In this document: piece by piece, positions 1-64,000 of the stretch
Position numbering within the stretch: position 1 is the stretch's first letter
Layout: each line of letters begins with the position of its first letter
NCBI GenBank assembly: GCA_036652815.1
Contig: JAVVVE010000006.1
Coordinates: 11,405-75,404 of the forward strand
Origin: Lachnospiraceae bacterium
GTDB taxonomy: Bacteria > Bacillota > Clostridia > Lachnospirales > Lachnospiraceae
Direction of reading: 5' to 3'
DNA length: 64,000 bases
The notes under the pieces: model-generated
Seen by the model: the letters and a program-made list of their open reading frames with translations, nothing else
Databases searched by the model: none
Told to the model about the DNA's origin: nothing
Translations under genes and position numbers: made by a program

Positions 1-550
1 CCTCTGAATTAGGAGTTTCTATAATAATTTTCCCTCCCTCATATAAATGTTCGCTCATGGTTTTTAAATATATTAGTGGATTCTCCAAATGCTCTATAAC
101 ATGAAAACAAGTTATGATATCATATTTTTCTTTACAATCATCAAGGCTCTTATAAACCTTAATCCCTTCAGCATTAATAATCTTTCTTGCCTCATCTTCA
201 ATTTCAACACCTGATACACTATGTGCCACTGACATAATACCTCTTAGGAATCCAGCATTGCCGCATCCAAAATCCAAAATTTTCTTTTCCTTACATGTCT
301 TTTCTAAAAGTGCCACACGTCTATCATCGTCTTCTTTAGTAATAGCTACCCAATCTTCAAAGCTTTCCTCTTCTTCGTTATCATGCATATGTGAATTTTC
401 ATAAAATTCATCTGATATTTGTTCAAAGGAGGATAAAAATACAAGACCACATTTTTTACATTTCAGCACATTAATATTGCTGTTATCTCTTGTACCACAA
501 TGTATTACTTCAATATCTTTATTTCCACACAAACTACATACAGCATTCAT
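1..550 (-). CDS. Class I SAM-dependent methyltransferase with N-terminal CxxC...CxxC zinc ribbon (partial; C-terminus runs off the left edge)
   Basis: Absent from the ORF track because it is truncated. Hand translation of the minus strand from the ATG at 548-550 gives MNAVCSLCGNKDIEVIHCGTRDNSNINVLKCKKCGLVFL...KKILDFGCGNAGFLRG...DIITCFHVIEHLENP. This shows two CxxC pairs followed by the DxGCG SAM motif I, and the frame is open to position 1. Confidence 0.75.
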   Translation of the reverse strand, partial: MNAVCSLCGNKDIEVIHCGTRDNSNINVLKCKKCGLVFLSSFEQISDEFYENSHMHDNEEEESFEDWVAITKEDDDRRVALLEKTCKEKKILDFGCGNAGFLRGIMSVAHSVSGVEIEDEARKIINAEGIKVYKSLDDCKEKYDIITCFHVIEHLENPLIYLKTMSEHLYEGGKIIIETPNSE

Positions 551-572
551 TTTTTATTCTCCTATGTTTAAT

Positions 573-1349
573 TTAATATCCTTTTTTTTGACCACCGTCT
601 ACTACAACTGTATTTCCAGTCATAAAAGAAGCTCTTTCTGAGGCTAGAAATACGATCATATCTGCAATTTCTTCCGGCTTTCCAAAACGTTTCATCGGAA
701 CATTCTGTTCAATATAACTCTTTGTGCCAACTTCATCCGCCAAGAGAAGTTCTTCCCACCTACCTGTTGGATAAATAATATTACCCGGGACTACTGCGTT
801 GACTCGAATACCTTGTTCTGCATAGTCTATCGCCATATATTTCGTTAAGGTCAAAATGGCATTCTTAGCTGCTGCGTAAGCATATGGTGCACTTATCTTC
901 TCACAAGCTGCTAATGATGAAAGTAACACAATGCTACTTCGTTGCTGTTCCATTAAAATATCCAGAAATATTTGAATCAGTTTTACCGCACTATACAGAT
1001 TTATATCAATCAGTCGTGCCCATTCCTCCATATCTAATCTATTCTCTGAGATAGGTTTTCCACTACCAAGATTAGGAATTAGAATATCTACTTTTCCAAA
1101 ACGTGATATGATTTGCTGTTTTGCTTGCTCAATATCACATGTTTTCGTCATATCACCGCATACTACAAATACATTATCTTGACCATAGCATGCACTTAAA
1201 TGAGTATGTGTTGCTATAAGTCTCTCTTGATTTCTTCCATTTATAATTACTTTCGCGCCTTCTGCTAAGAAGCTCTTTGCCGTAGCATATCCGATTCCCT
1301 TAGTTGACGCTGTAATAAAAACTATTTTATCTTGAATTTCCAGATTCAT
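573..1349 (-). CDS. Short-chain dehydrogenase/reductase (SDR) family oxidoreductase
   Basis: 258 aa. Has an N-terminal Rossmann motif (ITASTKGIGYA) and the catalytic YxxxK (YAAAK). Confidence 0.9.
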   Translation of the reverse strand: MNLEIQDKIVFITASTKGIGYATAKSFLAEGAKVIINGRNQERLIATHTHLSACYGQDNVFVVCGDMTKTCDIEQAKQQIISRFGKVDILIPNLGSGKPISENRLDMEEWARLIDINLYSAVKLIQIFLDILMEQQRSSIVLLSSLAACEKISAPYAYAAAKNAILTLTKYMAIDYAEQGIRVNAVVPGNIIYPTGRWEELLLADEVGTKSYIEQNVPMKRFGKPEEIADMIVFLASERASFMTGNTVVVDGGQKKGY

Positions 1350-1421
1350 ATAACTCCTTAAATATTACAAATTTATTTGGTTTTCTAACGATTATTTGAA
1401 TAAATTCTACATTTCTAGCAA

Positions 1422-2264
1422 TCATGATAAATATTGAAGTACAAATTGTTTCTGTTCTCTAATATTTTCTTCTTCCCGACCGTCTTCTCCTCGTGCTGCC
1501 TGTAAAATAATACTACCTTTATACTCTATTTGTTTTAAACTCGCAAAAACTTCCTTCATATCTGCGCTGCCTGTTCCTAAGGGTACCGATGTACCACCAT
1601 AAATTCGATCCTTAATATGTACATTGTAAACATATTGGTTGAGTGAAAGGAGTTCTTCTCTATGCCGATATCCCAATCCCGAACTGTTTCCACTATCATA
1701 ATTGGCTACTACATTTTTTCTATCAATTTTATCTAAAAAATTTTTAAAAACAGCCGGGGGGAAATCTGTTTCTAATCCCAGCATAATATGATATGTCTGT
1801 GCAATTATTGACATATGTTGAATAAATTCAATCATTTTTTTTTGTTCCAGTTCTGTTTTTACAGATGAATTATCTACTAAAGGAATTTCAATTAAATGTG
1901 CCTTGATTTGATGAGCTGCTTCTATAATCGTTGTGAGAATTTGAACATTTTCATCATATACCTTCTTTTCTTTCTCTGGCTTTTCTTTATAAAAAGGTCT
2001 TCTCATAAAATAGTCAAAGCAAACAGAATGAATCGTTACCCCAGTTTGTTTTACAACCTCCACAATACGTTTACGCATATTAGAAGTCCAAAGTGGATTT
2101 TCCTCATAGTTTTCCCAGTCAAAAATCCATTCTATCTCATCTAATCCTAAATTTTTTGCCAAATAAAACTCATTTTCCCAATTATCAAATGGAAAAAATT
2201 GAATCTCTCTACCTTTTCTTGGTGTTAATCGTCCCTGCATAATTCCTATACTATGCTGGTTCAT
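1422..2264 (-). CDS. Xylose-isomerase-like TIM-barrel protein (sugar phosphate isomerase/epimerase family)
   Basis: 280 aa. Overall resemblance to AP-endonuclease-2/xylose-isomerase-like TIM-barrel sugar isomerases, in a sugar-biosynthesis context. This is a family-level call only. Confidence 0.7.
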   Translation of the reverse strand: MNQHSIGIMQGRLTPRKGREIQFFPFDNWENEFYLAKNLGLDEIEWIFDWENYEENPLWTSNMRKRIVEVVKQTGVTIHSVCFDYFMRRPFYKEKPEKEKKVYDENVQILTTIIEAAHQIKAHLIEIPLVDNSSVKTELEQKKMIEFIQHMSIIAQTYHIMLGLETDFPPAVFKNFLDKIDRKNVVANYDSGNSSGLGYRHREELLSLNQYVYNVHIKDRIYGGTSVPLGTGSADMKEVFASLKQIEYKGSIILQAARGEDGREEENIREQKQFVLQYLS

Positions 2265-2318
2265 AGTTTTTCTCCTTTTATGTTCAATGTTCTGAAAATA
2301 TGATACTATGACTCGAAA

Positions 2319-2747
2319 TTATAATGTCTCCACCAATTCTATAAAATTTCCCTCAGGATCTTTACAAAAGCAAACTTTTGCATAACCGTTGGGAGAAACA
2401 AGTGGTTTTGAAATGAATTTAATTCCCATTTTTTTTAATCTGCTATACTCATGATCAATATTTAATACCGAAACTGCAATGTGATAACTTCCCTGTTCCC
2501 AAACAGAAGTTTCATCTTTTATTTTTGATTCCATATCGCATACTTTTAAAAGTTCAATCATCGTTCCATTATCCGCTTCCAATTTATATAGTTCGATTTT
2601 CGCATTATTTAGACCTAGAATAGTGGCAATATAATCACTGCTTTCTATTTCATGAATTTTCTCTTTCATTCCCAATACAGCACTGTAGAACTCTTTCATT
2701 AACTCTAAATCACTGACATATATTCCCGTATGTCTAATTGCAATCAT
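2319..2747 (-). CDS. VOC (glyoxalase/bleomycin-resistance/dioxygenase) family protein
   Basis: 142 aa. Has paired beta-alpha-beta-beta-beta modules with HTGIYVSDLE...FY and HIAVSV...DPEGNFIEL signatures typical of VOC proteins. Confidence 0.8.
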   Translation of the reverse strand: MIAIRHTGIYVSDLELMKEFYSAVLGMKEKIHEIESSDYIATILGLNNAKIELYKLEADNGTMIELLKVCDMESKIKDETSVWEQGSYHIAVSVLNIDHEYSRLKKMGIKFISKPLVSPNGYAKVCFCKDPEGNFIELVETL

Positions 2748-2762
2748 AGTTTTTCTCCAGTA

Positions 2763-4157
2763 TTAATTATTTTCTGTCACAATTTCCTGCATCGCTTCAA
2801 TGAGAACATCCATGCCTTCCGCTAATGCTTCCTCTGGGATTGTTAGTGGCGGTCCTACTTTAAGCGTTCCTGTCATCGTCCGAATAGACATGAGTCCTTT
2901 TTCAAAAGCTCGCTCTATTACCCTATCTACTAATTCAATATCCAGCTCTAATGTGCCCGGTTTTACAACAATTGCTGCAAAAGCCATACCCATACCATGG
3001 ATTGCCTGTATTCTGTCTGGAAATCTCGCTTGCATTTCTTGAAATTTTGAACGTAAAATATGTTCTTTACTTTTAGAGGCTTCTACCAAATGGTGCTCTT
3101 CAAGAAAATGCAAATTAGCCAATGCTGCTGCACAAGGTAAAGGACTTCCTCCATGTGTACTATTTAAAGATCCATCAACATCAATAATATCAGCCCGGCT
3201 CAATACGGCTGATAATGGTAACGATCCGCTAATTGCTTTACCACAACAAATAATATCTACGTCCACATCATAATATTCATATCCAAATAATTTACCGGTT
3301 CTCCCAAATCCCGCCTGTACTTCATCAGATACCAGCAGTGCATTGTGTTCAGTCAAAAACTTGCGTAAAGCCTTAATATACCCAATGGGATAAAAAAGTG
3401 CTGCCCACCCCTGGTATGGTTCAAAGATTGCTCCTGTAATGGTATCTAAGTCAACCCCCGATGCTTCTAACTGTGTAATATCTCTCTCGAAAAGTTTTCT
3501 GCCTGCCTCTTCATCATAAATCTGATCCATACTCTCAAATGCATTGGTTGGACAACACAGATGATAAATAGAAGGATCCATAGTTCCGATCCAGCTCTGA
3601 GAAGCCGGCTTCCCTGCCATTGTTTGTGCACCTAATGTTTTCCCATGAAAAGCTCCCTCAAATGCAATCATTCCTACTTTGTCTGGTCTTTGTTTTTTTC
3701 CATGCATACGGCAAAGTTTCAATGCACATTCTGTTGTTTCTGCACCAGTAGTTAACAGAAAAGCTTTATCCATAGGGCTAGGTGCCATTTTCACCAACTG
3801 TTCTGCTAATAGTGAACGAATTTCCAAAGAATAATAGTAGCTGTTAAGCATGGGCTTATCAAGCATTTCCTGCAATGCTTGAATGATAGCTTCATTGCCA
3901 TGACCAGTGTTTGTCACAAAGATGCCCGATGAAAAATCTATCCATATATTACCCCATTTATCAAATATCTGATAATCAACTGCTCTATCCCATACGGCAT
4001 AAAGTTGATTGTTCATAGACCAAGGTTCAAATCGAATAGAACGCTCTATAATTTCCAGACTTTCCGGAACCGGAAGTTTTGTCACTATTTTGCGATTTTC
4101 CGTTTCTACCAAAGGAACTTGATGTGGTACTTTGTTAAACATATATTCCGTTGTCAT
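2763..4157 (-). CDS. Class III PLP-dependent aminotransferase
   Basis: 464 aa. Contains the SDEVQAGFGRTGKLF motif and a downstream CCGKAISG lysine, typical of the class III (acetylornithine/GABA/GSA type) aminotransferases. Confidence 0.9.
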   Translation of the reverse strand: MTTEYMFNKVPHQVPLVETENRKIVTKLPVPESLEIIERSIRFEPWSMNNQLYAVWDRAVDYQIFDKWGNIWIDFSSGIFVTNTGHGNEAIIQALQEMLDKPMLNSYYYSLEIRSLLAEQLVKMAPSPMDKAFLLTTGAETTECALKLCRMHGKKQRPDKVGMIAFEGAFHGKTLGAQTMAGKPASQSWIGTMDPSIYHLCCPTNAFESMDQIYDEEAGRKLFERDITQLEASGVDLDTITGAIFEPYQGWAALFYPIGYIKALRKFLTEHNALLVSDEVQAGFGRTGKLFGYEYYDVDVDIICCGKAISGSLPLSAVLSRADIIDVDGSLNSTHGGSPLPCAAALANLHFLEEHHLVEASKSKEHILRSKFQEMQARFPDRIQAIHGMGMAFAAIVVKPGTLELDIELVDRVIERAFEKGLMSIRTMTGTLKVGPPLTIPEEALAEGMDVLIEAMQEIVTENN

Positions 4158-4193
4158 CGTTATATCCTTCTTTCTTACATTTTTTTACTTCTT

Positions 4194-4946
4194 TTAGTCT
4201 AACTTAGTTAATACATCATATATCCAAGAACCCTGTTGTTTAATTTTATATTCAAGATATGAAAAATCTTCTATGGTATCTACTTCATAGCAGCAGGGAG
4301 ATTCAAAAGCAATCATCCTATCTCCATGCAATAATTGTTGTTCTATAATAAACTGACTTTTTAGCACATCCACATATCCATCCGGAATATAGACGTTGGG
4401 AAAACCTTGTCTGCCTTCATTGGCTTCATCTAGCGTTATTTTCTCTGAAAGTGCTGTGAAATATTCATTTTCGTTCTTTAGGAACCACTTGTAAGGAGAC
4501 TCTGATGCTAAGTGTGCTGATCGTAAGGATGTAGCTTCCTCCCGTTTCATGATAGTTGAAATTGCCGTATCTACAATTTCTACTTCACGAAGCGGTGTGG
4601 TAGGGCGTAAATGAATCAAATATTCCGGCACACTTCCTTCGTTATCCATAAACCAATGTAATGCATGATTAATAAATTCTATATCACCCGAACAATCCTC
4701 TGCATACTTTTTAGGTCGTAAAAACGGAACCTCCGCTCCATATTTCCGTGCAATCTCAGCTATCTCTTCTGAGTCTGTAGAAACAATCACTCGATCTATC
4801 TGTTGCGAATACCTAGCCAATATAATCGAATATGCAATTAACGGATATCCTTGCAATAATTTAATATTTTTCTGTGGAACACCTTTTGATCCAACTCGTG
4901 CGGGAATAATTGCCGTTCGATTTCCCTGATCTATTTGAACTGTCAT
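4194..4946 (-). CDS. Acylneuraminate-type cytidylyltransferase (CMP-ulosonic acid synthetase family)
   Basis: 250 aa. N-terminal IIPARVGSKGVPQKNI motif characteristic of CMP-NeuAc/CMP-Pse/CMP-Leg synthetases. It overlaps the upstream gene by 4 nt (4943-4946). Confidence 0.85.
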   Translation of the reverse strand: MTVQIDQGNRTAIIPARVGSKGVPQKNIKLLQGYPLIAYSIILARYSQQIDRVIVSTDSEEIAEIARKYGAEVPFLRPKKYAEDCSGDIEFINHALHWFMDNEGSVPEYLIHLRPTTPLREVEIVDTAISTIMKREEATSLRSAHLASESPYKWFLKNENEYFTALSEKITLDEANEGRQGFPNVYIPDGYVDVLKSQFIIEQQLLHGDRMIAFESPCCYEVDTIEDFSYLEYKIKQQGSWIYDVLTKLD

Positions 4947-6007
4947 CTTTCATTCCTCTTATACATCTCGTGTTCTACACATTCACAAATAATATGCCCA
5001 ATCATAATATGCATCTCTTGTATTCTTGGTGTATTTAAGGATGGAACCGATATTACAATATCTGCTTGTTGTGTCATAACACAATTGATATCTCCACCAA
5101 TCATAGCAACTGTTTTCATTTTTTTATCTCGTGCCGCCTTGATTGCTTCTACAATATTTTTAGATGTTCCACTTGTCGAGATAGCAATAAGGACATCTTT
5201 TGCTTTTCCTTTTGCCTCTACTTGTCTTGCAAATACTCTATCAAATGCATAATCATTCCCTATTGCTGTCAAGCACGAGGTATTAACTGTTAATGCTTCT
5301 GCGTTCAATGCCGGTCTGTCAAAATAGAAACGGCTAACTAATTCTGTGGCAAGGTGTTGTGCATCTGCCGCACTACCTCCATTTCCACAGAAAAGCACTT
5401 GTCCGCCTTCTTGAAAAGTAGTATACATTAATTCGATGACTTTCTGTATCGCGTGTTGTAATGTAATATCCATTCTCACTCGGGCTATTAATTGATTATG
5501 TTCCATAAGCGAGTGCGTGAGCTTAGTATGGACTTGTGTGATTCCATCATTATATTTTTCTATCATGTGGATGCACTCTGCCAAGCAGCCATTTCCACCT
5601 TCTGTGGATAAAATAACATCTGCCACTGATTTAACATCTGCTATAGCATCTGCCGGGCATAAACTAAGTCCAACATATTGCATTGCTTCTATATCATATT
5701 TTCCATCTCCTATATAGCAGATAGATTCCGGTGTTATCTCTAATTGATGTGCTAACTTTTCAAGCATTTGCTTCTTAGTCTTGCATGCATCGTACCAGTA
5801 ATCCGGTTCAAGTCTCTCATGAATATATTCTGTGAATGTATTCTTTTCTCCGGTAATAATCCCAAACATTATTTGATGCTTTCTTATCTGCGCAATCGCA
5901 TCAAGATCTTTTAATGAAATAGTTTTTTGCTGTTCTTCTCCTTTTGCAATATATATCTTACCATCCGTAAGCACTCCATCAATATCAGCTACTATAAGCT
6001 TAATCAT
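4943..6007 (-). CDS. Fusion protein: KdsC-type HAD-IIIA ulosonate-phosphate phosphatase (N-terminal) and GmhA-type SIS sugar-phosphate isomerase (C-terminal)
   Basis: 354 aa. The N-terminal half has DIDGVLTDG...IITGEK...GDGKYD (KdsC/KDN-9-P phosphatase type HAD). The C-terminal half has FCGNGGSAADAQHLATEL...ISTSGTSKN, the canonical phosphoheptose isomerase/DiaA-type SIS signature. Confidence 0.8.
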   Translation of the reverse strand: MIKLIVADIDGVLTDGKIYIAKGEEQQKTISLKDLDAIAQIRKHQIMFGIITGEKNTFTEYIHERLEPDYWYDACKTKKQMLEKLAHQLEITPESICYIGDGKYDIEAMQYVGLSLCPADAIADVKSVADVILSTEGGNGCLAECIHMIEKYNDGITQVHTKLTHSLMEHNQLIARVRMDITLQHAIQKVIELMYTTFQEGGQVLFCGNGGSAADAQHLATELVSRFYFDRPALNAEALTVNTSCLTAIGNDYAFDRVFARQVEAKGKAKDVLIAISTSGTSKNIVEAIKAARDKKMKTVAMIGGDINCVMTQQADIVISVPSLNTPRIQEMHIMIGHIICECVEHEMYKRNER

Positions 6008-6013
6008 CGTGTT

Positions 6014-6841
6014 TTATCCTCTCAGTTTTGCTTTTACAGCTTTTTCTGCTTCCGATAATGTCTTCTCACCATTGCCAAGAATAGAGGAAACCGCTCTAAT
6101 ATCTTTTACCAAGCGCTGTAAATCATCTACCTCTAACGATGCTGCCTGATCCGAACCATACATAGTTCTATCTAGTGTGATATGACGTTCTATGGAGGTT
6201 GCTCCCAAGACTGTTGCCGCTACTGATACTAATCTTCCAGTTTCATGTCCACTATAACCTATATCACATTGATAACGTTCCCTTAGTTTTGCTATAAGCA
6301 TTAAGTTCGCATCTTCATTTTTCATAGGATATGTACTATTGCAATGCATTAATTCAAAAGAGCACTTGTATTTTTTAAAAATTGCCACAGCATTATCAAT
6401 TTCCTCATAATTACTCATTCCTGTTGCTATAAAAGTATGTTTACCTTCTTTTGCCACTTCTTCTAATAATTCTCTATTTGTTAACATAGCCGAGGCTATT
6501 TTATTATATGGCAAATCATATTGTTGTAAAAACTTCTGTGCCTCAATATCCCATGCAGACGCAAACCATACGATCTTTTTTTCTTTACAGTATGCATCAA
6601 TCATATCATATTCTGCTTTTCCAAATTCCAAACCTTCTTTTTGAGCACGTTGTGTTGTCCCCCATGGGCTTTCACGATATCCTTCTAAATATTCTTTTGT
6701 ATACACCTTATCAATCGTTCTTTTTTGAAATTTAACAGCATCGCAATCACAGATTACCGCCCAATCAATTAGTTGTTTGACTAATTCCATATCTCCATTA
6801 TGGTTAATTCCTACTTCCGCAATAATAAATGGTTTTTTCAT
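6014..6841 (-). CDS. NeuB-family PEP-condensing (ulosonic acid / ulosonate-phosphate) synthase lacking the C-terminal SAF domain
   Basis: 275 aa. Has the IIAEVGINHNGD, MHCNSTYP and GYSGHETG motifs of the NeuB TIM barrel. The protein ends right after the barrel, so there is no SAF/antifreeze-like domain. Confidence 0.85.
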   Translation of the reverse strand: MKKPFIIAEVGINHNGDMELVKQLIDWAVICDCDAVKFQKRTIDKVYTKEYLEGYRESPWGTTQRAQKEGLEFGKAEYDMIDAYCKEKKIVWFASAWDIEAQKFLQQYDLPYNKIASAMLTNRELLEEVAKEGKHTFIATGMSNYEEIDNAVAIFKKYKCSFELMHCNSTYPMKNEDANLMLIAKLRERYQCDIGYSGHETGRLVSVAATVLGATSIERHITLDRTMYGSDQAASLEVDDLQRLVKDIRAVSSILGNGEKTLSEAEKAVKAKLRG

Positions 6842-6856
6842 TCTATTCCCCTTTCT

Positions 6857-8086
6857 TTATTGACACCCTCTGTTTTCTTTTATCATAATATCAGCAACTT
6901 GTTCAAAAAAATCAATATCTTGTGAATCACGTCCTTTAATATAATCCATAATATATTTTTTTCGTATATCTTTTGATATTTTTCTAATATATTTCGTTGG
7001 ATTTAACGTTGGTTTGTCAATCATATATGGTTCGATTCCTAGATAGTCAGTGCACGCATACCTTTCATATTTGGTATTAATCAAATCGCTCCACCAAAAT
7101 AATAATCGTTTATTATATAAAACAACATAATCCAAAGCAGTAGAATAACTCATGATAACAAATTCGGCATGTTTAACCAATTCTACCGTATGAAAAAGCG
7201 AAAATTTTCTATTGCCAAATTCATTTCCCTCATAATTAGCACGAGGATGACCTGAAATAATAATCTCACAGTTAAATTGATTTTCCAACTGTTCAAACAG
7301 AATCAATAATTTTTCTTTTACACTTTGTTTGGTCTTTTGAGTATGGTCTTGCCCACCTAATAGTACTATGTCTGGATGAATCGTAAAATCTCCCGCATCT
7401 ATATAAAGTATATATTTTTTTCTGTTTTTTTCAGGCGGTTGCGAATTTGCTTTTAAATATTCATCATAATTCAAAGAATGTATGTATCTAAATCTACTGT
7501 TTTGTTGTAGCAATATTGGAATATGATTTTTATTAGTTCTGGTAGAGCAAAAATAATATTTGGGCGGATGAAGCATTGACTGTGCCAAAAATTTACCATC
7601 TGTATCAATCAACATGTAAATGTACTGTAAAAGAATTTCTTTAAAAACATGCATAACAGAAAATTTTGTAAGATTTGTTTTTTCAAAATTACAAACGTAT
7701 CTCACTTTTTCAATAAGATTTTTTGATAACACCCTTTCACTATAGAGAAGAGGGGGATTAATATGTAATTCATAATAAACACACTTTTCTTTTATTATTT
7801 TTTTCCTAATCCAATTATCTTTACTATACGGAATTAATAATAAAAATTGCTTATTCGCATTTTTTCCTATTTTATTTTCCAATTCACTTTTGGATTTAGG
7901 ATAAAAAACTTCGGTTCTTTTACAAAGTTCTTGTACCGGTGCGATTTTCTTTCTTGTAGCACTTAAATAAATTGTTGACCATATCTGCACATCAATCTTT
8001 TTTCTCTTGAAAATTTCCATCCCAAATCTTTGAAAATCTCTTTCTTCAAAATAATTTTGATATATAAAAATTATCTGATTTCTCAT
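6857..8086 (-). CDS. Hypothetical protein, possible GT-B-like (sialyl/ulosonyl-type) transferase
   Basis: 409-aa Lys/Asn/Ile-rich ORF with no clear family signature by eye. A C-terminal half with ILYIDAGDF ... IISGHPRA ... IMSYSTALDYV is reminiscent of the acidic and HP motifs of bacterial sialyltransferase-like and capsule transferases. It lies between the ulosonic-acid and heptose modules. The CDS is likely real; the function is tentative. Confidence 0.4.
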   Translation of the reverse strand: MRNQIIFIYQNYFEERDFQRFGMEIFKRKKIDVQIWSTIYLSATRKKIAPVQELCKRTEVFYPKSKSELENKIGKNANKQFLLLIPYSKDNWIRKKIIKEKCVYYELHINPPLLYSERVLSKNLIEKVRYVCNFEKTNLTKFSVMHVFKEILLQYIYMLIDTDGKFLAQSMLHPPKYYFCSTRTNKNHIPILLQQNSRFRYIHSLNYDEYLKANSQPPEKNRKKYILYIDAGDFTIHPDIVLLGGQDHTQKTKQSVKEKLLILFEQLENQFNCEIIISGHPRANYEGNEFGNRKFSLFHTVELVKHAEFVIMSYSTALDYVVLYNKRLLFWWSDLINTKYERYACTDYLGIEPYMIDKPTLNPTKYIRKISKDIRKKYIMDYIKGRDSQDIDFFEQVADIMIKENRGCQ

Positions 8087-8121
8087 TTTTTCACCTATCT
8101 TCGTTATTATTTCGATGAACT

Positions 8122-8691
8122 TTATTTTTCTGTAATAGCAAGTGCATTAACTAATAAATGCCATATAATCCCTTGCCATCCTTCTGCATGTGGTGTGATT
8201 CTTTCATCGTTTATTACCGGGATCAAAATACATGCATCTGCATTTTTACCCACATAACCACCATCACGTGACACAAGTCCAATAATTTTAGATCCTTTTT
8301 CTGTCGCATATTTTAATGCTTTTACAATATTTTGTGAAGTATGATCACTTCCTCCACCAACCGATAATATTAAGATAACATCCTGACTATTAAGTCTAGA
8401 TACTCTCAACCATTCTACAAAAGTAGTATCCCAGCCCTCATCATTTACTCTTGCTGTTAGCTCAGATATATTATCCGTAGGTGCATAAGCCTCAATTCCT
8501 GCTATTTTCCTAAAATCATTAACTGCATGAGACGCATTGGCTGCACTGCCTCCAACCCCCAGAATAAATAATCTGCCGTTATTTTTTTTAAGCGCAGCCA
8601 ATATTTCGATGCTTTTTTCGATTTTATCTTTTTCAATGGTTTTAGCTATCTGAATCGTCTCCAAAAGATATTGATTAATATAATTTTCCAT
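8122..8691 (-). CDS. SIS-domain sugar-phosphate isomerase (GmhA/LpcA-like)
   Basis: 189 aa. Contains FILGVGGSAANASHAVNDF ... LSVGGGS SIS motifs. It is adjacent to the heptose kinase and the nucleotidyltransferase/phosphatase genes. Confidence 0.7.
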   Translation of the reverse strand: MENYINQYLLETIQIAKTIEKDKIEKSIEILAALKKNNGRLFILGVGGSAANASHAVNDFRKIAGIEAYAPTDNISELTARVNDEGWDTTFVEWLRVSRLNSQDVILILSVGGGSDHTSQNIVKALKYATEKGSKIIGLVSRDGGYVGKNADACILIPVINDERITPHAEGWQGIIWHLLVNALAITEK

Positions 8692-8711
8692 ATGAATTTT
8701 CCCTTCTCATT

Positions 8712-10010
8712 TTATAAGCTTCTGGCAAAGTCTAATAAATTATTAACTATTCTATTTGGTCTGTAATCTTGCAATTGTTTGCACATATCACATTTTAATG
8801 TTCCTATCAATACAGTATTTAAACCTGCTGCTTTTCCAGCTAATATATCAGTATATGAATCTCCAACCATATAGGAGGACTCCCACTGAATATTATACCT
8901 CTCTTTTGCCATATATAATAGTCCCGGTTTTGGTTTTCGACAAGTACACTCTTTAATTAAAAAATGCTCTTTTGTATATGTGTTTTCCTTATCATAATGC
9001 GGGCACATATATACCTCATCTATTTTTATACCTGATTCTTCTATTTCACTCATCAGCTTTTTGTTAATATCATATAATGTAGCTAAGGATGTTTTCCCTT
9101 TAGCTGCAGCCGGCTGATTCGTTACTATAAAAATATAATAATCTAATCTTTTAATGATTTTCAATGCTTCAATGACTTGATCCATGATAACTACTTCTTC
9201 TGTTTTTAAAGGAGAGTCAAATTGCTCTATATCATCATTAAAAACGATTTCATTAATTACACCATCGCGATCCAAGAAAATGGCCGGATGACTTTCAAAA
9301 TAGCGTTTTTTTGCATATTTATCAAATTCAAGCAAAGAGCTTGGGGAACCTATTTCATAAAATCTCTTTATAACGATTTGATTTTCCAACTGTTTATCTA
9401 AAGATAGTTTTTTTTGAATCTCTGAAATATCAAATTTTATTCCTTGTGCATATGATAAAAATATTTCTTTTTCATAGATACCAATTCCGTAATCAATATA
9501 TTCCATTTCCTTTACAGGATTTTGCTTATCATATAAGATTATTTCACCATCTTGTAACCAAACATTGCTTGTATCAAGCTGATTATTGTTTTTAAATATT
9601 GTCATCAGTGCTCTTTTTTTACTTCTGGTATAGCGATACACTGTTTCTTTATAATCAATATCCATAAACGAATCTGCATATAGGAGCATAAATTTTTCTT
9701 CTAAATATGAAAATGCATTTCTGACTGCACCACCTGTTCCCAATAAATCTTTTCCATCATTACAATATTGAATTGTTACACCTAACTTTTCTCCCGTTTT
9801 ATAATATTCTTGTATTTTTTCACCTTGGTAGCCTAATAAAAACAAAAATTTTCTGAAACCGCTTTGATACATTAATTTCAATTGATAGTCAAAAAAAGGA
9901 ATTCCTTGAATCTTTACCATTGCTTTAGGTTCAGCCTCTGTATATTCTTGTAAACGGGTTCCTAGGCCTCCCATAAGCACCACAACTTGAAAATTTGCTA
10001 AATCCATCAT
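8712..10010 (-). CDS. Bifunctional sugar-1-phosphate nucleotidyltransferase (HddC-like) / D,D-heptose-1,7-bisphosphate phosphatase (GmhB-like)
   Basis: 432 aa. The N-terminus has LMGGLGTRL (GxGTRL nucleotidyltransferase). The C-terminus has FLDRDGVIN, VTNQP, a CPH...CTCRKPKPG zinc loop and GDSYTDILAG, the GmhB HAD signature. Confidence 0.8.
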   Translation of the reverse strand: MMDLANFQVVVLMGGLGTRLQEYTEAEPKAMVKIQGIPFFDYQLKLMYQSGFRKFLFLLGYQGEKIQEYYKTGEKLGVTIQYCNDGKDLLGTGGAVRNAFSYLEEKFMLLYADSFMDIDYKETVYRYTRSKKRALMTIFKNNNQLDTSNVWLQDGEIILYDKQNPVKEMEYIDYGIGIYEKEIFLSYAQGIKFDISEIQKKLSLDKQLENQIVIKRFYEIGSPSSLLEFDKYAKKRYFESHPAIFLDRDGVINEIVFNDDIEQFDSPLKTEEVVIMDQVIEALKIIKRLDYYIFIVTNQPAAAKGKTSLATLYDINKKLMSEIEESGIKIDEVYMCPHYDKENTYTKEHFLIKECTCRKPKPGLLYMAKERYNIQWESSYMVGDSYTDILAGKAAGLNTVLIGTLKCDMCKQLQDYRPNRIVNNLLDFARSL

Positions 10011-10981
10011 AAGGTTTTTGTTCCTTCCTTTTCAAATCTAAATCGTACCTCTAGCATTTTTGTTTTTTTCATAGCTGCTCGCAATTGCACCTTGTCTTTT
10101 GCATAGAACATAAGAAATCCGCCACCACCGGCTCCAATCATTTTTCCTCCCAATGCTCCGTTTTTAAGTGCAAATTCATACCATTCATTAATTAAAGAAT
10201 TACTCATTCCTGCAGAACGCTTTTTTTTATATTCCCAATGTGTATTCATGATATCTGCAAAATCATCTAAGTTTCCCTTTTCTAACGCTATTTTACTTTC
10301 AAAGCCTAACTCTTTAACATAATTCAAATTCTGAATCATCTTTTTATTATGATCCTTAGTTTTCCTATCTTGTTCATCTAAAATTATCCCTGCAGCTCTT
10401 GAAAATCCGGTAAAATACAATACTAAATTATCCTCCAGGTTATAATATGTCTCTTGTGTAATATTAAGAGGTTTGATATCCACATAACCATCTTTGGAAA
10501 ATGTCATGGTTTTAATGCCACCAAAAGATGCTATATATTGATCTTGTTTTCCGATGGGTTCCTGTAATCTATTCATTTCAATATTACAAGCCTCTTCTGC
10601 TAATTCTCTTTTATTAACAACACTTTCTTGCATTGTATGCAGGCCCAGCAATAATGCCGTTGTAAAACTACTAGACGAACCCAATCCAGTTCCAGATGGT
10701 ATATCTGCCATCGAACAAATCTCTATGCCCTTATCGCAAACATTTACCATGCTAAGAGCCTCTCTTATGATTGGATGCTTTATTTCTGCTATTTCTTTTA
10801 CTTTCTCAAATTGAGAATATTTCAAAATTATTTCTTTGGTAAATGTCTGATGAATTGTAATATATACATATCGATCAATGGCTGCAGAAATTAGAAATCC
10901 TCCATTTTCTTCATAATAGGAAGGTAGGTCTGTTCCTCCCCCTCCTAACGATATTCTAAGTGGGCTTCTAGTAATAATCAT
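10007..10981 (-). CDS. hddA: GHMP-family sugar kinase (D-glycero-alpha-D-manno-heptose-7-phosphate kinase-like)
   Basis: 324 aa. Has GHMP motif II (IPSGTGLGSSSSF) and a C-terminal GAGGGGF motif. It shows a 4-nt overlap with the downstream fusion gene, in a heptose pathway context. Confidence 0.75.
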   Translation of the reverse strand: MIITRSPLRISLGGGGTDLPSYYEENGGFLISAAIDRYVYITIHQTFTKEIILKYSQFEKVKEIAEIKHPIIREALSMVNVCDKGIEICSMADIPSGTGLGSSSSFTTALLLGLHTMQESVVNKRELAEEACNIEMNRLQEPIGKQDQYIASFGGIKTMTFSKDGYVDIKPLNITQETYYNLEDNLVLYFTGFSRAAGIILDEQDRKTKDHNKKMIQNLNYVKELGFESKIALEKGNLDDFADIMNTHWEYKKKRSAGMSNSLINEWYEFALKNGALGGKMIGAGGGGFLMFYAKDKVQLRAAMKKTKMLEVRFRFEKEGTKTL

Positions 10982-11017
10982 AATTCACTCTCCTCATATA
11001 ACACAGCTTAGTTCCTA

Positions 11018-11734
11018 TCACAAAATAGAGAATCCAATAGCTAAACTATCTCGTGCAAACATTTGTACAGTTTCCAATGAAAATTGTTCGAGATCCTTAC
11101 CTAATGATGGGATTTTTCGTAAAATATCATTTGTGACCGTAATGATATCTGCTCCGGAATTATTTGCCTGAATTATATTATACACCTCACGGCAGCTTGC
11201 CCACAGCACTTCTGTCCCCGGTTTCTTTTTACAAATTGTTACAACCTCTTGTACTATAGGCATAGCATCTATTCCTGTATCCATGATTCTGCCCGCAAAT
11301 ATAGAAAGAATGTTTTTTGTATTTGGTGCAAGCACTTCTATAATTTGTTTTGCTTGTTCAAAAGTAAAAATAGCCGTGATATTAAGTTGTAATCCTTGAT
11401 CAGATAATTTTCTTACCAATGGTACACTGGTTTCTCCTTTTGAATTAGTAATAGGTATCTTTATATAGACATTTGATCCTAATTTTGAAAGTACTTTCGC
11501 TTCTTTCTCCATAATGTCAAAGTCATCAGAAAAAACCTCAAAAGAAATAGGTAAATCTGTGATTTTATCCGTAATCTCTTTTGCAAATAATAAATATTCT
11601 TTTATTCCGGCTTTTTTCATAAGCGTTGGATTGGTTGTGAATCCTTTAATATATGGCTTTTGATACTCTTGCATCATTTCAGCTATTTCTGCTCCATCTG
11701 CAAATATTTTTATTTTTAATTCTTCTATTTTCAT
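11018..11734 (-). CDS. Transaldolase / fructose-6-phosphate aldolase family protein
   Basis: 238 aa. Has the GFTTNPTLM motif and a VYIKIP Schiff-base lysine region typical of short (TalC/FSA-type) transaldolases. Confidence 0.85.
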   Translation of the reverse strand: MKIEELKIKIFADGAEIAEMMQEYQKPYIKGFTTNPTLMKKAGIKEYLLFAKEITDKITDLPISFEVFSDDFDIMEKEAKVLSKLGSNVYIKIPITNSKGETSVPLVRKLSDQGLQLNITAIFTFEQAKQIIEVLAPNTKNILSIFAGRIMDTGIDAMPIVQEVVTICKKKPGTEVLWASCREVYNIIQANNSGADIITVTNDILRKIPSLGKDLEQFSLETVQMFARDSLAIGFSIL

Positions 11735-11743
11735 TTTTCCCCC

Positions 11744-12871
11744 CTAATGATTATAAAGACTCTTCTCTTCAAACGCAGCGTGTAGAAATTCAAATGATTT
11801 TTCTATTTCTTTACTCATTTTTTTCTTACATGCTTCATATTCAATTTCTTTTTTTATGTCTATTTCTTTTTCACTCTTTATTAGTCTATCTTCCAGTCCT
11901 GCCATTTCTGTGATTTGTTCTAATCTCAAATCACTTCTTCTATCTGTAAAAAACCATTTAAAACACCAAAACTGTTTTTCAAAAATAATAGAGAAAATCA
12001 CTCCATGAAAAGAACTTGTACATATGAATTCCGCATTTTTTACCAAATAGAGAAATTTTCCTACACCTATGTTGTTATATTGATCAACGTGACTTAGTTT
12101 TGCAGTAATTCGAGGTGCAATACATATTATTTTTTTAATTCCAGTTTCCTTTCTTATTTTTGTTACAATTTTTTGTGCAAGACTATTCATATCAGCCGGT
12201 ATATATAATAAAACATATTTTTCTTTCAGATTCATTGGAACAATCATTCTGTTCCACTCTTCTCTGGTTACCAGCAATGTGGGATCCACAACATTTTCGA
12301 CATGTAATCCGCTTAAGCTCTCAATCAATGGAACGGTCCCTTTTTCTCTGATGGAAATCTTATCAAAATGTTTCAAATATTTACCCATTTTTTTATATAT
12401 GTTTCTATGTTCGGAATATACTTTTCCCATTGGTTCACTGGCTGCATAAGCTATACGCTTTGCTTTTCTATTTTTTACTCCCAGTAACAAAATCGGATCA
12501 AACTCCATTGGATGCCATATTTGATCACTTCCGCAAAGTAAAACAGTTGCTTTTTGAGTTGACTTTTCAACTTGATTTCTTGTAAAAACCTGTTTAAAGT
12601 CTATCGATTCCTCTTTCATTATTTTATTTACAAATTTTCTTGTTTCCGAATACATATTGCGATTCTTAGAAAAAGGATTGAAATGTATCAAATAATATTT
12701 ACAAATATTCCAAAAATTTCTTTTCCTGTATGACAATAATGTGACTTGACCAACATTTAGTTCACTTATAATTTTTCCAATTGCACACCCTTGCAAGACT
12801 TGCCCATAATTTACAATATTATCTGCATCACACCATGTAATAATATTAATGATTTCATTTTTATTGTCCAT
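11744..12871 (-). CDS. Polysaccharide pyruvyl transferase family protein
   Basis: Has the CGSDQIWHP motif typical of PS_pyruv_trans proteins. The start is moved to the ATG at 12869-12871, which has an AAGGAG RBS 10 nt upstream. The ORF-track start at 12898 would overlap the upstream GT2 gene by 38 nt. Confidence 0.8.
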   Translation of the reverse strand: MDNKNEIINIITWCDADNIVNYGQVLQGCAIGKIISELNVGQVTLLSYRKRNFWNICKYYLIHFNPFSKNRNMYSETRKFVNKIMKEESIDFKQVFTRNQVEKSTQKATVLLCGSDQIWHPMEFDPILLLGVKNRKAKRIAYAASEPMGKVYSEHRNIYKKMGKYLKHFDKISIREKGTVPLIESLSGLHVENVVDPTLLVTREEWNRMIVPMNLKEKYVLLYIPADMNSLAQKIVTKIRKETGIKKIICIAPRITAKLSHVDQYNNIGVGKFLYLVKNAEFICTSSFHGVIFSIIFEKQFWCFKWFFTDRRSDLRLEQITEMAGLEDRLIKSEKEIDIKKEIEYEACKKKMSKEIEKSFEFLHAAFEEKSLYNH

Positions 12872-13898
12872 ATTTGCAAGCTCCTTTATGTATGACAATC
12901 TTAATACTATCTACTAATTTATATTTTTCTTTATTAAAATAATATTTTAATATATCTTGATATAAATATATTTTTTTATGAAGATATATTTCTCTATTAT
13001 TATTTATAAACCTATGGTACGCACTACTTTCATTCATTCCCAGCATCATATATAATTTCATGGTTAATAAAATATTTTCTTCTCTTTGTATTTTCCCAAA
13101 TTTGTTTTTAACAAGCAGTAGCTTTAACATTTCCTCTCTTTTTTTTACTTCTTTATTTCCCTTACATTCCATGTAAAAGCTATTGTTTAAAGGATATGTC
13201 AAATGTTTTTTCCCCCACTGATACTTTTGTATCAATGCATCCCTTTTTTCTTGCAGTTGAATAAAAGTTTTAGTTCTATTTCCATGATATTCTCTATACG
13301 CAACTAGCTCTTGTTGTATATTGCATACCTTATATCGACCGGCAATCTTAACCCATAGCAAATAATCTTCGCTAACCATTCCCTCATATTTCCATTTCTC
13401 TCTTATTTCTTTTGTTCTAAACATTACCGAAGAGGAAATAAAACTATTTTCAAAACACAAATGATAGCAGATGTTTTTATATGTTTTAGGAGTATGTTCA
13501 ATGGATTTTATCTGATTTTTATCATTGACAATATACGCATTGGATCCACACATGATTAAATCGGTGTGTTTTTCCATTGTTTTTACCTGTATTTCCAGTC
13601 TCCTTGGCATACATATATCATCATCGTCTAATCTTGCCACATATTTTCCTTTTGCCAAATCAAGACCTCTATTTAAAGATTTATCTAATCCCAATCTAGC
13701 CTCATTCATAATTAATTTAATTCTTTTATCTTTAAAATTTTGTATGATTTTACAAGTATTATCCTTAGTATCTGCCTCCAATACAATAATTAATTCTAAA
13801 TTTTGGTAGGTCTGTCTCAGCACACTTTCAATAGCATCTCTAATAAACTGTTCCCCATTGTACGTAGTCATCAGTACTGTAACTAATGGATTTCCCAT
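12861..13898 (-). CDS. Family 2 glycosyltransferase
   Basis: 345 aa. Contains VTVLMTTYNGEQFIRDAIESVLRQTY and ARLDDDDI (DxD), the classic GT2 signature. Confidence 0.9.
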   Translation of the reverse strand: MGNPLVTVLMTTYNGEQFIRDAIESVLRQTYQNLELIIVLEADTKDNTCKIIQNFKDKRIKLIMNEARLGLDKSLNRGLDLAKGKYVARLDDDDICMPRRLEIQVKTMEKHTDLIMCGSNAYIVNDKNQIKSIEHTPKTYKNICYHLCFENSFISSSVMFRTKEIREKWKYEGMVSEDYLLWVKIAGRYKVCNIQQELVAYREYHGNRTKTFIQLQEKRDALIQKYQWGKKHLTYPLNNSFYMECKGNKEVKKREEMLKLLLVKNKFGKIQREENILLTMKLYMMLGMNESSAYHRFINNNREIYLHKKIYLYQDILKYYFNKEKYKLVDSIKIVIHKGACKYGQ

Positions 13899-13936
13899 AA
13901 TTTATGTATGCTCCTATTCTTTTTTATATTTATCTA

Positions 13937-14395
13937 TTAAATATCAAATATTATATCTTCCAGTGAAATAATGGGGCAAGATATCTTTTGGCACAGTTCT
14001 CGTTCTATTGCCTCAAATGCAAAGATTGCCGAGACAATAACTGCATCTACTTCTTCAAGTTCATCGTCAGGTTCCACTACTTTTATTTCCGAATAAGTAC
14101 TGCCTATATTTTTATCTATGGCATACTTTACTTCAATCGATGTGCCTTTCAGATCCTCATATAATCGATTTCCCATTTCTCCCATTCCATAGATTGCAAT
14201 TGATTTATAATCATTGTCTGTAAAATATTTTTCAACTGTTTTTCCCTCTTGTTTTAAATTTAGCCACTGGTTTAATACATTATAATATGTTTTAAACTTG
14301 TATACTTTGTCATCTCGTTTTGCTAATTTTATTCCCCCTGCAAATCCTCCTAATATTCCAATAACTGTTGCAATTACTGTTGTTGTTTTTTTCAT
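13937..14395 (-). CDS. Small single-pass membrane protein carrying a PglD_N/NeuD-N-like Rossmann module
   Basis: 152 aa. Has an N-terminal hydrophobic helix (TTTVIATVIGILGGFAGGI) followed by IAIYGMGEMGNRLYEDL...YAIDKN...VVEPDD...VDAVIVSA. The same module type appears at the N-termini of three neighbouring transferases. Confidence 0.5.
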   Translation of the reverse strand: MKKTTTVIATVIGILGGFAGGIKLAKRDDKVYKFKTYYNVLNQWLNLKQEGKTVEKYFTDNDYKSIAIYGMGEMGNRLYEDLKGTSIEVKYAIDKNIGSTYSEIKVVEPDDELEEVDAVIVSAIFAFEAIERELCQKISCPIISLEDIIFDI

Positions 14396-14412
14396 TTTAA
14401 TTCTCCTATTCT

Positions 14413-15663
14413 TTATATTTCTATTTTAATTTGATTATAATACTCAGCATCATCTACTTCTACTACCTGTTCATCTCCATATACTTCATTATTATATTTA
14501 TTTGGAATATAAGTAGGTCCTCGACCTTTTAATAACCATTCATACTCTAAATCCATATGTCCCGTATCTATTGCCCAAAATCCGGCTAGTGCTAAATCAT
14601 AAGCCAACACGGTTGCTGTTTGTCCAAGTGCAATAATAAATAATTTCTTTTTATTAAACTTCTTGGCCGCCTCTAGAATCTTGTTATATTTATGAAAAGC
14701 ATTTTTTTCAGGAGCAATAATTCTTTCAATACTTTTAGCATTATCGAACAAATTATTTCCTACTCCCATACGTGTTGTGGTTCCTTCAATAAAAACAATC
14801 TCTTGTTTTTCCCAGATTTTTTTTAAAAGATAAAATCTTTCAACTGCTTCTTCCGTCTTTTCATGTTTATAGATTGAATATGGACGTGAAATATATGCAT
14901 TATAATATATCTTTTTCATATCAAGTACACTATAGTGAAACTCTCTTGTTTCTTCTGTCATGTATTTTCTTATGCCATATTGTAAACTTTCATTATATTT
15001 TTGTAGGTTACCATAATCAGCAGCAATAGCTACGATATGTTTATTAACGTTAGAGACCAAAATTTCTTTTAATCTTTGTGCTAGGTCTTTGTTATCTATT
15101 TGATATGGATCTGTTGCATGACCTGCCATAATTTCAAATTCGCCTTCTCCATATCTGCTAACTGATAATTTTTCATTAATTATTTTTTCTACAGTATCTT
15201 TCTCAGAGATAATGGTCGGAAATTGATATTTTTCTTTTAGCATATTCTCTGCAATTTCGTATTCTATATTTTTCATAGCTATCTTTTGCTTTTTAATAAA
15301 GTCTTTCATTTGAACGTCAATTCTTGTATGAAAAGATTGCCATTGTGCTTTTTCTACATCAAAAATATCTTTATATTGAGAAAAATCTATATCTTCTCTA
15401 TAAAACAATATAATCTGTTCCTTAGAAACGCCCAGCATTTCTAGCTGCTCTTCTACCATCTTATAATATAGCGTAGCAATTACAACATAATCATACTGAA
15501 AATGCGATATTTCATTAGGAGATGCAATCTCCATTCCATCTATGATAGTTCCAATCTTGTCGGCACTGTTATCCAACAATCCTTGTATTATTTCTTTAGA
15601 AACAACTGATTTTAATACCGGATTTAGACTTTGACCCGCACCGAATATTATTATTTTAAACAT
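14413..15663 (-). CDS. GT-D type (DUF1792) glycosyltransferase with an N-terminal PglD_N-like module
   Basis: 416 aa. The central SVSRYGEGEFEIM matches the R(F/Y)GDGE signature of DUF1792 GT-D enzymes. The N-terminus is IIIFGAGQS...LLDNSADKIGTIIDGMEI. Confidence 0.65.
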   Translation of the reverse strand: MFKIIIFGAGQSLNPVLKSVVSKEIIQGLLDNSADKIGTIIDGMEIASPNEISHFQYDYVVIATLYYKMVEEQLEMLGVSKEQIILFYREDIDFSQYKDIFDVEKAQWQSFHTRIDVQMKDFIKKQKIAMKNIEYEIAENMLKEKYQFPTIISEKDTVEKIINEKLSVSRYGEGEFEIMAGHATDPYQIDNKDLAQRLKEILVSNVNKHIVAIAADYGNLQKYNESLQYGIRKYMTEETREFHYSVLDMKKIYYNAYISRPYSIYKHEKTEEAVERFYLLKKIWEKQEIVFIEGTTTRMGVGNNLFDNAKSIERIIAPEKNAFHKYNKILEAAKKFNKKKLFIIALGQTATVLAYDLALAGFWAIDTGHMDLEYEWLLKGRGPTYIPNKYNNEVYGDEQVVEVDDAEYYNQIKIEI

Positions 15664-15720
15664 TGTTTTCCTCCCTTTTCGTATATTTTAAGAAATCCTT
15701 GTTGGAGCTTCCGTGGTATT

Positions 15721-16857
15721 TTAGGATTTTTTATGAATCAATTCGGAAAATTCCTTAATGCTATTTGAGACAATCACGATATCTTCTTCCGTTAATCCCA
15801 CTCCACTTGGAATGTAAAAACCTTGTTCTGCAATTATTTCTGCATTGGGACAACTCTCATTTTGAAATAAACCCATCCTTAGCAATACCGGTTGTTTATG
15901 AATCGGATAAAAGAATGGTCTGGTCCCTATATTGTGTTCTTTTAACCATTGCATCGCATCCATAGCGTTATAACCTGTTGAATTTTCTATGACCAATCCA
16001 TAAACCCAATAGATATTTTCCGTATATAACGTCTTTTCTAATGGTTGTCTGATACCCTCTATTTCTCCAAGTAAGGAACGATATTGCATTCCTATTTTTC
16101 TCTTTTTAAGTACAGTCGCCTCCAGCTTCTCCAATTGTGCAACTCCTAATGCAGCCTGCATATTGGTCATACGAAAATTACTGCCAATCTCTTCATGTAC
16201 AAATCTTCTCGTAGACTGAAAACATAGATTACGTATGCTCCTACATCTTTCTGCCAGCCCTTCATCATCGGTAAGTATCATGCCCCCTTCACCACATGTG
16301 ACTAGTTTATTAGGGTAAAAGCTAAAAGTACTAATATCCCCAAAACTTCCGCACTGCTTTCCTTTATAAGTTTGTCCATGAACTTGTGCTGCATCTTCTA
16401 TGATTTTTAAATTATATTTTTGAGCTAATAATTGGATTGGAGTAATATCTACCGTTAATCCATAAATATGAACGATCATAATTGCTTTTGTTTTGGAGGT
16501 AATCTTTTCTTCTACCAATGTAACGTCCATATTCCAGGTATCGTATGCACAATCTACTACAACAGGAACTAGACCTGCTTTTACAATGGCCTGTGCACAG
16601 GACATAATCGTAAACGCTGGCATAATTACCTCGGAACCTTTTTCAATCTGTAATGCTTGCACTGCTGCTTCTAGTGCTGCGGTTCCATTGCTTACTGCAA
16701 TAGCATATTTTCGTCCGACATAAGCAGCCATCTCTTCTTCAAATCTTTTAATAAAAGAGCCTTCACTGGAAATCCATCCTGTATCAATGCACTCATTCAG
16801 ATATTTTTTTTCATTACCATCTAGCAATGGGATATTTACCGGAATAAAATCATGCAT
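15721..16857 (-). CDS. DegT/DnrJ/EryC1/StrS family sugar aminotransferase
   Basis: Contains SNGTAALEAA and FSFYPNKLVTCGEGGM (PLP lysine). The start is placed at the ATG at 16855-16857, 9 nt after GGAGG; the ATG at 16863 is an alternative. The ORF-track start at 16902 lies inside the upstream cupin gene. Confidence 0.9.
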   Translation of the reverse strand: MHDFIPVNIPLLDGNEKKYLNECIDTGWISSEGSFIKRFEEEMAAYVGRKYAIAVSNGTAALEAAVQALQIEKGSEVIMPAFTIMSCAQAIVKAGLVPVVVDCAYDTWNMDVTLVEEKITSKTKAIMIVHIYGLTVDITPIQLLAQKYNLKIIEDAAQVHGQTYKGKQCGSFGDISTFSFYPNKLVTCGEGGMILTDDEGLAERCRSIRNLCFQSTRRFVHEEIGSNFRMTNMQAALGVAQLEKLEATVLKKRKIGMQYRSLLGEIEGIRQPLEKTLYTENIYWVYGLVIENSTGYNAMDAMQWLKEHNIGTRPFFYPIHKQPVLLRMGLFQNESCPNAEIIAEQGFYIPSGVGLTEEDIVIVSNSIKEFSELIHKKS

Positions 16858-17293
16858 GTTCATGTACCTCCTTATACAATGGGTATTCAACCGCATGAGC
16901 AAATCTTGTTTTATCTTGATCGCCCGTATATGGACCTTGTTTCACTTCAAACATCTCCAGTTCTTCCAAAACCTCAAAACCGTGTCCCCCGGATGCTAAC
17001 ATAATTACATCTCCTGCACTTAAAATATAGCTTTCCAAATATACTCGTTCCTCATTAAAGAAATCCACCCTCAGTTTTCCGGATTTGATAAAAAGAACCT
17101 CCTGCGTATAGTGAACTTTGCGTTCCACAATATTATGTACATGTGGATCTATTATTTTCCCTGTTGGATGATGCATATAAGCCATTTGCTGTGAGTACTC
17201 ATTCGGCGTGCAAAAGTATACTCCATCTGTTTTAAAGTCATGTTCCATAATAATAGCTAGTACCACTTCCTTGTCCTTAATCAAAATCGGCAT
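16850..17293 (-). CDS. Cupin-fold protein (probable sugar isomerase/epimerase)
   Basis: 147 aa. Has a cupin His cluster (HHPTGKIIDPHVHN ... GGHGFE). It is translationally coupled to the DegT aminotransferase by overlapping stop and start. The specific activity cannot be called. Confidence 0.55.
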   Translation of the reverse strand: MPILIKDKEVVLAIIMEHDFKTDGVYFCTPNEYSQQMAYMHHPTGKIIDPHVHNIVERKVHYTQEVLFIKSGKLRVDFFNEERVYLESYILSAGDVIMLASGGHGFEVLEELEMFEVKQGPYTGDQDKTRFAHAVEYPLYKEVHEHA

Positions 17294-17342
17294 ATGTTTT
17301 CTCCTTAATATCCTACTTTCATTTTATACAATTTCAAACTGT

Positions 17343-18104
17343 TTACTGCTTGATAGCTACAAAATAAGCCGTCCAAGTATCCAATGTCGGGCTCTTCTTT
17401 GTCTTACAGTCAATACATTGCAGCAAGCATAATCCATTCATTTTTAAATATGTTTCTATCTCCGGCGTGAAAAGATAACGCATAGAATGGGTTTCTTTAA
17501 TCCGCTTTTGTACACAAGTCGTTTTATTTGTAATAACAATATCATAATTAACATCCACGACATTTTTTTCAAGATGAAGCTTTGGTTCTGCAATGCGCAT
17601 AATCTCTGACTCAGATGTGTTTACTCTTTTTACTCTGACACTAGGCAAATCATGTATAACACCCACACCATACCATGCATCAAAGATAAAAATACCGCCT
17701 GTAGATAATTGTTTTCCTATTGTTTCAAATGCTGCAAGTAAATCTTCATTGCTGTTCAGGTAGCTAATTACATGAAACAAAGAAAGCACAATCGGATATT
17801 GAGTATGGCTGTCATAATGCCTTATATCTGCCGTTTCATAAGTAATAGGCAATTCACCCGAATTTTTTTTTGCAGTTTTTATCATTTCTTCGCTTAAATC
17901 TATACCATGAATACGATATCCATATTGAGTCAACTCTCTATCATGTTTACCGGTTCCACATCCAACCATTAAAATGTCTCTTTCATGACTATATTGCTGC
18001 ACTAAATCCATAATTTCTTTCGCTTCGGCTGCATAATCCTTTTCATAGTTCAATGCATCATATACTTTTGCATATTCCTTAAAAGCTTCCATATACATTA
18101 ACAT
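17343..18104 (-). CDS. Class I SAM-dependent methyltransferase
   Basis: 253 aa. Has motif I (ILMVGCGTGKH) and an acidic residue after beta-2 (GIDLSEEM). The start is uncertain among three closely spaced ATGs (18104, 18098, 18092). Confidence 0.85.
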   Translation of the reverse strand: MLMYMEAFKEYAKVYDALNYEKDYAAEAKEIMDLVQQYSHERDILMVGCGTGKHDRELTQYGYRIHGIDLSEEMIKTAKKNSGELPITYETADIRHYDSHTQYPIVLSLFHVISYLNSNEDLLAAFETIGKQLSTGGIFIFDAWYGVGVIHDLPSVRVKRVNTSESEIMRIAEPKLHLEKNVVDVNYDIVITNKTTCVQKRIKETHSMRYLFTPEIETYLKMNGLCLLQCIDCKTKKSPTLDTWTAYFVAIKQ

Positions 18105-18140
18105 CCTTTCCTGGGTATATTTTTCAAACTTCCTTGATGT

Positions 18141-19475
18141 TTAATCAGCCATATTATCTAAAAATACAGAAAAAATTCCATCAATATATTTATGTTTGTT
18201 TACGAGCAACTCACCCAGTGGTTTTTTATGTGCTATATATTCCCATATTTCCACATGCTTTTCCGCATATTCTTTCCACGTATAGTGTTCAACTGATCTC
18301 ACAAGCACAGCTCTTTCTTCTTTGATCTGATTAAGTACATTTACAAAGTCAGGCATCGTCTTGCATGCATAGCTAATACCATTTGAAATATCCAAATGAA
18401 ATCCCTGTGGCGTTACTATCGTCTTAACGCCTGCTGCCAAAGCATCCATAAAGCCCATGGAGCCTTCATCATATCCGAAAAACAAATAATAATCCAAAGA
18501 TGGAATCACTTGTTTTGTATATAAATCATAGTCAAAGTGATCATAATATTCTACTTCAAACCCTCTCATTCTCATTTCATGAACAATATTTTCCCATCCA
18601 TTTCCCATAATTGTAAAGGTAAAATATTCCGGATTGATTCCGTCGCAAATCTCAAGGATATTTTCTATTTTTTTTCGATGATCAAAATTTGCATGGTTAC
18701 GATGTGTAATGCCTAAAACAAATTTTTTGGGTTTAATAACAGCGTCTTGACCCGGATTGACATAACACAGTTTTTCTCTTGGAACACCATATTCCGCCAA
18801 CATTTCCATTGTTTCTCGAGACATACAGATACCCATTTTTGCTGTTTGCAACTGGAATTTGATTTGTTCCAAGGCATCCATACAATCTACATGTGCTATC
18901 ATAAGAGTATCATTATACGCTGCAATTGGTTCAAATGGATGATTGGGAATATGATGATTAATATCAGCCGTAGGGTCTGGGCAGCTTCCTATCTCTACGT
19001 CTACCCCCATCTCTATCAAATATTGCTCTAATTTTTGTGCAAACTTAGTCAATATCCATCCCATTTTATCATAAGAAATAAGTCTTACTTTTAATGGTTT
19101 CTCAATTCTTTGATAGGTATAAATATAAGCACTGTGATATGTATTAAATGCAATATTATTATAAAAATTGAATATTTGTGCATTAACATTTAATTCTTGT
19201 AAAAAATCACAAATCTCCTGAAATGTTTTTTCTTTTTTATTCACACAAACAACAATATACATTTCTTCTATTTCATTCACAAGGTATTCCGGTAGAACTA
19301 CTTTAACACCATTAATCGCTTCTATTTCCTTTGCTTTTTTATCACAATAGTAATCTATTTGCGGTAAATAAGGAAATATTTTTTGTCCTGCTGTTCCGGC
19401 ACCATATACGATTATTTTTTTAGGATTATTTCTAACTATTTCAAGAAAATTATCACTGCTTTGCATTATCTTCAT
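18141..19475 (-). CDS. GT-B-like glycosyltransferase (or nucleotide-sugar hydrolase) with an N-terminal PglD_N-like module
   Basis: 444 aa. The N-terminus is KIIVYGAGTAGQKI...YYCDKKAKEIEAINGVKV. The C-terminal half (MGNGWENI...GYDEGSMGFMDALAAGVKTIVTP) resembles a GT-B C-domain. Confidence 0.55.
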   Translation of the reverse strand: MKIMQSSDNFLEIVRNNPKKIIVYGAGTAGQKIFPYLPQIDYYCDKKAKEIEAINGVKVVLPEYLVNEIEEMYIVVCVNKKEKTFQEICDFLQELNVNAQIFNFYNNIAFNTYHSAYIYTYQRIEKPLKVRLISYDKMGWILTKFAQKLEQYLIEMGVDVEIGSCPDPTADINHHIPNHPFEPIAAYNDTLMIAHVDCMDALEQIKFQLQTAKMGICMSRETMEMLAEYGVPREKLCYVNPGQDAVIKPKKFVLGITHRNHANFDHRKKIENILEICDGINPEYFTFTIMGNGWENIVHEMRMRGFEVEYYDHFDYDLYTKQVIPSLDYYLFFGYDEGSMGFMDALAAGVKTIVTPQGFHLDISNGISYACKTMPDFVNVLNQIKEERAVLVRSVEHYTWKEYAEKHVEIWEYIAHKKPLGELLVNKHKYIDGIFSVFLDNMAD

Positions 19476-19496
19476 TTTATCTTCTCCATGTCCTCT

Positions 19497-20894
19497 TTAA
19501 ATCAAGCTCTCAATAAAATCCATATAATCTTCCCAGCCATTCTGCTTCTCTATATATTCTTTCGCTTGGTATCCACATTCTGCAAGATTTTTTCTATCTT
19601 GATTCAATAATTCAATGCTTGTAACGATACCCCTAATATCTTCTCTATCATGTACAAAACCATTTATTCCCTGCTGAATTACTCCATTCACTCCTGAAGT
19701 ATTCGTTACAATCGGAACTACTCCAAAGCTCATCGCCTCCAACATGGCAATTGCACAACCTTCGTAATCCGATAAATTAATAAAAATATCTTTATCCTTC
19801 CAAAATTGATTCATCTCATAAAATGAAATCATACCATAAAGATGAACTTTATTTGATAATTGATTGGTGTCTACAAACTGTTTGATTGTTGGATAAAAAC
19901 TTCCGTCTCCTGCAATATGTAACTGATAATTAATCTTTTTATTTTCTAACAATTGAATAAATGGAATTAATAAATCCGCTCTTTTTTGTGCTTTTTCTAT
20001 TCTTGCAGCATAGGCAAGATGAATGGCTTGTCCCTGTGGCGTATAGCTCTTATAAAATCCTTTTTCACAGCGAATGGCATTCTGCTTCAGATATACTTTT
20101 TCAGGATTCACACCATATTGATTGATAAAATTTTCTCTTATTTCTTTACTAACGCACAAAAATACATCTGTAGTATCTATAATTGCATTATTCTCATCAT
20201 ATATCCTTTCGTAGTCTGAATGTATTAAGGATATAATTCTAACTTGATCCCCATACTGCTTTTTCGCTATATAAGCTGCTGCATAAACTTGTGCCAATTG
20301 ATTAATAACAATGGTACAAGGTAACAATTCTCTTATTCTTTTTAAGACGCTATCGACCGCCTCTTTATAATGAGACAAATTAAAATCAAATAATTCCGTT
20401 TCATGTTGCATAGAAGTATAAAAATTAGAATTCTTTTTATTTATATTTGAAAATAACTTGACAGCATATCCTCTTTCCTTTGCAGAGACCGCAATATCGA
20501 TGGCTAATTTCACTGCCCCACTTAACACAAAACCCTCTGAAAAATCAAAAATAACATTCCTTTTCTTTTCTTCTAGGTATCTTGCATCCATAAAAGATAA
20601 TATAATCTGTTCTCTCAAAATAATCCTATCTTTGTTTATTCCCATGTCCAACAGCTGTTTTTTTATTTCACTGTAATACGTACTCGCTATCACAATAAAA
20701 AAAGAAGAAGATAGGGTTAGTAGCTTTTCCGGTGACAGGATTGGTTTTCCTTCCATTTGCTTTCCGCATTTATATTTATCATTATCGAGAAAACACACGA
20801 TGTCTACCCCTAAGTCGGTAAGTATCTGAAATGTATGCAAAGCACCATTAGAAGCACCAAATATAATCACTTTTTGTTTATGTAGATTTTTCAT
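19497..20894 (-). CDS. Family 4 (GT1-fold) glycosyltransferase with an N-terminal PglD_N-like module
   Basis: 465 aa. Has the E-x7-E motif (EGCAIAMLEAMSFGVVP) with a preceding HIAGDG. The N-terminus is KVIIFGASNGALHTF...CFLDNDKYKCGKQMEGKPI. Confidence 0.85.
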   Translation of the reverse strand: MKNLHKQKVIIFGASNGALHTFQILTDLGVDIVCFLDNDKYKCGKQMEGKPILSPEKLLTLSSSFFIVIASTYYSEIKKQLLDMGINKDRIILREQIILSFMDARYLEEKKRNVIFDFSEGFVLSGAVKLAIDIAVSAKERGYAVKLFSNINKKNSNFYTSMQHETELFDFNLSHYKEAVDSVLKRIRELLPCTIVINQLAQVYAAAYIAKKQYGDQVRIISLIHSDYERIYDENNAIIDTTDVFLCVSKEIRENFINQYGVNPEKVYLKQNAIRCEKGFYKSYTPQGQAIHLAYAARIEKAQKRADLLIPFIQLLENKKINYQLHIAGDGSFYPTIKQFVDTNQLSNKVHLYGMISFYEMNQFWKDKDIFINLSDYEGCAIAMLEAMSFGVVPIVTNTSGVNGVIQQGINGFVHDREDIRGIVTSIELLNQDRKNLAECGYQAKEYIEKQNGWEDYMDFIESLI

Positions 20895-20903
20895 ATGGTA
20901 TCA

Positions 20904-22277
20904 TTACCTCTCTGCATATGTTATACAATAGATGCGGTTGTACACCCTCGCATCTATTTGATATTTCGGATACTCATTGAATCCGGTAAGCAAATCTTCT
21001 TGTACCGCCGACAAGGTTTTCTTCACTTCCTGTACTTCCCGTATTATATATCCCTGTGCTTCTATCTGTGCCTTAATCTCTGCCCCGTAATGATAAGTGA
21101 ACTCCTGTGAGGAAGCACACAATAGCCTGCCGCCTACTTCTCCCGTTACTAATCGTTCCATCGTCGTAATGTGTCTAATGTTAAATACTCTGAGCAATAT
21201 CTGTGTATTTGGTTTCAGAAGCGGTTTTATCTTCTCCAATAAGGTCAGACCCAGCTTCTCTATCATACATTCTATTAAGATACTATCGAATCGCCTATGT
21301 GTCTCTACTAACATTTCTATGACATGACTGTCTTGATTCTCTTCATAAACTTCATCTAAAAATCGTGCTGCAATCTGCCTTCTGATTGGATGATCTTCGA
21401 TACCTACTACATACATCGCCGGCTGCTTGTCTTTGAGTTCGATAGCTAATGCTCCAAGACCGCATCCGATCTGTAAGATCTGTCTTCCATCTTGCTCTAA
21501 TATTTTATTTAGTACATATTGATTACAGACCGCATGATGGTTCCAATTCATTCCCTGCCATTTGTCTTCCAATCGCAATTTGTTTGTCATCATAATCTGT
21601 TCTCTATTGATATCTTTATGCGTAAAAGAAACATTCATAAAATGATGAATAAATGAATTGCGGCAGATCACTGCTTTTTTTCCAGCACATAATGCTCTGA
21701 TATTATAATCATCATCTTCATAATTACCAATGGCAAATCCTGTATCAAATATGCCAATCTCATCGATTAAGCTACGTCTCAGTAAGAGGCAGAAAGCAAC
21801 CAGTCTTAAAGTATGCCATGCCGAAGCATCACTTTCAGCTATTGTAGAAGCGAATTCCTGCATCTGTTCCAAATCATCGTTATAAGGAACCTGTATCATC
21901 TGTTTTCCCACAGTCGCATTGGTCAGCGGTCCTATCATATCAATCTCTCTATGTTCTTCCAAATAGGTCACCATATTGAATAACCATCTGTGTGTAACGA
22001 TCGTATCATTATTCAGTAACAGGATATAATCTCCTTTGGCAATTGCTATGCCTTGATTGCATCCTCCCGCAAAGCCCATGTTGCTAGGGTTCTTGAGTAG
22101 GATAATATCCTCTATCGTATCCAGATATTGTATCGTCTCTGCATTAGAAGCATTATCCACGATAATAATCTCATACTCAATATCTCTTGTATAGCGTCTG
22201 ATACTCTCTAAACATTGTTTGGTATAAGATAGCTGATTATAGGATAAGATGATTATACTACAATGCGGTGTATGCAT
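20904..22277 (-). CDS. Fusion protein: GT2 glycosyltransferase (N-terminal) and class I SAM methyltransferase (C-terminal)
   Basis: 457 aa. The N-terminal part has CSIIILSYNQLSYTKQCLESI, VDNAS and LLLNNDT (GT2). The C-terminal part has ILQIGCGLGALAIEL...VVGIEDHP (methyltransferase motif I). Confidence 0.8.
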   Translation of the reverse strand: MHTPHCSIIILSYNQLSYTKQCLESIRRYTRDIEYEIIIVDNASNAETIQYLDTIEDIILLKNPSNMGFAGGCNQGIAIAKGDYILLLNNDTIVTHRWLFNMVTYLEEHREIDMIGPLTNATVGKQMIQVPYNDDLEQMQEFASTIAESDASAWHTLRLVAFCLLLRRSLIDEIGIFDTGFAIGNYEDDDYNIRALCAGKKAVICRNSFIHHFMNVSFTHKDINREQIMMTNKLRLEDKWQGMNWNHHAVCNQYVLNKILEQDGRQILQIGCGLGALAIELKDKQPAMYVVGIEDHPIRRQIAARFLDEVYEENQDSHVIEMLVETHRRFDSILIECMIEKLGLTLLEKIKPLLKPNTQILLRVFNIRHITTMERLVTGEVGGRLLCASSQEFTYHYGAEIKAQIEAQGYIIREVQEVKKTLSAVQEDLLTGFNEYPKYQIDARVYNRIYCITYAER

Positions 22278-22341
22278 ATGATTCTCCCCATTCCATTCGT
22301 CATTTAATATATCGACAGAATCTGACTATTCATTAGTTTTT

Positions 22342-23640
22342 TTACTTTTTTTCCATACAAAATATTGCATACAGAGGCACTGCATGAATCCCATTTTCAT
22401 ATCCAAAATTTTTCAGTGAAAATCTGTACACATTTTCCGGATTATATTTTTTTATAAACTGATTTAAACTTTTTGACTTATTATGCTCTCCCTTTTTTAC
22501 CTCTATCGCATACCTGCCACTTTGGTCAAATGTAACAAAATCTAGTTCTGCAGAATATTCGCTTTCCCAATAAAACAAGTCATATCCATTCGCAGCTAAC
22601 TGAGTAGCTACATAGTTCTCGGTTACCGCACCCAAAAAGGTGTTTCCCATTCCCGACAAAATCGTTTGCTGCATGATGCCTGACTTCATAACCAGTAAAC
22701 CCACATCACACATATATAGTTTAAAAGATGCCAAGTCCACGTACGCTGACACCGGTTCATTTCCCTGTTCTGTCTTTTGACACTTAAGAACGACTCCAGC
22801 CGCATTCAACCATTCAATTGCCTCTCCAAATATAGTCGCTGTTCCACCTTTTTGGACTACTTTATATTGGAATTTTTTATTTTCTTTGGCTAGTTGTGCC
22901 TGTATTGAATTAAAACATGCTCTTATTTTTACACTGCTGGCATTTTCTGCATACTTTGCCATGTCTGCCAGATAGTTGTTCATAATTTCATTTTGTACGA
23001 GTGGAATATCCAATAATTTCCCGCTTTCCATGAATTGATTAATACATGCCGGCATACCTCCAACAATCAGATATTGTCGATATCTTTCTATTGCTTTTTG
23101 GTGAAGGGCCTCTACAAGAGCGGTCATCCCCTTATAACTATTTCTTATCTCATTACACAGAAAGTCTTCCTTCATAGCCCATAGAAATTCTTCAAAATCC
23201 AATGAATACAACGTCATTGTTTCCACTTTTCCTACTGGGAAAGAATATCTGGCACGATTAATTGCCACTCCTAACAGACTTCCAGCTGCAACAATATGGT
23301 ATTCCGGTGTATCTTCGCAAAAATACTTTAAGGACGTCAAAGCACGTTCGCATGCCTGGATTTCATCTAGTATGATTAAAGTTTCTCCAGGAACTATTCT
23401 CTCTCCGGTACTCGCTTCCAAATATTGAATCAATCTTTCCGGAGCAATATTGCTTTCAAAAAAGCTTGCTATTGTTTCATTTATTTCCAGATTGACATAG
23501 ACCATGTTTTTATAATATTTTTCCCCAAAAGCTCGTAAAATATAGGTCTTTCCAACCTGTCTTGCTCCATTTAAGATAAGTGGTTTTCGATTTTTCTTTT
23601 GCTTCCACTGAAATAATTTTTCTTCAATTTTTCTTTTCAT
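22342..23640 (-). CDS. AAA+ ATPase of the AAA_14/DUF4143 type
   Basis: 432 aa. Has Walker A (GARQVGKT) and Walker B (LIILDEIQ), with a long C-terminal DUF4143-like region ending in a restriction-endonuclease-like ELDFV...EVK segment. Confidence 0.8.
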   Translation of the reverse strand: MKRKIEEKLFQWKQKKNRKPLILNGARQVGKTYILRAFGEKYYKNMVYVNLEINETIASFFESNIAPERLIQYLEASTGERIVPGETLIILDEIQACERALTSLKYFCEDTPEYHIVAAGSLLGVAINRARYSFPVGKVETMTLYSLDFEEFLWAMKEDFLCNEIRNSYKGMTALVEALHQKAIERYRQYLIVGGMPACINQFMESGKLLDIPLVQNEIMNNYLADMAKYAENASSVKIRACFNSIQAQLAKENKKFQYKVVQKGGTATIFGEAIEWLNAAGVVLKCQKTEQGNEPVSAYVDLASFKLYMCDVGLLVMKSGIMQQTILSGMGNTFLGAVTENYVATQLAANGYDLFYWESEYSAELDFVTFDQSGRYAIEVKKGEHNKSKSLNQFIKKYNPENVYRFSLKNFGYENGIHAVPLYAIFCMEKK

Positions 23641-23699
23641 GATAGTACCCTCATTGTATGAATTTCATCATTTCTCTTTCCTTCATAATAAGGTAAAAT

Positions 23700-23753
23700 G
23701 ATTAATACGTCAAGAAAAATCAGGATTTTCTGATTTTTCTTGACGTATTAATC
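23700..23753 (-). terminator. 24-bp perfect inverted repeat (hairpin), a probable terminator or module boundary
   Basis: GATTAATACGTCAAGAAAAATCAG / GATTTT loop / CTGATTTTTCTTGACGTATTAATC was read directly. It lies 27 nt downstream of the stop of the SDR gene at 23780. Both sides are followed by short, interrupted T runs. Confidence 0.55.
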
Positions 23754-23779
23754 GTTTTACTCTATTTAACTTTTCATTT

Positions 23780-24844
23780 TTATACTACAGAGCGGTGTAT
23801 GCATAGGATTCTCTCCAGTCCTTCGTCTATCCCGACTCTTGCTTCAAAACCCAGCCGATATAGTTTTTCTGCATTCAGTATCTCTTTTGTCATCGTAGAA
23901 TAGCCTGCTTTCTCTGTCTCACTTGCACAAGCCTCGATGACTGTAACACCGGCTGCTCTTGCCAATGTCTTGGCAAAATTTTTAATCGTCACTTGACTAT
24001 TGGGATTGGCCACGTTATAGGCTTCTCCTACAGTGCCTCGTAATAAAATCGTAAGTATCGCCACTGCTGCATCTGCCAGATAGGTATAAGAGCGGTATTG
24101 TGTGCCGGCACTCTTTAATATGATATCCTTTTGTGCAAAAGCCCGTTTCATAAATTGCACATCGGCTTTGGTGCTGTTTTCCGACATCGTGGCTCCATAG
24201 ATATAAGACAGCCTGGCGACGCAGGTATTCAGTCCATACTCTTGATAATAAGCGGCACATAATGTCTCTGCTGCTCTTTTTCCTTCCGGGTAGCAGGAAC
24301 GGGGCTGCATCGATAACACTTCCCCTGCATCACTCTCTAAATATCCGGTTTCACGGTGTATTGTCTGTTTGCCATAGATTTCTCCACTACTTAATAGTAG
24401 TACTCTCTCCGGTTGATGTACTTGTTTTCTACTATGCTCTAAGAGATTCATCATTCCCAAAAAAGCACTTTGCATTGTCTGTACCGGTTGTGATGCAAAT
24501 GCTTGTGGATGATTATTTCCGGCTGCGTGGATTACATAATCCCATTCTATCTCTGTCTTGATCTCATCGCAAATATCTGCGACAAGTATCTGTAAGTCGG
24601 TTCGATTCCGATAAGGGTAGAATCTACGTCGGCTCTTTATCTCATCCCTGCAGAATGCTAAGATTCTCATCTCAAGCTGTGCAATATCGTTCATTTTGAG
24701 AAATAGGTCTACCAGATAAGAACCGATTAATCCGGTCGCACCTGTGACAAGGATTGTCTTATGTGCGAAACGTTCCCAAGGTAACGCTTCCCTGCATATT
24801 TCCTCTAATTCCCTCTGATACAGTGGACTATCCAAGATCGTCAT
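23780..24844 (-). CDS. NAD(P)-dependent epimerase/dehydratase-family (extended SDR) enzyme
   Basis: 354 aa. Has VTGATGLIGSYL (Rossmann) and YPEGK (YxxxK). It lies adjacent to an IspD/TarI-like cytidylyltransferase. Confidence 0.85.
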   Translation of the reverse strand: MTILDSPLYQRELEEICREALPWERFAHKTILVTGATGLIGSYLVDLFLKMNDIAQLEMRILAFCRDEIKSRRRFYPYRNRTDLQILVADICDEIKTEIEWDYVIHAAGNNHPQAFASQPVQTMQSAFLGMMNLLEHSRKQVHQPERVLLLSSGEIYGKQTIHRETGYLESDAGEVLSMQPRSCYPEGKRAAETLCAAYYQEYGLNTCVARLSYIYGATMSENSTKADVQFMKRAFAQKDIILKSAGTQYRSYTYLADAAVAILTILLRGTVGEAYNVANPNSQVTIKNFAKTLARAAGVTVIEACASETEKAGYSTMTKEILNAEKLYRLGFEARVGIDEGLERILCIHRSVV

Positions 24845-24856
24845 AACGAGCTCCTT

Positions 24857-25573
24857 TTATTTCATCCATTCGTCTTTCGAAGAATGTAACAGTGCTTTGA
24901 ATATCTCAATATCATCTGTCGTGGTTAATTTGAGGTTCTTCTCAGATCCTGTTGAAAAATATATTTCTTCTCCCAATTCAATCATCAAGGTACAGGTCGC
25001 GATAGAGTCTGCAATGCCTCTGTGTGCTGCTTCCTCATGTGCCCACACCAATTTTCCCAAAGGAAAAGACTGCGGTGTCTGTGTCCGTGCCAGCTTATCT
25101 CTATGTATCATCGTCGTGGAACTCTCCCTGTTATTCGTCAACAGCATTGCTTCTGCACAAGGCACTACCGTAATTGCAGAGCCATGCTGTATACAGCAGC
25201 TAATATTATCCGATATAATCTCCTGTGATACCAGTGGACGGATAGCATCATGTATTACCACTATATCTGTATCCTCGCACACACCATGTAATCCCATGAT
25301 ACCACTTTTTAACGAACCTTGTCCGTTTTTGCCACCCGGAAACACCCATTTTAATTTTGTAATATTGAATTGCTTGGCATATGCCTTTAAGATCTCCTGC
25401 CAGCCCTCCAGGCATACTACTGCGATGGCATCAATATTGGGATGACGTTCAAATGCCTCCATCGTATATACAATAACCGGTCTGTCATTCACATTGATAA
25501 ACTGCTTAGGAATATCCTGATTCATGCGTTGCCCGCTTCCCCCTGCGATTAGTAATGCAATATTCATACTCAT
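24857..25573 (-). CDS. IspD/TarI-family cytidylyltransferase (polyol-phosphate, e.g. ribitol-5-P, cytidylyltransferase-like)
   Basis: 238 aa. N-terminal ALLIAGGSGQRM...PKQF motif of the IspD/TarI family. It overlaps the upstream TagF-like gene by 4 nt. Confidence 0.85.
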   Translation of the reverse strand: MSMNIALLIAGGSGQRMNQDIPKQFINVNDRPVIVYTMEAFERHPNIDAIAVVCLEGWQEILKAYAKQFNITKLKWVFPGGKNGQGSLKSGIMGLHGVCEDTDIVVIHDAIRPLVSQEIISDNISCCIQHGSAITVVPCAEAMLLTNNRESSTTMIHRDKLARTQTPQSFPLGKLVWAHEEAAHRGIADSIATCTLMIELGEEIYFSTGSEKNLKLTTTDDIEIFKALLHSSKDEWMK

Positions 25574-26805
25574 TCTCCCATCTTATAAATCTGTTCAAAT
25601 AATCTGGCTGATGAATGTCCATCTATTGTTTGGAACATTCTGGTACGGGACTGTCTTCTGGCTGCTCTATGTGTATCCTCCAGCAGCACCTGATTCACTG
25701 CATGCATCAGCTCTTCCATCGTTGCCGCTTTTATCTCCGGCATATAAGTATCCTGTGGAATATAGCTGTCTCTGGTATTCGCTTCATATAATGCCAGGTC
25801 GTACTGAAATGCTACAACCGGTCTGTCTAACAGCATATAATCAGTATAGACAGAAGAATAGTCCGTAATCAGTACGTCTATCAGCCCTAGAAAAGAATAA
25901 ACATCTATTTGTGCATCTGCACTGATGATATTAGAATATTGTATCTCTTCAAATCGTTCTTTCAGTTTGGATTTTGGATGTAATTTGGTAACGAGTATTC
26001 TCTTGTGTTCTATCAAATATTGATTGAAAAGCTCCAGATCCATCACTGTAAAAAAAACTTCTTCCGAATCTCTAAATGTAGGTAGATAAGCCAGCAAGGT
26101 GTATCCTTCTGTCTTTTTCTCCTGCAATCTCTGCAGTAATCGCTGCTCCTGCACTGTTAATAGGTTATGTATCAGACTCTCTGTTTCTGCAAACAGCATA
26201 TCATTTCTCGGATATCCTTCGATGATAATATGTTTTGCATCAGTCCGAAAAGCCGATTGAAATATCTCGGACATCGCTTCAGAAGTCGCTAATGTATAAT
26301 GATTTGGCTTCTCATCCGACATTCTTCGTAACCAAGTCTGCCACCGTTCTCCTATATTCTTTGGGTGACGCACCCGATCAAATACATTATCATAATTTGT
26401 CTTCTTATTGCCGGAACCATGCCATAGATTGATCTTAACAGCTCCACCCGATAGCCAAAAAGATATGTCCTTTGAATAATTATCAAAGATATATCTACCT
26501 GCATGCAGTTCATACCATATCCCCTTTAGTGAGCGATAATAGTAGGCTTCCTGTCCACAAGCCTGCAGATAAGTTACGATATCAGTTTGATGAGAAATCC
26601 AAATGGCATGGATTTTATCAGCTTTATGCTGCCTCGTATACAGATAAAGATATCTGGGATTCTCTGCAAATCTTTGTCCAAAACCGGAACCAAATAACCA
26701 TATATTTTTATCTCTGTGGCACAAAAAAGAGAGTCCGTACACAGGTAGCAATAATAATTGTCCCCAATATTTGATTCTCTTAATTATGTTCCCATACGCC
26801 ATCAT
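25570..26805 (-). CDS. CDP-glycerol/CDP-ribitol polyol-phosphotransferase (TagB/TagF/TarL family)
   Basis: 411 aa. Contains INLWHGSGNKK and ITDYSSVYTDYMLLDRPVV, the two hallmark regions of the Glyphos_transf family. Confidence 0.85.
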   Translation of the reverse strand: MMAYGNIIKRIKYWGQLLLLPVYGLSFLCHRDKNIWLFGSGFGQRFAENPRYLYLYTRQHKADKIHAIWISHQTDIVTYLQACGQEAYYYRSLKGIWYELHAGRYIFDNYSKDISFWLSGGAVKINLWHGSGNKKTNYDNVFDRVRHPKNIGERWQTWLRRMSDEKPNHYTLATSEAMSEIFQSAFRTDAKHIIIEGYPRNDMLFAETESLIHNLLTVQEQRLLQRLQEKKTEGYTLLAYLPTFRDSEEVFFTVMDLELFNQYLIEHKRILVTKLHPKSKLKERFEEIQYSNIISADAQIDVYSFLGLIDVLITDYSSVYTDYMLLDRPVVAFQYDLALYEANTRDSYIPQDTYMPEIKAATMEELMHAVNQVLLEDTHRAARRQSRTRMFQTIDGHSSARLFEQIYKMGE

Positions 26806-26811
26806 CCTATC

Positions 26812-28311
26812 CTACCACTTCTTAAGAAATGTCTTACGTTCCATCGGATCCATTTTGCTAATCTGCTCATCCATATAATAAGAATCGCTCTTCATATGCT
26901 GTGTGGATACTTCTTCAAAGATAGCACCATTGACCGATGAAAAAGAATGATATTCGCCACGCAATACAGTCTGCATATCACCCGGTTTTAAGGTCTTGTC
27001 TTCTTGTCCATCCATCTGTATCTCTAAGTCTCCATAGAGTACCTGAAAAGTCTCTTCTTTAATCTTATGTGCATGAGAAGGGTGTTTTTGTCCCGGCAGT
27101 ACGATGATATATTTCTTACAGTACTCTCTATTAATAATATTGATAATAATAGCACCATGCTGTCTAAAATGTTTCATCCCATAATGATGAGACAGCTCCA
27201 CTTCAAAGTTATCTCCGAGTGCAATGCCTGCCTCGTAGAGCATGCCCTTAGCGTCATGTACTGCAGTACGCACGATACCGACTCCGGATACTTTAGGCTG
27301 TTCCACGATCTTCTCATTAAGAGCGTAGTCTTTGGAAGCCACCATGCCATCTTTGAATCCACCACTGGTGAGCTGCTTTTCTTGACAAGGCATCGCATAG
27401 AACACATCTGCTTCCGTCATAGTCTCTCCCGCCTGAATAGGATGTTTGGCATAGACTCCTCGCATCAGAGAGGTCAGGGAATCTATCTCTGCCTGCGTTA
27501 CATACTTGTCATTTGGTTTACGTACCTGGCAGATCTCTTTTGCCAATAACGCGGATTTTACCCAGTTCTCTGCCTGCTCCGGATTCATCGAGTACGCATT
27601 TAATCGGATGGTGTCAGTTGGCAGTCCTACATGGCGCTCCAGTATCTGTGCGCCCTTCGCGATCGCTAACATCGGCACCACCGTATTATCAGGATCCTCA
27701 TGTCCCGAATAGCCAATGGTAACATCCCGATATCTACGATTCATCCTATCGATGAAGTCCAATTGTAAGCCTTCTAACGGTGCCGGATATTCTGCGATGC
27801 AATGTAAGAAAGCAAACTCACAGCCCTTATGTGTAAAGAAATTATATATCTTATCAATCTCAGCTAAGGTCTTTCCACCCGTAGAGATAATCAAAGGTTG
27901 CTTAGAAGCTGCCGCTTTCATCAAAAGCGGCCAGTCGAGTGCACTGCAGCTGGCGATCTTAATGATATCCAATCCCTGATCCATACACCACTCTACCCCG
28001 GTCTCATCAAAGGGGGTACTCATGGTAAGCATACCTTCCGCGCGTACCGCATCCACTAATCGAGATAGTTGGTCGTAACTCAACCTGGTACTTAAGAATC
28101 TCGGTATATGTTTTACATCTTCTCTGTCTTTAAAGTCCGGATGAATAAAAGTATCCAGATCCCGATATTGTAATTTCACTGCAGCTTTAATATTGTATTG
28201 ACGGGCTATCCTGCCCATGGCTTTGATAATATCGATACCATGCTCTACGCTACCCTGATGACTATTCGCCATCTCAAATATAAATAGATTCTCCAGTACA
28301 TTACTTTTCAT
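26812..28311 (-). CDS. NeuB-family nonulosonic acid synthase with a SAF domain and an extra C-terminal cupin domain
   Basis: NeuB barrel motifs (FEMANSHQGS, LHCIAEYPAP, GYSGHEDP) are followed by a SAF-like segment (VYAKHPIQAGETMTEADV). After that comes a roughly 140-aa cupin (LPGQKHPSHAHKIKEETFQVLYGDL...GEYHSF). The start is placed at the ATG at 28309-28311 with an AAGGGGG RBS. Confidence 0.8.
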   Translation of the reverse strand: MKSNVLENLFIFEMANSHQGSVEHGIDIIKAMGRIARQYNIKAAVKLQYRDLDTFIHPDFKDREDVKHIPRFLSTRLSYDQLSRLVDAVRAEGMLTMSTPFDETGVEWCMDQGLDIIKIASCSALDWPLLMKAAASKQPLIISTGGKTLAEIDKIYNFFTHKGCEFAFLHCIAEYPAPLEGLQLDFIDRMNRRYRDVTIGYSGHEDPDNTVVPMLAIAKGAQILERHVGLPTDTIRLNAYSMNPEQAENWVKSALLAKEICQVRKPNDKYVTQAEIDSLTSLMRGVYAKHPIQAGETMTEADVFYAMPCQEKQLTSGGFKDGMVASKDYALNEKIVEQPKVSGVGIVRTAVHDAKGMLYEAGIALGDNFEVELSHHYGMKHFRQHGAIIINIINREYCKKYIIVLPGQKHPSHAHKIKEETFQVLYGDLEIQMDGQEDKTLKPGDMQTVLRGEYHSFSSVNGAIFEEVSTQHMKSDSYYMDEQISKMDPMERKTFLKKW

Positions 28312-30202
28312 GGAATACCCCCTTATGAAATACTCTGTCCAATTTATCATCTTTTAGGTCTGTCAATATCGTGTCTATTGTGCTTTGAATCTGAGTCATA
28401 TATGTTTTTCCCATCGTGCAAGCTGTTATCAGTTCTTTTTTCTCTTCTCCCTCTACTTGATAGATGTCCTGCAGCAACTCTGTCGTGCTGTTCTGCATGA
28501 GATGCTGCACATAATGGTAGATGGTATCTTCTTCAATCTCTGCCGTCAGTGCATTGACTTGTTTCATGATCCTTTTCATGTCTCCTGATGCATATCTGTT
28601 TTGTAAGGTTAAGGTAAGCATCTGATCATAGGCTCTGCTCCCACGCTTGGCGAGCGATAAGATATGTTCCAGTCTCTCTGGCATGTCATAGAGATAGGTC
28701 TCAAATCGTTGCTTCTGTTCTGCATTCAGTAAATCAGGTGTGTCTCTTATAATCGCAGCGATATCTACTGTTTGCCTGCACTCTCTTGCAATGGCATCCC
28801 GTAGTGTCATCATCTCGGTGCCGTGTATCATCGCACCGCCCTCTGTTGCATCGATGACGTGCAATCCCCGATAGTTTTTTATCTCATATTCAAACCAATC
28901 CAGATAAATCTTAAATTCCAAACTGGAGGCGATAGGTTGTCCATCTATTCCCTCGACTTCTATCGTATTCTGACTTTCGATAGCGAGATTTTGTTCCCCG
29001 CGTACTGTTTCTTTGGCATGCGTGCGATGGTCGGTATAAGCCAGATCCTGTCCCACCAGGATAATGGTAGTGAATCCCAAGAGCTTTGCAATCGAAAAAG
29101 CTTCATTCGCTACGGAACCTCCCGACGATGTGATCGGCAGCAGCACCTCTTCTTTGGATAAAAATTCTTGTACATGTGGATTCATATCCTGTACAAAAAA
29201 CAAATTATCCGGATGAGCTTCTAATAATTGATATCTACTGGATAAATTACAAAAGAGAGGGATTTCCCGAATCCTTTCCTCCGTAAAATGTGCCAAATCT
29301 TTTTCTCCATCAATCGAAACAAAAGCATCCGGCACTATATGATGTGCCAGTAGTACTCTTAATGCCGAATCCGCTGCAATCAAAAAGCTTTTTCCGGCTG
29401 CTTTTTTTAATTCCTCTATGTTATGATCCAGGGATGGTCCCGCCGCTACGATGATCGCAGGCAGGGTATGTGGTAATCTCTGCCACAGCTCCTGTATCGA
29501 TTTACTATAAGCAAAGCTCCTATAATTCATTATCGTATTCAGGTAATAGCTCGCACCGAAACGTCCCATCACATCCTGGCTGGCGGTGATGGTCTGACAG
29601 ATCACTTCTAATTTTTTATAGAACGCATCCCATTCCTCATGGAAAAGGACCGGATAATTCAGATAGCTTTCGAGAATCAGTTCCTTGATATCCCTAATAT
29701 CTAATTCTCTCGCCAACATGTCTTCATAGCTGAGTTCTCCCTCTTCTGCCACGACAGGTACGACACGCTCATCTGCTAAGATCGCACTGCAGTCAAACTC
29801 TTCCAATACCTTTAGAAATAGAGTCAGCGACGGCTCATAAAGCAGGATCCTGACTTCTTTTTCGCAGTTCTCCAGTAGTGTCCTAACATACATCCCATTT
29901 CCAAACCCAAACAACACGATCTTATTCTTATAGTTCGTCATCTTTAGTCCGCGAAACCAGGTGTCCAGGAGATAATCGGAATCATAAAGAGAATCTAACT
30001 GATACTGCTGCGTCCCCTTATCTACATACAATACTTTTCGCTCTTCTATCAGTTCCACTCCGGGTATGAGCTCTTGTGTCTCGCTTGGTTGCTCTAATGC
30101 ATGCAGCAGATTATGATATAAGATCGGATCTTTTTGTTGCAGTACCTTTAGGTTAGTCTCCAGATGACTGTCTATATTCACATCCCTGTTCTTCTGTGTC
30201 AT
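28301..30202 (-). CDS. maf: Motility-associated factor (Maf, DUF115/MAF_flag10) flagellin glycosyltransferase
   Basis: 633 aa. The central AIIVAAGPSLDHNIEELKKAAGKSFLIAADSALRVLLAHHIVPDAFVSIDGE segment is typical of DUF115 Maf proteins. It is the second gene downstream of fliC. Confidence 0.85.
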   Translation of the reverse strand: MTQKNRDVNIDSHLETNLKVLQQKDPILYHNLLHALEQPSETQELIPGVELIEERKVLYVDKGTQQYQLDSLYDSDYLLDTWFRGLKMTNYKNKIVLFGFGNGMYVRTLLENCEKEVRILLYEPSLTLFLKVLEEFDCSAILADERVVPVVAEEGELSYEDMLARELDIRDIKELILESYLNYPVLFHEEWDAFYKKLEVICQTITASQDVMGRFGASYYLNTIMNYRSFAYSKSIQELWQRLPHTLPAIIVAAGPSLDHNIEELKKAAGKSFLIAADSALRVLLAHHIVPDAFVSIDGEKDLAHFTEERIREIPLFCNLSSRYQLLEAHPDNLFFVQDMNPHVQEFLSKEEVLLPITSSGGSVANEAFSIAKLLGFTTIILVGQDLAYTDHRTHAKETVRGEQNLAIESQNTIEVEGIDGQPIASSLEFKIYLDWFEYEIKNYRGLHVIDATEGGAMIHGTEMMTLRDAIARECRQTVDIAAIIRDTPDLLNAEQKQRFETYLYDMPERLEHILSLAKRGSRAYDQMLTLTLQNRYASGDMKRIMKQVNALTAEIEEDTIYHYVQHLMQNSTTELLQDIYQVEGEEKKELITACTMGKTYMTQIQSTIDTILTDLKDDKLDRVFHKGVFHEK

Positions 30203-30549
30203 AATACGATCTCCATCTTCTCCATCCTATCCAGATATAGCATCAGATTCTCTTTGGTCTCATAATGAAGGACATCTATCATCGCAAACCAGTCTTCTCT
30301 TTCCAGTGCTTCCATGATCCGTTCCATCTGCCCCTGCCAATAAGTCATATCTTCTGCTTCGTCCTGTAATTGCGGCAGCTCATAAGAAGAGATAATAATA
30401 GGTATGACTGCCTGTAGGAGATTAATGAATACCGGCATCAGACGTTCGGCCGCATATGCTCTGTTCTTAGCGATAGCTTCTGTCAGCAAGTCTATGGTCT
30501 CTATGGTCTCTTTTATCTTATCTGCAAATATCTGCATCGTTGCATCCAT
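30199..30549 (-). CDS. Hypothetical small acidic helical protein, translationally coupled to maf
   Basis: 116-aa ORF whose stop overlaps the maf start (ATGA at 30199-30202). No recognisable family. Confidence 0.6.
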   Translation of the reverse strand: MDATMQIFADKIKETIETIDLLTEAIAKNRAYAAERLMPVFINLLQAVIPIIISSYELPQLQDEAEDMTYWQGQMERIMEALEREDWFAMIDVLHYETKENLMLYLDRMEKMEIVL

Positions 30550-30575
30550 CGCTGTCTCCTTACTTGTTTTGATTG

Positions 30576-30607
30576 AAAAAAGGATTGGCTAAACGCCAAT
30601 CCTTTTT
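30576..30607 (-). terminator. Rho-independent terminator after fliC (symmetrical, potentially bidirectional)
   Basis: AAAAAAGGATTGGC-TAAAC-GCCAATCCTTTTT: a GC-containing stem with a 5-nt loop, flanked by an A run and a T run. It lies 18 nt after the fliC stop. Confidence 0.8.
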
Positions 30608-30624
30608 GGAATGTACTGTAGCAA

Positions 30625-31440
30625 TTATCCCAGTAATGACAATACGCCTTGATTTGACTGATTTGCCTGTGCTAACATAGACTGACCTGCCTGTCCGAGA
30701 ATATTATTCTTGCTGTATTCAACCATCGTCTTAGCCATATCCGTATCACGAATCGCTGCTTCTGCTGATTGTGTGTTCTCAACAACGTTATCTAAGTTCT
30801 TAACTGTGTATTCAAGTCTGTTCTGAATAGCACCCAGTGCAGAACGCTGTTTGGATACTTGTGCAATAGCACTTGTAATCTTAGAGATAGCTGTTCTTGC
30901 AGTCGATACTTGAGTTAATGTAATAGAATTGATTCCGAGACCTGTTGCATTCATATTCTTGATACTGATTCTGATTCTTTGTGCAGACTTGTTGGCAGCA
31001 CCAACCTGAATGTCATGGTTGAATTTACCGGACAATAGTCCCAATGTGTTGAACTGTGTGGACTGCTGTACTCTGTTAATCTCACTAACCAGTGCCTTTA
31101 CTTCGGTATTGATAGCTCTTCTATCTGCTGTGGTATTCGTTCCGGTAGAAGATTTGACTGCTAATTCATTCATACGCTGTAACATGTTATGTACTTCTGT
31201 CAAAGCACCCTCTGCTGTCTGTACGACTGCGATACCATCTTGAGCATTAGCGGAAGCTTGTGTTAAGCCTCTGATCTGGCTTCTCATCTTCTCACTGATG
31301 GTTAATCCTGCTGCATCATCTGCTGCACGGTTAATCTTGTAACCTGAAGATAACTTCTCTGTTGTCTTAGCTTGTGCACTTGTTGTGATACCTAACTGTC
31401 TGTTAGCATTCATTGCTGTTAAATTGTGTTGTACTATCAT
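30625..31440 (-). CDS. fliC: Flagellin
   Basis: 271 aa. Has a canonical flagellin N-terminus (MIVQHNLTAMNANRQL...INRAADDAAGL) and C-terminus (ILGQAGQSMLAQANQSNQGVLSLLG), with a strong AAGGAGG RBS. Confidence 0.95.
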   Translation of the reverse strand: MIVQHNLTAMNANRQLGITTSAQAKTTEKLSSGYKINRAADDAAGLTISEKMRSQIRGLTQASANAQDGIAVVQTAEGALTEVHNMLQRMNELAVKSSTGTNTTADRRAINTEVKALVSEINRVQQSTQFNTLGLLSGKFNHDIQVGAANKSAQRIRISIKNMNATGLGINSITLTQVSTARTAISKITSAIAQVSKQRSALGAIQNRLEYTVKNLDNVVENTQSAEAAIRDTDMAKTMVEYSKNNILGQAGQSMLAQANQSNQGVLSLLG

Positions 31441-31446
31441 AGATAT

Positions 31447-31479
31447 TCCTCCTTGAAATTACGGTAGCATCCTTGCCAC
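31447..31479 (-). promoter_or_regulatory. Two predicted CsrA binding sites in the fliC 5' leader
   Basis: The minus-strand leader reads ...GUGGC-AAGGAU-GCUAC CGUAAUUUC-AAGGAGGA-AUAUCU-AUG. One GGA sits in the loop of a short hairpin and a second GGA overlaps the Shine-Dalgarno. This is the arrangement known for B. subtilis hag. Confidence 0.5.
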
Positions 31480-31576
31480 TCGTTTGCCGGGCATGTAGAA
31501 TCTTTCGTCGTACGCCTACTTGAGTCTCCTGCCTGTGATTGGTTCGTAAAGACATTTCTTTCTTTACTTATATAGT

Positions 31577-31603
31577 ATATCGGTATAATTCTCAGATACT
31601 TTA
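31577..31603 (-). promoter_or_regulatory. Sigma-28 (SigD/FliA-type) promoter of fliC
   Basis: The minus strand reads TAAA-N15-ACCGATAT, against the consensus TAAA-N15-GCCGATAT. It lies about 135 nt upstream of the fliC ATG. Confidence 0.7.
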
Positions 31604-31635
31604 TACCGAATAATACTTTTTTTTATTTAATTTAT

Positions 31636-32118
31636 TTATTTCTTTTCATCCAGCATCTGTGGGCTCACGATACGGTTACGTCCCATAGCTTTATAATAAT
31701 CACTCGCCGCTCTGGTGGTAGTCCTGGCCTGTTGGATGTCTTGTCTTGCGAATCTGAACTGTCGTTCTGCCAGTTGCTTGTTGCGAGCCTCTGCTGCCTG
31801 AATAGAGACGCTCTTGTCGGTAATCCTCGAGATCAAATCCTGTAACACATGTATCTCATCGGCATACTGTGCCTGATGCTGCAGCAACTCCGGTTTTACC
31901 CGTTCATATACCGCCTCAAAGCCATCGTCCAATTCATTCAGTCGCTGAATCAGCACGGTCTTTTGATCCATATTCGTATCCAATGCCTCTGTGTCTAATC
32001 TCTCTGCCTGCATCAGTTCGGTCTGTTCCTGATTCTTCTGTATCACTTCGTCCAATACCTGCAGTTTTTTCTGTAAGCTATCCATTAGTACACTGAGATA
32101 ATTCTTCTGTTCTGTCAT
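31636..32118 (-). CDS. FliT-like flagellar export chaperone (putative)
   Basis: 160-aa helical protein. It overlaps the fliS stop by 4 nt and occupies the fliT position of the B. subtilis flaG-fliD-fliS-fliT operon. The call rests on position and composition. Confidence 0.5.
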   Translation of the reverse strand: MTEQKNYLSVLMDSLQKKLQVLDEVIQKNQEQTELMQAERLDTEALDTNMDQKTVLIQRLNELDDGFEAVYERVKPELLQHQAQYADEIHVLQDLISRITDKSVSIQAAEARNKQLAERQFRFARQDIQQARTTTRAASDYYKAMGRNRIVSPQMLDEKK

Positions 32119-32489
32119 GATAGTCCTTTCCGCATAACCTCTTTCCAGGTATCTCTCATCGTGCGAAGGTGTCCCAGTACCTCTTGGAGAATCTCAGCAT
32201 CCTTCGCTATATTGGCTTCCCGCAGTCTTTTAATAAGGTAATTATATACTGCATCAAAATCTTTTGCAACCGGATAATCACGATTTAAAGTGATCTGAAA
32301 TTCTTCTATAATGCGTTCTGTTTTCATGATATTATCGTGGGCACGCTGGATACTGCCCTGCTCGATTCCGAGGATTGCGATATTACAGAATTTGATGGCA
32401 CCTTCATAAAGCATCAATGTTAATTCTGCGGGGGAAGCGGTCATGATCTTATTGCTGTTGTACTGTGCATATGCATTACCTGCCTGCAT
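32115..32489 (-). CDS. fliS: Flagellin-specific export chaperone FliS
   Basis: 124 aa. Has YAQYNSNKIMTASPAELTLMLYEGAIKF, typical of FliS. Confidence 0.9.
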   Translation of the reverse strand: MQAGNAYAQYNSNKIMTASPAELTLMLYEGAIKFCNIAILGIEQGSIQRAHDNIMKTERIIEEFQITLNRDYPVAKDFDAVYNYLIKRLREANIAKDAEILQEVLGHLRTMRDTWKEVMRKGLS

Positions 32490-32543
32490 AATAAGTACCT
32501 CCTTATTTCGATTGTTCTGTCTTTTTTAAGTCCATGTATTCTA

Positions 32544-34715
32544 TCAGCCACCTAACAAGGAGTTCATAGAGCTCTGTGAGGCATTCAATTTACTCATAGC
32601 GGTCTCCATCGCGGAAAACTGTTTGTAATATCTATCCTCCATCGCGGTTAATTTTGCTTCTTGTTCTTTGATCTTAGCTGTGTAGCTCTTATAATCTGCT
32701 TCCATCTTGACATCATCATAAGCGTGGTAAGTAGTACGGTATCCCGTCACCCTCTTCATCTCCTGATTCATCTGTGTCGATAGATTATCTGCGAATTTGG
32801 AGAAGAATTTACCCACTTCCTCCGGATTGGCTGCGATCGCTATCTTTAGCTTATCCTGCTCTCCCGAGCTGGCTGCATCATCCCGGTCTCCCGCGATATG
32901 ATATGCATTCTTCTCATTTTCCGGTGCATTAAAATAGCTCTGTGTCTCAATCCCAAAATCAGTTAAGCTCAATACTTTACCATTGACGGTAAAAGATGCC
33001 GTCATATTAGACTTCATCACAGAGCTGACAGACTCCAGATTGGCATCCCGCTTTAGTAATGATTTCTTAATCTTTTCTTCCCAGTCCTTAATCTCAGACT
33101 CAGACATCTCTTTTTTCTCTTCGCTGGTCAATGGTTCATAGCCTTTCGAAGATGCTGCATTATAGGAAACGTCCATCTCATTCATCAATTTATTATAATC
33201 TTTGATGAATCCTTTAATCTGATTATAAACACCTTCTGTATCGGTATCTGTATTAATCGTGGTATCTTTGGTAGATACCGCCTGTGCGGTAATGGTAAGT
33301 CCGTTTACGGTAAATGTGTTGCTGTCTGAGGTAAATTCTGCACCGTTTAAGATAATCTTGGCATCGTCTCCCAAGACTCTGATGGGAGAGGTCGCATCCT
33401 GTATGATGGTGCCTGCTTTGGCTATTGCTTCTACTGCTGCCTCTACCTTCTTCACAAGGTCTGCATTGACTTCATCTGTAAGGAGTGGTTTTCCGATTCT
33501 ATCATTATTATAATTAATCTTAACTTGATTGGCTGCGATCTGATCCTGCTGTTCCTTAATCATCGGTTCAAAGGTCTTGGCATCCTGCAAAGTCACCAGA
33601 TTCTTCTCATCTGCAGGCAAGGTATCCCATACACCTGCGGTTCCTTTTTTACCGAGTGCATCATATTCTGTCTGCTCCTGCGGTGTCAGTCCTTCTGTTG
33701 TGGCTTTCTTGGCATCCAGTTCTTTATAGCGATTCATCTCTGTCTTAATGGTCTCTGTCTTAGTTTTCAGCAATGTAATATTGTCATCCAGCGTGTTGGT
33801 GCCGGTAGCATCTGCTGCTTTCATGGCATTCTTATAAGCATCGCCGGCTAAGTAGTCCGTTTGGGCTTTTTTGATTTTATCTATATTCTGTTTGCCGGTC
33901 TCATTATTGGCAGTCAGTGTCGTGTTTTCTGCCTTCATCTGTTGTTCGCGTATCGCGATCTCTGCAGCGGTTTTGCCTGCATTCGTCAGATTGGTAATCG
34001 TCTCTGCGTCATTGGCGCCTTTTAACTTAGACCATTCCAGATATTCCGGATTGGATACGATATCTTCTTTTGTTAAGAGTCCCAACCCCGACAGTGCTGA
34101 CAATCCCTTACTATCCTGTGCTGTTATAGTAAAATCGCCCTTAATACCACTGTTTTTGGCACTCACAAAGAATCGCTGATTTGTACTGTCAAAGCTGGCG
34201 TCCACACCTGCTTTCTGCATTTTCTTGGTCAAATCGCCTATCTTCATATCAGAAGTTAATTCAATCACAGTTTCTTTGCCATTGGCTGATACTTTAATCT
34301 TGGCCTTCTCTCCTGCTGCCAGAATGCCTACGTTCTCCATGGTTGAACTGTCACTATATTTCTTATCGTTGCTTAATTTACCGCCGGTCAGATATCCTGC
34401 TTTTGCCAGATTCTTGACCGCTAAGGTCTGTGTACCCTTCGTTGCACCATTGCCTGCTACCACAGTCGCAACAGTCGGATCAGCCACGGTTGTCTTTTTC
34501 TTATTGTAATCGCTTTCTCTACGTAGATTATCCAGCGTTTTGCTAAAGAAACCATATATCTTGGTATTCAGATCTTTCCATGCTGTTTGTTTCCAGCCCA
34601 GCTTCGTCTGTGCCTTGACCAGGTTGTTCTTCTTAGTACTGGAAGCTTTGACCAGCTCCTGTACCATACTATCTGTATCCATACCGGATACCATACCCGA
34701 TAATCTTATTGGCAT
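32544..34715 (-). CDS. fliD: Flagellar filament cap protein FliD (hook-associated protein 2)
   Basis: 723 aa. The N-terminus (IRLSGMVSGMDTDSMVQELVKA) and C-terminus (RYYKQFSAMETAMSKLNASQSSMNSLLG) are typical of FliD. Confidence 0.9.
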   Translation of the reverse strand: MPIRLSGMVSGMDTDSMVQELVKASSTKKNNLVKAQTKLGWKQTAWKDLNTKIYGFFSKTLDNLRRESDYNKKKTTVADPTVATVVAGNGATKGTQTLAVKNLAKAGYLTGGKLSNDKKYSDSSTMENVGILAAGEKAKIKVSANGKETVIELTSDMKIGDLTKKMQKAGVDASFDSTNQRFFVSAKNSGIKGDFTITAQDSKGLSALSGLGLLTKEDIVSNPEYLEWSKLKGANDAETITNLTNAGKTAAEIAIREQQMKAENTTLTANNETGKQNIDKIKKAQTDYLAGDAYKNAMKAADATGTNTLDDNITLLKTKTETIKTEMNRYKELDAKKATTEGLTPQEQTEYDALGKKGTAGVWDTLPADEKNLVTLQDAKTFEPMIKEQQDQIAANQVKINYNNDRIGKPLLTDEVNADLVKKVEAAVEAIAKAGTIIQDATSPIRVLGDDAKIILNGAEFTSDSNTFTVNGLTITAQAVSTKDTTINTDTDTEGVYNQIKGFIKDYNKLMNEMDVSYNAASSKGYEPLTSEEKKEMSESEIKDWEEKIKKSLLKRDANLESVSSVMKSNMTASFTVNGKVLSLTDFGIETQSYFNAPENEKNAYHIAGDRDDAASSGEQDKLKIAIAANPEEVGKFFSKFADNLSTQMNQEMKRVTGYRTTYHAYDDVKMEADYKSYTAKIKEQEAKLTAMEDRYYKQFSAMETAMSKLNASQSSMNSLLGG

Positions 34716-34727
34716 CTGTATTACCTC

Positions 34728-35171
34728 CTAACGTCTCTCATCTACTAACAATCCCGCCAGCTCCCATGCTTTGGCTATCATATCCAACGTTTTCTCCGGT
34801 GGCAGCTCTTTGATGGTCTCTTTGGTCGTTTTATCTATAATCTTAATCGTCACGCGATGGGTGCCTTCGTGAATACCGAAGATGGCTTCGGAATTATTTA
34901 GATTCTTGTTCAGTTTATCGACCGCTTTTTTCATCTGATCCTGATTGAGTTCCTGCTGTTCTTTGGTTCCGGTATTCTGCCCATTATCCTTATGGTCGGC
35001 ATTGCTGCCTTGTTTTACTGCAGATATGGCATTCTCTTCCGGCAGCGTCACACCCGCCAGTGTACCATCCATGTTCTCACTGTCTGTATGCTGTCTCTCG
35101 CTCTGTGTAGTTCTTGGTATCTGATTCTGTGCCTGATATACCATAGCACTATTTACTGATTCTATTGCCAT
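34728..35171 (-). CDS. flaG: Flagellar protein FlaG
   Basis: The C-terminal FGIHEGTHRVTIKIIDKTTKETIKELPPEK is the FlaG signature. The start is placed at the ATG at 35169-35171, 8 nt after GGAGG. Confidence 0.8.
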   Translation of the reverse strand: MAIESVNSAMVYQAQNQIPRTTQSERQHTDSENMDGTLAGVTLPEENAISAVKQGSNADHKDNGQNTGTKEQQELNQDQMKKAVDKLNKNLNNSEAIFGIHEGTHRVTIKIIDKTTKETIKELPPEKTLDMIAKAWELAGLLVDERR

Positions 35172-35210
35172 TTTAATCACCTCCGTGTGATATTCTATTG
35201 ATTATTCTAT

Positions 35211-35237
35211 ATATCGGCAGATTTGGGTAAAAGTTTA
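35211..35237 (-). promoter_or_regulatory. Sigma-28 (SigD-type) promoter for flaG-fliD-fliS-fliT-like
   Basis: The minus strand reads TAAA-CTTTTACCCAAATCT-GCCGATAT, a perfect match to TAAA-N15-GCCGATAT. The -35 TAAA overlaps the csrA stop codon. Confidence 0.75.
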
Positions 35238-35450
35238 TAGAAGATCCTGTAAAGCCTGCAAACCCTCTGCCTGCATCGCTTCTTGATTGGCTTCCTGTAT
35301 CTGCAGATAGACTTCTTTGCGGTATACCGGTATCTCTTTCGGTGCACTAATCCCGATCTTGACCTGCTCGCCTTTGATCTCTAAAATAGTGATCTCTATA
35401 TTATTGTTGATGACAAGTGCTTCGTTTTTCTTCCTGGATAATGCTAACAT
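35235..35450 (-). CDS. csrA: Carbon storage regulator CsrA (flagellin translation repressor)
   Basis: 71 aa from the ATG at 35448-35450: MLALSRKKNEALVINNNIEITILEIKGEQVKIGISAPKEIPVYRKEVY. The ORF-track N-terminal extension overlaps fliW and is discarded. Confidence 0.9.
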   Translation of the reverse strand: MLALSRKKNEALVINNNIEITILEIKGEQVKIGISAPKEIPVYRKEVYLQIQEANQEAMQAEGLQALQDLL

Positions 35451-35451
35451 G

Positions 35452-35913
35452 TCATTCACCTGCCTTCTTCGCTGCCTGTAAGATGTCATAGATAGGGAAA
35501 CGTACTTGATACTGTTCTCCTTCAGCGATGACCTGGCAAGCATGCCTGTTTGCTCCGTTGATGATAAAAGGTGCCCGTAGGTTGACCGACATCTTCTTGA
35601 TATCAGCCGGGACGGTAATGGTCACTAAGACCAGCATCTCTTCCGGATGCATGGTGCCAAGCGGTCGTAATAATTCATCGTCCACCTCCGGATTGTAATC
35701 TCCTATGACATCCAGAGGATCCATAACCGGCATCGCAAACGCAGGCTCCTGTATCGATTGCATCCAGCGGATACCGGCTCGTTTTCCACTCGTGTCATCA
35801 TGTAGTAATGCAAACTCTGTTAATTCGGGAAATCCGACGATACCATTCCCGAATCTGATAATCCTGTCCTCATCAATCTCGACTTCTCCAAATACTTTTG
35901 TGTTTATATGCAT
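35452..35913 (-). CDS. fliW: Flagellar assembly factor FliW (CsrA antagonist)
   Basis: 153 aa. Has TKVFGEVEIDEDRIIRFGNGIVGFPE...NLRAPFIIN, typical of FliW. Its stop lies 1 nt before the csrA ATG. Confidence 0.9.
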   Translation of the reverse strand: MHINTKVFGEVEIDEDRIIRFGNGIVGFPELTEFALLHDDTSGKRAGIRWMQSIQEPAFAMPVMDPLDVIGDYNPEVDDELLRPLGTMHPEEMLVLVTITVPADIKKMSVNLRAPFIINGANRHACQVIAEGEQYQVRFPIYDILQAAKKAGE

Positions 35914-35938
35914 CTTTTTAACCTGTCCTTTCTTAATA

Positions 35939-37528
35939 TTAGATAAAATCCATCAAGGAATTTTGTATAATCTTACCGGTAGCCATCAATGCTGCATTGT
36001 AGGACATCGTAGCACTCTCCAGTTCTACTGCCACTTCTGTGATCTCGATGCCTTCATTGGAGGCCGTCAGTTCTTTAAAGTTAGACTGTTGTTCCTGTAA
36101 GCGGTTCTTCACGAGATCCAATCTGGCTCCCCTGCTGCCGATGTTAGTCTCAGCCAGCGTCGTTCTGCCCTGGTATGCTTTCATCGCAGTCATACCGGCC
36201 GAATAGAGTTTACGTTCTTTCTCTATGAGTAAGGTATGTGCTTTATTGGCTGCATCCAATCTGGCTTCTACTTGGACTTGGTCATATTTTGTATTCCCCT
36301 TCATCGATGTTAATCTCTTAATCGCCGCTTCCATATCGAGCACTGCCTGTGAAGCATTCAGTAGTTCATCGACATCCCTGCCGATATCATGCGTAAAACA
36401 TTCACTCGCCAACGTATTGACTTGTATCGTCTGGTTAAAGCCTACGGTGTAGGAGATGATCTGTTTGCCATCATCTTGTACATTTCCCTTGAGATAATCA
36501 TCGTTGTATCGAACTTCTTTGGGTGCCCCCGGTGTTGGCGGTACGGTGGCCGGATTCTTCTGACAGTTAAAATAATGTTCCGGTCTTAAATCTCCTTTAT
36601 CCCACTGTTCTTTCTCGTAAGACGCTGTGAGTTCTGTATCTGCAGGTAAGGATTGAATCGCCGCAGTCACTCGACTGCCAAGAAGCATCTCTCCTGTTTC
36701 CGGCACAAAAATAACCGTATCTTCATTCCCCGGTGCATTGATCTGTTCATATGGACTGGGAAGTGTGGTAGATGACATCGGTACAATCTTGACATTGGCA
36801 CCTCCCACTTGCAGTGGTGCATAAGTCTTTGTCCCATCCGGTGCAACCGTTGCCACCATAAGTGCCGGATTGGGTGTTGCCGCCGTAGCTTGTGACAGGG
36901 TATCGTAAGACAGTCGGATTCGATTGACTTCACTCTCCTGGACTCCTTGCTCGGTCGTTGCACCCGGTGTATTGAAATTGCCCTCATTCACATTGGCAAG
37001 ACTACCTGTATTTACATATTTAATCGTACTGATTGACTTTGGATTCAGTTGTTCCGTAATCCGGTATGGGACTTTTTCATTTGTCTGAAATAATAATTTG
37101 GATTCGGTTCTAAAGCCCGTAAAGATGCTTCTTCCTTCGTAATCTGCATCCCCTGTTGCATAGACTTCATCTCTAAGAGCTTTGAGATCTTTAAGAATCG
37201 CAGCTCTGTTTTCAGAATTAAGCGCATCATCCGAACCTTTTTGGCATTGTTTATACATATTCGACAAAACATCAGCCACTGTGTCTACTGCATCTTCTGT
37301 TACCTTCATCCAGCTCTGTGCATCCGGTACATTCTTCTCGTAATATTGTGTAATCTCTGCTAAATTGGTACGTAGTCTCAATGCTCTGATCGCGATGACC
37401 GGATCGTCTGACGGTCTGCTGATCTTACGCTGTGTGGACATCTGTGTATTTAATTTATCCTGTAGCAGCTTATTGTTGTTAATATTGGTAACGGAATTGC
37501 TCTGCATAATCTTATTGGTAATACGCAT
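35939..37528 (-). CDS. flgL: Flagellar hook-filament junction protein FlgL (hook-associated protein 3)
   Basis: 529 aa. Has a flagellin-like N-terminus (MRITNKIMQSNSVTNINNNK...ISRPSDDPV) and a matching C-terminus. It follows flgK as in Bacillus. Confidence 0.85.
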   Translation of the reverse strand: MRITNKIMQSNSVTNINNNKLLQDKLNTQMSTQRKISRPSDDPVIAIRALRLRTNLAEITQYYEKNVPDAQSWMKVTEDAVDTVADVLSNMYKQCQKGSDDALNSENRAAILKDLKALRDEVYATGDADYEGRSIFTGFRTESKLLFQTNEKVPYRITEQLNPKSISTIKYVNTGSLANVNEGNFNTPGATTEQGVQESEVNRIRLSYDTLSQATAATPNPALMVATVAPDGTKTYAPLQVGGANVKIVPMSSTTLPSPYEQINAPGNEDTVIFVPETGEMLLGSRVTAAIQSLPADTELTASYEKEQWDKGDLRPEHYFNCQKNPATVPPTPGAPKEVRYNDDYLKGNVQDDGKQIISYTVGFNQTIQVNTLASECFTHDIGRDVDELLNASQAVLDMEAAIKRLTSMKGNTKYDQVQVEARLDAANKAHTLLIEKERKLYSAGMTAMKAYQGRTTLAETNIGSRGARLDLVKNRLQEQQSNFKELTASNEGIEITEVAVELESATMSYNAALMATGKIIQNSLMDFI

Positions 37529-37546
37529 ATCTGTCCCTCCTTAGGA

Positions 37547-39478
37547 TTATACACCGGTTTGTAGGATTAATCTGTCATAGACTTCTGTGAGTGTCTGTAT
37601 CATCTTGGATGCTAAGGTGTATGAATTCTGATATTTCACCAGATTGATGGCTTCTTCATCCTTATCTACGCCGGATACCGATAATCTCTGTATATCTATC
37701 GTCTTTGTGATACTGTTATAGTTACTGTAAAAAGTATTGGCATTCTCTGCATTTAAAGATACATCCGCTAAGATCGTATGTAAGAATGTACTGGCAGAAC
37801 CACCGCGAAAATTCATTTTTTTGGTGTTCGTCTTTAAATCAATCAAATCGTCTAAAATATCGCTCTTGTCTGCTCCCGAGTCTTCTCCTGTCCCTTGATT
37901 GGTATGCGTAGCAAGCTTATTAGGATCTTTTAGCATCTCAGCAGAGATATCAAAATTATGTGCCGTAAGGCGATAATAGCTGTCATCTTTGGAACTGACT
38001 GTATACTTTTTACCAAGATTCGCCGGATCTTCCGGATCATAGGAAGTCGTAAAGCCGAACTGTTTGCTGTCCGTTGCATGATTTCCTGTAAAACAATTTG
38101 ATGCCGGATCTCCATTTCCGTCTACGGAGTTCTCCTGTGTCAGCAGTTTATTGAATTCTGCGGAGAATCCACGCACCCATTCATTCATCTGTTGCATATA
38201 ATAAGGGATCCCCTGATATTTGATGCTGTCTCCGATGCTCGCTTCCTTGCCGGCTTCTGCGGCACTGACCTTAGTCTTATTGGTATCGCTTAGGACAAAG
38301 GTGTAAGAATAAGTCGGCGGGGTTTTCGTTGTATCTGCCGTATAGGACCAGCTGTCATAGTGATAGAGTTGATTCCCTAAATTAATCACTCCGCCACCGG
38401 TCGGCAAGGTGGATTTATCAAGATCTTTCAGATGGCCTGCTGTGACATCGATGGAAACGGTCTGTTTTCCATTGTCAGGACTGGCTGCGTCGTTAATCGT
38501 ATTTACCGCTCCTATAAGTCCTTGAAAGTTGACACCGTTATTGCCATCACGCAATTCCAGCAACGCTTTTAATTCACCGCCCAGATTGTCACTGTACATA
38601 CCAAAATTAGAACCGTTTTCCCATTTTACATCATAAAGTCCATCAACATCACTCTGGTTGACTTTCTCATGAGCAGCACGTGCAACACATTTGAGTGTAT
38701 TGTATTCACCGGTATCCACCAGCTCCTGTCCGCCTGCGATTCTGACAACAAACGTATTGGCTCCCGTGACTCTCGTGGGATCGTTGGTGTCATGTATCGG
38801 TGTCTCTGTCGTAGAGATATCTACGATAGCAGACAGTTGGTCTACCAGAACCGTTCTGCGGTCACGTAGTTCATTGGCTATCGTTCCTTTTAATTCAATG
38901 GAGTTAATCTGTTTATTCAAAGAAGCGATCTCTTCTGCCAATGCATTGATCTGGTCTGTTTTTACCTTAATCTCGGCGTTGGCATCTTTTTGTGATTTTT
39001 CAAGATTACCTGAAAGATTATTAAAATAGTCTGTCAGGCTCTGTGCTTTTCCGAGGAATTGCGTCTTCAAGGTCACGTCGCCCGGAGAGTTCTTAAGGGA
39101 AGCGAGTGCATCATACATCTCTGAAAATATAGTTGCAAAGCCTTTCATCGTCTTTCCGTCATCTTTGAAGTAATTCTCGATCTGCTTCATATAATATTGT
39201 TTTTTATCATATTCTCCTGCATTGGTATTACTGGTCTGATATTTCACATCATAGAACTGGTCACGCATACGTTCTACCGCTATCGTATCGACTCCTGCCC
39301 CTGCACAGCCATAGGTCGAGAAGGTACGTAAAGCGTCCATCGCCTGTTGGGATACCTGTTGTCTGCTGTAGCCTTTGGTCTCGATATTGGAGATGTTGTT
39401 TCCGGTCGTATTCAAGCCGACATTCGATGCTGTTAATCCACTGTATGCTATATTTAACCCAAAAAATTGTGATGGCAT
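37547..39478 (-). CDS. FlgK-family hook-associated protein 1, second paralogue
   Basis: 643 aa. N-terminus: GLNIAYSGLTASNVGLNTTGNNISNIETKGYSRQQV. C-terminus: SGVDKDEEAINLVKYQNSYTLASKMI. Both are FlgK/rod-family terminal signatures. Confidence 0.85.
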   Translation of the reverse strand: MPSQFFGLNIAYSGLTASNVGLNTTGNNISNIETKGYSRQQVSQQAMDALRTFSTYGCAGAGVDTIAVERMRDQFYDVKYQTSNTNAGEYDKKQYYMKQIENYFKDDGKTMKGFATIFSEMYDALASLKNSPGDVTLKTQFLGKAQSLTDYFNNLSGNLEKSQKDANAEIKVKTDQINALAEEIASLNKQINSIELKGTIANELRDRRTVLVDQLSAIVDISTTETPIHDTNDPTRVTGANTFVVRIAGGQELVDTGEYNTLKCVARAAHEKVNQSDVDGLYDVKWENGSNFGMYSDNLGGELKALLELRDGNNGVNFQGLIGAVNTINDAASPDNGKQTVSIDVTAGHLKDLDKSTLPTGGGVINLGNQLYHYDSWSYTADTTKTPPTYSYTFVLSDTNKTKVSAAEAGKEASIGDSIKYQGIPYYMQQMNEWVRGFSAEFNKLLTQENSVDGNGDPASNCFTGNHATDSKQFGFTTSYDPEDPANLGKKYTVSSKDDSYYRLTAHNFDISAEMLKDPNKLATHTNQGTGEDSGADKSDILDDLIDLKTNTKKMNFRGGSASTFLHTILADVSLNAENANTFYSNYNSITKTIDIQRLSVSGVDKDEEAINLVKYQNSYTLASKMIQTLTEVYDRLILQTGV

Positions 39479-39511
39479 ATGCTCACCTCTTCTATTTTTC
39501 TATTCTTCTAT

Positions 39512-41194
39512 TTATCTGCCAAGGGTATTGATGATGTGTTCTAACATCTCGCTGATGACATTGATATAACGGCTGGATGCATTGTATGCATTTTGAAACT
39601 TAACCATATTCGTCATCTCTTCGTCATTTGACACTCCCATAATCTGTTGTCTTGCATTCTCAATGGCACTAACGGTAGCTTCTTGATTCAAAGTGATGTC
39701 TCTGAATACCATGCCTGAATTACCCACCTGAGATACCAAATCCGAATAATAATCTGTAAAATTATTTTTTTTCTTGACGTTAGGATTTAACGAATAAGAT
39801 TCTTCTTCAAAGATTGCCGCAAGTCGGTCGATGGTGGCTTGATCTACGCTGTCTTCGCCTTTCATAAAGCTAAGCAGTGACGGATTCTGCATCAGCTCCG
39901 GATTAATCTGTAGATTTGTGATGGTGTAGAGATTCGCAGTATCTTTGGCATTCGGTAAAGCAGGTGGTGTAAATTCCGGTATGTAATTGCCTGCTGCATC
40001 GTAGCCATTGGTAGATTTCTTTTGAAATATCTGGAGTGGATTGCCATCTGCACCACGTAGATACTTAGAGCCCGGATCTCTGGTGCTTTCTTCAATCGCT
40101 GCATTTCTGATCACTTCATTTATTTTAGTCGTTACATTATGAATCAGTTGGTCAAATTCCGCCTGTACATTCATCACGATGGATTGTGAGATATTCTTAT
40201 TATAATGATCTGTATCTGCGATATCAGCATAATTCGCATGATGATCGCCTCTGGATAAAACAAGAGATTTGAGTTTTCCGATATCGGTATCCAGATCAGA
40301 AGAGACGGTCTGTGTCAGATCAAACACTTTGCCTCCATCCTCTAGGCTATATTGTTTGGAGCCATCCTGGTTTAGGGTATAGCTGGCACGATGTGGCCAA
40401 AAAGGAGTATAGAATCCCGTCGTCTCATCCATATCGGCACCCATCTCATAGATTCTGTCTCCCGATACGAAAGGTTCTCCTTCGATGCTGACCATCATCG
40501 AACCAAATTGGTCTTCTTCATATTCTATATTAGCCAGTCCACTTAACTCATCCAACAGTTGATTCCTGGCATCGATCAGGTCATTGGGGCTTTCCACGCC
40601 CGCTTGAACCAGAACTATCTGCTCATTTAATTTTTTAATCCGTTGTCCATAATCATTGATGGTATTGACTGTTTGTTTGACTTGCAGATTCAAGTTGTCC
40701 TGATAATCTGTGAGTCCTTTATAGACAGCACTTGCTCTTCTGATAAAAGCATCTGCCCTCTGCATCAGGGTATCTCTTCTAACCGGATCTGTAGGGGATT
40801 TGACCAGTTCAGAGACAGATTCTTTGAGTCCTGACAATGATTCTCCAAATGCTTTGCCATACATCTCGCCCATCAGGGTCTCCACTTCACTCATAGAGGT
40901 GGTAGAGGTCGCATAGAACTGACTCCTGCCTGCTTCTTTTCGATATGCCTGATCCAGAAAATAGTCTCTTACCTGTCTCGTCTTAGAATAATTAACGCCG
41001 AGTCCCACCTGTTGGTTGGAGACAGAGCGTGTATTGGTTGATATCCTATTATATTCTTTATTGCCCAATAATACCTGCTGCCTAACATAGCCTTTGGTAT
41101 CGATGTTAGTCATATTATGAGCGGTTGTATTCAAAGCGTTTTGGCTCGTCTGTAACCCAGAGGAACCGATGTATAAGCTTCCCATTAATGGCAT
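39512..41194 (-). CDS. flgK: Flagellar hook-associated protein 1 FlgK
   Basis: 560 aa. N-terminus: SLYIGSSGLQTSQNALNTTAHNMTNIDTKGYVRQQV. C-terminus: GVSNDEEMTNMVKFQNAYNASSRYI. Confidence 0.9.
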   Translation of the reverse strand: MPLMGSLYIGSSGLQTSQNALNTTAHNMTNIDTKGYVRQQVLLGNKEYNRISTNTRSVSNQQVGLGVNYSKTRQVRDYFLDQAYRKEAGRSQFYATSTTSMSEVETLMGEMYGKAFGESLSGLKESVSELVKSPTDPVRRDTLMQRADAFIRRASAVYKGLTDYQDNLNLQVKQTVNTINDYGQRIKKLNEQIVLVQAGVESPNDLIDARNQLLDELSGLANIEYEEDQFGSMMVSIEGEPFVSGDRIYEMGADMDETTGFYTPFWPHRASYTLNQDGSKQYSLEDGGKVFDLTQTVSSDLDTDIGKLKSLVLSRGDHHANYADIADTDHYNKNISQSIVMNVQAEFDQLIHNVTTKINEVIRNAAIEESTRDPGSKYLRGADGNPLQIFQKKSTNGYDAAGNYIPEFTPPALPNAKDTANLYTITNLQINPELMQNPSLLSFMKGEDSVDQATIDRLAAIFEEESYSLNPNVKKKNNFTDYYSDLVSQVGNSGMVFRDITLNQEATVSAIENARQQIMGVSNDEEMTNMVKFQNAYNASSRYINVISEMLEHIINTLGR

Positions 41195-41217
41195 GTTGTC
41201 ACCTCAAGTATTGTTGA

Positions 41218-41739
41218 TTATTGTTTGGCATCAAAACGTCCCGCTAAGACTTCTCCCATAACATCGCCTGCGTTAATCGCACTGCGATTGTAATTGGCTG
41301 TCTCAGGTGCCGTCCTTAATGCCTGCATGTAATTCAAATCAAATTCCACCAGCTCCAAGGCATTGGCAATCAAAGCACGATTCTGTTCATTCACATGCAC
41401 CATATGATTCATCGTATCGTGCAGTTTATCGTGTATCTCGGCTAATTGTCGTTGTTCTACCGGTCTGGCATCTAACATCTGAATTAGATGGCTCAGTGTT
41501 AATTCTTCAACATCCTTGTTGAGTACATTGGCGATATCCTTAATCGCAGTCATTCTCTTCTGCTCCAATGCCGTAATCCTGCTTACCACCGTCTGTTCCT
41601 CTTCGGTGAGCTTCTCTAGCTTAGTTAAATCTCCTTCTACGATAATAGAAGGCTTACGCATGGAAAGTTCCAGCAATATCTGATATTCTGAATTTTCTTG
41701 ATCCAATACGGTGATTAAGTCTTCCATTAAACTAGCCAT
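41218..41739 (-). CDS. flgN: FlgN-family flagellar export chaperone
   Basis: 173-aa helical protein (LITVLDQENSEYQILLELSMRK...) located between flgM and flgK, as in B. subtilis (yvyG). Confidence 0.75.
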   Translation of the reverse strand: MASLMEDLITVLDQENSEYQILLELSMRKPSIIVEGDLTKLEKLTEEEQTVVSRITALEQKRMTAIKDIANVLNKDVEELTLSHLIQMLDARPVEQRQLAEIHDKLHDTMNHMVHVNEQNRALIANALELVEFDLNYMQALRTAPETANYNRSAINAGDVMGEVLAGRFDAKQ

Positions 41740-41743
41740 TTCA

Positions 41744-42019
41744 TTACCTCATTTCGTTATACTTCTCTAACATTTTGTCTGCAAAGCTCTCACTGCTCAC
41801 ATTGTAAGTGCCATTCTGGATACTGGCTTTGATAGGAGCTGTGATATTTTGTCTTACATCGGGGCTGTTCGCAATCGCTTGTTTCGCAGTTTGGATATCC
41901 TTTCCCGCACTGGAAATCTGTAATTGATCCGCAAAGCCGGATTTGGATGTATTCTGTGCCTTGTTTGCACCCTTTTTATTGTACATTTGCTGTACTTGTG
42001 TATATGCTTCAATACGCAT
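41744..42019 (-). CDS. flgM: Anti-sigma-28 factor FlgM
   Basis: 91 aa. The C-terminal PIKASIQNGTYNVSSESFADKMLE is FlgM-like, and it is the first gene of the flgM-flgN-flgK block. Confidence 0.8.
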   Translation of the reverse strand: MRIEAYTQVQQMYNKKGANKAQNTSKSGFADQLQISSAGKDIQTAKQAIANSPDVRQNITAPIKASIQNGTYNVSSESFADKMLEKYNEMR

Positions 42020-42061
42020 AATAGACTCCTCCTTCCGTGGATATTCTATTTGTCATATTAT

Positions 42062-42088
42062 GTATCGGTCTTTTCCATCAATACTTAA
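42062..42088 (-). promoter_or_regulatory. Candidate sigma-28-type promoter upstream of flgM
   Basis: The minus strand reads TTAA-N15-ACCGATAC, matching 3/4 and 6/8 of the TAAA-N15-GCCGATAT consensus. It lies about 40 nt upstream of the flgM ATG. This match is weaker than the other two. Confidence 0.4.
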
Positions 42089-42107
42089 TAGATTTTTTAA
42101 AAAAATT

Positions 42108-42133
42108 AAAAGCCACCCTTTTGGATGGCTTTT
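42108..42133 (-). terminator. Rho-independent terminator after the glutamine synthetase gene
   Basis: On the minus strand: AAAAGCCAUCC-AAAA-GGGUGGCUUUU, with one G.U pair, followed by AAUUUUUUU. It lies 17 nt downstream of the stop at 42150. Confidence 0.7.
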
Positions 42134-42149
42134 GTCAATATTTTTTTCC

Positions 42150-44267
42150 TCAGACTTCAAATAATAGATCTGCATAGGTAGGCATAGGCCAATCATCTTT
42201 GGATACGAGCATCTCCAATTGATCAATCGGGATACGAAGTGCATCCATAGCCACTTTGACCGTATCCTTATAGTAATTGGCTTTGGCTTTGCCATCCGGC
42301 ATAGCACGAGCAGCTTGTTCCGATATCGTCAGCTGCGTCAGTGCACACTTAGCAGCCTTTAAATGTTGGGTAACTTCTCCGAGTAATTCTGTCTGTACCT
42401 GAGCATCTGCTCCGGCCTCTTTCACAGCTATTACGGTATCTGCCAGAGTCTTTGTATATTTGACCACAGCAGGCAGGATCTGTTTCGACGCCATATCGAT
42501 CATCGTTAAGGATTCGATATTGATGGTTTTTGCATAGGTCTCATATAAGATTTCCTCTCGAGATTCCAATTCTACCTTCGTAAAGATACCGAATTTTTCA
42601 AAAAGATGTATCGTCTTATCCGTTGTCAGAGTCTCTACTGCATCTACCATAGAGGTGATATTAGGGAGTCCTCGTCTAGCAGCTTCTTCTACCCATGCCT
42701 TGGAATAACCGTCTCCGTTAAAGATAATGCGCTGATGCTCTGACATATATTCTTTGATCAAATCATGCACTGCGATATCAAAATCCTCCGCCTGTTCCAA
42801 GATATCGGCTGCTTCGCAGAAGGCCTCGGCTACAATCGCATTTAAGATCGTATTGGGGCTGCCAATGGAATCCTCTGAGCCCACCATACGGAACTCAAAC
42901 TTATTCCCTGTAAATGCAAACGGCGAAGTTCGATTGCGGTCTGTCGCATCTTTCTCAAAATCAGGGAGCGTCGAGACACCTGTCTCCATGATACCGCCAC
43001 CTTTGCAGGTTGCTGCAATCCCTGTTTCAACCAGTTGTTTTACAACATCCTCCAATTGCTCTCCTAAGAACATGGATATAATAGCAGGTGGTGCTTCATC
43101 TGCACCCAGACGCAAGTCATTGCCTACATTAGAAGCACTCTGTCTTAATAAATCTGCATGGATATCAACCGCTTTCATGATGCAGGCAAGCACCAGTAAG
43201 AATTGGATGTTTTCATTTGGGGTATCTCCCGGTTCTAACATGTTATAGCCATTGTCTGTTGTAATAGACCAGTTATTATGCTTTCCCGAGCCATTGACTC
43301 CGGCAAAAGGTTTCTCATGCAACAGGCAACGCAAACCATGGTTGGCAGCGACTCTCTTCATCGTTTCCATCACTAATTGGTTATGGTCAACCGCTATGTT
43401 GGCAGATTCGTAGATAGACGCCAGCTCATGCTGTGCCGGTGCCGCTTCATTATGCTGCGTCTTTGCCGTTACTCCAAGCTTCCACAGTTCTATATTCAGT
43501 TCTTTCATATAAGCACCGATACGTTCTCTGATTACGCCAAAGTAATGATCGTCCATCTCCTGTCCCTTGGGTGCCGGTGCGCCAAATAAAGTTCTTCCGG
43601 AGAACAGAATGTCCTCCCTCATCAGTGCTTTATTGTGATCGACCAGAAAATATTCCTGTTCTGCACCCACCGAAGCCGATACTTTCACAGCGGCGGTATT
43701 GCCAAACAGATGAACGATACGCAGTGCCTGCTCACTCAATGCCTCCATCGAGCGAAGCAATGGTGTCTTTTTATCTAATGCCTCTCCTTTATAAGAGCAA
43801 AAAGCAGTCGGGATACAGAGGGTCGGTCCTGTTGCTGATTGTTTGATAAATGCAGGTGATGTAATGTCCCATGCCGTATAGCCTCTGGCTTCAAAGGTAG
43901 CTCGTAAGCCGCCTGATGGGAAAGAGGACGCATCCGGTTCGCCTTTGATGAGTTCCTTACCGGAAAACTCCATGAGCATCTTGCCGTCTTCGTCCGGCTG
44001 TGTGACAAAAGAATCATGTTTTTCAGCCGTAATACCGGTCAGCGGCTGAAACCAATGTGTGTAATGGGTACTGCCTTTTTCGACTGCCCAGTCTTTCATG
44101 GCTTTCGCCACAACATCCGCTGTTGAGGGAGATAATTCTCCGCCATTGTCCATGACATTTTTTACTTCTAGGAATATCTTCTTGGGCAAACGTTCTTTCA
44201 TCGTTCCCAGTGTAAATACATTCTCACCAAAAATAGTCTCTACATTCACAGTTTCATTTTCTCTCAT
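42150..44267 (-). CDS. glnN: Type III glutamine synthetase (GlnN)
   Basis: 705 aa, the length class of GS type III. The N-terminal FGENVF...[24 protein letters not shown] and the central catalytic region are typical of GSIII from Bacteroides and Clostridia. Confidence 0.9.
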
Positions 44268-44273
44268 CCCTTA

Positions 44274-45521
44274 TTACTCCTCTGCACTAATTTTAACTCT
44301 TAAGATATCATATCGTTGTGGTACAAGACTTAATCGAACCTGCAGCACCTGTTGTGCATGTGGCGCACTGTCTACCGGCTGATGTTCTTCGTCGTACATC
44401 GCCTGCACTGTTACTGTCAGATTATTTCCCTGTGGCTGCATAATCTCTATCTCATCACCTACGGAAAATTTATTGCGCTGCTCTATCACAGCCAGTCCTT
44501 CTTCTGTCACTTCGTTTACAATACCCAGGTATCTGTATTCATTGACATAGGTGCTCTCATCATAGATCTGTGTCGTCTCATCCGGTTTTCCAAAGTAAAA
44601 TCCCGTAGTAAACTGCCTATAAGTGCACTTGGATATCTCTGCACGATAAACAGGCAGATTATCTTGATATTTCTTGGGAGACTCGCTATAATCATCGATT
44701 GCCTGACGGTAGGTTCTGGCAACGGTCGCAACATAGAGAGCCGTCTTCATACGCCCCTCTATCTTAAAGCTATTAATCCCGGCATCTATTAATGCGGGAA
44801 TATGTTCAATCATGCACAGGTCTTTGGAGTTAAAGATATAAGTGCCTCTTTCATTCTCATAAACAGGCATATATTCTCCCGGTCTGGTCTCCTCCACGAG
44901 TGCGTATTTCCATCTGCATGGATGGGTGCAGGCACCCTGATTGGCATCTCGTCCCACCAGGTAATTACTCAGCAGACATCTCCCCGAATAAGAGATGCAC
45001 ATAGCCCCATGCACGAAACTCTCGATCTCCATCTCCGCCGGAATATGTGCACGGATTTCTTTGATTTCTTCCAGGGATAGTTCTCTTGCAGACACGACTC
45101 TGGTAGCTCCCATCTGTTTCCAGAACAGATAGGTCTGGTAATTGGTATTATTGGCCTGTGTGCTGATATGGATGTCAATCTCCCCACATACTTCCCTGGC
45201 GATCATGAATAACCCCGGGTCTGAGATAATCAGTGCATCCGGAGACATCTCTTTTAATTCTTCAAAATAGCTTCTTGCCCCTTCCAAATCATCATTATGG
45301 GCAATAATATTGGCTGTAATATAGACTTTTACATGATGGTCATGTGCAAACTCGATCCCTGTTCTCATATCTTCTTTAGAGAAATTCTTAGCTTTGGCAC
45401 GGAGTCCATAGGCTTCGCCTCCAATGTAAACTGCATCTGCTCCAAATATAACTGCTGTTTTTAATACTTCTAAGCTGCTGGCCGGGATTAATAGCTCCGG
45501 TGCTCTTCTCTGCTCTTGCAT
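44274..45521 (-). CDS. Peptidase U32 family protein (PrtC/TrhP-like)
   Basis: 415 aa. Has PELLIPASSLEVLKTAVIFGADAVYIGG...RAKAKNF and the conserved Cys-rich core (HGAMCISYSGRCLLS), typical of U32 proteins. Confidence 0.9.
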   Translation of the reverse strand: MQEQRRAPELLIPASSLEVLKTAVIFGADAVYIGGEAYGLRAKAKNFSKEDMRTGIEFAHDHHVKVYITANIIAHNDDLEGARSYFEELKEMSPDALIISDPGLFMIAREVCGEIDIHISTQANNTNYQTYLFWKQMGATRVVSARELSLEEIKEIRAHIPAEMEIESFVHGAMCISYSGRCLLSNYLVGRDANQGACTHPCRWKYALVEETRPGEYMPVYENERGTYIFNSKDLCMIEHIPALIDAGINSFKIEGRMKTALYVATVARTYRQAIDDYSESPKKYQDNLPVYRAEISKCTYRQFTTGFYFGKPDETTQIYDESTYVNEYRYLGIVNEVTEEGLAVIEQRNKFSVGDEIEIMQPQGNNLTVTVQAMYDEEHQPVDSAPHAQQVLQVRLSLVPQRYDILRVKISAEE

Positions 45522-45556
45522 GTGATACTCTCCATTGGTCTGTCTGTTGTTTTGTT

Positions 45557-46198
45557 CTATCTCTTTACGCTTAAGGTAACACCGTCTCCAACCGGCAGAA
45601 TCGTGGTATCTAGATTCTCATTATGCGTCAACTCGTAGAGATATTCCCGCATCCTGCTATGAATCGTTCTGTTTCTTCTGGGAAGTGCATAGCGTGATTG
45701 TATGATATCGCCATCCTGTAAAACATTATCCGATAGCAAGAGACCGCCTTTAGGCAATAATCGCAGTATATCCGGCAGGAAATTAATATATTGTGCTTTG
45801 GCTGCGTCCATAAAGATAAGCTCATAAGAAGTGTTTAAATCGTGTAAGATGTCCACTGCATCTCCTTCTAATAAGGTGATGTTCTCTTCTCTGCCTGCTT
45901 GTTTAAAGTTCTCTTTGGCAATCGGTATCCTTTTAGCGTATTTCTCAATCGTCGTAATGTGGCATCCCGGTGGTGCATACTCACTCATAAGCAAGGTTGA
46001 GAATCCCACCGCCGTACCTACCTCCAAAATCGACATCGGCTTAGATAGCGTGAGCAAGCATCGAAGCAGATGCTGCGTGGAACGTCTGATAATCGGGACA
46101 TCGGCATCCAGTGCCTGTTTCCCTAAGTCTTCCAGCCAGTCCGGCAATCCCTGCTCCAGTGAGTCTAAAAAGGTTGCCATCCTCTCATCCACTATCAT
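45557..46198 (-). CDS. Family 3 O-methyltransferase (YrrM/TrmR-like)
   Basis: 213 aa. Contains ILEVGTAVGFST and IFMDAAKAQY motifs, and occupies the yrrM-equivalent position next to a U32 peptidase gene. Confidence 0.8.
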   Translation of the reverse strand: MIVDERMATFLDSLEQGLPDWLEDLGKQALDADVPIIRRSTQHLLRCLLTLSKPMSILEVGTAVGFSTLLMSEYAPPGCHITTIEKYAKRIPIAKENFKQAGREENITLLEGDAVDILHDLNTSYELIFMDAAKAQYINFLPDILRLLPKGGLLLSDNVLQDGDIIQSRYALPRRNRTIHSRMREYLYELTHNENLDTTILPVGDGVTLSVKR

Positions 46199-46584
46199 GG
46201 TGTATTTTCCTCTTCTGTCGTCGGTTCCGGCGCGATGACCGCTAATATCTCTTCTGCTGTCATGGAGGTATTGAGTTCATACGCTCCCGGTTGTATCTTA
46301 CCATAATACTCTGAGATACGTTCCTGCAGCCTAAACAGCTTAGCATCTCTGATTAACCCGTTGGTTTGCAATAGCTCTGCTATTTCCTTATCACTCTTGT
46401 TATCTGTAATCACTAAATTAACAGCTGTTCCGGGGGCTGTTTCCATAGGTGGTTCCGCGAAAAGGCGAAATCCGTATTCATATGCCGAGGTTGCCGCTCT
46501 GTATACCCCCACCACAATCAAGATCGCCAGTGCTATCTTAAGTATCGTTCCCATTACCGTCGATGTCACTTTCATTCCATTCAT
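46195..46584 (-). CDS. Small membrane-anchored protein resembling the N-terminal part of YceG/MltG
   Basis: 129 aa. Has one TM helix (ILKIALAILIVVGVY) followed by an LVITDNKSDKEIAELLQTNGLIRDAKLF segment like the LysM-like N-domain of MltG. No catalytic domain follows. It occupies the yrrL-equivalent position. Confidence 0.45.
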   Translation of the reverse strand: MNGMKVTSTVMGTILKIALAILIVVGVYRAATSAYEYGFRLFAEPPMETAPGTAVNLVITDNKSDKEIAELLQTNGLIRDAKLFRLQERISEYYGKIQPGAYELNTSMTAEEILAVIAPEPTTEEENTP

Positions 46585-46614
46585 ATCTGTAACCGTACCT
46601 TTCTGTAAGATAGC

Positions 46615-46941
46615 TTATTCAAATTCTACTTTCTCCGACAGATCCGTATAAATCTTTTGCATCATACGACAAAAGCTCAGCTCTGCTGCCAAGAATCTGT
46701 CTACGACGGGATTCTCACGAAAAATGGCGTATTCCTCACTTAATGCATCTGTCTGTTTAGCAATCTCATCGGACTCCTGCAGATTCTGTAAGGCAAAGTT
46801 CTTCTCCCTAAATTCATCAATCTGTTGTTTTAAGCCCGGTTGTGCTTTAACCTGTTCTTTTTGTATTACATAATCGCGATAGATGTCTGTACTCTTAATT
46901 ACTGTCGCAAAAGCTTCTATCTCTTCATCAATTGTTATCAT
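46615..46941 (-). CDS. YlbF/YmcA-family regulatory protein
   Basis: 108-aa helical protein (EIEAFATVIKSTDIYRDYVIQKEQVKAQPGLKQQIDEFREKNFALQ) resembling the YlbF/YmcA (Com_YlbF) family. Confidence 0.65.
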   Translation of the reverse strand: MITIDEEIEAFATVIKSTDIYRDYVIQKEQVKAQPGLKQQIDEFREKNFALQNLQESDEIAKQTDALSEEYAIFRENPVVDRFLAAELSFCRMMQKIYTDLSEKVEFE

Positions 46942-46959
46942 CTTACTATCGAGCCTCTT

Positions 46960-48633
46960 TTATACTTCCATAATAATTGGCAGAATCATCGGACGTCTTT
47001 TCGTCTTTTTCCAGAGGAATTCACTTAAAGAATCTTTTGTCATAGTTTTTATTTTACCCCAATCACTGATATTGCGATTCAGACATTTGCTAAGGGCTTC
47101 ATTCACTACATTTCTGGCTTCTTCCATCAATTCATCCGATTCTTTCACATAGACAAATCCTCTCGATACGATATCCGGTCCCGAGATTAGCTCATTGCTC
47201 GTCTGATCCAGACCGATTACCACGATCATGATACCATCCTCGGCAAGATGCTGCCTATCCCTCATCACTACATTGCCGACATCACCAACGCCCAAACCAT
47301 CTACCAAGATCGCACCTACAGGCACTTTTCCCGCTACTGCCGCTCCGTTTTGATCGAGTTCCAATACCTCGCCCGAGCTTAAGAGAAACACATTTTCTTT
47401 TGGAATCCCGAGCTCCATGGCTAATTTGGCTTGTGCCTTGAGATGTTTATACTCACCATGCACCGGAATCGCATATTTAGGTTGTGTCAGCGTATATAAT
47501 AATTTAATCTCTTCCTGGCAGGCATGTCCCGATACATGGGCATCCTGAAAGATAACATCTGCCCCTTTTCTGGATAATTCATTGATGACTTTTGTCACTG
47601 CCTTCTCATTACCCGGAATCGGATTGGAAGAAAAGATAACGGTATCTCCCGGCATAATCGTTACTTTTTTATGGGTATTGCTCGCCATACGGCTCAATGC
47701 CGCCATGCTCTCACCCTGACTGCCCGTTGTGATGATAACGGTCTGCTCTTTGGGATAATTTTTCAATAATTCAACATCCATAAGTGTATTCTCCGGGATG
47801 TTCAGACATTTAAGGTTAGAGGCTGTCTCTATAATATTGACCATACTTCTGCCTTCTACTACTACTTTACGCCCAAACTTGTCTGCAGAGTTAATAATCT
47901 GCTGCACACGGTCAACGTTAGAAGCAAAGGTAGCTATAATGATTCTGCTCGATTTATGTTCTGCAAAAATAGTATCAAATATTTTGCCGAGTGTCTTTTC
48001 AGATTGTGTAAATCCTTTTCTTTCCGCATTCGTGCTGTCGCACATCAAGGCAAGGACTCCTTTTTTGCCCAGTTCTGCAAATCTTTGCAGATCAATCGCA
48101 TCTCCAAATACAGGCGTGTAATCCACTTTAAAATCACCTGTATGCACCACGATCCCTGCCGGTGAATAGATAGCGAGTGCTGCCGCATCTACGATACTAT
48201 GGTTGGTCTTGATGAACTCAATCCGAAAACATCCCAAATTGATAATCTGTCCAAATTTAACCACCTTACGTCTTACTACATTAGTCAGGTTATGTTCTTT
48301 TAATTTGTTCTCAATAATACCCATGGTTAATCTGGTAGCATAGATCGGTACATTTAATTCTTTGAGGATATAGGGTAATGCCCCGATATGATCCTCGTGT
48401 CCATGTGTAAATACAAATCCTTTAACCTTGTCTGCATTGTCCTTCAAATAAGTAATATCCGGAATCACTAAATCAATCCCCAGCATATCATCCGCCGGAA
48501 AAGACAGACCGCAGTCGACAACAATAATACTGTCCTCATATTCGAAAGCAGTAATGTTCATGCCGATCTGCTCTAAGCCTCCGAGTGGTATTATCTTTAG
48601 CTTAGAACCATTTTCATTTTTAAGTTGTTTCAA
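46960..48633 (-). CDS. rnj: Ribonuclease J
   Basis: 557 aa. Has a metallo-beta-lactamase/beta-CASP organisation with the HGHEDHIG motif and the N-terminal LKIIPLGGLEQIGMN. Confidence 0.95.
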   Translation of the reverse strand: MKQLKNENGSKLKIIPLGGLEQIGMNITAFEYEDSIIVVDCGLSFPADDMLGIDLVIPDITYLKDNADKVKGFVFTHGHEDHIGALPYILKELNVPIYATRLTMGIIENKLKEHNLTNVVRRKVVKFGQIINLGCFRIEFIKTNHSIVDAAALAIYSPAGIVVHTGDFKVDYTPVFGDAIDLQRFAELGKKGVLALMCDSTNAERKGFTQSEKTLGKIFDTIFAEHKSSRIIIATFASNVDRVQQIINSADKFGRKVVVEGRSMVNIIETASNLKCLNIPENTLMDVELLKNYPKEQTVIITTGSQGESMAALSRMASNTHKKVTIMPGDTVIFSSNPIPGNEKAVTKVINELSRKGADVIFQDAHVSGHACQEEIKLLYTLTQPKYAIPVHGEYKHLKAQAKLAMELGIPKENVFLLSSGEVLELDQNGAAVAGKVPVGAILVDGLGVGDVGNVVMRDRQHLAEDGIMIVVIGLDQTSNELISGPDIVSRGFVYVKESDELMEEARNVVNEALSKCLNRNISDWGKIKTMTKDSLSEFLWKKTKRRPMILPIIMEV

Positions 48634-48672
48634 TCAATTATCCTCCTATATTGCTTGTGTTGTTTATATTAA

Positions 48673-48957
48673 TTAGTCCTCTGTTACAAATTCTACATCA
48701 TCCAGTATGCCATCAAACATCACGGCTACTGCTTCCAGTTCTTCTTCGTCTGAGACAATCTCATATACGCTCTCTTCTTCTTCCTGTGCAGATAGATCCT
48801 TTAAGATAAGAGCTTCTCCGTCTCCCTCTTCTTGATCTGTCACAAGAATATAGTTCACGCCTGCGATCCTGGTCTGTTCCAATACATAGAACTCCACTGC
48901 TTCGCCATCTTCCGTATAAAATGCGACGGTATCTAAATCTCCAAATTCTTCTCCCAT
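48673..48957 (-). CDS. DUF1292 (UPF0473, YrzB-like) acidic protein
   Basis: 94 aa and highly acidic, with DGEAVEFYVLEQTRIAGVNYILV. It follows ruvX as in Bacillus. Confidence 0.8.
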   Translation of the reverse strand: MGEEFGDLDTVAFYTEDGEAVEFYVLEQTRIAGVNYILVTDQEEGDGEALILKDLSAQEEEESVYEIVSDEEELEAVAVMFDGILDDVEFVTED

Positions 48958-49000
48958 ATAAAAACCATATTCCTTTCAACTCTCTCTGCCAATATATGTC

Positions 49001-49435
49001 TTATTCTGCTCGCTGGTTCGCCCGTAAATCCAAAAATCCCTGCAAAATAAATACAGCGGCTATGCTATCCACATAGTTGCTTCTATTCTCTCTGCGTATT
49101 CCCGCTTCTATCATCGCTTTATCTGCAGCTACCGTTGTCAGACGTTCATCCCACATCGTAACCTGCAATCCCGTTCTTCTCTGAAGCATCTCTTGAAAAG
49201 CGAGTGACTTCTCTACCCGTTCTCCCTCAGAACCATTCATATTCACAGGGAGTCCCAAGACAATCTCACTCACTTCATATTCTAATATCAGTTCTTCTAT
49301 GCGTGCCAGTGTCTGCCGTAATTTATCTTCTGATTTCCTTCTTATGATCTCTTTGCCTTGTGCTGTAATGAACAGAGAATCGCTGATGGCAACTCCTACT
49401 GTCTTAGATCCAAAATCTAAGCCCATAATCCTCAT
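49001..49435 (-). CDS. ruvX: Putative pre-16S rRNA nuclease / Holliday junction resolvase-like RuvX (YqgF)
   Basis: Begins [19 protein letters not shown]... from the ATG at 49433-49435, with an AGAGGA RBS. Confidence 0.9.
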
Positions 49436-49452
49436 AGTGTTTTCCTCTCTGC

Positions 49453-49716
49453 TTACTCCCAATGATTCGCTTTAATGTATTCTTTGAGCATCTCTTCTAC
49501 CAACTCATCACGCTCTGCCTTCATGATGAGACTTCTTGCATTTTTATGGCTCGTGATATAAGTGGGATCACCTGACATAATATAGCCTACAATCTGATTC
49601 ACGGGATTGTAACCCTTCTCCGTCAGTGCTTCGTATACTGTGGATAGAATAATCTTAACCCCTGTTTCCGGCTCTGTTTCTACTTTAAAATATTGTGTAT
49701 TTCCTAAATCTTGCAT
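49453..49716 (-). CDS. IreB-family regulatory phosphoprotein (UPF0297/DUF965)
   Basis: Has [38 protein letters not shown], typical of UPF0297. The start is assigned to the ATG at 49714-49716. Confidence 0.8.
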
Positions 49717-49757
49717 AATGTCACGCCCTTTCACAGTTACTTCTTATCTTACCCTAT

Positions 49758-51074
49758 TTATTTTGAAAATTCAATGCTTAGAAGTATATTATCCGAAAAT
49801 AATTCTGTAGGCACTACAGTTCTAATGCAGTTTTCCAGATTTTCTTCCGTCTGCACTCCTACTTTAACATAGTGTACGGTATGCCCAATCCAATAAGTTT
49901 TGCCATCTATCTGCTTGGATTCTTCAAAGAGGACTTCTTCCGGTTGATTGAGATAATATGTCCTGAATCTCTTGGATTGTTCCAATGCAAGAGCCTGTAA
50001 TCTGCTGCTGCGTCTTGTCTGCAGTGCACTGTCTATCTGTAAAGGCATGGTAGCTGCCGGTGTTCCCTGTCTCTTGGAATATTTGAAGATATGCATCTCG
50101 TAATAGTCTATCTCGCGCAAGAACTGCTCCGTATGCTCAAATTCTTCTTCGCTTTCTCCCGGAAAACCCACGATCACATCTGTGGTAATCGCCGGATGTT
50201 CATAGAATCTGCGTAGAATCGCCACACAGTTACGATACTCCTGCGTTGTATAGTGTCTGTTCATACGTTGTAAGGTCGCATCGCATCCGCTCTGTAAGGA
50301 CAGATGAAAATGAGGACATACTTTTGGCAAAAGATGAAGTGCCTGTACAAATTCGGTCGTTATAATCCGTGGCTCCAGAGAACCTATGCGGATTCTGCGA
50401 AGTCCCTCTATGGCATGCAGCTTGGTAATCAGCGTCAACAGATTATCGGGTCCTTCCCAATCGACCCCATAAGAACTAATATGTATCCCGGTCAGCACAA
50501 TCTCCTGATATCCATTTGCCACAAGACCTTCTACTTCCTTCAAAATATGGCTCACGCTCCGGCTGCGCACACGCCCTCTGGCATAAGGGATAATGCAATA
50601 TGTGCAGAATTGATTACAGCCATCCTGAATCTTAATATAGGCTCTGGTATGTTCCGCTGTCTTTGTCAACTGCATCTCTTCATATTCATCGGTTTGATTA
50701 ATATCAATAATCGTATCTTCTTCGGGACATTCATTTTGGTAAGCTTCTATGATAGCTACGATATCTTTCTTCCTATTATTTCCAATCGCTATGTCCACAC
50801 TCTCTTCCAGTGCACTCGTATCCTGCCCTGTTTGTACATAGCAGCCGGTTGCAATAATCAGCGCCTCCGGATTACGTTTTCTTGCTTTATGTAACATTTG
50901 TCTGCTTTTTCTATCTGCTATATTGGTTACACTACAGGTATTTACAATATAAATATCTGCCAATTCATCAAATGGTACAATTTTATATCCGCTTTCTTGT
51001 AACATTTGTTGCATAACATCTATCTCATATGCATTTACCTTGCATCCCAAATTATGTAGTGCTACACTTTTCAT
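49758..51074 (-). CDS. mtaB: tRNA methylthiotransferase MtaB (radical SAM, MiaB-like)
   Basis: Has an N-terminal UPF0004 domain (LGCKVNAYE), a radical SAM CNQFCTYC cluster and a TRAM-like C-terminus. The start is at the ATG at 51072-51074, after GAGGA. Confidence 0.85.
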   Translation of the reverse strand: MKSVALHNLGCKVNAYEIDVMQQMLQESGYKIVPFDELADIYIVNTCSVTNIADRKSRQMLHKARKRNPEALIIATGCYVQTGQDTSALEESVDIAIGNNRKKDIVAIIEAYQNECPEEDTIIDINQTDEYEEMQLTKTAEHTRAYIKIQDGCNQFCTYCIIPYARGRVRSRSVSHILKEVEGLVANGYQEIVLTGIHISSYGVDWEGPDNLLTLITKLHAIEGLRRIRIGSLEPRIITTEFVQALHLLPKVCPHFHLSLQSGCDATLQRMNRHYTTQEYRNCVAILRRFYEHPAITTDVIVGFPGESEEEFEHTEQFLREIDYYEMHIFKYSKRQGTPAATMPLQIDSALQTRRSSRLQALALEQSKRFRTYYLNQPEEVLFEESKQIDGKTYWIGHTVHYVKVGVQTEENLENCIRTVVPTELFSDNILLSIEFSK

Positions 51075-51177
51075 ACTATTCCTCACTTTTTTTGTATTGT
51101 TTTATCATTGACTTTTTTCCTCGAAACCTTTACTATAGACACAGAAGGTACGAAACAATTTAAGGAGGTATTTCCCA

Positions 51178-51408
51178 ATGAAAACAGTACAGATATCATT
51201 AAATTCTATTGACAAAGTTAAATCTTTTGTTAATGACGTTACAAAATTCGATTATGATTTTGATTTAGTATCAGGCAGATATGTAATTGATGCAAAATCT
51301 ATTATGGGTATCTTTAGTTTAGATTTATCCAAACCGATTGATTTGAATATCCATGCAGAAGAGAAAATCGAAGAAGTTTTGGCAGTATTAAAGCCATATA
51401 TCATCTAA
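51178..51408 (+). CDS. HPr-like protein lacking the phosphorylatable His15
   Basis: 76 aa. It aligns by eye with HPr, with DAKSIMGIFSLDL corresponding to NLKSIMGVMSLGI. The active-site GIHARP is replaced by SIDKVK, and the Ser46 equivalent is retained. It has a GGAGG RBS. This is the only plus-strand gene. Confidence 0.7.
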   Translation: MKTVQISLNSIDKVKSFVNDVTKFDYDFDLVSGRYVIDAKSIMGIFSLDLSKPIDLNIHAEEKIEEVLAVLKPYII

Positions 51409-51423
51409 TCTTAATCAAATCAG

Positions 51424-51450
51424 AAAGCAAGACCATGTGTCTTGCTTTTT
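51424..51450 (+). terminator. Rho-independent terminator between the convergent HPr-like and thiI genes
   Basis: AAAGCAAGAC-CATGT-GTCTTGCTTTTTT, read directly. The T run is on the plus strand; on the minus strand the U tract is weaker. Confidence 0.7.
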
Positions 51451-51483
51451 TGTTGTCTTACTTTTTTATTGTTATGCTATCGG

Positions 51484-52665
51484 TTATTGTTGCACCACAA
51501 TCACTTCATCTGTCTGTAACGCTGTCTCTATCATCTCTTCAATCCGTTCTTCCAGATTCTGCTCGTGTATCTTGATGACTTTAAGATTAGGCTTAGTGAC
51601 CGGATGCTTCGCTACAAAGATCGTACAGCAGTCTTCAAACGGAAGAATCGATGTCTCATAGGTATGAATCTGTTCTGAAATAGTAACAATCTCCTGTTTA
51701 TCAAATCCTATCAGTGGTCTATATACCGGCATCGTGCAGACTTCATTGGTCACTGCAAGACTCTGCATCGTCTGAGAAGCAACCTGTCCGATACTCTCTC
51801 CTGTAATCAGTCCAATACACTGATTCAAAGATGCGATCCTCTCTGCAATCAGCATCATGTAACGACGCATGATAATCGTTAATTCTTCATGCGGACATTT
51901 CTCATAGATATATAACTGAATCTCGGTAAAATTAATCACATGTAGATGAATCGATCCGGAGTAACGCGTTACCAACTTTGCCAGGTCAACTACTTTTTGT
52001 TTGGCTCTTTCACTGGTATAAGGCGGTGCATGAAAATAAACTGCATCCAGCTTGACTCCTCGCTTTGCTATCATATATCCCGCCACAGGAGAATCGATCC
52101 CACCCGATAAGAGCAGCATCGCTTTCCCTGCCGTACCAATCGGCATACCGCCCGGTCCCGGAATCACAACAGAATAGATGTAGATGCGTTCACGAATCTC
52201 AATATTGAGGGTAATCTGCGGATGATGAACATCCACTTTCATCTCCGGAAAAGCATCCAGGATTCGTCCCCCCATCTCTTCATTGATACTCATCGAATCC
52301 ATCGGATAGTTCTTTCTTGCCCTTCTAGCCGCGACCTTGAAGGTCTGATGCTTATCCGGATAGGTCTCATCCATATACTGTAAGATCGTTTGGCTCAGAT
52401 CTTCAAAGCCTTCATCTTCCACATGTACGACAGGACAGATGCCCGCGATGCCGAACACTGTCCTTAGATTCTCTATCGTCTCATCATAATCATACTCACT
52501 TAATACTTCTATATAGATTCTTCCCTGTGTCTTATGCACCTGGAATCGTCCTTCACATCTTTTTAATGCATAACGTATCTGTGCTACCAATGCGTCTTCA
52601 AATAAATATCTGTTTTTACCCTTAACACCGATCTCGGCATATTTTATTAAAAAAGCTGTATACAT
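51484..52665 (-). CDS. thiI: tRNA 4-thiouridine synthase ThiI
   Basis: 393 aa. Has ferredoxin-like and THUMP N-terminal domains, then the PP-loop LLSGGIDSPVA. Confidence 0.9.
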   Translation of the reverse strand: MYTAFLIKYAEIGVKGKNRYLFEDALVAQIRYALKRCEGRFQVHKTQGRIYIEVLSEYDYDETIENLRTVFGIAGICPVVHVEDEGFEDLSQTILQYMDETYPDKHQTFKVAARRARKNYPMDSMSINEEMGGRILDAFPEMKVDVHHPQITLNIEIRERIYIYSVVIPGPGGMPIGTAGKAMLLLSGGIDSPVAGYMIAKRGVKLDAVYFHAPPYTSERAKQKVVDLAKLVTRYSGSIHLHVINFTEIQLYIYEKCPHEELTIIMRRYMMLIAERIASLNQCIGLITGESIGQVASQTMQSLAVTNEVCTMPVYRPLIGFDKQEIVTISEQIHTYETSILPFEDCCTIFVAKHPVTKPNLKVIKIHEQNLEERIEEMIETALQTDEVIVVQQ

Positions 52666-52709
52666 GGGATTCTCCTCTGTAGGTCAGATCCTTTCGTTAC
52701 TATGGTTCT

Positions 52710-53864
52710 CTAATGTCTCGTATATTTACGAAGCATAGGTATCATATCACACATGGTTTCTATTGTATAGTGGATTTCTTCCATCGTTGTAAAAACAGAA
52801 AAGCTGAAACGCACGGTAGAGCCTAACAACTCAGGTCGGATTCCGATGGCTTGCAATGTCGTTGACGTGGTAACACGATGTGCCGCACACGCACTGCCTG
52901 CTGATACATAGATACCCCGTTCTTCCAACGAATGAAGCAGTACTTCGCTCCTAATACCTTCTACCGACACACTCACGACATGTGGAGCACTATCGCGTCC
53001 TGTCAATCCATTGATGCTAACCCCATCTATCTGTTGGATGCCTTCTAGGAAGGTCTCTTTCAATGCATAGAGTCTCTCTGTTGACTCTTCCAGATGCTCA
53101 TATATTTCTTCAATTGCCCGAGCCATACCGGCTGTTCCCGGAACATTCTCCGTACCGGAGCGTAACCCATTCTGCTGTCCACCGCCATAATTAATCGCTT
53201 GCAGCTTGACCGAAGCGTTATGATATAAGAATCCAATACCTTTTGGTCCATGGATCTTATGCCCGCTCACAGACAGTAGATCGATCCCCATCTTCCGCGG
53301 CAATATTCTGAATTTTCCATATCCTTGTACTGCATCCACATGAAATATAATGTTAGGATTAATCCTCTTAATGAGCGCTCCTGCTTGTGCAATGGGCTGC
53401 AAAGAACCTATCTCATTATTGGTATGCATAATTGATACCAAAATCGTGTCTTCCTGAATCGCTTCTTCCAGATCAATCAGTTGAATCTGTCCGTTATGGT
53501 CTACCGGCAAATAGGTCACATTGAATCCTCTCGTTTTCAGATATTCCATCGTTTGCAGGATAGCCGGGTGTTCAATCGCTGTTGTAATCAGATGTCTCCC
53601 TGCTCTTTGATTGGCAAGTGCCGCTCCGATTAATGCTATATTATCAGATTCTGTTCCCCCTGAAGTAAACAGAATCTCTTTTTCATCTACCTTTAAGTTT
53701 TTGGCAATTACATCTTTGGCATAGCGTATATATTGCTCTGCCTCCATCCCTTTGTTATGCATACTGGATGGATTTCCATAATCTTCACACATAATCGTGG
53801 TCATCAGTGCCGCAACACCGGTCAATACTTTTGTCGTAGCCGAATTATCAAGATATACTTCCAT
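52710..53864 (-). CDS. Cysteine desulfurase (NifS/NifZ/IscS type)
   Basis: 384 aa. Has the SGHKIHGPKG PLP lysine and the SAGSACA catalytic cysteine loop, and is paired with thiI as in Bacillus nifZ-thiI. Confidence 0.9.
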   Translation of the reverse strand: MEVYLDNSATTKVLTGVAALMTTIMCEDYGNPSSMHNKGMEAEQYIRYAKDVIAKNLKVDEKEILFTSGGTESDNIALIGAALANQRAGRHLITTAIEHPAILQTMEYLKTRGFNVTYLPVDHNGQIQLIDLEEAIQEDTILVSIMHTNNEIGSLQPIAQAGALIKRINPNIIFHVDAVQGYGKFRILPRKMGIDLLSVSGHKIHGPKGIGFLYHNASVKLQAINYGGGQQNGLRSGTENVPGTAGMARAIEEIYEHLEESTERLYALKETFLEGIQQIDGVSINGLTGRDSAPHVVSVSVEGIRSEVLLHSLEERGIYVSAGSACAAHRVTTSTTLQAIGIRPELLGSTVRFSFSVFTTMEEIHYTIETMCDMIPMLRKYTRH

Positions 53865-53926
53865 ACTCAGTTCCCTTCCATGCTGTTATTGTATTATATG
53901 CATTTGATTTTTAACAGTTCTGTCCC

Positions 53927-54667
53927 TCACTGTTCCAGTTGATACATAATCCATGCCAACATAGTGAAGCCGGCTGTCTCTGTTCGCAGGATTCGTTTTC
54001 CCAACGTAATCGGACTCATCCCCGCATCTATCGCTGCCTGTATCTCCATCTCATCAAATCCGCCTTCCGGTCCTATAAAGACCGCAATCGTTTGTTCAGC
54101 CTGTAAAGAATCCATGATGTCTTTTGTATGTATCATCCCTTCTGCCAGTTCATAAGGGATTAATTTAACATCCATCTCTCCGGCATAAGCGATGGCTTCT
54201 GTCATCGTCATCACATCTGTAATCTTAGGTATCACCCGGCGTTTACTCTGTTTGGCCGCTGCCTCTGCGATAGCCTGCCATCGTTCTATCTTATTCTTAG
54301 CCTTTTTCTCATCGAGTTTGACAACCGCTCTTTTGGTAGCCATCGGGATAATCTCATAAACACCCAGTTCCACTGCTTTTTGAATAATCAGTTCCATCTT
54401 ATCTGCCTTGGGCAGACCCTGAAACAGATATACTTTGGAAGCTAACTCTACGCCGTCTTCTTTTACAAAACGAAGTTCACACAGAACGGCATCCTCTTCA
54501 AACCCTACGATCGCACAGCGATATTCCTTTTGATCTATTCCATTGCTGACATTCAATTCTTCACCGATTCGCATACGTAACACATGTTTCATGTGATTCA
54601 CATCTGTTCCCGTTATCCGTATGGTATTGCCTTGTATCTGTTGGGGTTCTACAAAAAATTGATACAT
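53927..54667 (-). CDS. rsmE: 16S rRNA (uracil1498-N3)-methyltransferase RsmE
   Basis: 246 aa. Has a PUA-like N-terminus (FFVEPQQI...HMKHVLRM) and a SPOUT C-terminus (IGPEGGF...LGKRILRTETA). Confidence 0.9.
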   Translation of the reverse strand: MYQFFVEPQQIQGNTIRITGTDVNHMKHVLRMRIGEELNVSNGIDQKEYRCAIVGFEEDAVLCELRFVKEDGVELASKVYLFQGLPKADKMELIIQKAVELGVYEIIPMATKRAVVKLDEKKAKNKIERWQAIAEAAAKQSKRRVIPKITDVMTMTEAIAYAGEMDVKLIPYELAEGMIHTKDIMDSLQAEQTIAVFIGPEGGFDEMEIQAAIDAGMSPITLGKRILRTETAGFTMLAWIMYQLEQ

Positions 54668-54681
54668 ACACCGCCTCTTTT

Positions 54682-55647
54682 CTATTGTGCTTTACGTGCA
54701 GTCACGCTCACCCATTCTCCTTGACGTGTCACTTCCACTACCGTAAAACCGGCTGTTTTTATCGCTTCTACTACGATTGCTTCTTTTTCTTTAATAATGC
54801 CCGAAGTAATATAGTAGCCTCCCGGTACCAGGTGCTGCAGGATAACAGGCGTCAAGGGTACCAATACCTCTGCCAGGATATTGGCTGCTATCATCTCATA
54901 GCACCCATATCCTATCGTATCCTGTATCTTTTTATCGGTAATCAGATTGCCAATCATGACTTCAAACTTCTCCGGCTCCACTCCGTTGACTTCCATATTT
55001 TCATGAGTCGCTGTGATGGCACAGGGATCCAAATCTGTCCCTTTGGCACTTTTCGCTCCATACATCAATGCCAGAATACCCAGGATCCCACTTCCGCATC
55101 CCACATCCAGCATCCTGGTATCTTTGGTCACGTATTTCTTGATTTGTCTGATACATAACTGTGTTGTCTCATGCATCCCCGTACCGAATGCAGTGCCCGG
55201 ATCAATATGCAGTATCTTCTTATGTGCATCTTCCGCTTTCACAGTCTCCCAGGAAGGGATTACTAATAAGTCATCAATATAGAATTGATGGAAAAATTCT
55301 TTCCAGTTATTGATCCAGTCTTTGTCTTCTGTCTCAAAGAGCTGTATCGACCCCTCACCAATATCCATGAATCCACGTATCTCTTCCAGTTCGACCTGCA
55401 TCCTGTCTATCGTCTTTTGAATCTCCTCAGATGCTTCTGTAATTTCCACAAAAAAGCTAAGGTAAGCGATCCCGTCATCCGCCGGTCCATCGGGTAAAAT
55501 ATCCACAAACATCTGCTCTTTATCCAGTGCGGTAAGCGGCACTTTATCCTCTATCTGTGCGCCTTCCAGACCAATATCATACATGGCACTGATAATAACA
55601 TCCTCCGCCTGTGTTGTTGTCTTAATCGTTATCTTATTCCACTTCAT
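54682..55647 (-). CDS. prmA: Ribosomal protein L11 methyltransferase PrmA
   Basis: 321 aa. Has FGTGMHETT and LDVGCGSGILG motifs. Confidence 0.9.
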   Translation of the reverse strand: MKWNKITIKTTTQAEDVIISAMYDIGLEGAQIEDKVPLTALDKEQMFVDILPDGPADDGIAYLSFFVEITEASEEIQKTIDRMQVELEEIRGFMDIGEGSIQLFETEDKDWINNWKEFFHQFYIDDLLVIPSWETVKAEDAHKKILHIDPGTAFGTGMHETTQLCIRQIKKYVTKDTRMLDVGCGSGILGILALMYGAKSAKGTDLDPCAITATHENMEVNGVEPEKFEVMIGNLITDKKIQDTIGYGCYEMIAANILAEVLVPLTPVILQHLVPGGYYITSGIIKEKEAIVVEAIKTAGFTVVEVTRQGEWVSVTARKAQ

Positions 55648-55762
55648 CGCACCCTCCTGTTTTTAATTTCTTTCCATATAATTTTCAGCCAATCAGATCC
55701 TGCTAGAGAACATGCCTCATACAGAACTTAATTGGCTGAAAACAATATCTTGTCCTATGCTT

Positions 55763-56941
55763 TTAGTTTTTCCAAAAGCCCTTCTTTTTCTTATCATGTG
55801 CTTCATTTGCATCCGCACTGGCTTGCTTTGCTGCATTTAGGCTATCACCCGTCAATGCATCAAATTGCTGTAGTAATTCTTTGGCCTCCGGTGATATTTT
55901 ATCCGGAACCTGTACGACCAGAGTAACATATTGGTCTCCTCGTATCTCTTTATTACGCAGAGATGGTATGCCTTTTCCTTTTAAACGTACTTTGGTATCT
56001 GTCTGCGTGCCCGGTTTCACATCATAGATAACTCTGCCATCTATGGTGTCTATCAATATCTCACCACCCATAGTCGCTACAGCAAAGGACACCGGAACCG
56101 TAGAGAAGATATTGGTATCCTGACGCTGAAAAATAGGATGTCGCTGTACCACTACTTCTACCAAAAGATCGCCTCTTGGTCCTCTGTTGGCACCGGGTTC
56201 TCCTTTTTCTCTGATTCTGACACTCTGACCATTATCAATACCTGCCGGAATGGATACCTTGATAATCTTTTTATTGGCAATATAACCACTACCATGACAA
56301 TCCGGACATTTTTCTTTTACAACCTTACCACTGCCACCACAGTCCGGACAAGTCTGTACATTACGCACAGTTCCAAAGAATGATTGCTGTGTAAATACCA
56401 CCTGCCCTTTGCCGCCACATTTTGAACAGGTCTCAGGGTTCGTTCCCGCCTTGGCACCGCTTCCATGACAAGAACCACATTCATCTTTTAAGGTAAGTTC
56501 AATGTCTTTATCAACACCAAACGCTGCCTCTTGAAAAGTAATGTGTATACTTGTTCTCAGATTAGCACCCTTGGACGGCCCATTATTTGCCCTTCTTCCC
56601 GAGCTGCGTCCACCATCAAAGATATCTCCAAAGATATCTCCAAAGATGTCTCCGAAATCAGCTCCATTGAAGTCAAAACCGCCAAAGCCACCGGCTCCAC
56701 CACCACCGCCTTCAAAAGCAGCATGCCCAAATTGGTCATATTGACGCTTTTTCTCAGGATCGCTCAAAATGGCATAGGCCTCTGAAGCTTCTTTGAATTT
56801 CTTCTCAGCCTCTTTATCACCCGGATTCATATCCGGATGATATTTTTTAGCCAACACTCTATACGCTTTTTTCATTGCGGCTTCATCAGCGTTCTTGTCT
56901 ATTCCCAGAACTTCATAATAATCTCTTTTTTGCTCAGCCAT
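55763..56941 (-). CDS. dnaJ: Molecular chaperone DnaJ
   Basis: Has a J domain (DYYEVLG...HPD), a G/F-rich region and four CxxCxGxG zinc-finger repeats. Confidence 0.95.
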
Positions 56942-56966
56942 TTTTTATTCCTTTTCCTGTATGTGA

Positions 56967-58853
<1,887 letters not shown>

Positions 58854-58904
58854 CTATTTTGGCTGTATGAATATTTGTTGTAATTGTTGTTATAACTATA
58901 AATA

Positions 58905-59543
58905 CTATTGTACGACCGCAACCATGCTATGTCTCACTACACTGTCACGATACAGATACCCTTTTTGTAGTTCCTGTGCCACAATCCCTGTTTCGTATTC
59001 TTCACTCTCTACCTGCATCACTGCATTGTGGAAATCAGGATTAAACTCTGTTCCGATAGCTTCTATTGGTTTTACACCAATACTATCTAATTCTGTCATC
59101 ATCTGTTTGTATATCTTACTCATGCCTTCTTCAAACGGATTCCCTCTGTCTGCTTCCGGAATCGCTTCCAAGCCTCTCTCGAAGTTATCTACCACCGGCA
59201 GAATCTTCTCGATTACACTTTTGGCACCCAATTCAAACATCTGCGATTTTTCTTTTTCGCTTCGTTTTCGGAAATTATCAAATTCTGCCATTTGGCGTTT
59301 GGTCTTATCTTCCAGTTCTTCGATTTTTTCCTTTAATTTATCTTGTTTCTTGTCTGGTTTTTGTTTTTTTCTAAAGCCCTTTGTGTCCTGAGTATTCTCT
59401 TCGTTAGGCTGTTCCTTGGATTTTTCCTCTTCAGATATCTGTTCTTCTGCTTCGGGTTCCTCTATTTCAATATCGTTTTCTTCTTTTGTTTCTGTTTCTG
59501 TTTCCTCTATAGTAACATTTTCCATATCTTTATTTTCCTGCAA
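58905..59543 (-). CDS. grpE: Nucleotide exchange factor GrpE
   Basis: 212 aa. Has an acidic N-terminus, then a GrpE core (RKRSEKEK...VLPVVDNFERGL...GYLYRDSVVRHSMV). Confidence 0.9.
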   Translation of the reverse strand: MQENKDMENVTIEETETETKEENDIEIEEPEAEEQISEEEKSKEQPNEENTQDTKGFRKKQKPDKKQDKLKEKIEELEDKTKRQMAEFDNFRKRSEKEKSQMFELGAKSVIEKILPVVDNFERGLEAIPEADRGNPFEEGMSKIYKQMMTELDSIGVKPIEAIGTEFNPDFHNAVMQVESEEYETGIVAQELQKGYLYRDSVVRHSMVAVVQ

Positions 59544-59600
59544 TCTCCTTCAAGCTCCTTCCTTCTGTTTATTCTTCTGTTTCTTGCTCTGCCTATTCGA

Positions 59601-60629
59601 TTAGGTCTTCTTATACAACACATCTAATTGATTCCTTAATAGCTTAAGTGTACTGATAACCTTCTCATAATCCATCCGTTTAGGGCCGATAATCCCTATC
59701 GTTCCTCGCATACCTTCTTCTAATTCGTAGGTTGCTGTTACCACACTGCAGTCTTTCATGGTCTGAATCGGTGTTTCATCGCCTATATAGACCTGAATAC
59801 CTGTATTTTCTTCTGTCCCGAAAGTCTCATGCAGCAATTCTGCAAGCTGTTGTTTCTCTTCTAAGGTATTAATAAATTCACTCGCTCTTGTATGATCGCT
59901 TAATTCCGGATATTTGAATATATTATTGACGCCACTGGTGTAGATCTCCAGATCTTCTTCTGTTCGAATCGATTCTGCCACAGCATCCAACACATTACTA
60001 ACGATATCACTGTGAATCCCTGCCTTTTGTTTCAAAGCAGATATCATACCAAGGTTAATCTCATCAATAGAGAGACCATTCAAATGTGTATTCAATAAGA
60101 TATTTAATTTTAATATCGTCTCGTCATCCAAAGCTTGCGTTACCTGCAACATATTATTCTTAATAATATTACCTTCTACCACAATCACTGCCACCATCTG
60201 ATGTTCATCTACGCGAGATAGTTGTATAAACTTTAACTTATTCTTCTGATATCTCGGTGCTGAAATCATAGTTGCATACTCGGTATTGGCAGCAAGCACT
60301 TTCGCGACCTGTTGAAGCTGGCGCTCCAGTTTATCCTCTTTCTGTAAGAGCAGATCGTTCTTCTCCTCTACCTGACGTTCTTTTTCTTCCATCATAGCAT
60401 CTACATAAAGACGATACCCCTTATCCGATGGAATCCTTCCCGCCGATGTATGTGGCTGAACGATATAACCAAGCTCTTCCAAATCAGACATCTCATTGCG
60501 AATCGTTGCAGAGCTAAGATTCAAGTCTGTGAATTTGGAAATAGTACGTGAGCCAACAGGTTCCCCTGTTTCCAGATAATTGCGAATGATGGCTTGCAGT
60601 ATCCTCATTTTCCTATCATCCAATTGCAT
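59601..60629 (-). CDS. hrcA: Heat-inducible transcription repressor HrcA
   Basis: Begins MQLDDRKMRILQAIIRNYLETGEPVGSRTI... from the ATG at 60627-60629. The longer ORF-track start would run through the CIRCE operator. Confidence 0.9.
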   Translation of the reverse strand: MQLDDRKMRILQAIIRNYLETGEPVGSRTISKFTDLNLSSATIRNEMSDLEELGYIVQPHTSAGRIPSDKGYRLYVDAMMEEKERQVEEKNDLLLQKEDKLERQLQQVAKVLAANTEYATMISAPRYQKNKLKFIQLSRVDEHQMVAVIVVEGNIIKNNMLQVTQALDDETILKLNILLNTHLNGLSIDEINLGMISALKQKAGIHSDIVSNVLDAVAESIRTEEDLEIYTSGVNNIFKYPELSDHTRASEFINTLEEKQQLAELLHETFGTEENTGIQVYIGDETPIQTMKDCSVVTATYELEEGMRGTIGIIGPKRMDYEKVISTLKLLRNQLDVLYKKT

Positions 60630-60649
60630 CCTATCACATCCTTTTGTTA

Positions 60650-60676
60650 TTAGCACTCTGTTGATGTGAGTGCTAA
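60650..60676 (-). promoter_or_regulatory. CIRCE operator (HrcA binding site)
   Basis: TTAGCACTC-TGTTGATGT-GAGTGCTAA is a perfect match to TTAGCACTC-N9-GAGTGCTAA. It lies 21 nt upstream of the hrcA ATG. Confidence 0.95.
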
Positions 60677-60690
60677 CATCTTCTTTACCT

Positions 60691-60719
60691 AAATTATCAC
60701 TCTCTTAACTCGTTGTCAA
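60691..60719 (-). promoter_or_regulatory. SigA-type promoter of the hrcA-grpE-dnaK-dnaJ operon
   Basis: The minus strand reads TTGACA-17 nt-TAATTT, with a TG two bases upstream of the -10 (extended -10). It sits immediately upstream of CIRCE. Confidence 0.6.
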
Positions 60720-60756
60720 CACTATTATGCAAATTAAATTATAAAATAAGCATAAA

Positions 60757-60797
60757 GATTCAGCCCTCATCATTGCTGTAACGATGAGGGCTGAATC
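60757..60797 (-). terminator. Rho-independent terminator after the Ala/Lys/Pro-rich protein gene
   Basis: GATTCAGCCCTCATC-11 nt loop-GATGAGGGCTGAATC is a 15-bp perfect stem, followed on the minus strand by TTTATGCTTATTTT. Confidence 0.7.
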
Positions 60798-60818
60798 TTA
60801 GATAGCGTCATTTAGCTA

Positions 60819-61319
60819 TTAAATGTCAAAGCTGCCGATTGCGGTTCCGTTCATAACATAATATACTTTGTTTTCTTCCGGTTTTACATAAAGTTCAACC
60901 GATTTCAAATCATAGAGTTTATTCTTTAAGTCATATTTCCATACATCTTTTGCAATCTTAACAAGAGCTTCATCGGAATAGCTCTTCGTTGCATATTCTA
61001 TACTGATGCTTTCTTTAATAGCTGCCGGTTTTTTGAGAGCTGCGGTTTTTGCCGGAGCTGCGGTTTTTGCCGGAGCGGCTTTTTTTGTAGACTCTGGTTT
61101 TTTAATTGTTTTCTCTTTTTTAGCAGGTGTTGCTTTTTTTACAGGTGCTACTTTTTTAACAGCTTCTGCTTCGGGAGCCGGAGCTGCTGCTTTTACCTCT
61201 ACTGCCGATGTCACAACTGGTGCTGTTGTTGCCACAGGTTGTACAACAGGCTTAGCTACAGGCTTTGCAGCCGGAGTTGCCGTTGGTTTTACAGTTACTT
61301 TTGATTTGTAATCTTTCAT
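60819..61319 (-). CDS. Ala/Lys/Pro-rich (histone-H1-like low-complexity) protein with a small globular C-terminal domain
   Basis: 166 aa from the ATG at 61317-61319, with an AAAGGAG RBS. The sequence runs KPTATPAAKPVAKPVVQPV...KKAAPAKTAAPAKTAALKKPAA and then SIEYATKSYSDEALVKIAKDVWKYDLK...YYVMNGTAIGSFDI. Confidence 0.6.
   Translation of the reverse strand: MKDYKSKVTVKPTATPAAKPVAKPVVQPVATTAPVVTSAVEVKAAAPAPEAEAVKKVAPVKKATPAKKEKTIKKPESTKKAAPAKTAAPAKTAALKKPAAIKESISIEYATKSYSDEALVKIAKDVWKYDLKNKLYDLKSVELYVKPEENKVYYVMNGTAIGSFDI
61039..61074. repeat. Perfect 2 x 18-bp tandem direct repeat inside the Ala/Lys/Pro-rich gene
   Basis: GCTGCGGTTTTTGCCGGA occurs twice in tandem (61039-61056 and 61057-61074). 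It encodes the repeated AAPAKT unit on the minus strand. Confidence 0.9.
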
Positions 61320-61422
61320 AAGATTTACTCCTTTCACACGGTGTTACTTATCTTGTTATCATTACTTTTATGTAGTATATTAGAAATCTCTTTCAGTCTA
61401 AATAGCTATGAGATATGTGGAA

Positions 61423-61451
61423 AGTGTAGCTCTTCTCCACTTAATTGTCAA
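61423..61451 (-). promoter_or_regulatory. Candidate SigA-type promoter for the Ala/Lys/Pro-rich protein gene
   Basis: The minus strand reads TTGACA-17 nt-TACACT, leaving a leader of about 100 nt before the ATG at 61319. Confidence 0.45.
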
Positions 61452-61493
61452 CCTCTTCTTTGTTTTTTCATTTTTAGTCTTCGCAGAGTTCGA

Positions 61494-62894
61494 TTATTTT
61501 TCTCCCAAAACGGGTAAGGTAACTAAAAAAATACTTCCTTCTCCCGGGGTACTGATCAGCTCTATTGTTCCATTATAATATTCTACAATATGTTTCACAA
61601 TGGACAACCCCAGACCTGTTCCACCCATCTTCTTGCTCCTGCCTTTATCGACACGATAGAAGCGTTCAAAGATCCTATCTTTCTCTTCTTCGGAGATGCC
61701 CATACCGGTATCCTGCACCTCAATGACCATATTTTGCATTTGCCTTATAATGCGGACGGTAACACTTCCACCTGCATGATTATACTTAATCCCATTATTG
61801 ACCAGATTGGTAATCAGCTCTTGTATCTGCTGCATACTGGCTTCTATGATGATCGGTTCACATTCTCGGCAAAGCGTAACCTGATATGCGGTTGCAATCG
61901 GTTCCAAAGATTCAAATATCTCATCTAGCAGCGGAGACATCCGAACCATGGACAGCGTTACCTCTGCTTCCTTGGTTTCTAATCTGGATATCATCAGAAT
62001 ATCATCAATTAAGCTAGTCATATGATCCATCTCTTTTAAAATACGTATCATAAAATCCTGCTTCGTTTTTTCATCCTGTACAAATCCCTGACTGAGAAGT
62101 TCCGCATATCCTCTTACGGATGTAATCGGTGTTTTTAATTCATGGGATGCATTAGAAAAGAATTCCTGCCGTACTCTTTTTTCAAACTCTATCTGTTGTA
62201 TATGTGCCCCTATTTCGTCAGTCAAATGTGCCGTTGTATTGGATATAATATTGAGCTCCTCATATTGATAGTGCCGGTGATGAAAATTGGGTTCATTATA
62301 ATTGACTTTTCCCAGTTCCGTAGATATCTCGCGCAGCGGTTTTGTGATGGTATCGGTAAAACGAAACGTTAAAATCACTGAAATAATGAATGCAATCCCA
62401 ATACCAACTAACATCATGGGAAAAATAGCCACCAGGTAATCCAAAATACCGGCATAGGGAATCGCCAGGCGAATCATATAGTCCCCTTTTTGTGACACGC
62501 ATGCCACATATAGCATGTTCTTTTGCAGCGTGTCGGAATAGCGGTTGGCATAGCCTTGTCCATGAGCAATCGCATCTTTAATCTCTTGTCTATCCGCATG
62601 ATTCTCCATTTGTTGAATCTGCGTAGTTTCGGTATCAGCATATACCGTTCCATCGATACCAATCACACTAATACGAAGAGACTGATCGGGTGAAGATGCA
62701 TGGAGCTTGATTAACTCCTCCTGAATATCCTCTCCATAATCCAAAGAATAGTCCACTACATGTATCGTGTTTTGCATATTGGAAATATTATTGTCCAGCA
62801 TATGATTGCCAATGAAATAGTAAGAAATAGCGCTGCTAATAGCCAATGCTAATAGCAGCACACCAAAGAATCGAAATAATAAGGCACGTCTCAT
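61494..62894 (-). CDS. Sensor histidine kinase (PhoR-like)
   Basis: 466 aa. Has two TM helices, the H-box HELKTPITSVRGY, and N/G boxes (NLVNNGIKY, GGTGLGLSIV). Confidence 0.9.
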   Translation of the reverse strand: MRRALLFRFFGVLLLALAISSAISYYFIGNHMLDNNISNMQNTIHVVDYSLDYGEDIQEELIKLHASSPDQSLRISVIGIDGTVYADTETTQIQQMENHADRQEIKDAIAHGQGYANRYSDTLQKNMLYVACVSQKGDYMIRLAIPYAGILDYLVAIFPMMLVGIGIAFIISVILTFRFTDTITKPLREISTELGKVNYNEPNFHHRHYQYEELNIISNTTAHLTDEIGAHIQQIEFEKRVRQEFFSNASHELKTPITSVRGYAELLSQGFVQDEKTKQDFMIRILKEMDHMTSLIDDILMISRLETKEAEVTLSMVRMSPLLDEIFESLEPIATAYQVTLCRECEPIIIEASMQQIQELITNLVNNGIKYNHAGGSVTVRIIRQMQNMVIEVQDTGMGISEEEKDRIFERFYRVDKGRSKKMGGTGLGLSIVKHIVEYYNGTIELISTPGEGSIFLVTLPVLGEK

Positions 62895-62908
62895 GCAAAA
62901 TCTCCATT

Positions 62909-63595
62909 CTAACCAATAAAACGATATCCAACTCTTCGAACCGTCTGAATATACTGATTACCTGTTTCTCCTAGTTTCTGTCTTAAGGTTCGAATATGAA
63001 TATCAAGTGTTCTCGTTTCAATCTCTGTATTATAATCCCAGAGTTTATTTAATAATTCTTCTCGTCCTACCACTCTGCTTCTATTCTCAATCAGATAGCA
63101 CAGCAATTCATATTCTTTATAGGTAAGAGTCACCGGAACATCCTGTACAAATACTTCTCTGGTTGCCAGATTGACATACAACGAATCAAAGGTAACACTA
63201 TCCTGCTCTCCGTTTGTGACACCCGTGTCTGTTCGTCGCAACAAGGAACGAATCCTGGCTGCTAATTCTAATACGCTGAACGGTTTGGTTAGATAATCGT
63301 CTGCCCCACCGTCCAAGCCTATCACCTTATCGTATTCTTTATCTCTTGCCGTTAATATCATCAGTGGCATAGCATGGGTGCTTTTCTGTCTCCTTAGATA
63401 GGCAATCGCCTCTAAGCCGTCCATCCCCGGAAGCATCAAATCAAAAATGGCTAAATCCGGTTTCTCCGTCTCTATAGATTCCAATGCCGGTTCCGCTGCT
63501 TCATAAGAAGTAACCCGATATCCATATCCTTCCAATGCAATCGTAATCAGATTGCATATATTCTCATCGTCTTCGATTACAAATATATGTTGCAT
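62909..63595 (-). CDS. OmpR/PhoB-family response regulator
   Basis: 228 aa. Has a receiver domain (DLAIFDLMLPGMDG) and a winged-helix output domain (LTYKEYELLCYL...VRRVGYRF). Confidence 0.9.
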   Translation of the reverse strand: MQHIFVIEDDENICNLITIALEGYGYRVTSYEAAEPALESIETEKPDLAIFDLMLPGMDGLEAIAYLRRQKSTHAMPLMILTARDKEYDKVIGLDGGADDYLTKPFSVLELAARIRSLLRRTDTGVTNGEQDSVTFDSLYVNLATREVFVQDVPVTLTYKEYELLCYLIENRSRVVGREELLNKLWDYNTEIETRTLDIHIRTLRQKLGETGNQYIQTVRRVGYRFIG

Positions 63596-63609
63596 GCGTT
63601 CTGCCCTTT

Positions 63610-64000
63610 CTATTGTTCCGTCATCACATATTCAGCTATATTGGACGCATGATCTGAGATTCTCTCTAAATTACTGAGAATATCTAAGAATACGACTCCG
63701 CTTTCCGGTTCACATTTACCTTTGGATAATCTGCCTATGTGTTTTTCACGCATCTCTTCTTCCAGCTTATCTACATTATTCTCATATTCTTCTACCTTCT
63801 GCCCTGCTTCTCGGTTAGCTTCCCGTCTTGCGGTTACCGCCCATTCCAATGCATACAGTGCTTGTGTTGAGATCTCTTCCAGATCTGTAACACCTCGTTT
63901 AGAGAAGGATAACTTGTCCCGTCTTCGAACTTCTGCCAGTTCTGCAATATTCTCACAATGATCACCGATACGTTCCATATCACTAATCGTGTAGAACAGG
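63610..64000 (-). CDS. phoU: Phosphate signalling complex protein PhoU (partial; N-terminus beyond the right edge)
   Basis: Has the two PhoU repeat signatures (MERIGDHCENIA and LERISDHASNIA). The frame stays open upstream of the ORF-track Met to position 63999 (..LFYTISDMERIGD). Confidence 0.85.
   Translation of the reverse strand, partial: LFYTISDMERIGDHCENIAELAEVRRRDKLSFSKRGVTDLEEISTQALYALEWAVTARREANREAGQKVEEYENNVDKLEEEMREKHIGRLSKGKCEPESGVVFLDILSNLERISDHASNIAEYVMTEQ

Follow-up and report, generated by a model that had tools for sequence, protein, structure and literature searches.

Flagellin that carries a phospho-linked group is known from the Type A system of C. difficile, where the TagF-like enzyme FtaD (CD0244) transfers the group from a CDP donor to the GlcNAc of FliC (PMC10714395; bioRxiv 10.64898/2026.02.12.704994). 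The donor is CDP-N-methylthreonine, which is made via FtaA, FtaB (CD0242), and FtaC, and the acceptor is GlcNAc already present on the FliC peptide (bioRxiv 10.64898/2026.02.12.704994). Donors of the CDP-alditol type are produced by the enzyme pairs HS5.18/HS5.17 of C. jejuni (CDP-6-D-glucitol) and Mnp1/Mnp2 of S. pneumoniae (CDP-mannitol), and CDP-D-arabinitol is made through a CDP-D-xylulose route; adjacent PF01128 and PF01370 genes are the signature of this type of synthesis (PMC10918830). Variable region 1 of the Flag-2 systems of Enterobacterales contains TagB, TagD, and LtaS orthologs within the flagellin glycosylation region, and polyol-phosphate polymers in the flagellin glycan were proposed by the authors from genomes alone (PMC6993521).

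The window analysed here is a 64-kb stretch of DNA from a gut Lachnospiraceae bacterium. Just downstream of a flagellin gene, the genes for p116, Maf, NeuB-cupin, TagF-like, IspD-like, and extended SDR proteins follow one another in this order on one strand (Table 1). The last three genes probably form the tail of a flagellin-glycosylation operon, which would supply a CDP-alditol and put polyol phosphate on the flagellin glycan; the support for this reading comes from comparative genomics. ORFs and Pfam matches agree with the preliminary description of three overlapping or adjacent genes (TagB/TagF-family, IspD/TarI-type, and extended SDR) directly behind maf and a NeuB-like synthase, and the Maf and NeuB-cupin genes are indeed directly upstream. 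The p116 stop and the Maf start overlap by 4 nt, the Maf and NeuB-cupin ORFs as called share 50 nt, and the TagF-like and IspD-like genes overlap by 4 nt. Gaps of 6 nt and 12 nt lie at the NeuB-cupin/TagF-like and IspD-like/SDR junctions, respectively. A 21-bp hairpin with a weak T-tract begins 29 nt past the SDR stop codon and may end the p116-to-SDR unit as a terminator. The GC content of the unit is 0.42, similar to that of the flagellar core, and drops to 0.29–0.37 only farther downstream.

Table 1. Features of the flagellin-proximal locus, with positions in the window.
Feature	Positions	Strand	Details
Flagellin gene	30625-31440	minus	271 aa; PF00669 E 8e-41, PF00700 E 5.8e-26
p116 gene	30199-30549	minus	116 aa; first gene of the post-flagellin unit
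Maf gene (motility-associated factor)	28301-30202	minus	PF01973 MptE-like, E 4.6e-39
NeuB-SAF-cupin gene, ulosonic-acid synthase-like	26812-28350	minus	PF03102 E 1.7e-42, and Cupin_2
TagF-like phosphotransferase gene	25570-26805	minus	411 aa; PF04464
IspD/TarI-like cytidylyltransferase gene	24857-25573	minus	238 aa; PF01128
Extended SDR gene	23780-24844	minus	354 aa; PF01370
Inverted repeat	23703-23750	none	perfect, 21 bp; terminator-like scan and sequence
AAA_14/DUF4143 gene	22342-23640		between the SDR and GT2/GT4 genes
GT2-methyltransferase fusion and GT4 glycosyltransferase genes	19497-22277	minus	Pfam

The flagellin is presumed to be the target protein of the modification, and Maf is presumed to be the flagellin glycosyltransferase; an NCBIfam PseD-like domain in Maf scores 120 bits, which is under its cut-off. 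The p116 protein has no Pfam match, and its homologs occupy the equivalent position in related loci. The GT2-methyltransferase and GT4 genes are probably a continuation of the same glycan pathway. In the nearest relatives, GT2, GT4, and GT2 genes directly follow the TagF-IspD-SDR genes without the intervening AAA_14/DUF4143 gene.

The TagF-like protein matches PF04464 (Glyphos_transf) over profile positions 11–366 of 367, with an E value of 3.4e-55 and a score of 187.9 bits (cut-off 22.1). Its PDB sequence matches are TarL (8VA1) and TagF (3L7I). His129 of the WHG motif is aligned to TagF His444 and His276 to TagF index 584, and the LITDYSS motif is aligned as well. Both motifs named in the preliminary description, INLWHGSGNKK and TDYSSVYTDYMLLDRP, are found in the protein and hold residues that are invariant among 23 orthologs, in which H129, His276, and D315-Y316-S317-S318 do not vary. 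The AF2 model (pLDDT 84, pTM 0.85) has a two-Rossmann, GT-B-like fold resembling the solved TagF and TarL. In Foldseek, the best match is TagF 3L7I (E 1.8e-20, TM 0.69), and TarL 8VA1 and Bcs3 (8A0C/8A0M, TM 0.72–0.74) are matched as well. The protein is soluble and consists of the catalytic module only, and sequence and model predict a TagF/TagB-family CDP-alcohol phosphotransferase.

The cytidylyltransferase matches PF01128 (IspD) with an E value of 3.8e-35, and its GGSGQRM...PKQF and VIHDAIRP motifs are undamaged. Its best PDB matches are TarI enzymes (4JIS at E 2.7e-33, then 3F1C, 6XHP, and 2VSH), and its score against NCBIfam NF001183 is 151 with a cut-off of 166. It shares 24% identity with a second IspD of the genome (contig C33) and is a paralog of this housekeeping enzyme. 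Identity to the N-terminal domain of an IspD-adh_short fusion from a related locus is 31%.

The preliminary description had compared the cytidylyltransferase and reductase with the Bcs1-type CDP-ribitol synthase of H. influenzae. The Bcs1 reductase is a classical adh_short enzyme that works before cytidylyl transfer. The SDR of the window matches PF01370 (Epimerase, E 5.2e-42) and PF16363 and has no PF00106 (adh_short) match in Pfam, and the Bcs1 sub-type was rejected for this pair. The more general proposal, a pair making a CDP-polyol, is supported by the adjacent PF01128 and PF01370 genes, a pair also seen after the TagF ortholog at 34 related loci. The best PDB sequence match of the SDR is 8V4G/8V4H, the C. 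jejuni HS5.17 (E 1.2e-32), although identity is only ~26%. Its AF2 model (pLDDT 95) has 8V4H_B as the top fold match (TMq 0.85) and, as in HS5.17, an N-terminal helix (7–17) precedes the strand 30–34 of the Rossmann fold. The residues were compared through alignment to 8V4G and read against those named for HS5.17 (PMC10918830). YPEGK of the SDR is aligned with the YxxxK of HS5.17, an Arg three residues before the Tyr corresponds to Arg164, Glu155 corresponds to Glu140, and an Arg and a Tyr correspond to Arg233 and Tyr295, respectively. The CDP-pyrophosphate Arg pair and the cytosine-stacking Tyr are kept, and R/K residues are aligned with Arg56/Lys60, which bind the 2'-phosphate of NADP. In contrast, the glucitol contacts Thr195, Gln196, and Arg208 are Ser, Tyr, and Lys in the SDR, and the cytosine-contact Asp212 is Gln. 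UDP-xylose synthases match the SDR nearly as well as HS5.17 does (E 1e-30 vs 1e-32). Because the contact residues differ and the UDP-xylose synthases score so close, the sequence does not fix the reaction and substrate of the SDR. It is predicted to be an NADPH-dependent CDP-ketose reductase (CDP-alditol synthase), likely of the same enzyme class as HS5.17. The alditol is probably not that of HS5.17, because Thr195 and Gln196 are replaced by Ser and Tyr.

The TagF ortholog was compared across 80 loci of other Lachnospiraceae and Clostridia, with 47–68% identity. In most of them it follows flagellin, (p116), Maf, and NeuB-cupin genes on the same strand. One carrier of these genes is the cultured Anaerocolumna sedimenticola (locus L022). 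Sixty of the loci extend 8 kb or more upstream; in 39 of these, flagellin is upstream of the ortholog, and in 48, NeuB-cupin is at most 4.5 kb away. In 71 loci the sequence continues for 3 kb or more downstream of the ortholog. Of these, 52 have CDP-polyol synthesis genes within 4.5 kb of it, and none was found within this distance in the other 19. The kinds of donor genes vary: IspD-like and extended SDR genes in 32 of the 71 loci, with two more that also have TagD; IspD-like and zinc-ADH genes (TarI/TarJ-like) in 10, five of them with ribulose-phosphate 3-epimerase; an IspD-adh_short fusion (Bcs1-like) in three (L026, L031, and L050); and TagD alone in five. Genuine TarI/TarJ-like and Bcs1-like versions occupy the same slot in the flagellin islands of other species. 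The TagF tree follows the type of donor gene, which changes 12 times against 34 in shuffles, and a TagD-linked clade has 100% support. Across 200 sampled genera, the ortholog occurs in nine; all nine have flagellin, compared with 103 of 200 overall, and in all nine NeuB-cupin adjoins the ortholog. Because the genomes are related and not independent samples, the signal in both the tree and the phyletic counts is inflated. NeuB-cupin, and not the IspD/SDR pair, accompanies the TagF-like gene most steadily.

This constancy bears on the nature of the transferred group. The flagellin glycan may be modified with something other than a simple polyol phosphate, if the IspD-like enzyme and the SDR activate another phosphorylated alcohol, such as an ulosonic-acid intermediate of NeuB-cupin, or if the SDR has no part in making the CDP donor and is a decarboxylase or epimerase of nucleotide sugars. 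The closeness of UDP-xylose synthases, the sugar contacts unlike those of HS5.17, the steady NeuB-cupin partner, and the unusual CDP-N-methylthreonine donor of FtaD (bioRxiv 10.64898/2026.02.12.704994) are in its favor. It is nevertheless quite unlikely, as elsewhere the slot holds CDP-ribitol genes (TarI/TarJ-like with ribulose-phosphate 3-epimerase, or Bcs1-like fusions) or TagD CDP-glycerol genes, the cytidylyltransferase is nearest to TarI enzymes, and the CDP-pyrophosphate arginines, cytosine-stacking Tyr, and N-terminal helix of HS5.17 are all retained.

Another explanation is that the three genes serve a cell-envelope glycopolymer, either a teichoic-acid-like secondary wall polymer or a capsule, and that the flagellar neighborhood is a shared variable surface-glycan region. 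The characterised PF04464 enzymes among the PDB matches mostly make wall teichoic acids or capsules. In five related species (loci L010–L014), the TagF-IspD-SDR-GT genes follow birA-dus-greA-lysS, apart from flagellin, and flagellin and Maf are present elsewhere in these genomes. The genome studied here, which is 86% complete, has one PF00953 gene, one LCP gene, and one weak WecG-like gene on other contigs, and ~30 kb farther downstream on the contig, beyond the left window edge, are genes for Glf and for a membrane protein with a weak likeness to Wzy_C. The LCP, WecG-like, Wzy_C-like, and Glf genes all suit an envelope polymer. The single PF00953 gene is presumably MraY. TagO was not found in the genome, its absence being unproven at 86% completeness. 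Within the 64-kb window, profile searches found no TagGH, TagO, TagA, or LCP genes, as the preliminary description had stated, and no MDR dehydrogenase, the family of TarJ, is present. The proteins of the 30-kb island (1–30549) have at most one hydrophobic segment each, and neither a flippase nor an ABC exporter, a priming transferase, or any other protein that spans the membrane several times is encoded there. The three genes are packed with maf in one hairpin-closed unit, the flagellin/Maf/NeuB-cupin synteny recurs in dozens of species, and orthologs occur in flagellated genera only among the 200 sampled. An envelope polymer is thus unlikely. The flagellin glycan is preferred to wall teichoic acid as the target because of the operon structure, the ~80-locus synteny, the restriction to flagellated genera, the swaps of CDP-ribitol and CDP-glycerol genes, and the TagF-like gene being the sole PF04464 gene found in the genome, where further TagF-family genes are not disproven at 86% completeness.

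The sequences and comparisons show directly which genes are present, how tightly they are packed as an operon, that their synteny is conserved, which genera carry the ortholog, and that fold and active-site residues are kept. For the substrates, reaction order, acceptor, and the choice between one unit and a chain, we infer the following route on the flagellin glycan. Using CTP, the IspD/TarI-like enzyme would attach CMP to a ketose phosphate, which is probably a pentulose-5-phosphate or fructose-6-phosphate, and so form a CDP-ketose. The SDR would then reduce the keto group with NADPH to CDP-ribitol, CDP-arabinitol, or CDP-hexitol; this order, with cytidylylation of the ketose phosphate before reduction of the CDP-ketose, is suggested because the SDR is closest to HS5.17. 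The TagF-like enzyme would transfer the alditol phosphate to a hydroxyl of the Maf-placed flagellin sugar, probably an ulosonic acid from the NeuB-cupin enzyme, with release of CMP. The polyol would be attached to the glycan via a phosphodiester, as one unit or as a chain, and downstream GT2/GT4 enzymes may lengthen the glycan. All of these steps would occur in the cytoplasm, ahead of flagellin export.

Alternatively, the polyol phosphate may be placed on a nucleotide-activated sugar or directly on flagellin Ser/Thr, before or independent of Maf, instead of on the flagellin-bound glycan. The sequence fixes no acceptor, and a CMP-sugar acceptor would fit the tight NeuB-cupin pairing and the CMP-synthetase-like gene (cluster 8) in many related loci. 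To our knowledge, TagF-family enzymes lengthen acceptor-bound glycans and not nucleotide sugars, which counts against a CMP-sugar. FtaD likewise works on peptide-bound GlcNAc of FliC (bioRxiv 10.64898/2026.02.12.704994), and either variant is very unlikely.

By description and layout, the locus resembles C. difficile Type A in having TagF-like and nucleotidyltransferase genes in an operon beside the flagellin gene, and the genes predict the same soluble, cytoplasmic use of a CDP-activated donor and a phosphodiester link to a flagellin sugar. In contrast to Type A, the partners are IspD/TarI-like and CDP-ketose-reductase-like, from which a polyol is predicted, and Maf and a likely ulosonic acid stand in place of the GT FgtA and its GlcNAc acceptor. 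In Pfam searches, the p116-to-SDR unit has neither a phosphoserine-phosphatase-like gene (as FtaA) nor a methyltransferase (as FtaC, the CDP-threonine N-methyltransferase). The proposal of a polyol phosphate on the flagellin glycan, which gains from synteny, operon structure, and phyletic pattern, may still be called uncommon, as in the preliminary description, but has precedents in FtaD and Flag-2 (PMC6993521). TagF-like action on a flagellin glycan is already known from C. difficile, and the variant with IspD/TarI-like and SDR partners beside Maf appears to be new. Flag-2 also has teichoic-acid-type genes within a flagellin glycosylation region; however, it belongs to Gram-negative lateral flagella, uses TagD CDP-glycerol chemistry, and has no IspD/SDR pair and no NeuB-cupin. 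As with HS5.18/HS5.17, the PF01128 and PF01370 genes are adjacent and the SDR keeps YxxxK, the CDP/NADP-binding residues, and the unusual N-terminal helix. Unlike HS5.18/HS5.17, Mnp1/Mnp2, and the CDP-D-arabinitol route, which supply capsule or LPS, the pair is in a flagellin operon. The TagF-like protein shares family, fold, catalytic His, and CDP-binding motif with TagF, TarF, and TarL of wall teichoic acid and with Bcs3 of H. influenzae. It differs from the wall teichoic acid systems in lacking a TagO, TagA, TagGH, and LCP context in the window and in NCBIfam equivalog scores far under the cut-offs (TarF 90 vs 550, TarL 73 vs 1000, TarB 55 vs 500). The cytidylyltransferase is TarI-like, but the reductase is not the zinc ADH TarJ.

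It is possible, and proposed here tentatively, that flagellins of a widespread Lachnospiraceae group from gut and rumen bear teichoic-acid-like ribitol-, arabinitol-, hexitol-, or glycerol-phosphate, phosphodiester-linked to an unusual NeuB-cupin ulosonic acid placed by Maf, perhaps as a short chain or a bridge extended by GT2/GT4, and that species swap the CDP-polyol module (Abp/Mnp-like, TarI/TarJ-like, Bcs1-like, or TagD). If so, swapping of donor modules would vary the flagellar surface chemistry met by the host and by phages. In mammals, ISPD makes CDP-polyol, and fukutin and FKRP insert polyol phosphate by phosphodiester into the O-glycan of alpha-dystroglycan. The predicted pathway has in common with it an IspD-family CDP-polyol and a phosphodiester in a protein O-glycan, but the mammalian transferases are of the LicD family and not the TagF family, and they belong to a secretory system of eukaryotes. 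In ~10 of the related loci, genes for LicD-family transferases accompany the TagF ortholog.

A TagF-like phosphotransferase, an IspD/TarI-like cytidylyltransferase, and an extended short-chain dehydrogenase/reductase (SDR) are encoded behind the flagellar genes of the window, and the tight gene junctions together with the hairpin after the SDR gene indicate that this trio is the distal half of a six-gene unit starting right after flagellin. The three minus-strand ORFs lie where the preliminary description had placed them and have the expected Pfam families; the motifs it quoted for the TagF-like protein are present and include residues that are invariant in the family (23 orthologs). The minus strand is the coding strand for every gene of the region, and the transcription order ahead of flagellin is flgK/flgL, csrA, flaG, fliD, fliS, and a FlgN-like gene. 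By ORF coordinates, the gene of the 116-aa protein p116 overlaps that of Maf, the presumed flagellin glycosyltransferase, by 4 nt, as do the TagF-like and IspD-like genes. The ulosonic-acid synthase-like NeuB-cupin gene is separated from the TagF-like gene by 6 nt, and the IspD-like gene from the SDR gene by 12 nt; the Maf and NeuB-cupin ORFs as listed overlap by 50 nt. The GC content of the trio (0.42) is at the flagellar core level, and the AT-rich part of the glycan-gene island (1-30549) begins only below ~22 kb. Housekeeping genes occupy 42-64 kb of the window.

Features of the six-gene unit and its borders (window positions)
Feature	Position	Strand	Remarks
Flagellin	30625-31440	minus	Pfam; upstream of p116
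p116	30199-30549	minus	116 aa; without known family; upstream of Maf
Maf	28301-30202	minus	Pfam; upstream of NeuB-cupin
NeuB-cupin	26812-28350	minus	Pfam; upstream of the trio
TagF-like	25570-26805	minus	411 aa; PF04464 Glyphos_transf, E 3.4e-55
IspD-like	24857-25573	minus	238 aa; PF01128 IspD, E 3.8e-35
Extended SDR	23780-24844	minus	354 aa; PF01370 Epimerase-type, E 5.2e-42
Perfect 21-bp inverted repeat	23703-23750		29 nt past the SDR stop codon

In the proposed mechanism, the IspD-like and SDR enzymes would supply a CDP-alditol, and the soluble TagF-like enzyme would add alditol phosphate to the Maf-installed flagellin glycan. This assignment, drawn from genomic evidence, is regarded as moderately probable. 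The TagF-like protein aligns with S. aureus TarL (8VA1), S. epidermidis TagF (3L7I), and the capsule polymerase Cps3D. His129 of its WHG motif corresponds to TagF His444, which is mutated in PDB 3L7J, and TagF has aligned counterparts of another histidine, His276, and of the LITDYSS motif; all three are unchanged across 23 orthologs. The top fold match of its AlphaFold model (pLDDT 84) is TagF (E 1.8e-20, TM 0.69); TarL and the Hib polymerase Bcs3 come next. The protein falls far short of the NCBIfam equivalog cut-offs for TarF, TarL, and TarB and is best classed as a family member and no ortholog of the teichoic acid enzymes.

A role in making a teichoic-acid-like wall polymer or a capsule is the main, less probable alternative to flagellin modification. 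The window's TagF-like gene is the sole PF04464 gene of the assembly (2.25 Mb, 86% complete). One PF00953 gene, one LCP gene, and one weak WecG-like gene occur in the genome, all on other contigs. The sole PF00953 gene is presumably MraY, and TagO was not found in this 86% complete assembly. The absence of teichoic acid priming, export, or ligation genes nearby, as first described, holds for the window, and each protein of the island has at most one hydrophobic segment. The gene context and the equivalog scores place the cassette outside the wall teichoic acid pathway. Counter-evidence is provided by a weak Wzy_C-like protein and a UDP-galactopyranose mutase ~30 kb downstream of the trio, left of the window, where a true envelope-polysaccharide region may start. 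That piece of the same contig (G000:C6:1-11404, L108) encodes an SDR, a CN-hydrolase, a B12-binding radical SAM enzyme, a 532-aa protein with the weak Wzy_C (O-antigen ligase-like) match (34 bits; membrane protein), the UDP-galactopyranose mutase, VanZ, and a 544-aa spermine-synthase-like protein.

The IspD-like protein retains the GGSGQRM...PKQF, VIHDAIRP, and TQTPQ motifs, and its PDB matches list TarI enzymes (4JIS with E 2.7e-33, then 3F1C, 6XHP, and 2VSH) ahead of true IspD. An isoprenoid role is ruled out by a separate IspD on another contig, which scores better (199 vs 122 bits) and is only 24% identical. The top PDB sequence match of the SDR (8V4G/8V4H, E 1.2e-32) is C. jejuni HS5.17, the NADPH-dependent CDP-6-D-glucitol synthase that partners the PF01128 enzyme HS5.18; in that pair, fructose-6-P is cytidylylated first and the CDP-ketose is reduced afterwards (PMC10918830). 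Alignment to HS5.17, judged against the residues named in PMC10918830, shows that the SDR shares YxxxK (YPEGK in the window protein), the Arg three residues ahead of its Tyr (Arg164, the β-phosphate contact in HS5.17), the Glu of the Met139-Glu140 pair (Gly-Glu in the SDR), Arg233, the cytosine-stacking Tyr295, and the NADP-binding Arg56 and Lys60. In contrast, the glucitol contacts Thr195/Gln196 are replaced by Ser/Tyr, Arg208 by Lys, and Asp212 by Gln, and the alditol produced by the pair is probably not glucitol. In the SDR model (pLDDT 95), residues 7-17 form a helix before the first Rossmann strand; such an N-terminal helix has been described as unique to HS5.17 (PMC10918830). Its top fold match is 8V4H_B (TMq 0.85), with UDP-xylose synthase at 0.78. 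The top NCBIfam match is dTDP-glucose dehydratase, at 103 bits vs a cut-off of 365, and a 4,6-dehydratase role was dropped since the Asp/Glu or Asp/Lys dehydration pair is replaced by Gly-Glu, as in non-dehydrating reductases.

Going by sequence and model together, the IspD-like and SDR enzymes probably belong to the class that cytidylylates a ketose phosphate before reducing the CDP-ketose. Known examples of this class are HS5.18/17, Mnp1/2, and the route from CDP-D-xylulose to CDP-D-arabinitol; the sequence comparison covered HS5.17. The Bcs1-type analogy initially drawn for the pair names the wrong sub-type, because the SDR resembles HS5.17 in sequence and fold; the reductase is PF01370, not PF00106. 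Apart from this analogy, the earlier proposal of polyol phosphate on the flagellin glycan is largely supported by the genomic evidence.

A scan with one genome per species found 80 loci with TagF orthologs (47-68% identity), all from Lachnospiraceae or unclassified Clostridia. Gene orders obtained by tblastn and ORF clustering follow a recurring pattern: Flagellin-(p116)-Maf-[CMP-synthetase-like, extra Maf or GT1]-NeuB-cupin-TagF. Sixty loci extend at least 8 kb upstream of the TagF ortholog; flagellin precedes it in 39 of them, and NeuB-cupin is within 4.5 kb of it in 48. Donor genes were counted within 4.5 kb of the TagF ortholog in the 71 loci with at least 3 kb downstream. The IspD-like and extended SDR pair occurs in 32, and two more have TagD as well. 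An IspD-like protein, ~30% identical to that of the window, is found with a zinc-type alcohol dehydrogenase (the TarI/TarJ arrangement) in 10, half of them with ribulose-phosphate 3-epimerase. Three loci have the true Bcs1 arrangement, an IspD-adh_short fusion, and five have a 129-aa TagD-type glycerol-3-phosphate cytidylyltransferase alone. LicD-family transferases adjoin the TagF ortholog in ~10 loci. Use of a CDP-polyol by the transferase is best supported by the finding that four analogous CDP-polyol routes occupy one slot beside one conserved transferase. The TagF tree tracks the donor-gene type (12 label changes vs 34 in shuffles), a clustering that kinship alone can yield; its TagD-linked clade has 100% support.

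No such CDP-polyol gene lies within 4.5 kb of the TagF ortholog in the remaining 19 of the 71 loci. In loci of this kind, the gene after the TagF ortholog encodes either a conserved 775-aa protein without Pfam match (cluster 11, 24 loci, L045, L037, L040, and L053 among them) or a 603-aa protein that weakly matches sulfatase/LtaS (cluster 20; L056, L063, and L065) and so recalls the LtaS orthologs of Flag-2 VR1. In five close species (L010-L014), a TagF-IspD-SDR-GT2-GT4-GT2 block follows birA-DUF6145-dus-greA-lysS and is separate from flagellin. These genomes have flagellin and two Maf genes on other contigs, and the block may act on flagellin in trans; on the counter-reading, it may have a non-flagellar target.

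The phyletic pattern was taken from 200 genera of the family. TagF orthologs of at least 49% identity occur in nine genera, all nine of which have flagellin (103 of 200 overall) and a NeuB-cupin ortholog adjoining the TagF gene. NeuB-cupin orthologs of at least 65% identity occur in just 11 genera, so that the two genes co-occur almost one-to-one. Moreover, NeuB-cupin is better conserved (65-83% identity across the window and L001-L080) than the TagF-like protein. The core of NeuB-cupin and TagF is thus constant, and what varies is the donor module. Many loci have a 334-aa CMP-synthetase-like gene (CTP_transf_3 and a C-terminal half of unknown type) between Maf and NeuB-cupin, where the window has none. 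A 4.5-kb contig of the same assembly (C48; L107:1-4531) carries a second Maf, 5'-truncated at the contig end, a CMP-synthetase-like gene 63% identical to that preceding NeuB-cupin in other species, and, convergent to both, a FliD_C-containing 463-aa ORF. This contig may be part of a second flagellin-modification locus, and the CMP-activation step that the window lacks could come from it.

A literature search on Lachnospiraceae flagellin glycosylation returned nothing specific and no glycan structure. In C. difficile, the TagF-like CD0244/FtaD is encoded beside fliC and is essential for the Type A glycan (PMC10714395); reconstituted FtaD is a CDP-N-methylthreonine:GlcNAc phosphotransferase acting on GlcNAc-peptides (bioRxiv 10.64898/2026.02.12.704994). 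De Maayer et al. reported TagB, TagD, and LtaS orthologs in the variable region of enterobacterial Flag-2 loci and proposed that teichoic-acid-like polymers form part of the Flag-2 flagellin glycan (PMC6993521). These precedents temper the initial view that polyol-phosphate modification of a protein glycan would be uncommon. FtaD appears to be the closest functional precedent, and by analogy of role and gene setting the window cassette would work like it with a teichoic-acid-type donor. Three things set the window case apart from the precedents: its donor pathway is a putative CDP-ketose-reductase pair, it sits with Maf and NeuB-cupin, and the cassette is both widespread and modular among Lachnospiraceae.

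Flagellins of Lachnospiraceae count among the major flagellar antigens in the gut microbiota. Anionic polyol phosphates, if present on their glycans, would alter the surface charge of the filament and could affect its recognition by antibodies, lectins, and phages. The FtaD principle, in which a TagF-like enzyme with a CDP donor modifies flagellin after glycosylation, would then also apply beyond a single pathogen, in a large clade of commensals. Because its donor modules are interchangeable, the conserved cassette makes clear, cheaply testable mass predictions. Cultured strains that carry it include Anaerocolumna sedimenticola CBA3638 (L022) and Eubacterium sp. MSJ-13 (L023) with the IspD-like and extended SDR pair, Anaeromicropila populeti 743A (L039) and Anaerosporobacter faecicola (L041) with the TarI/TarJ-like arrangement, and Anaerosacchariphilus polymeriproducens (L050) with the Bcs1-like one.

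In the closest relatives, GT2/GT4/GT2 genes directly follow the SDR gene. In the window, an AAA_14/DUF4143 ATPase gene and the inverted repeat (together 22342-23750) split the SDR gene from the GT2-methyltransferase and GT4 genes. Both appear local to the window's genome and look like an insertion at the point where the GC content drops; the ATPase gene (22342-23640) was dropped as a module member, being missing at that position in all related loci. Further along, a ~150-aa protein (13937-14395, cluster 7) with one N-terminal hydrophobic segment and no Pfam match recurs downstream of the glycosyltransferases in 35 related loci.
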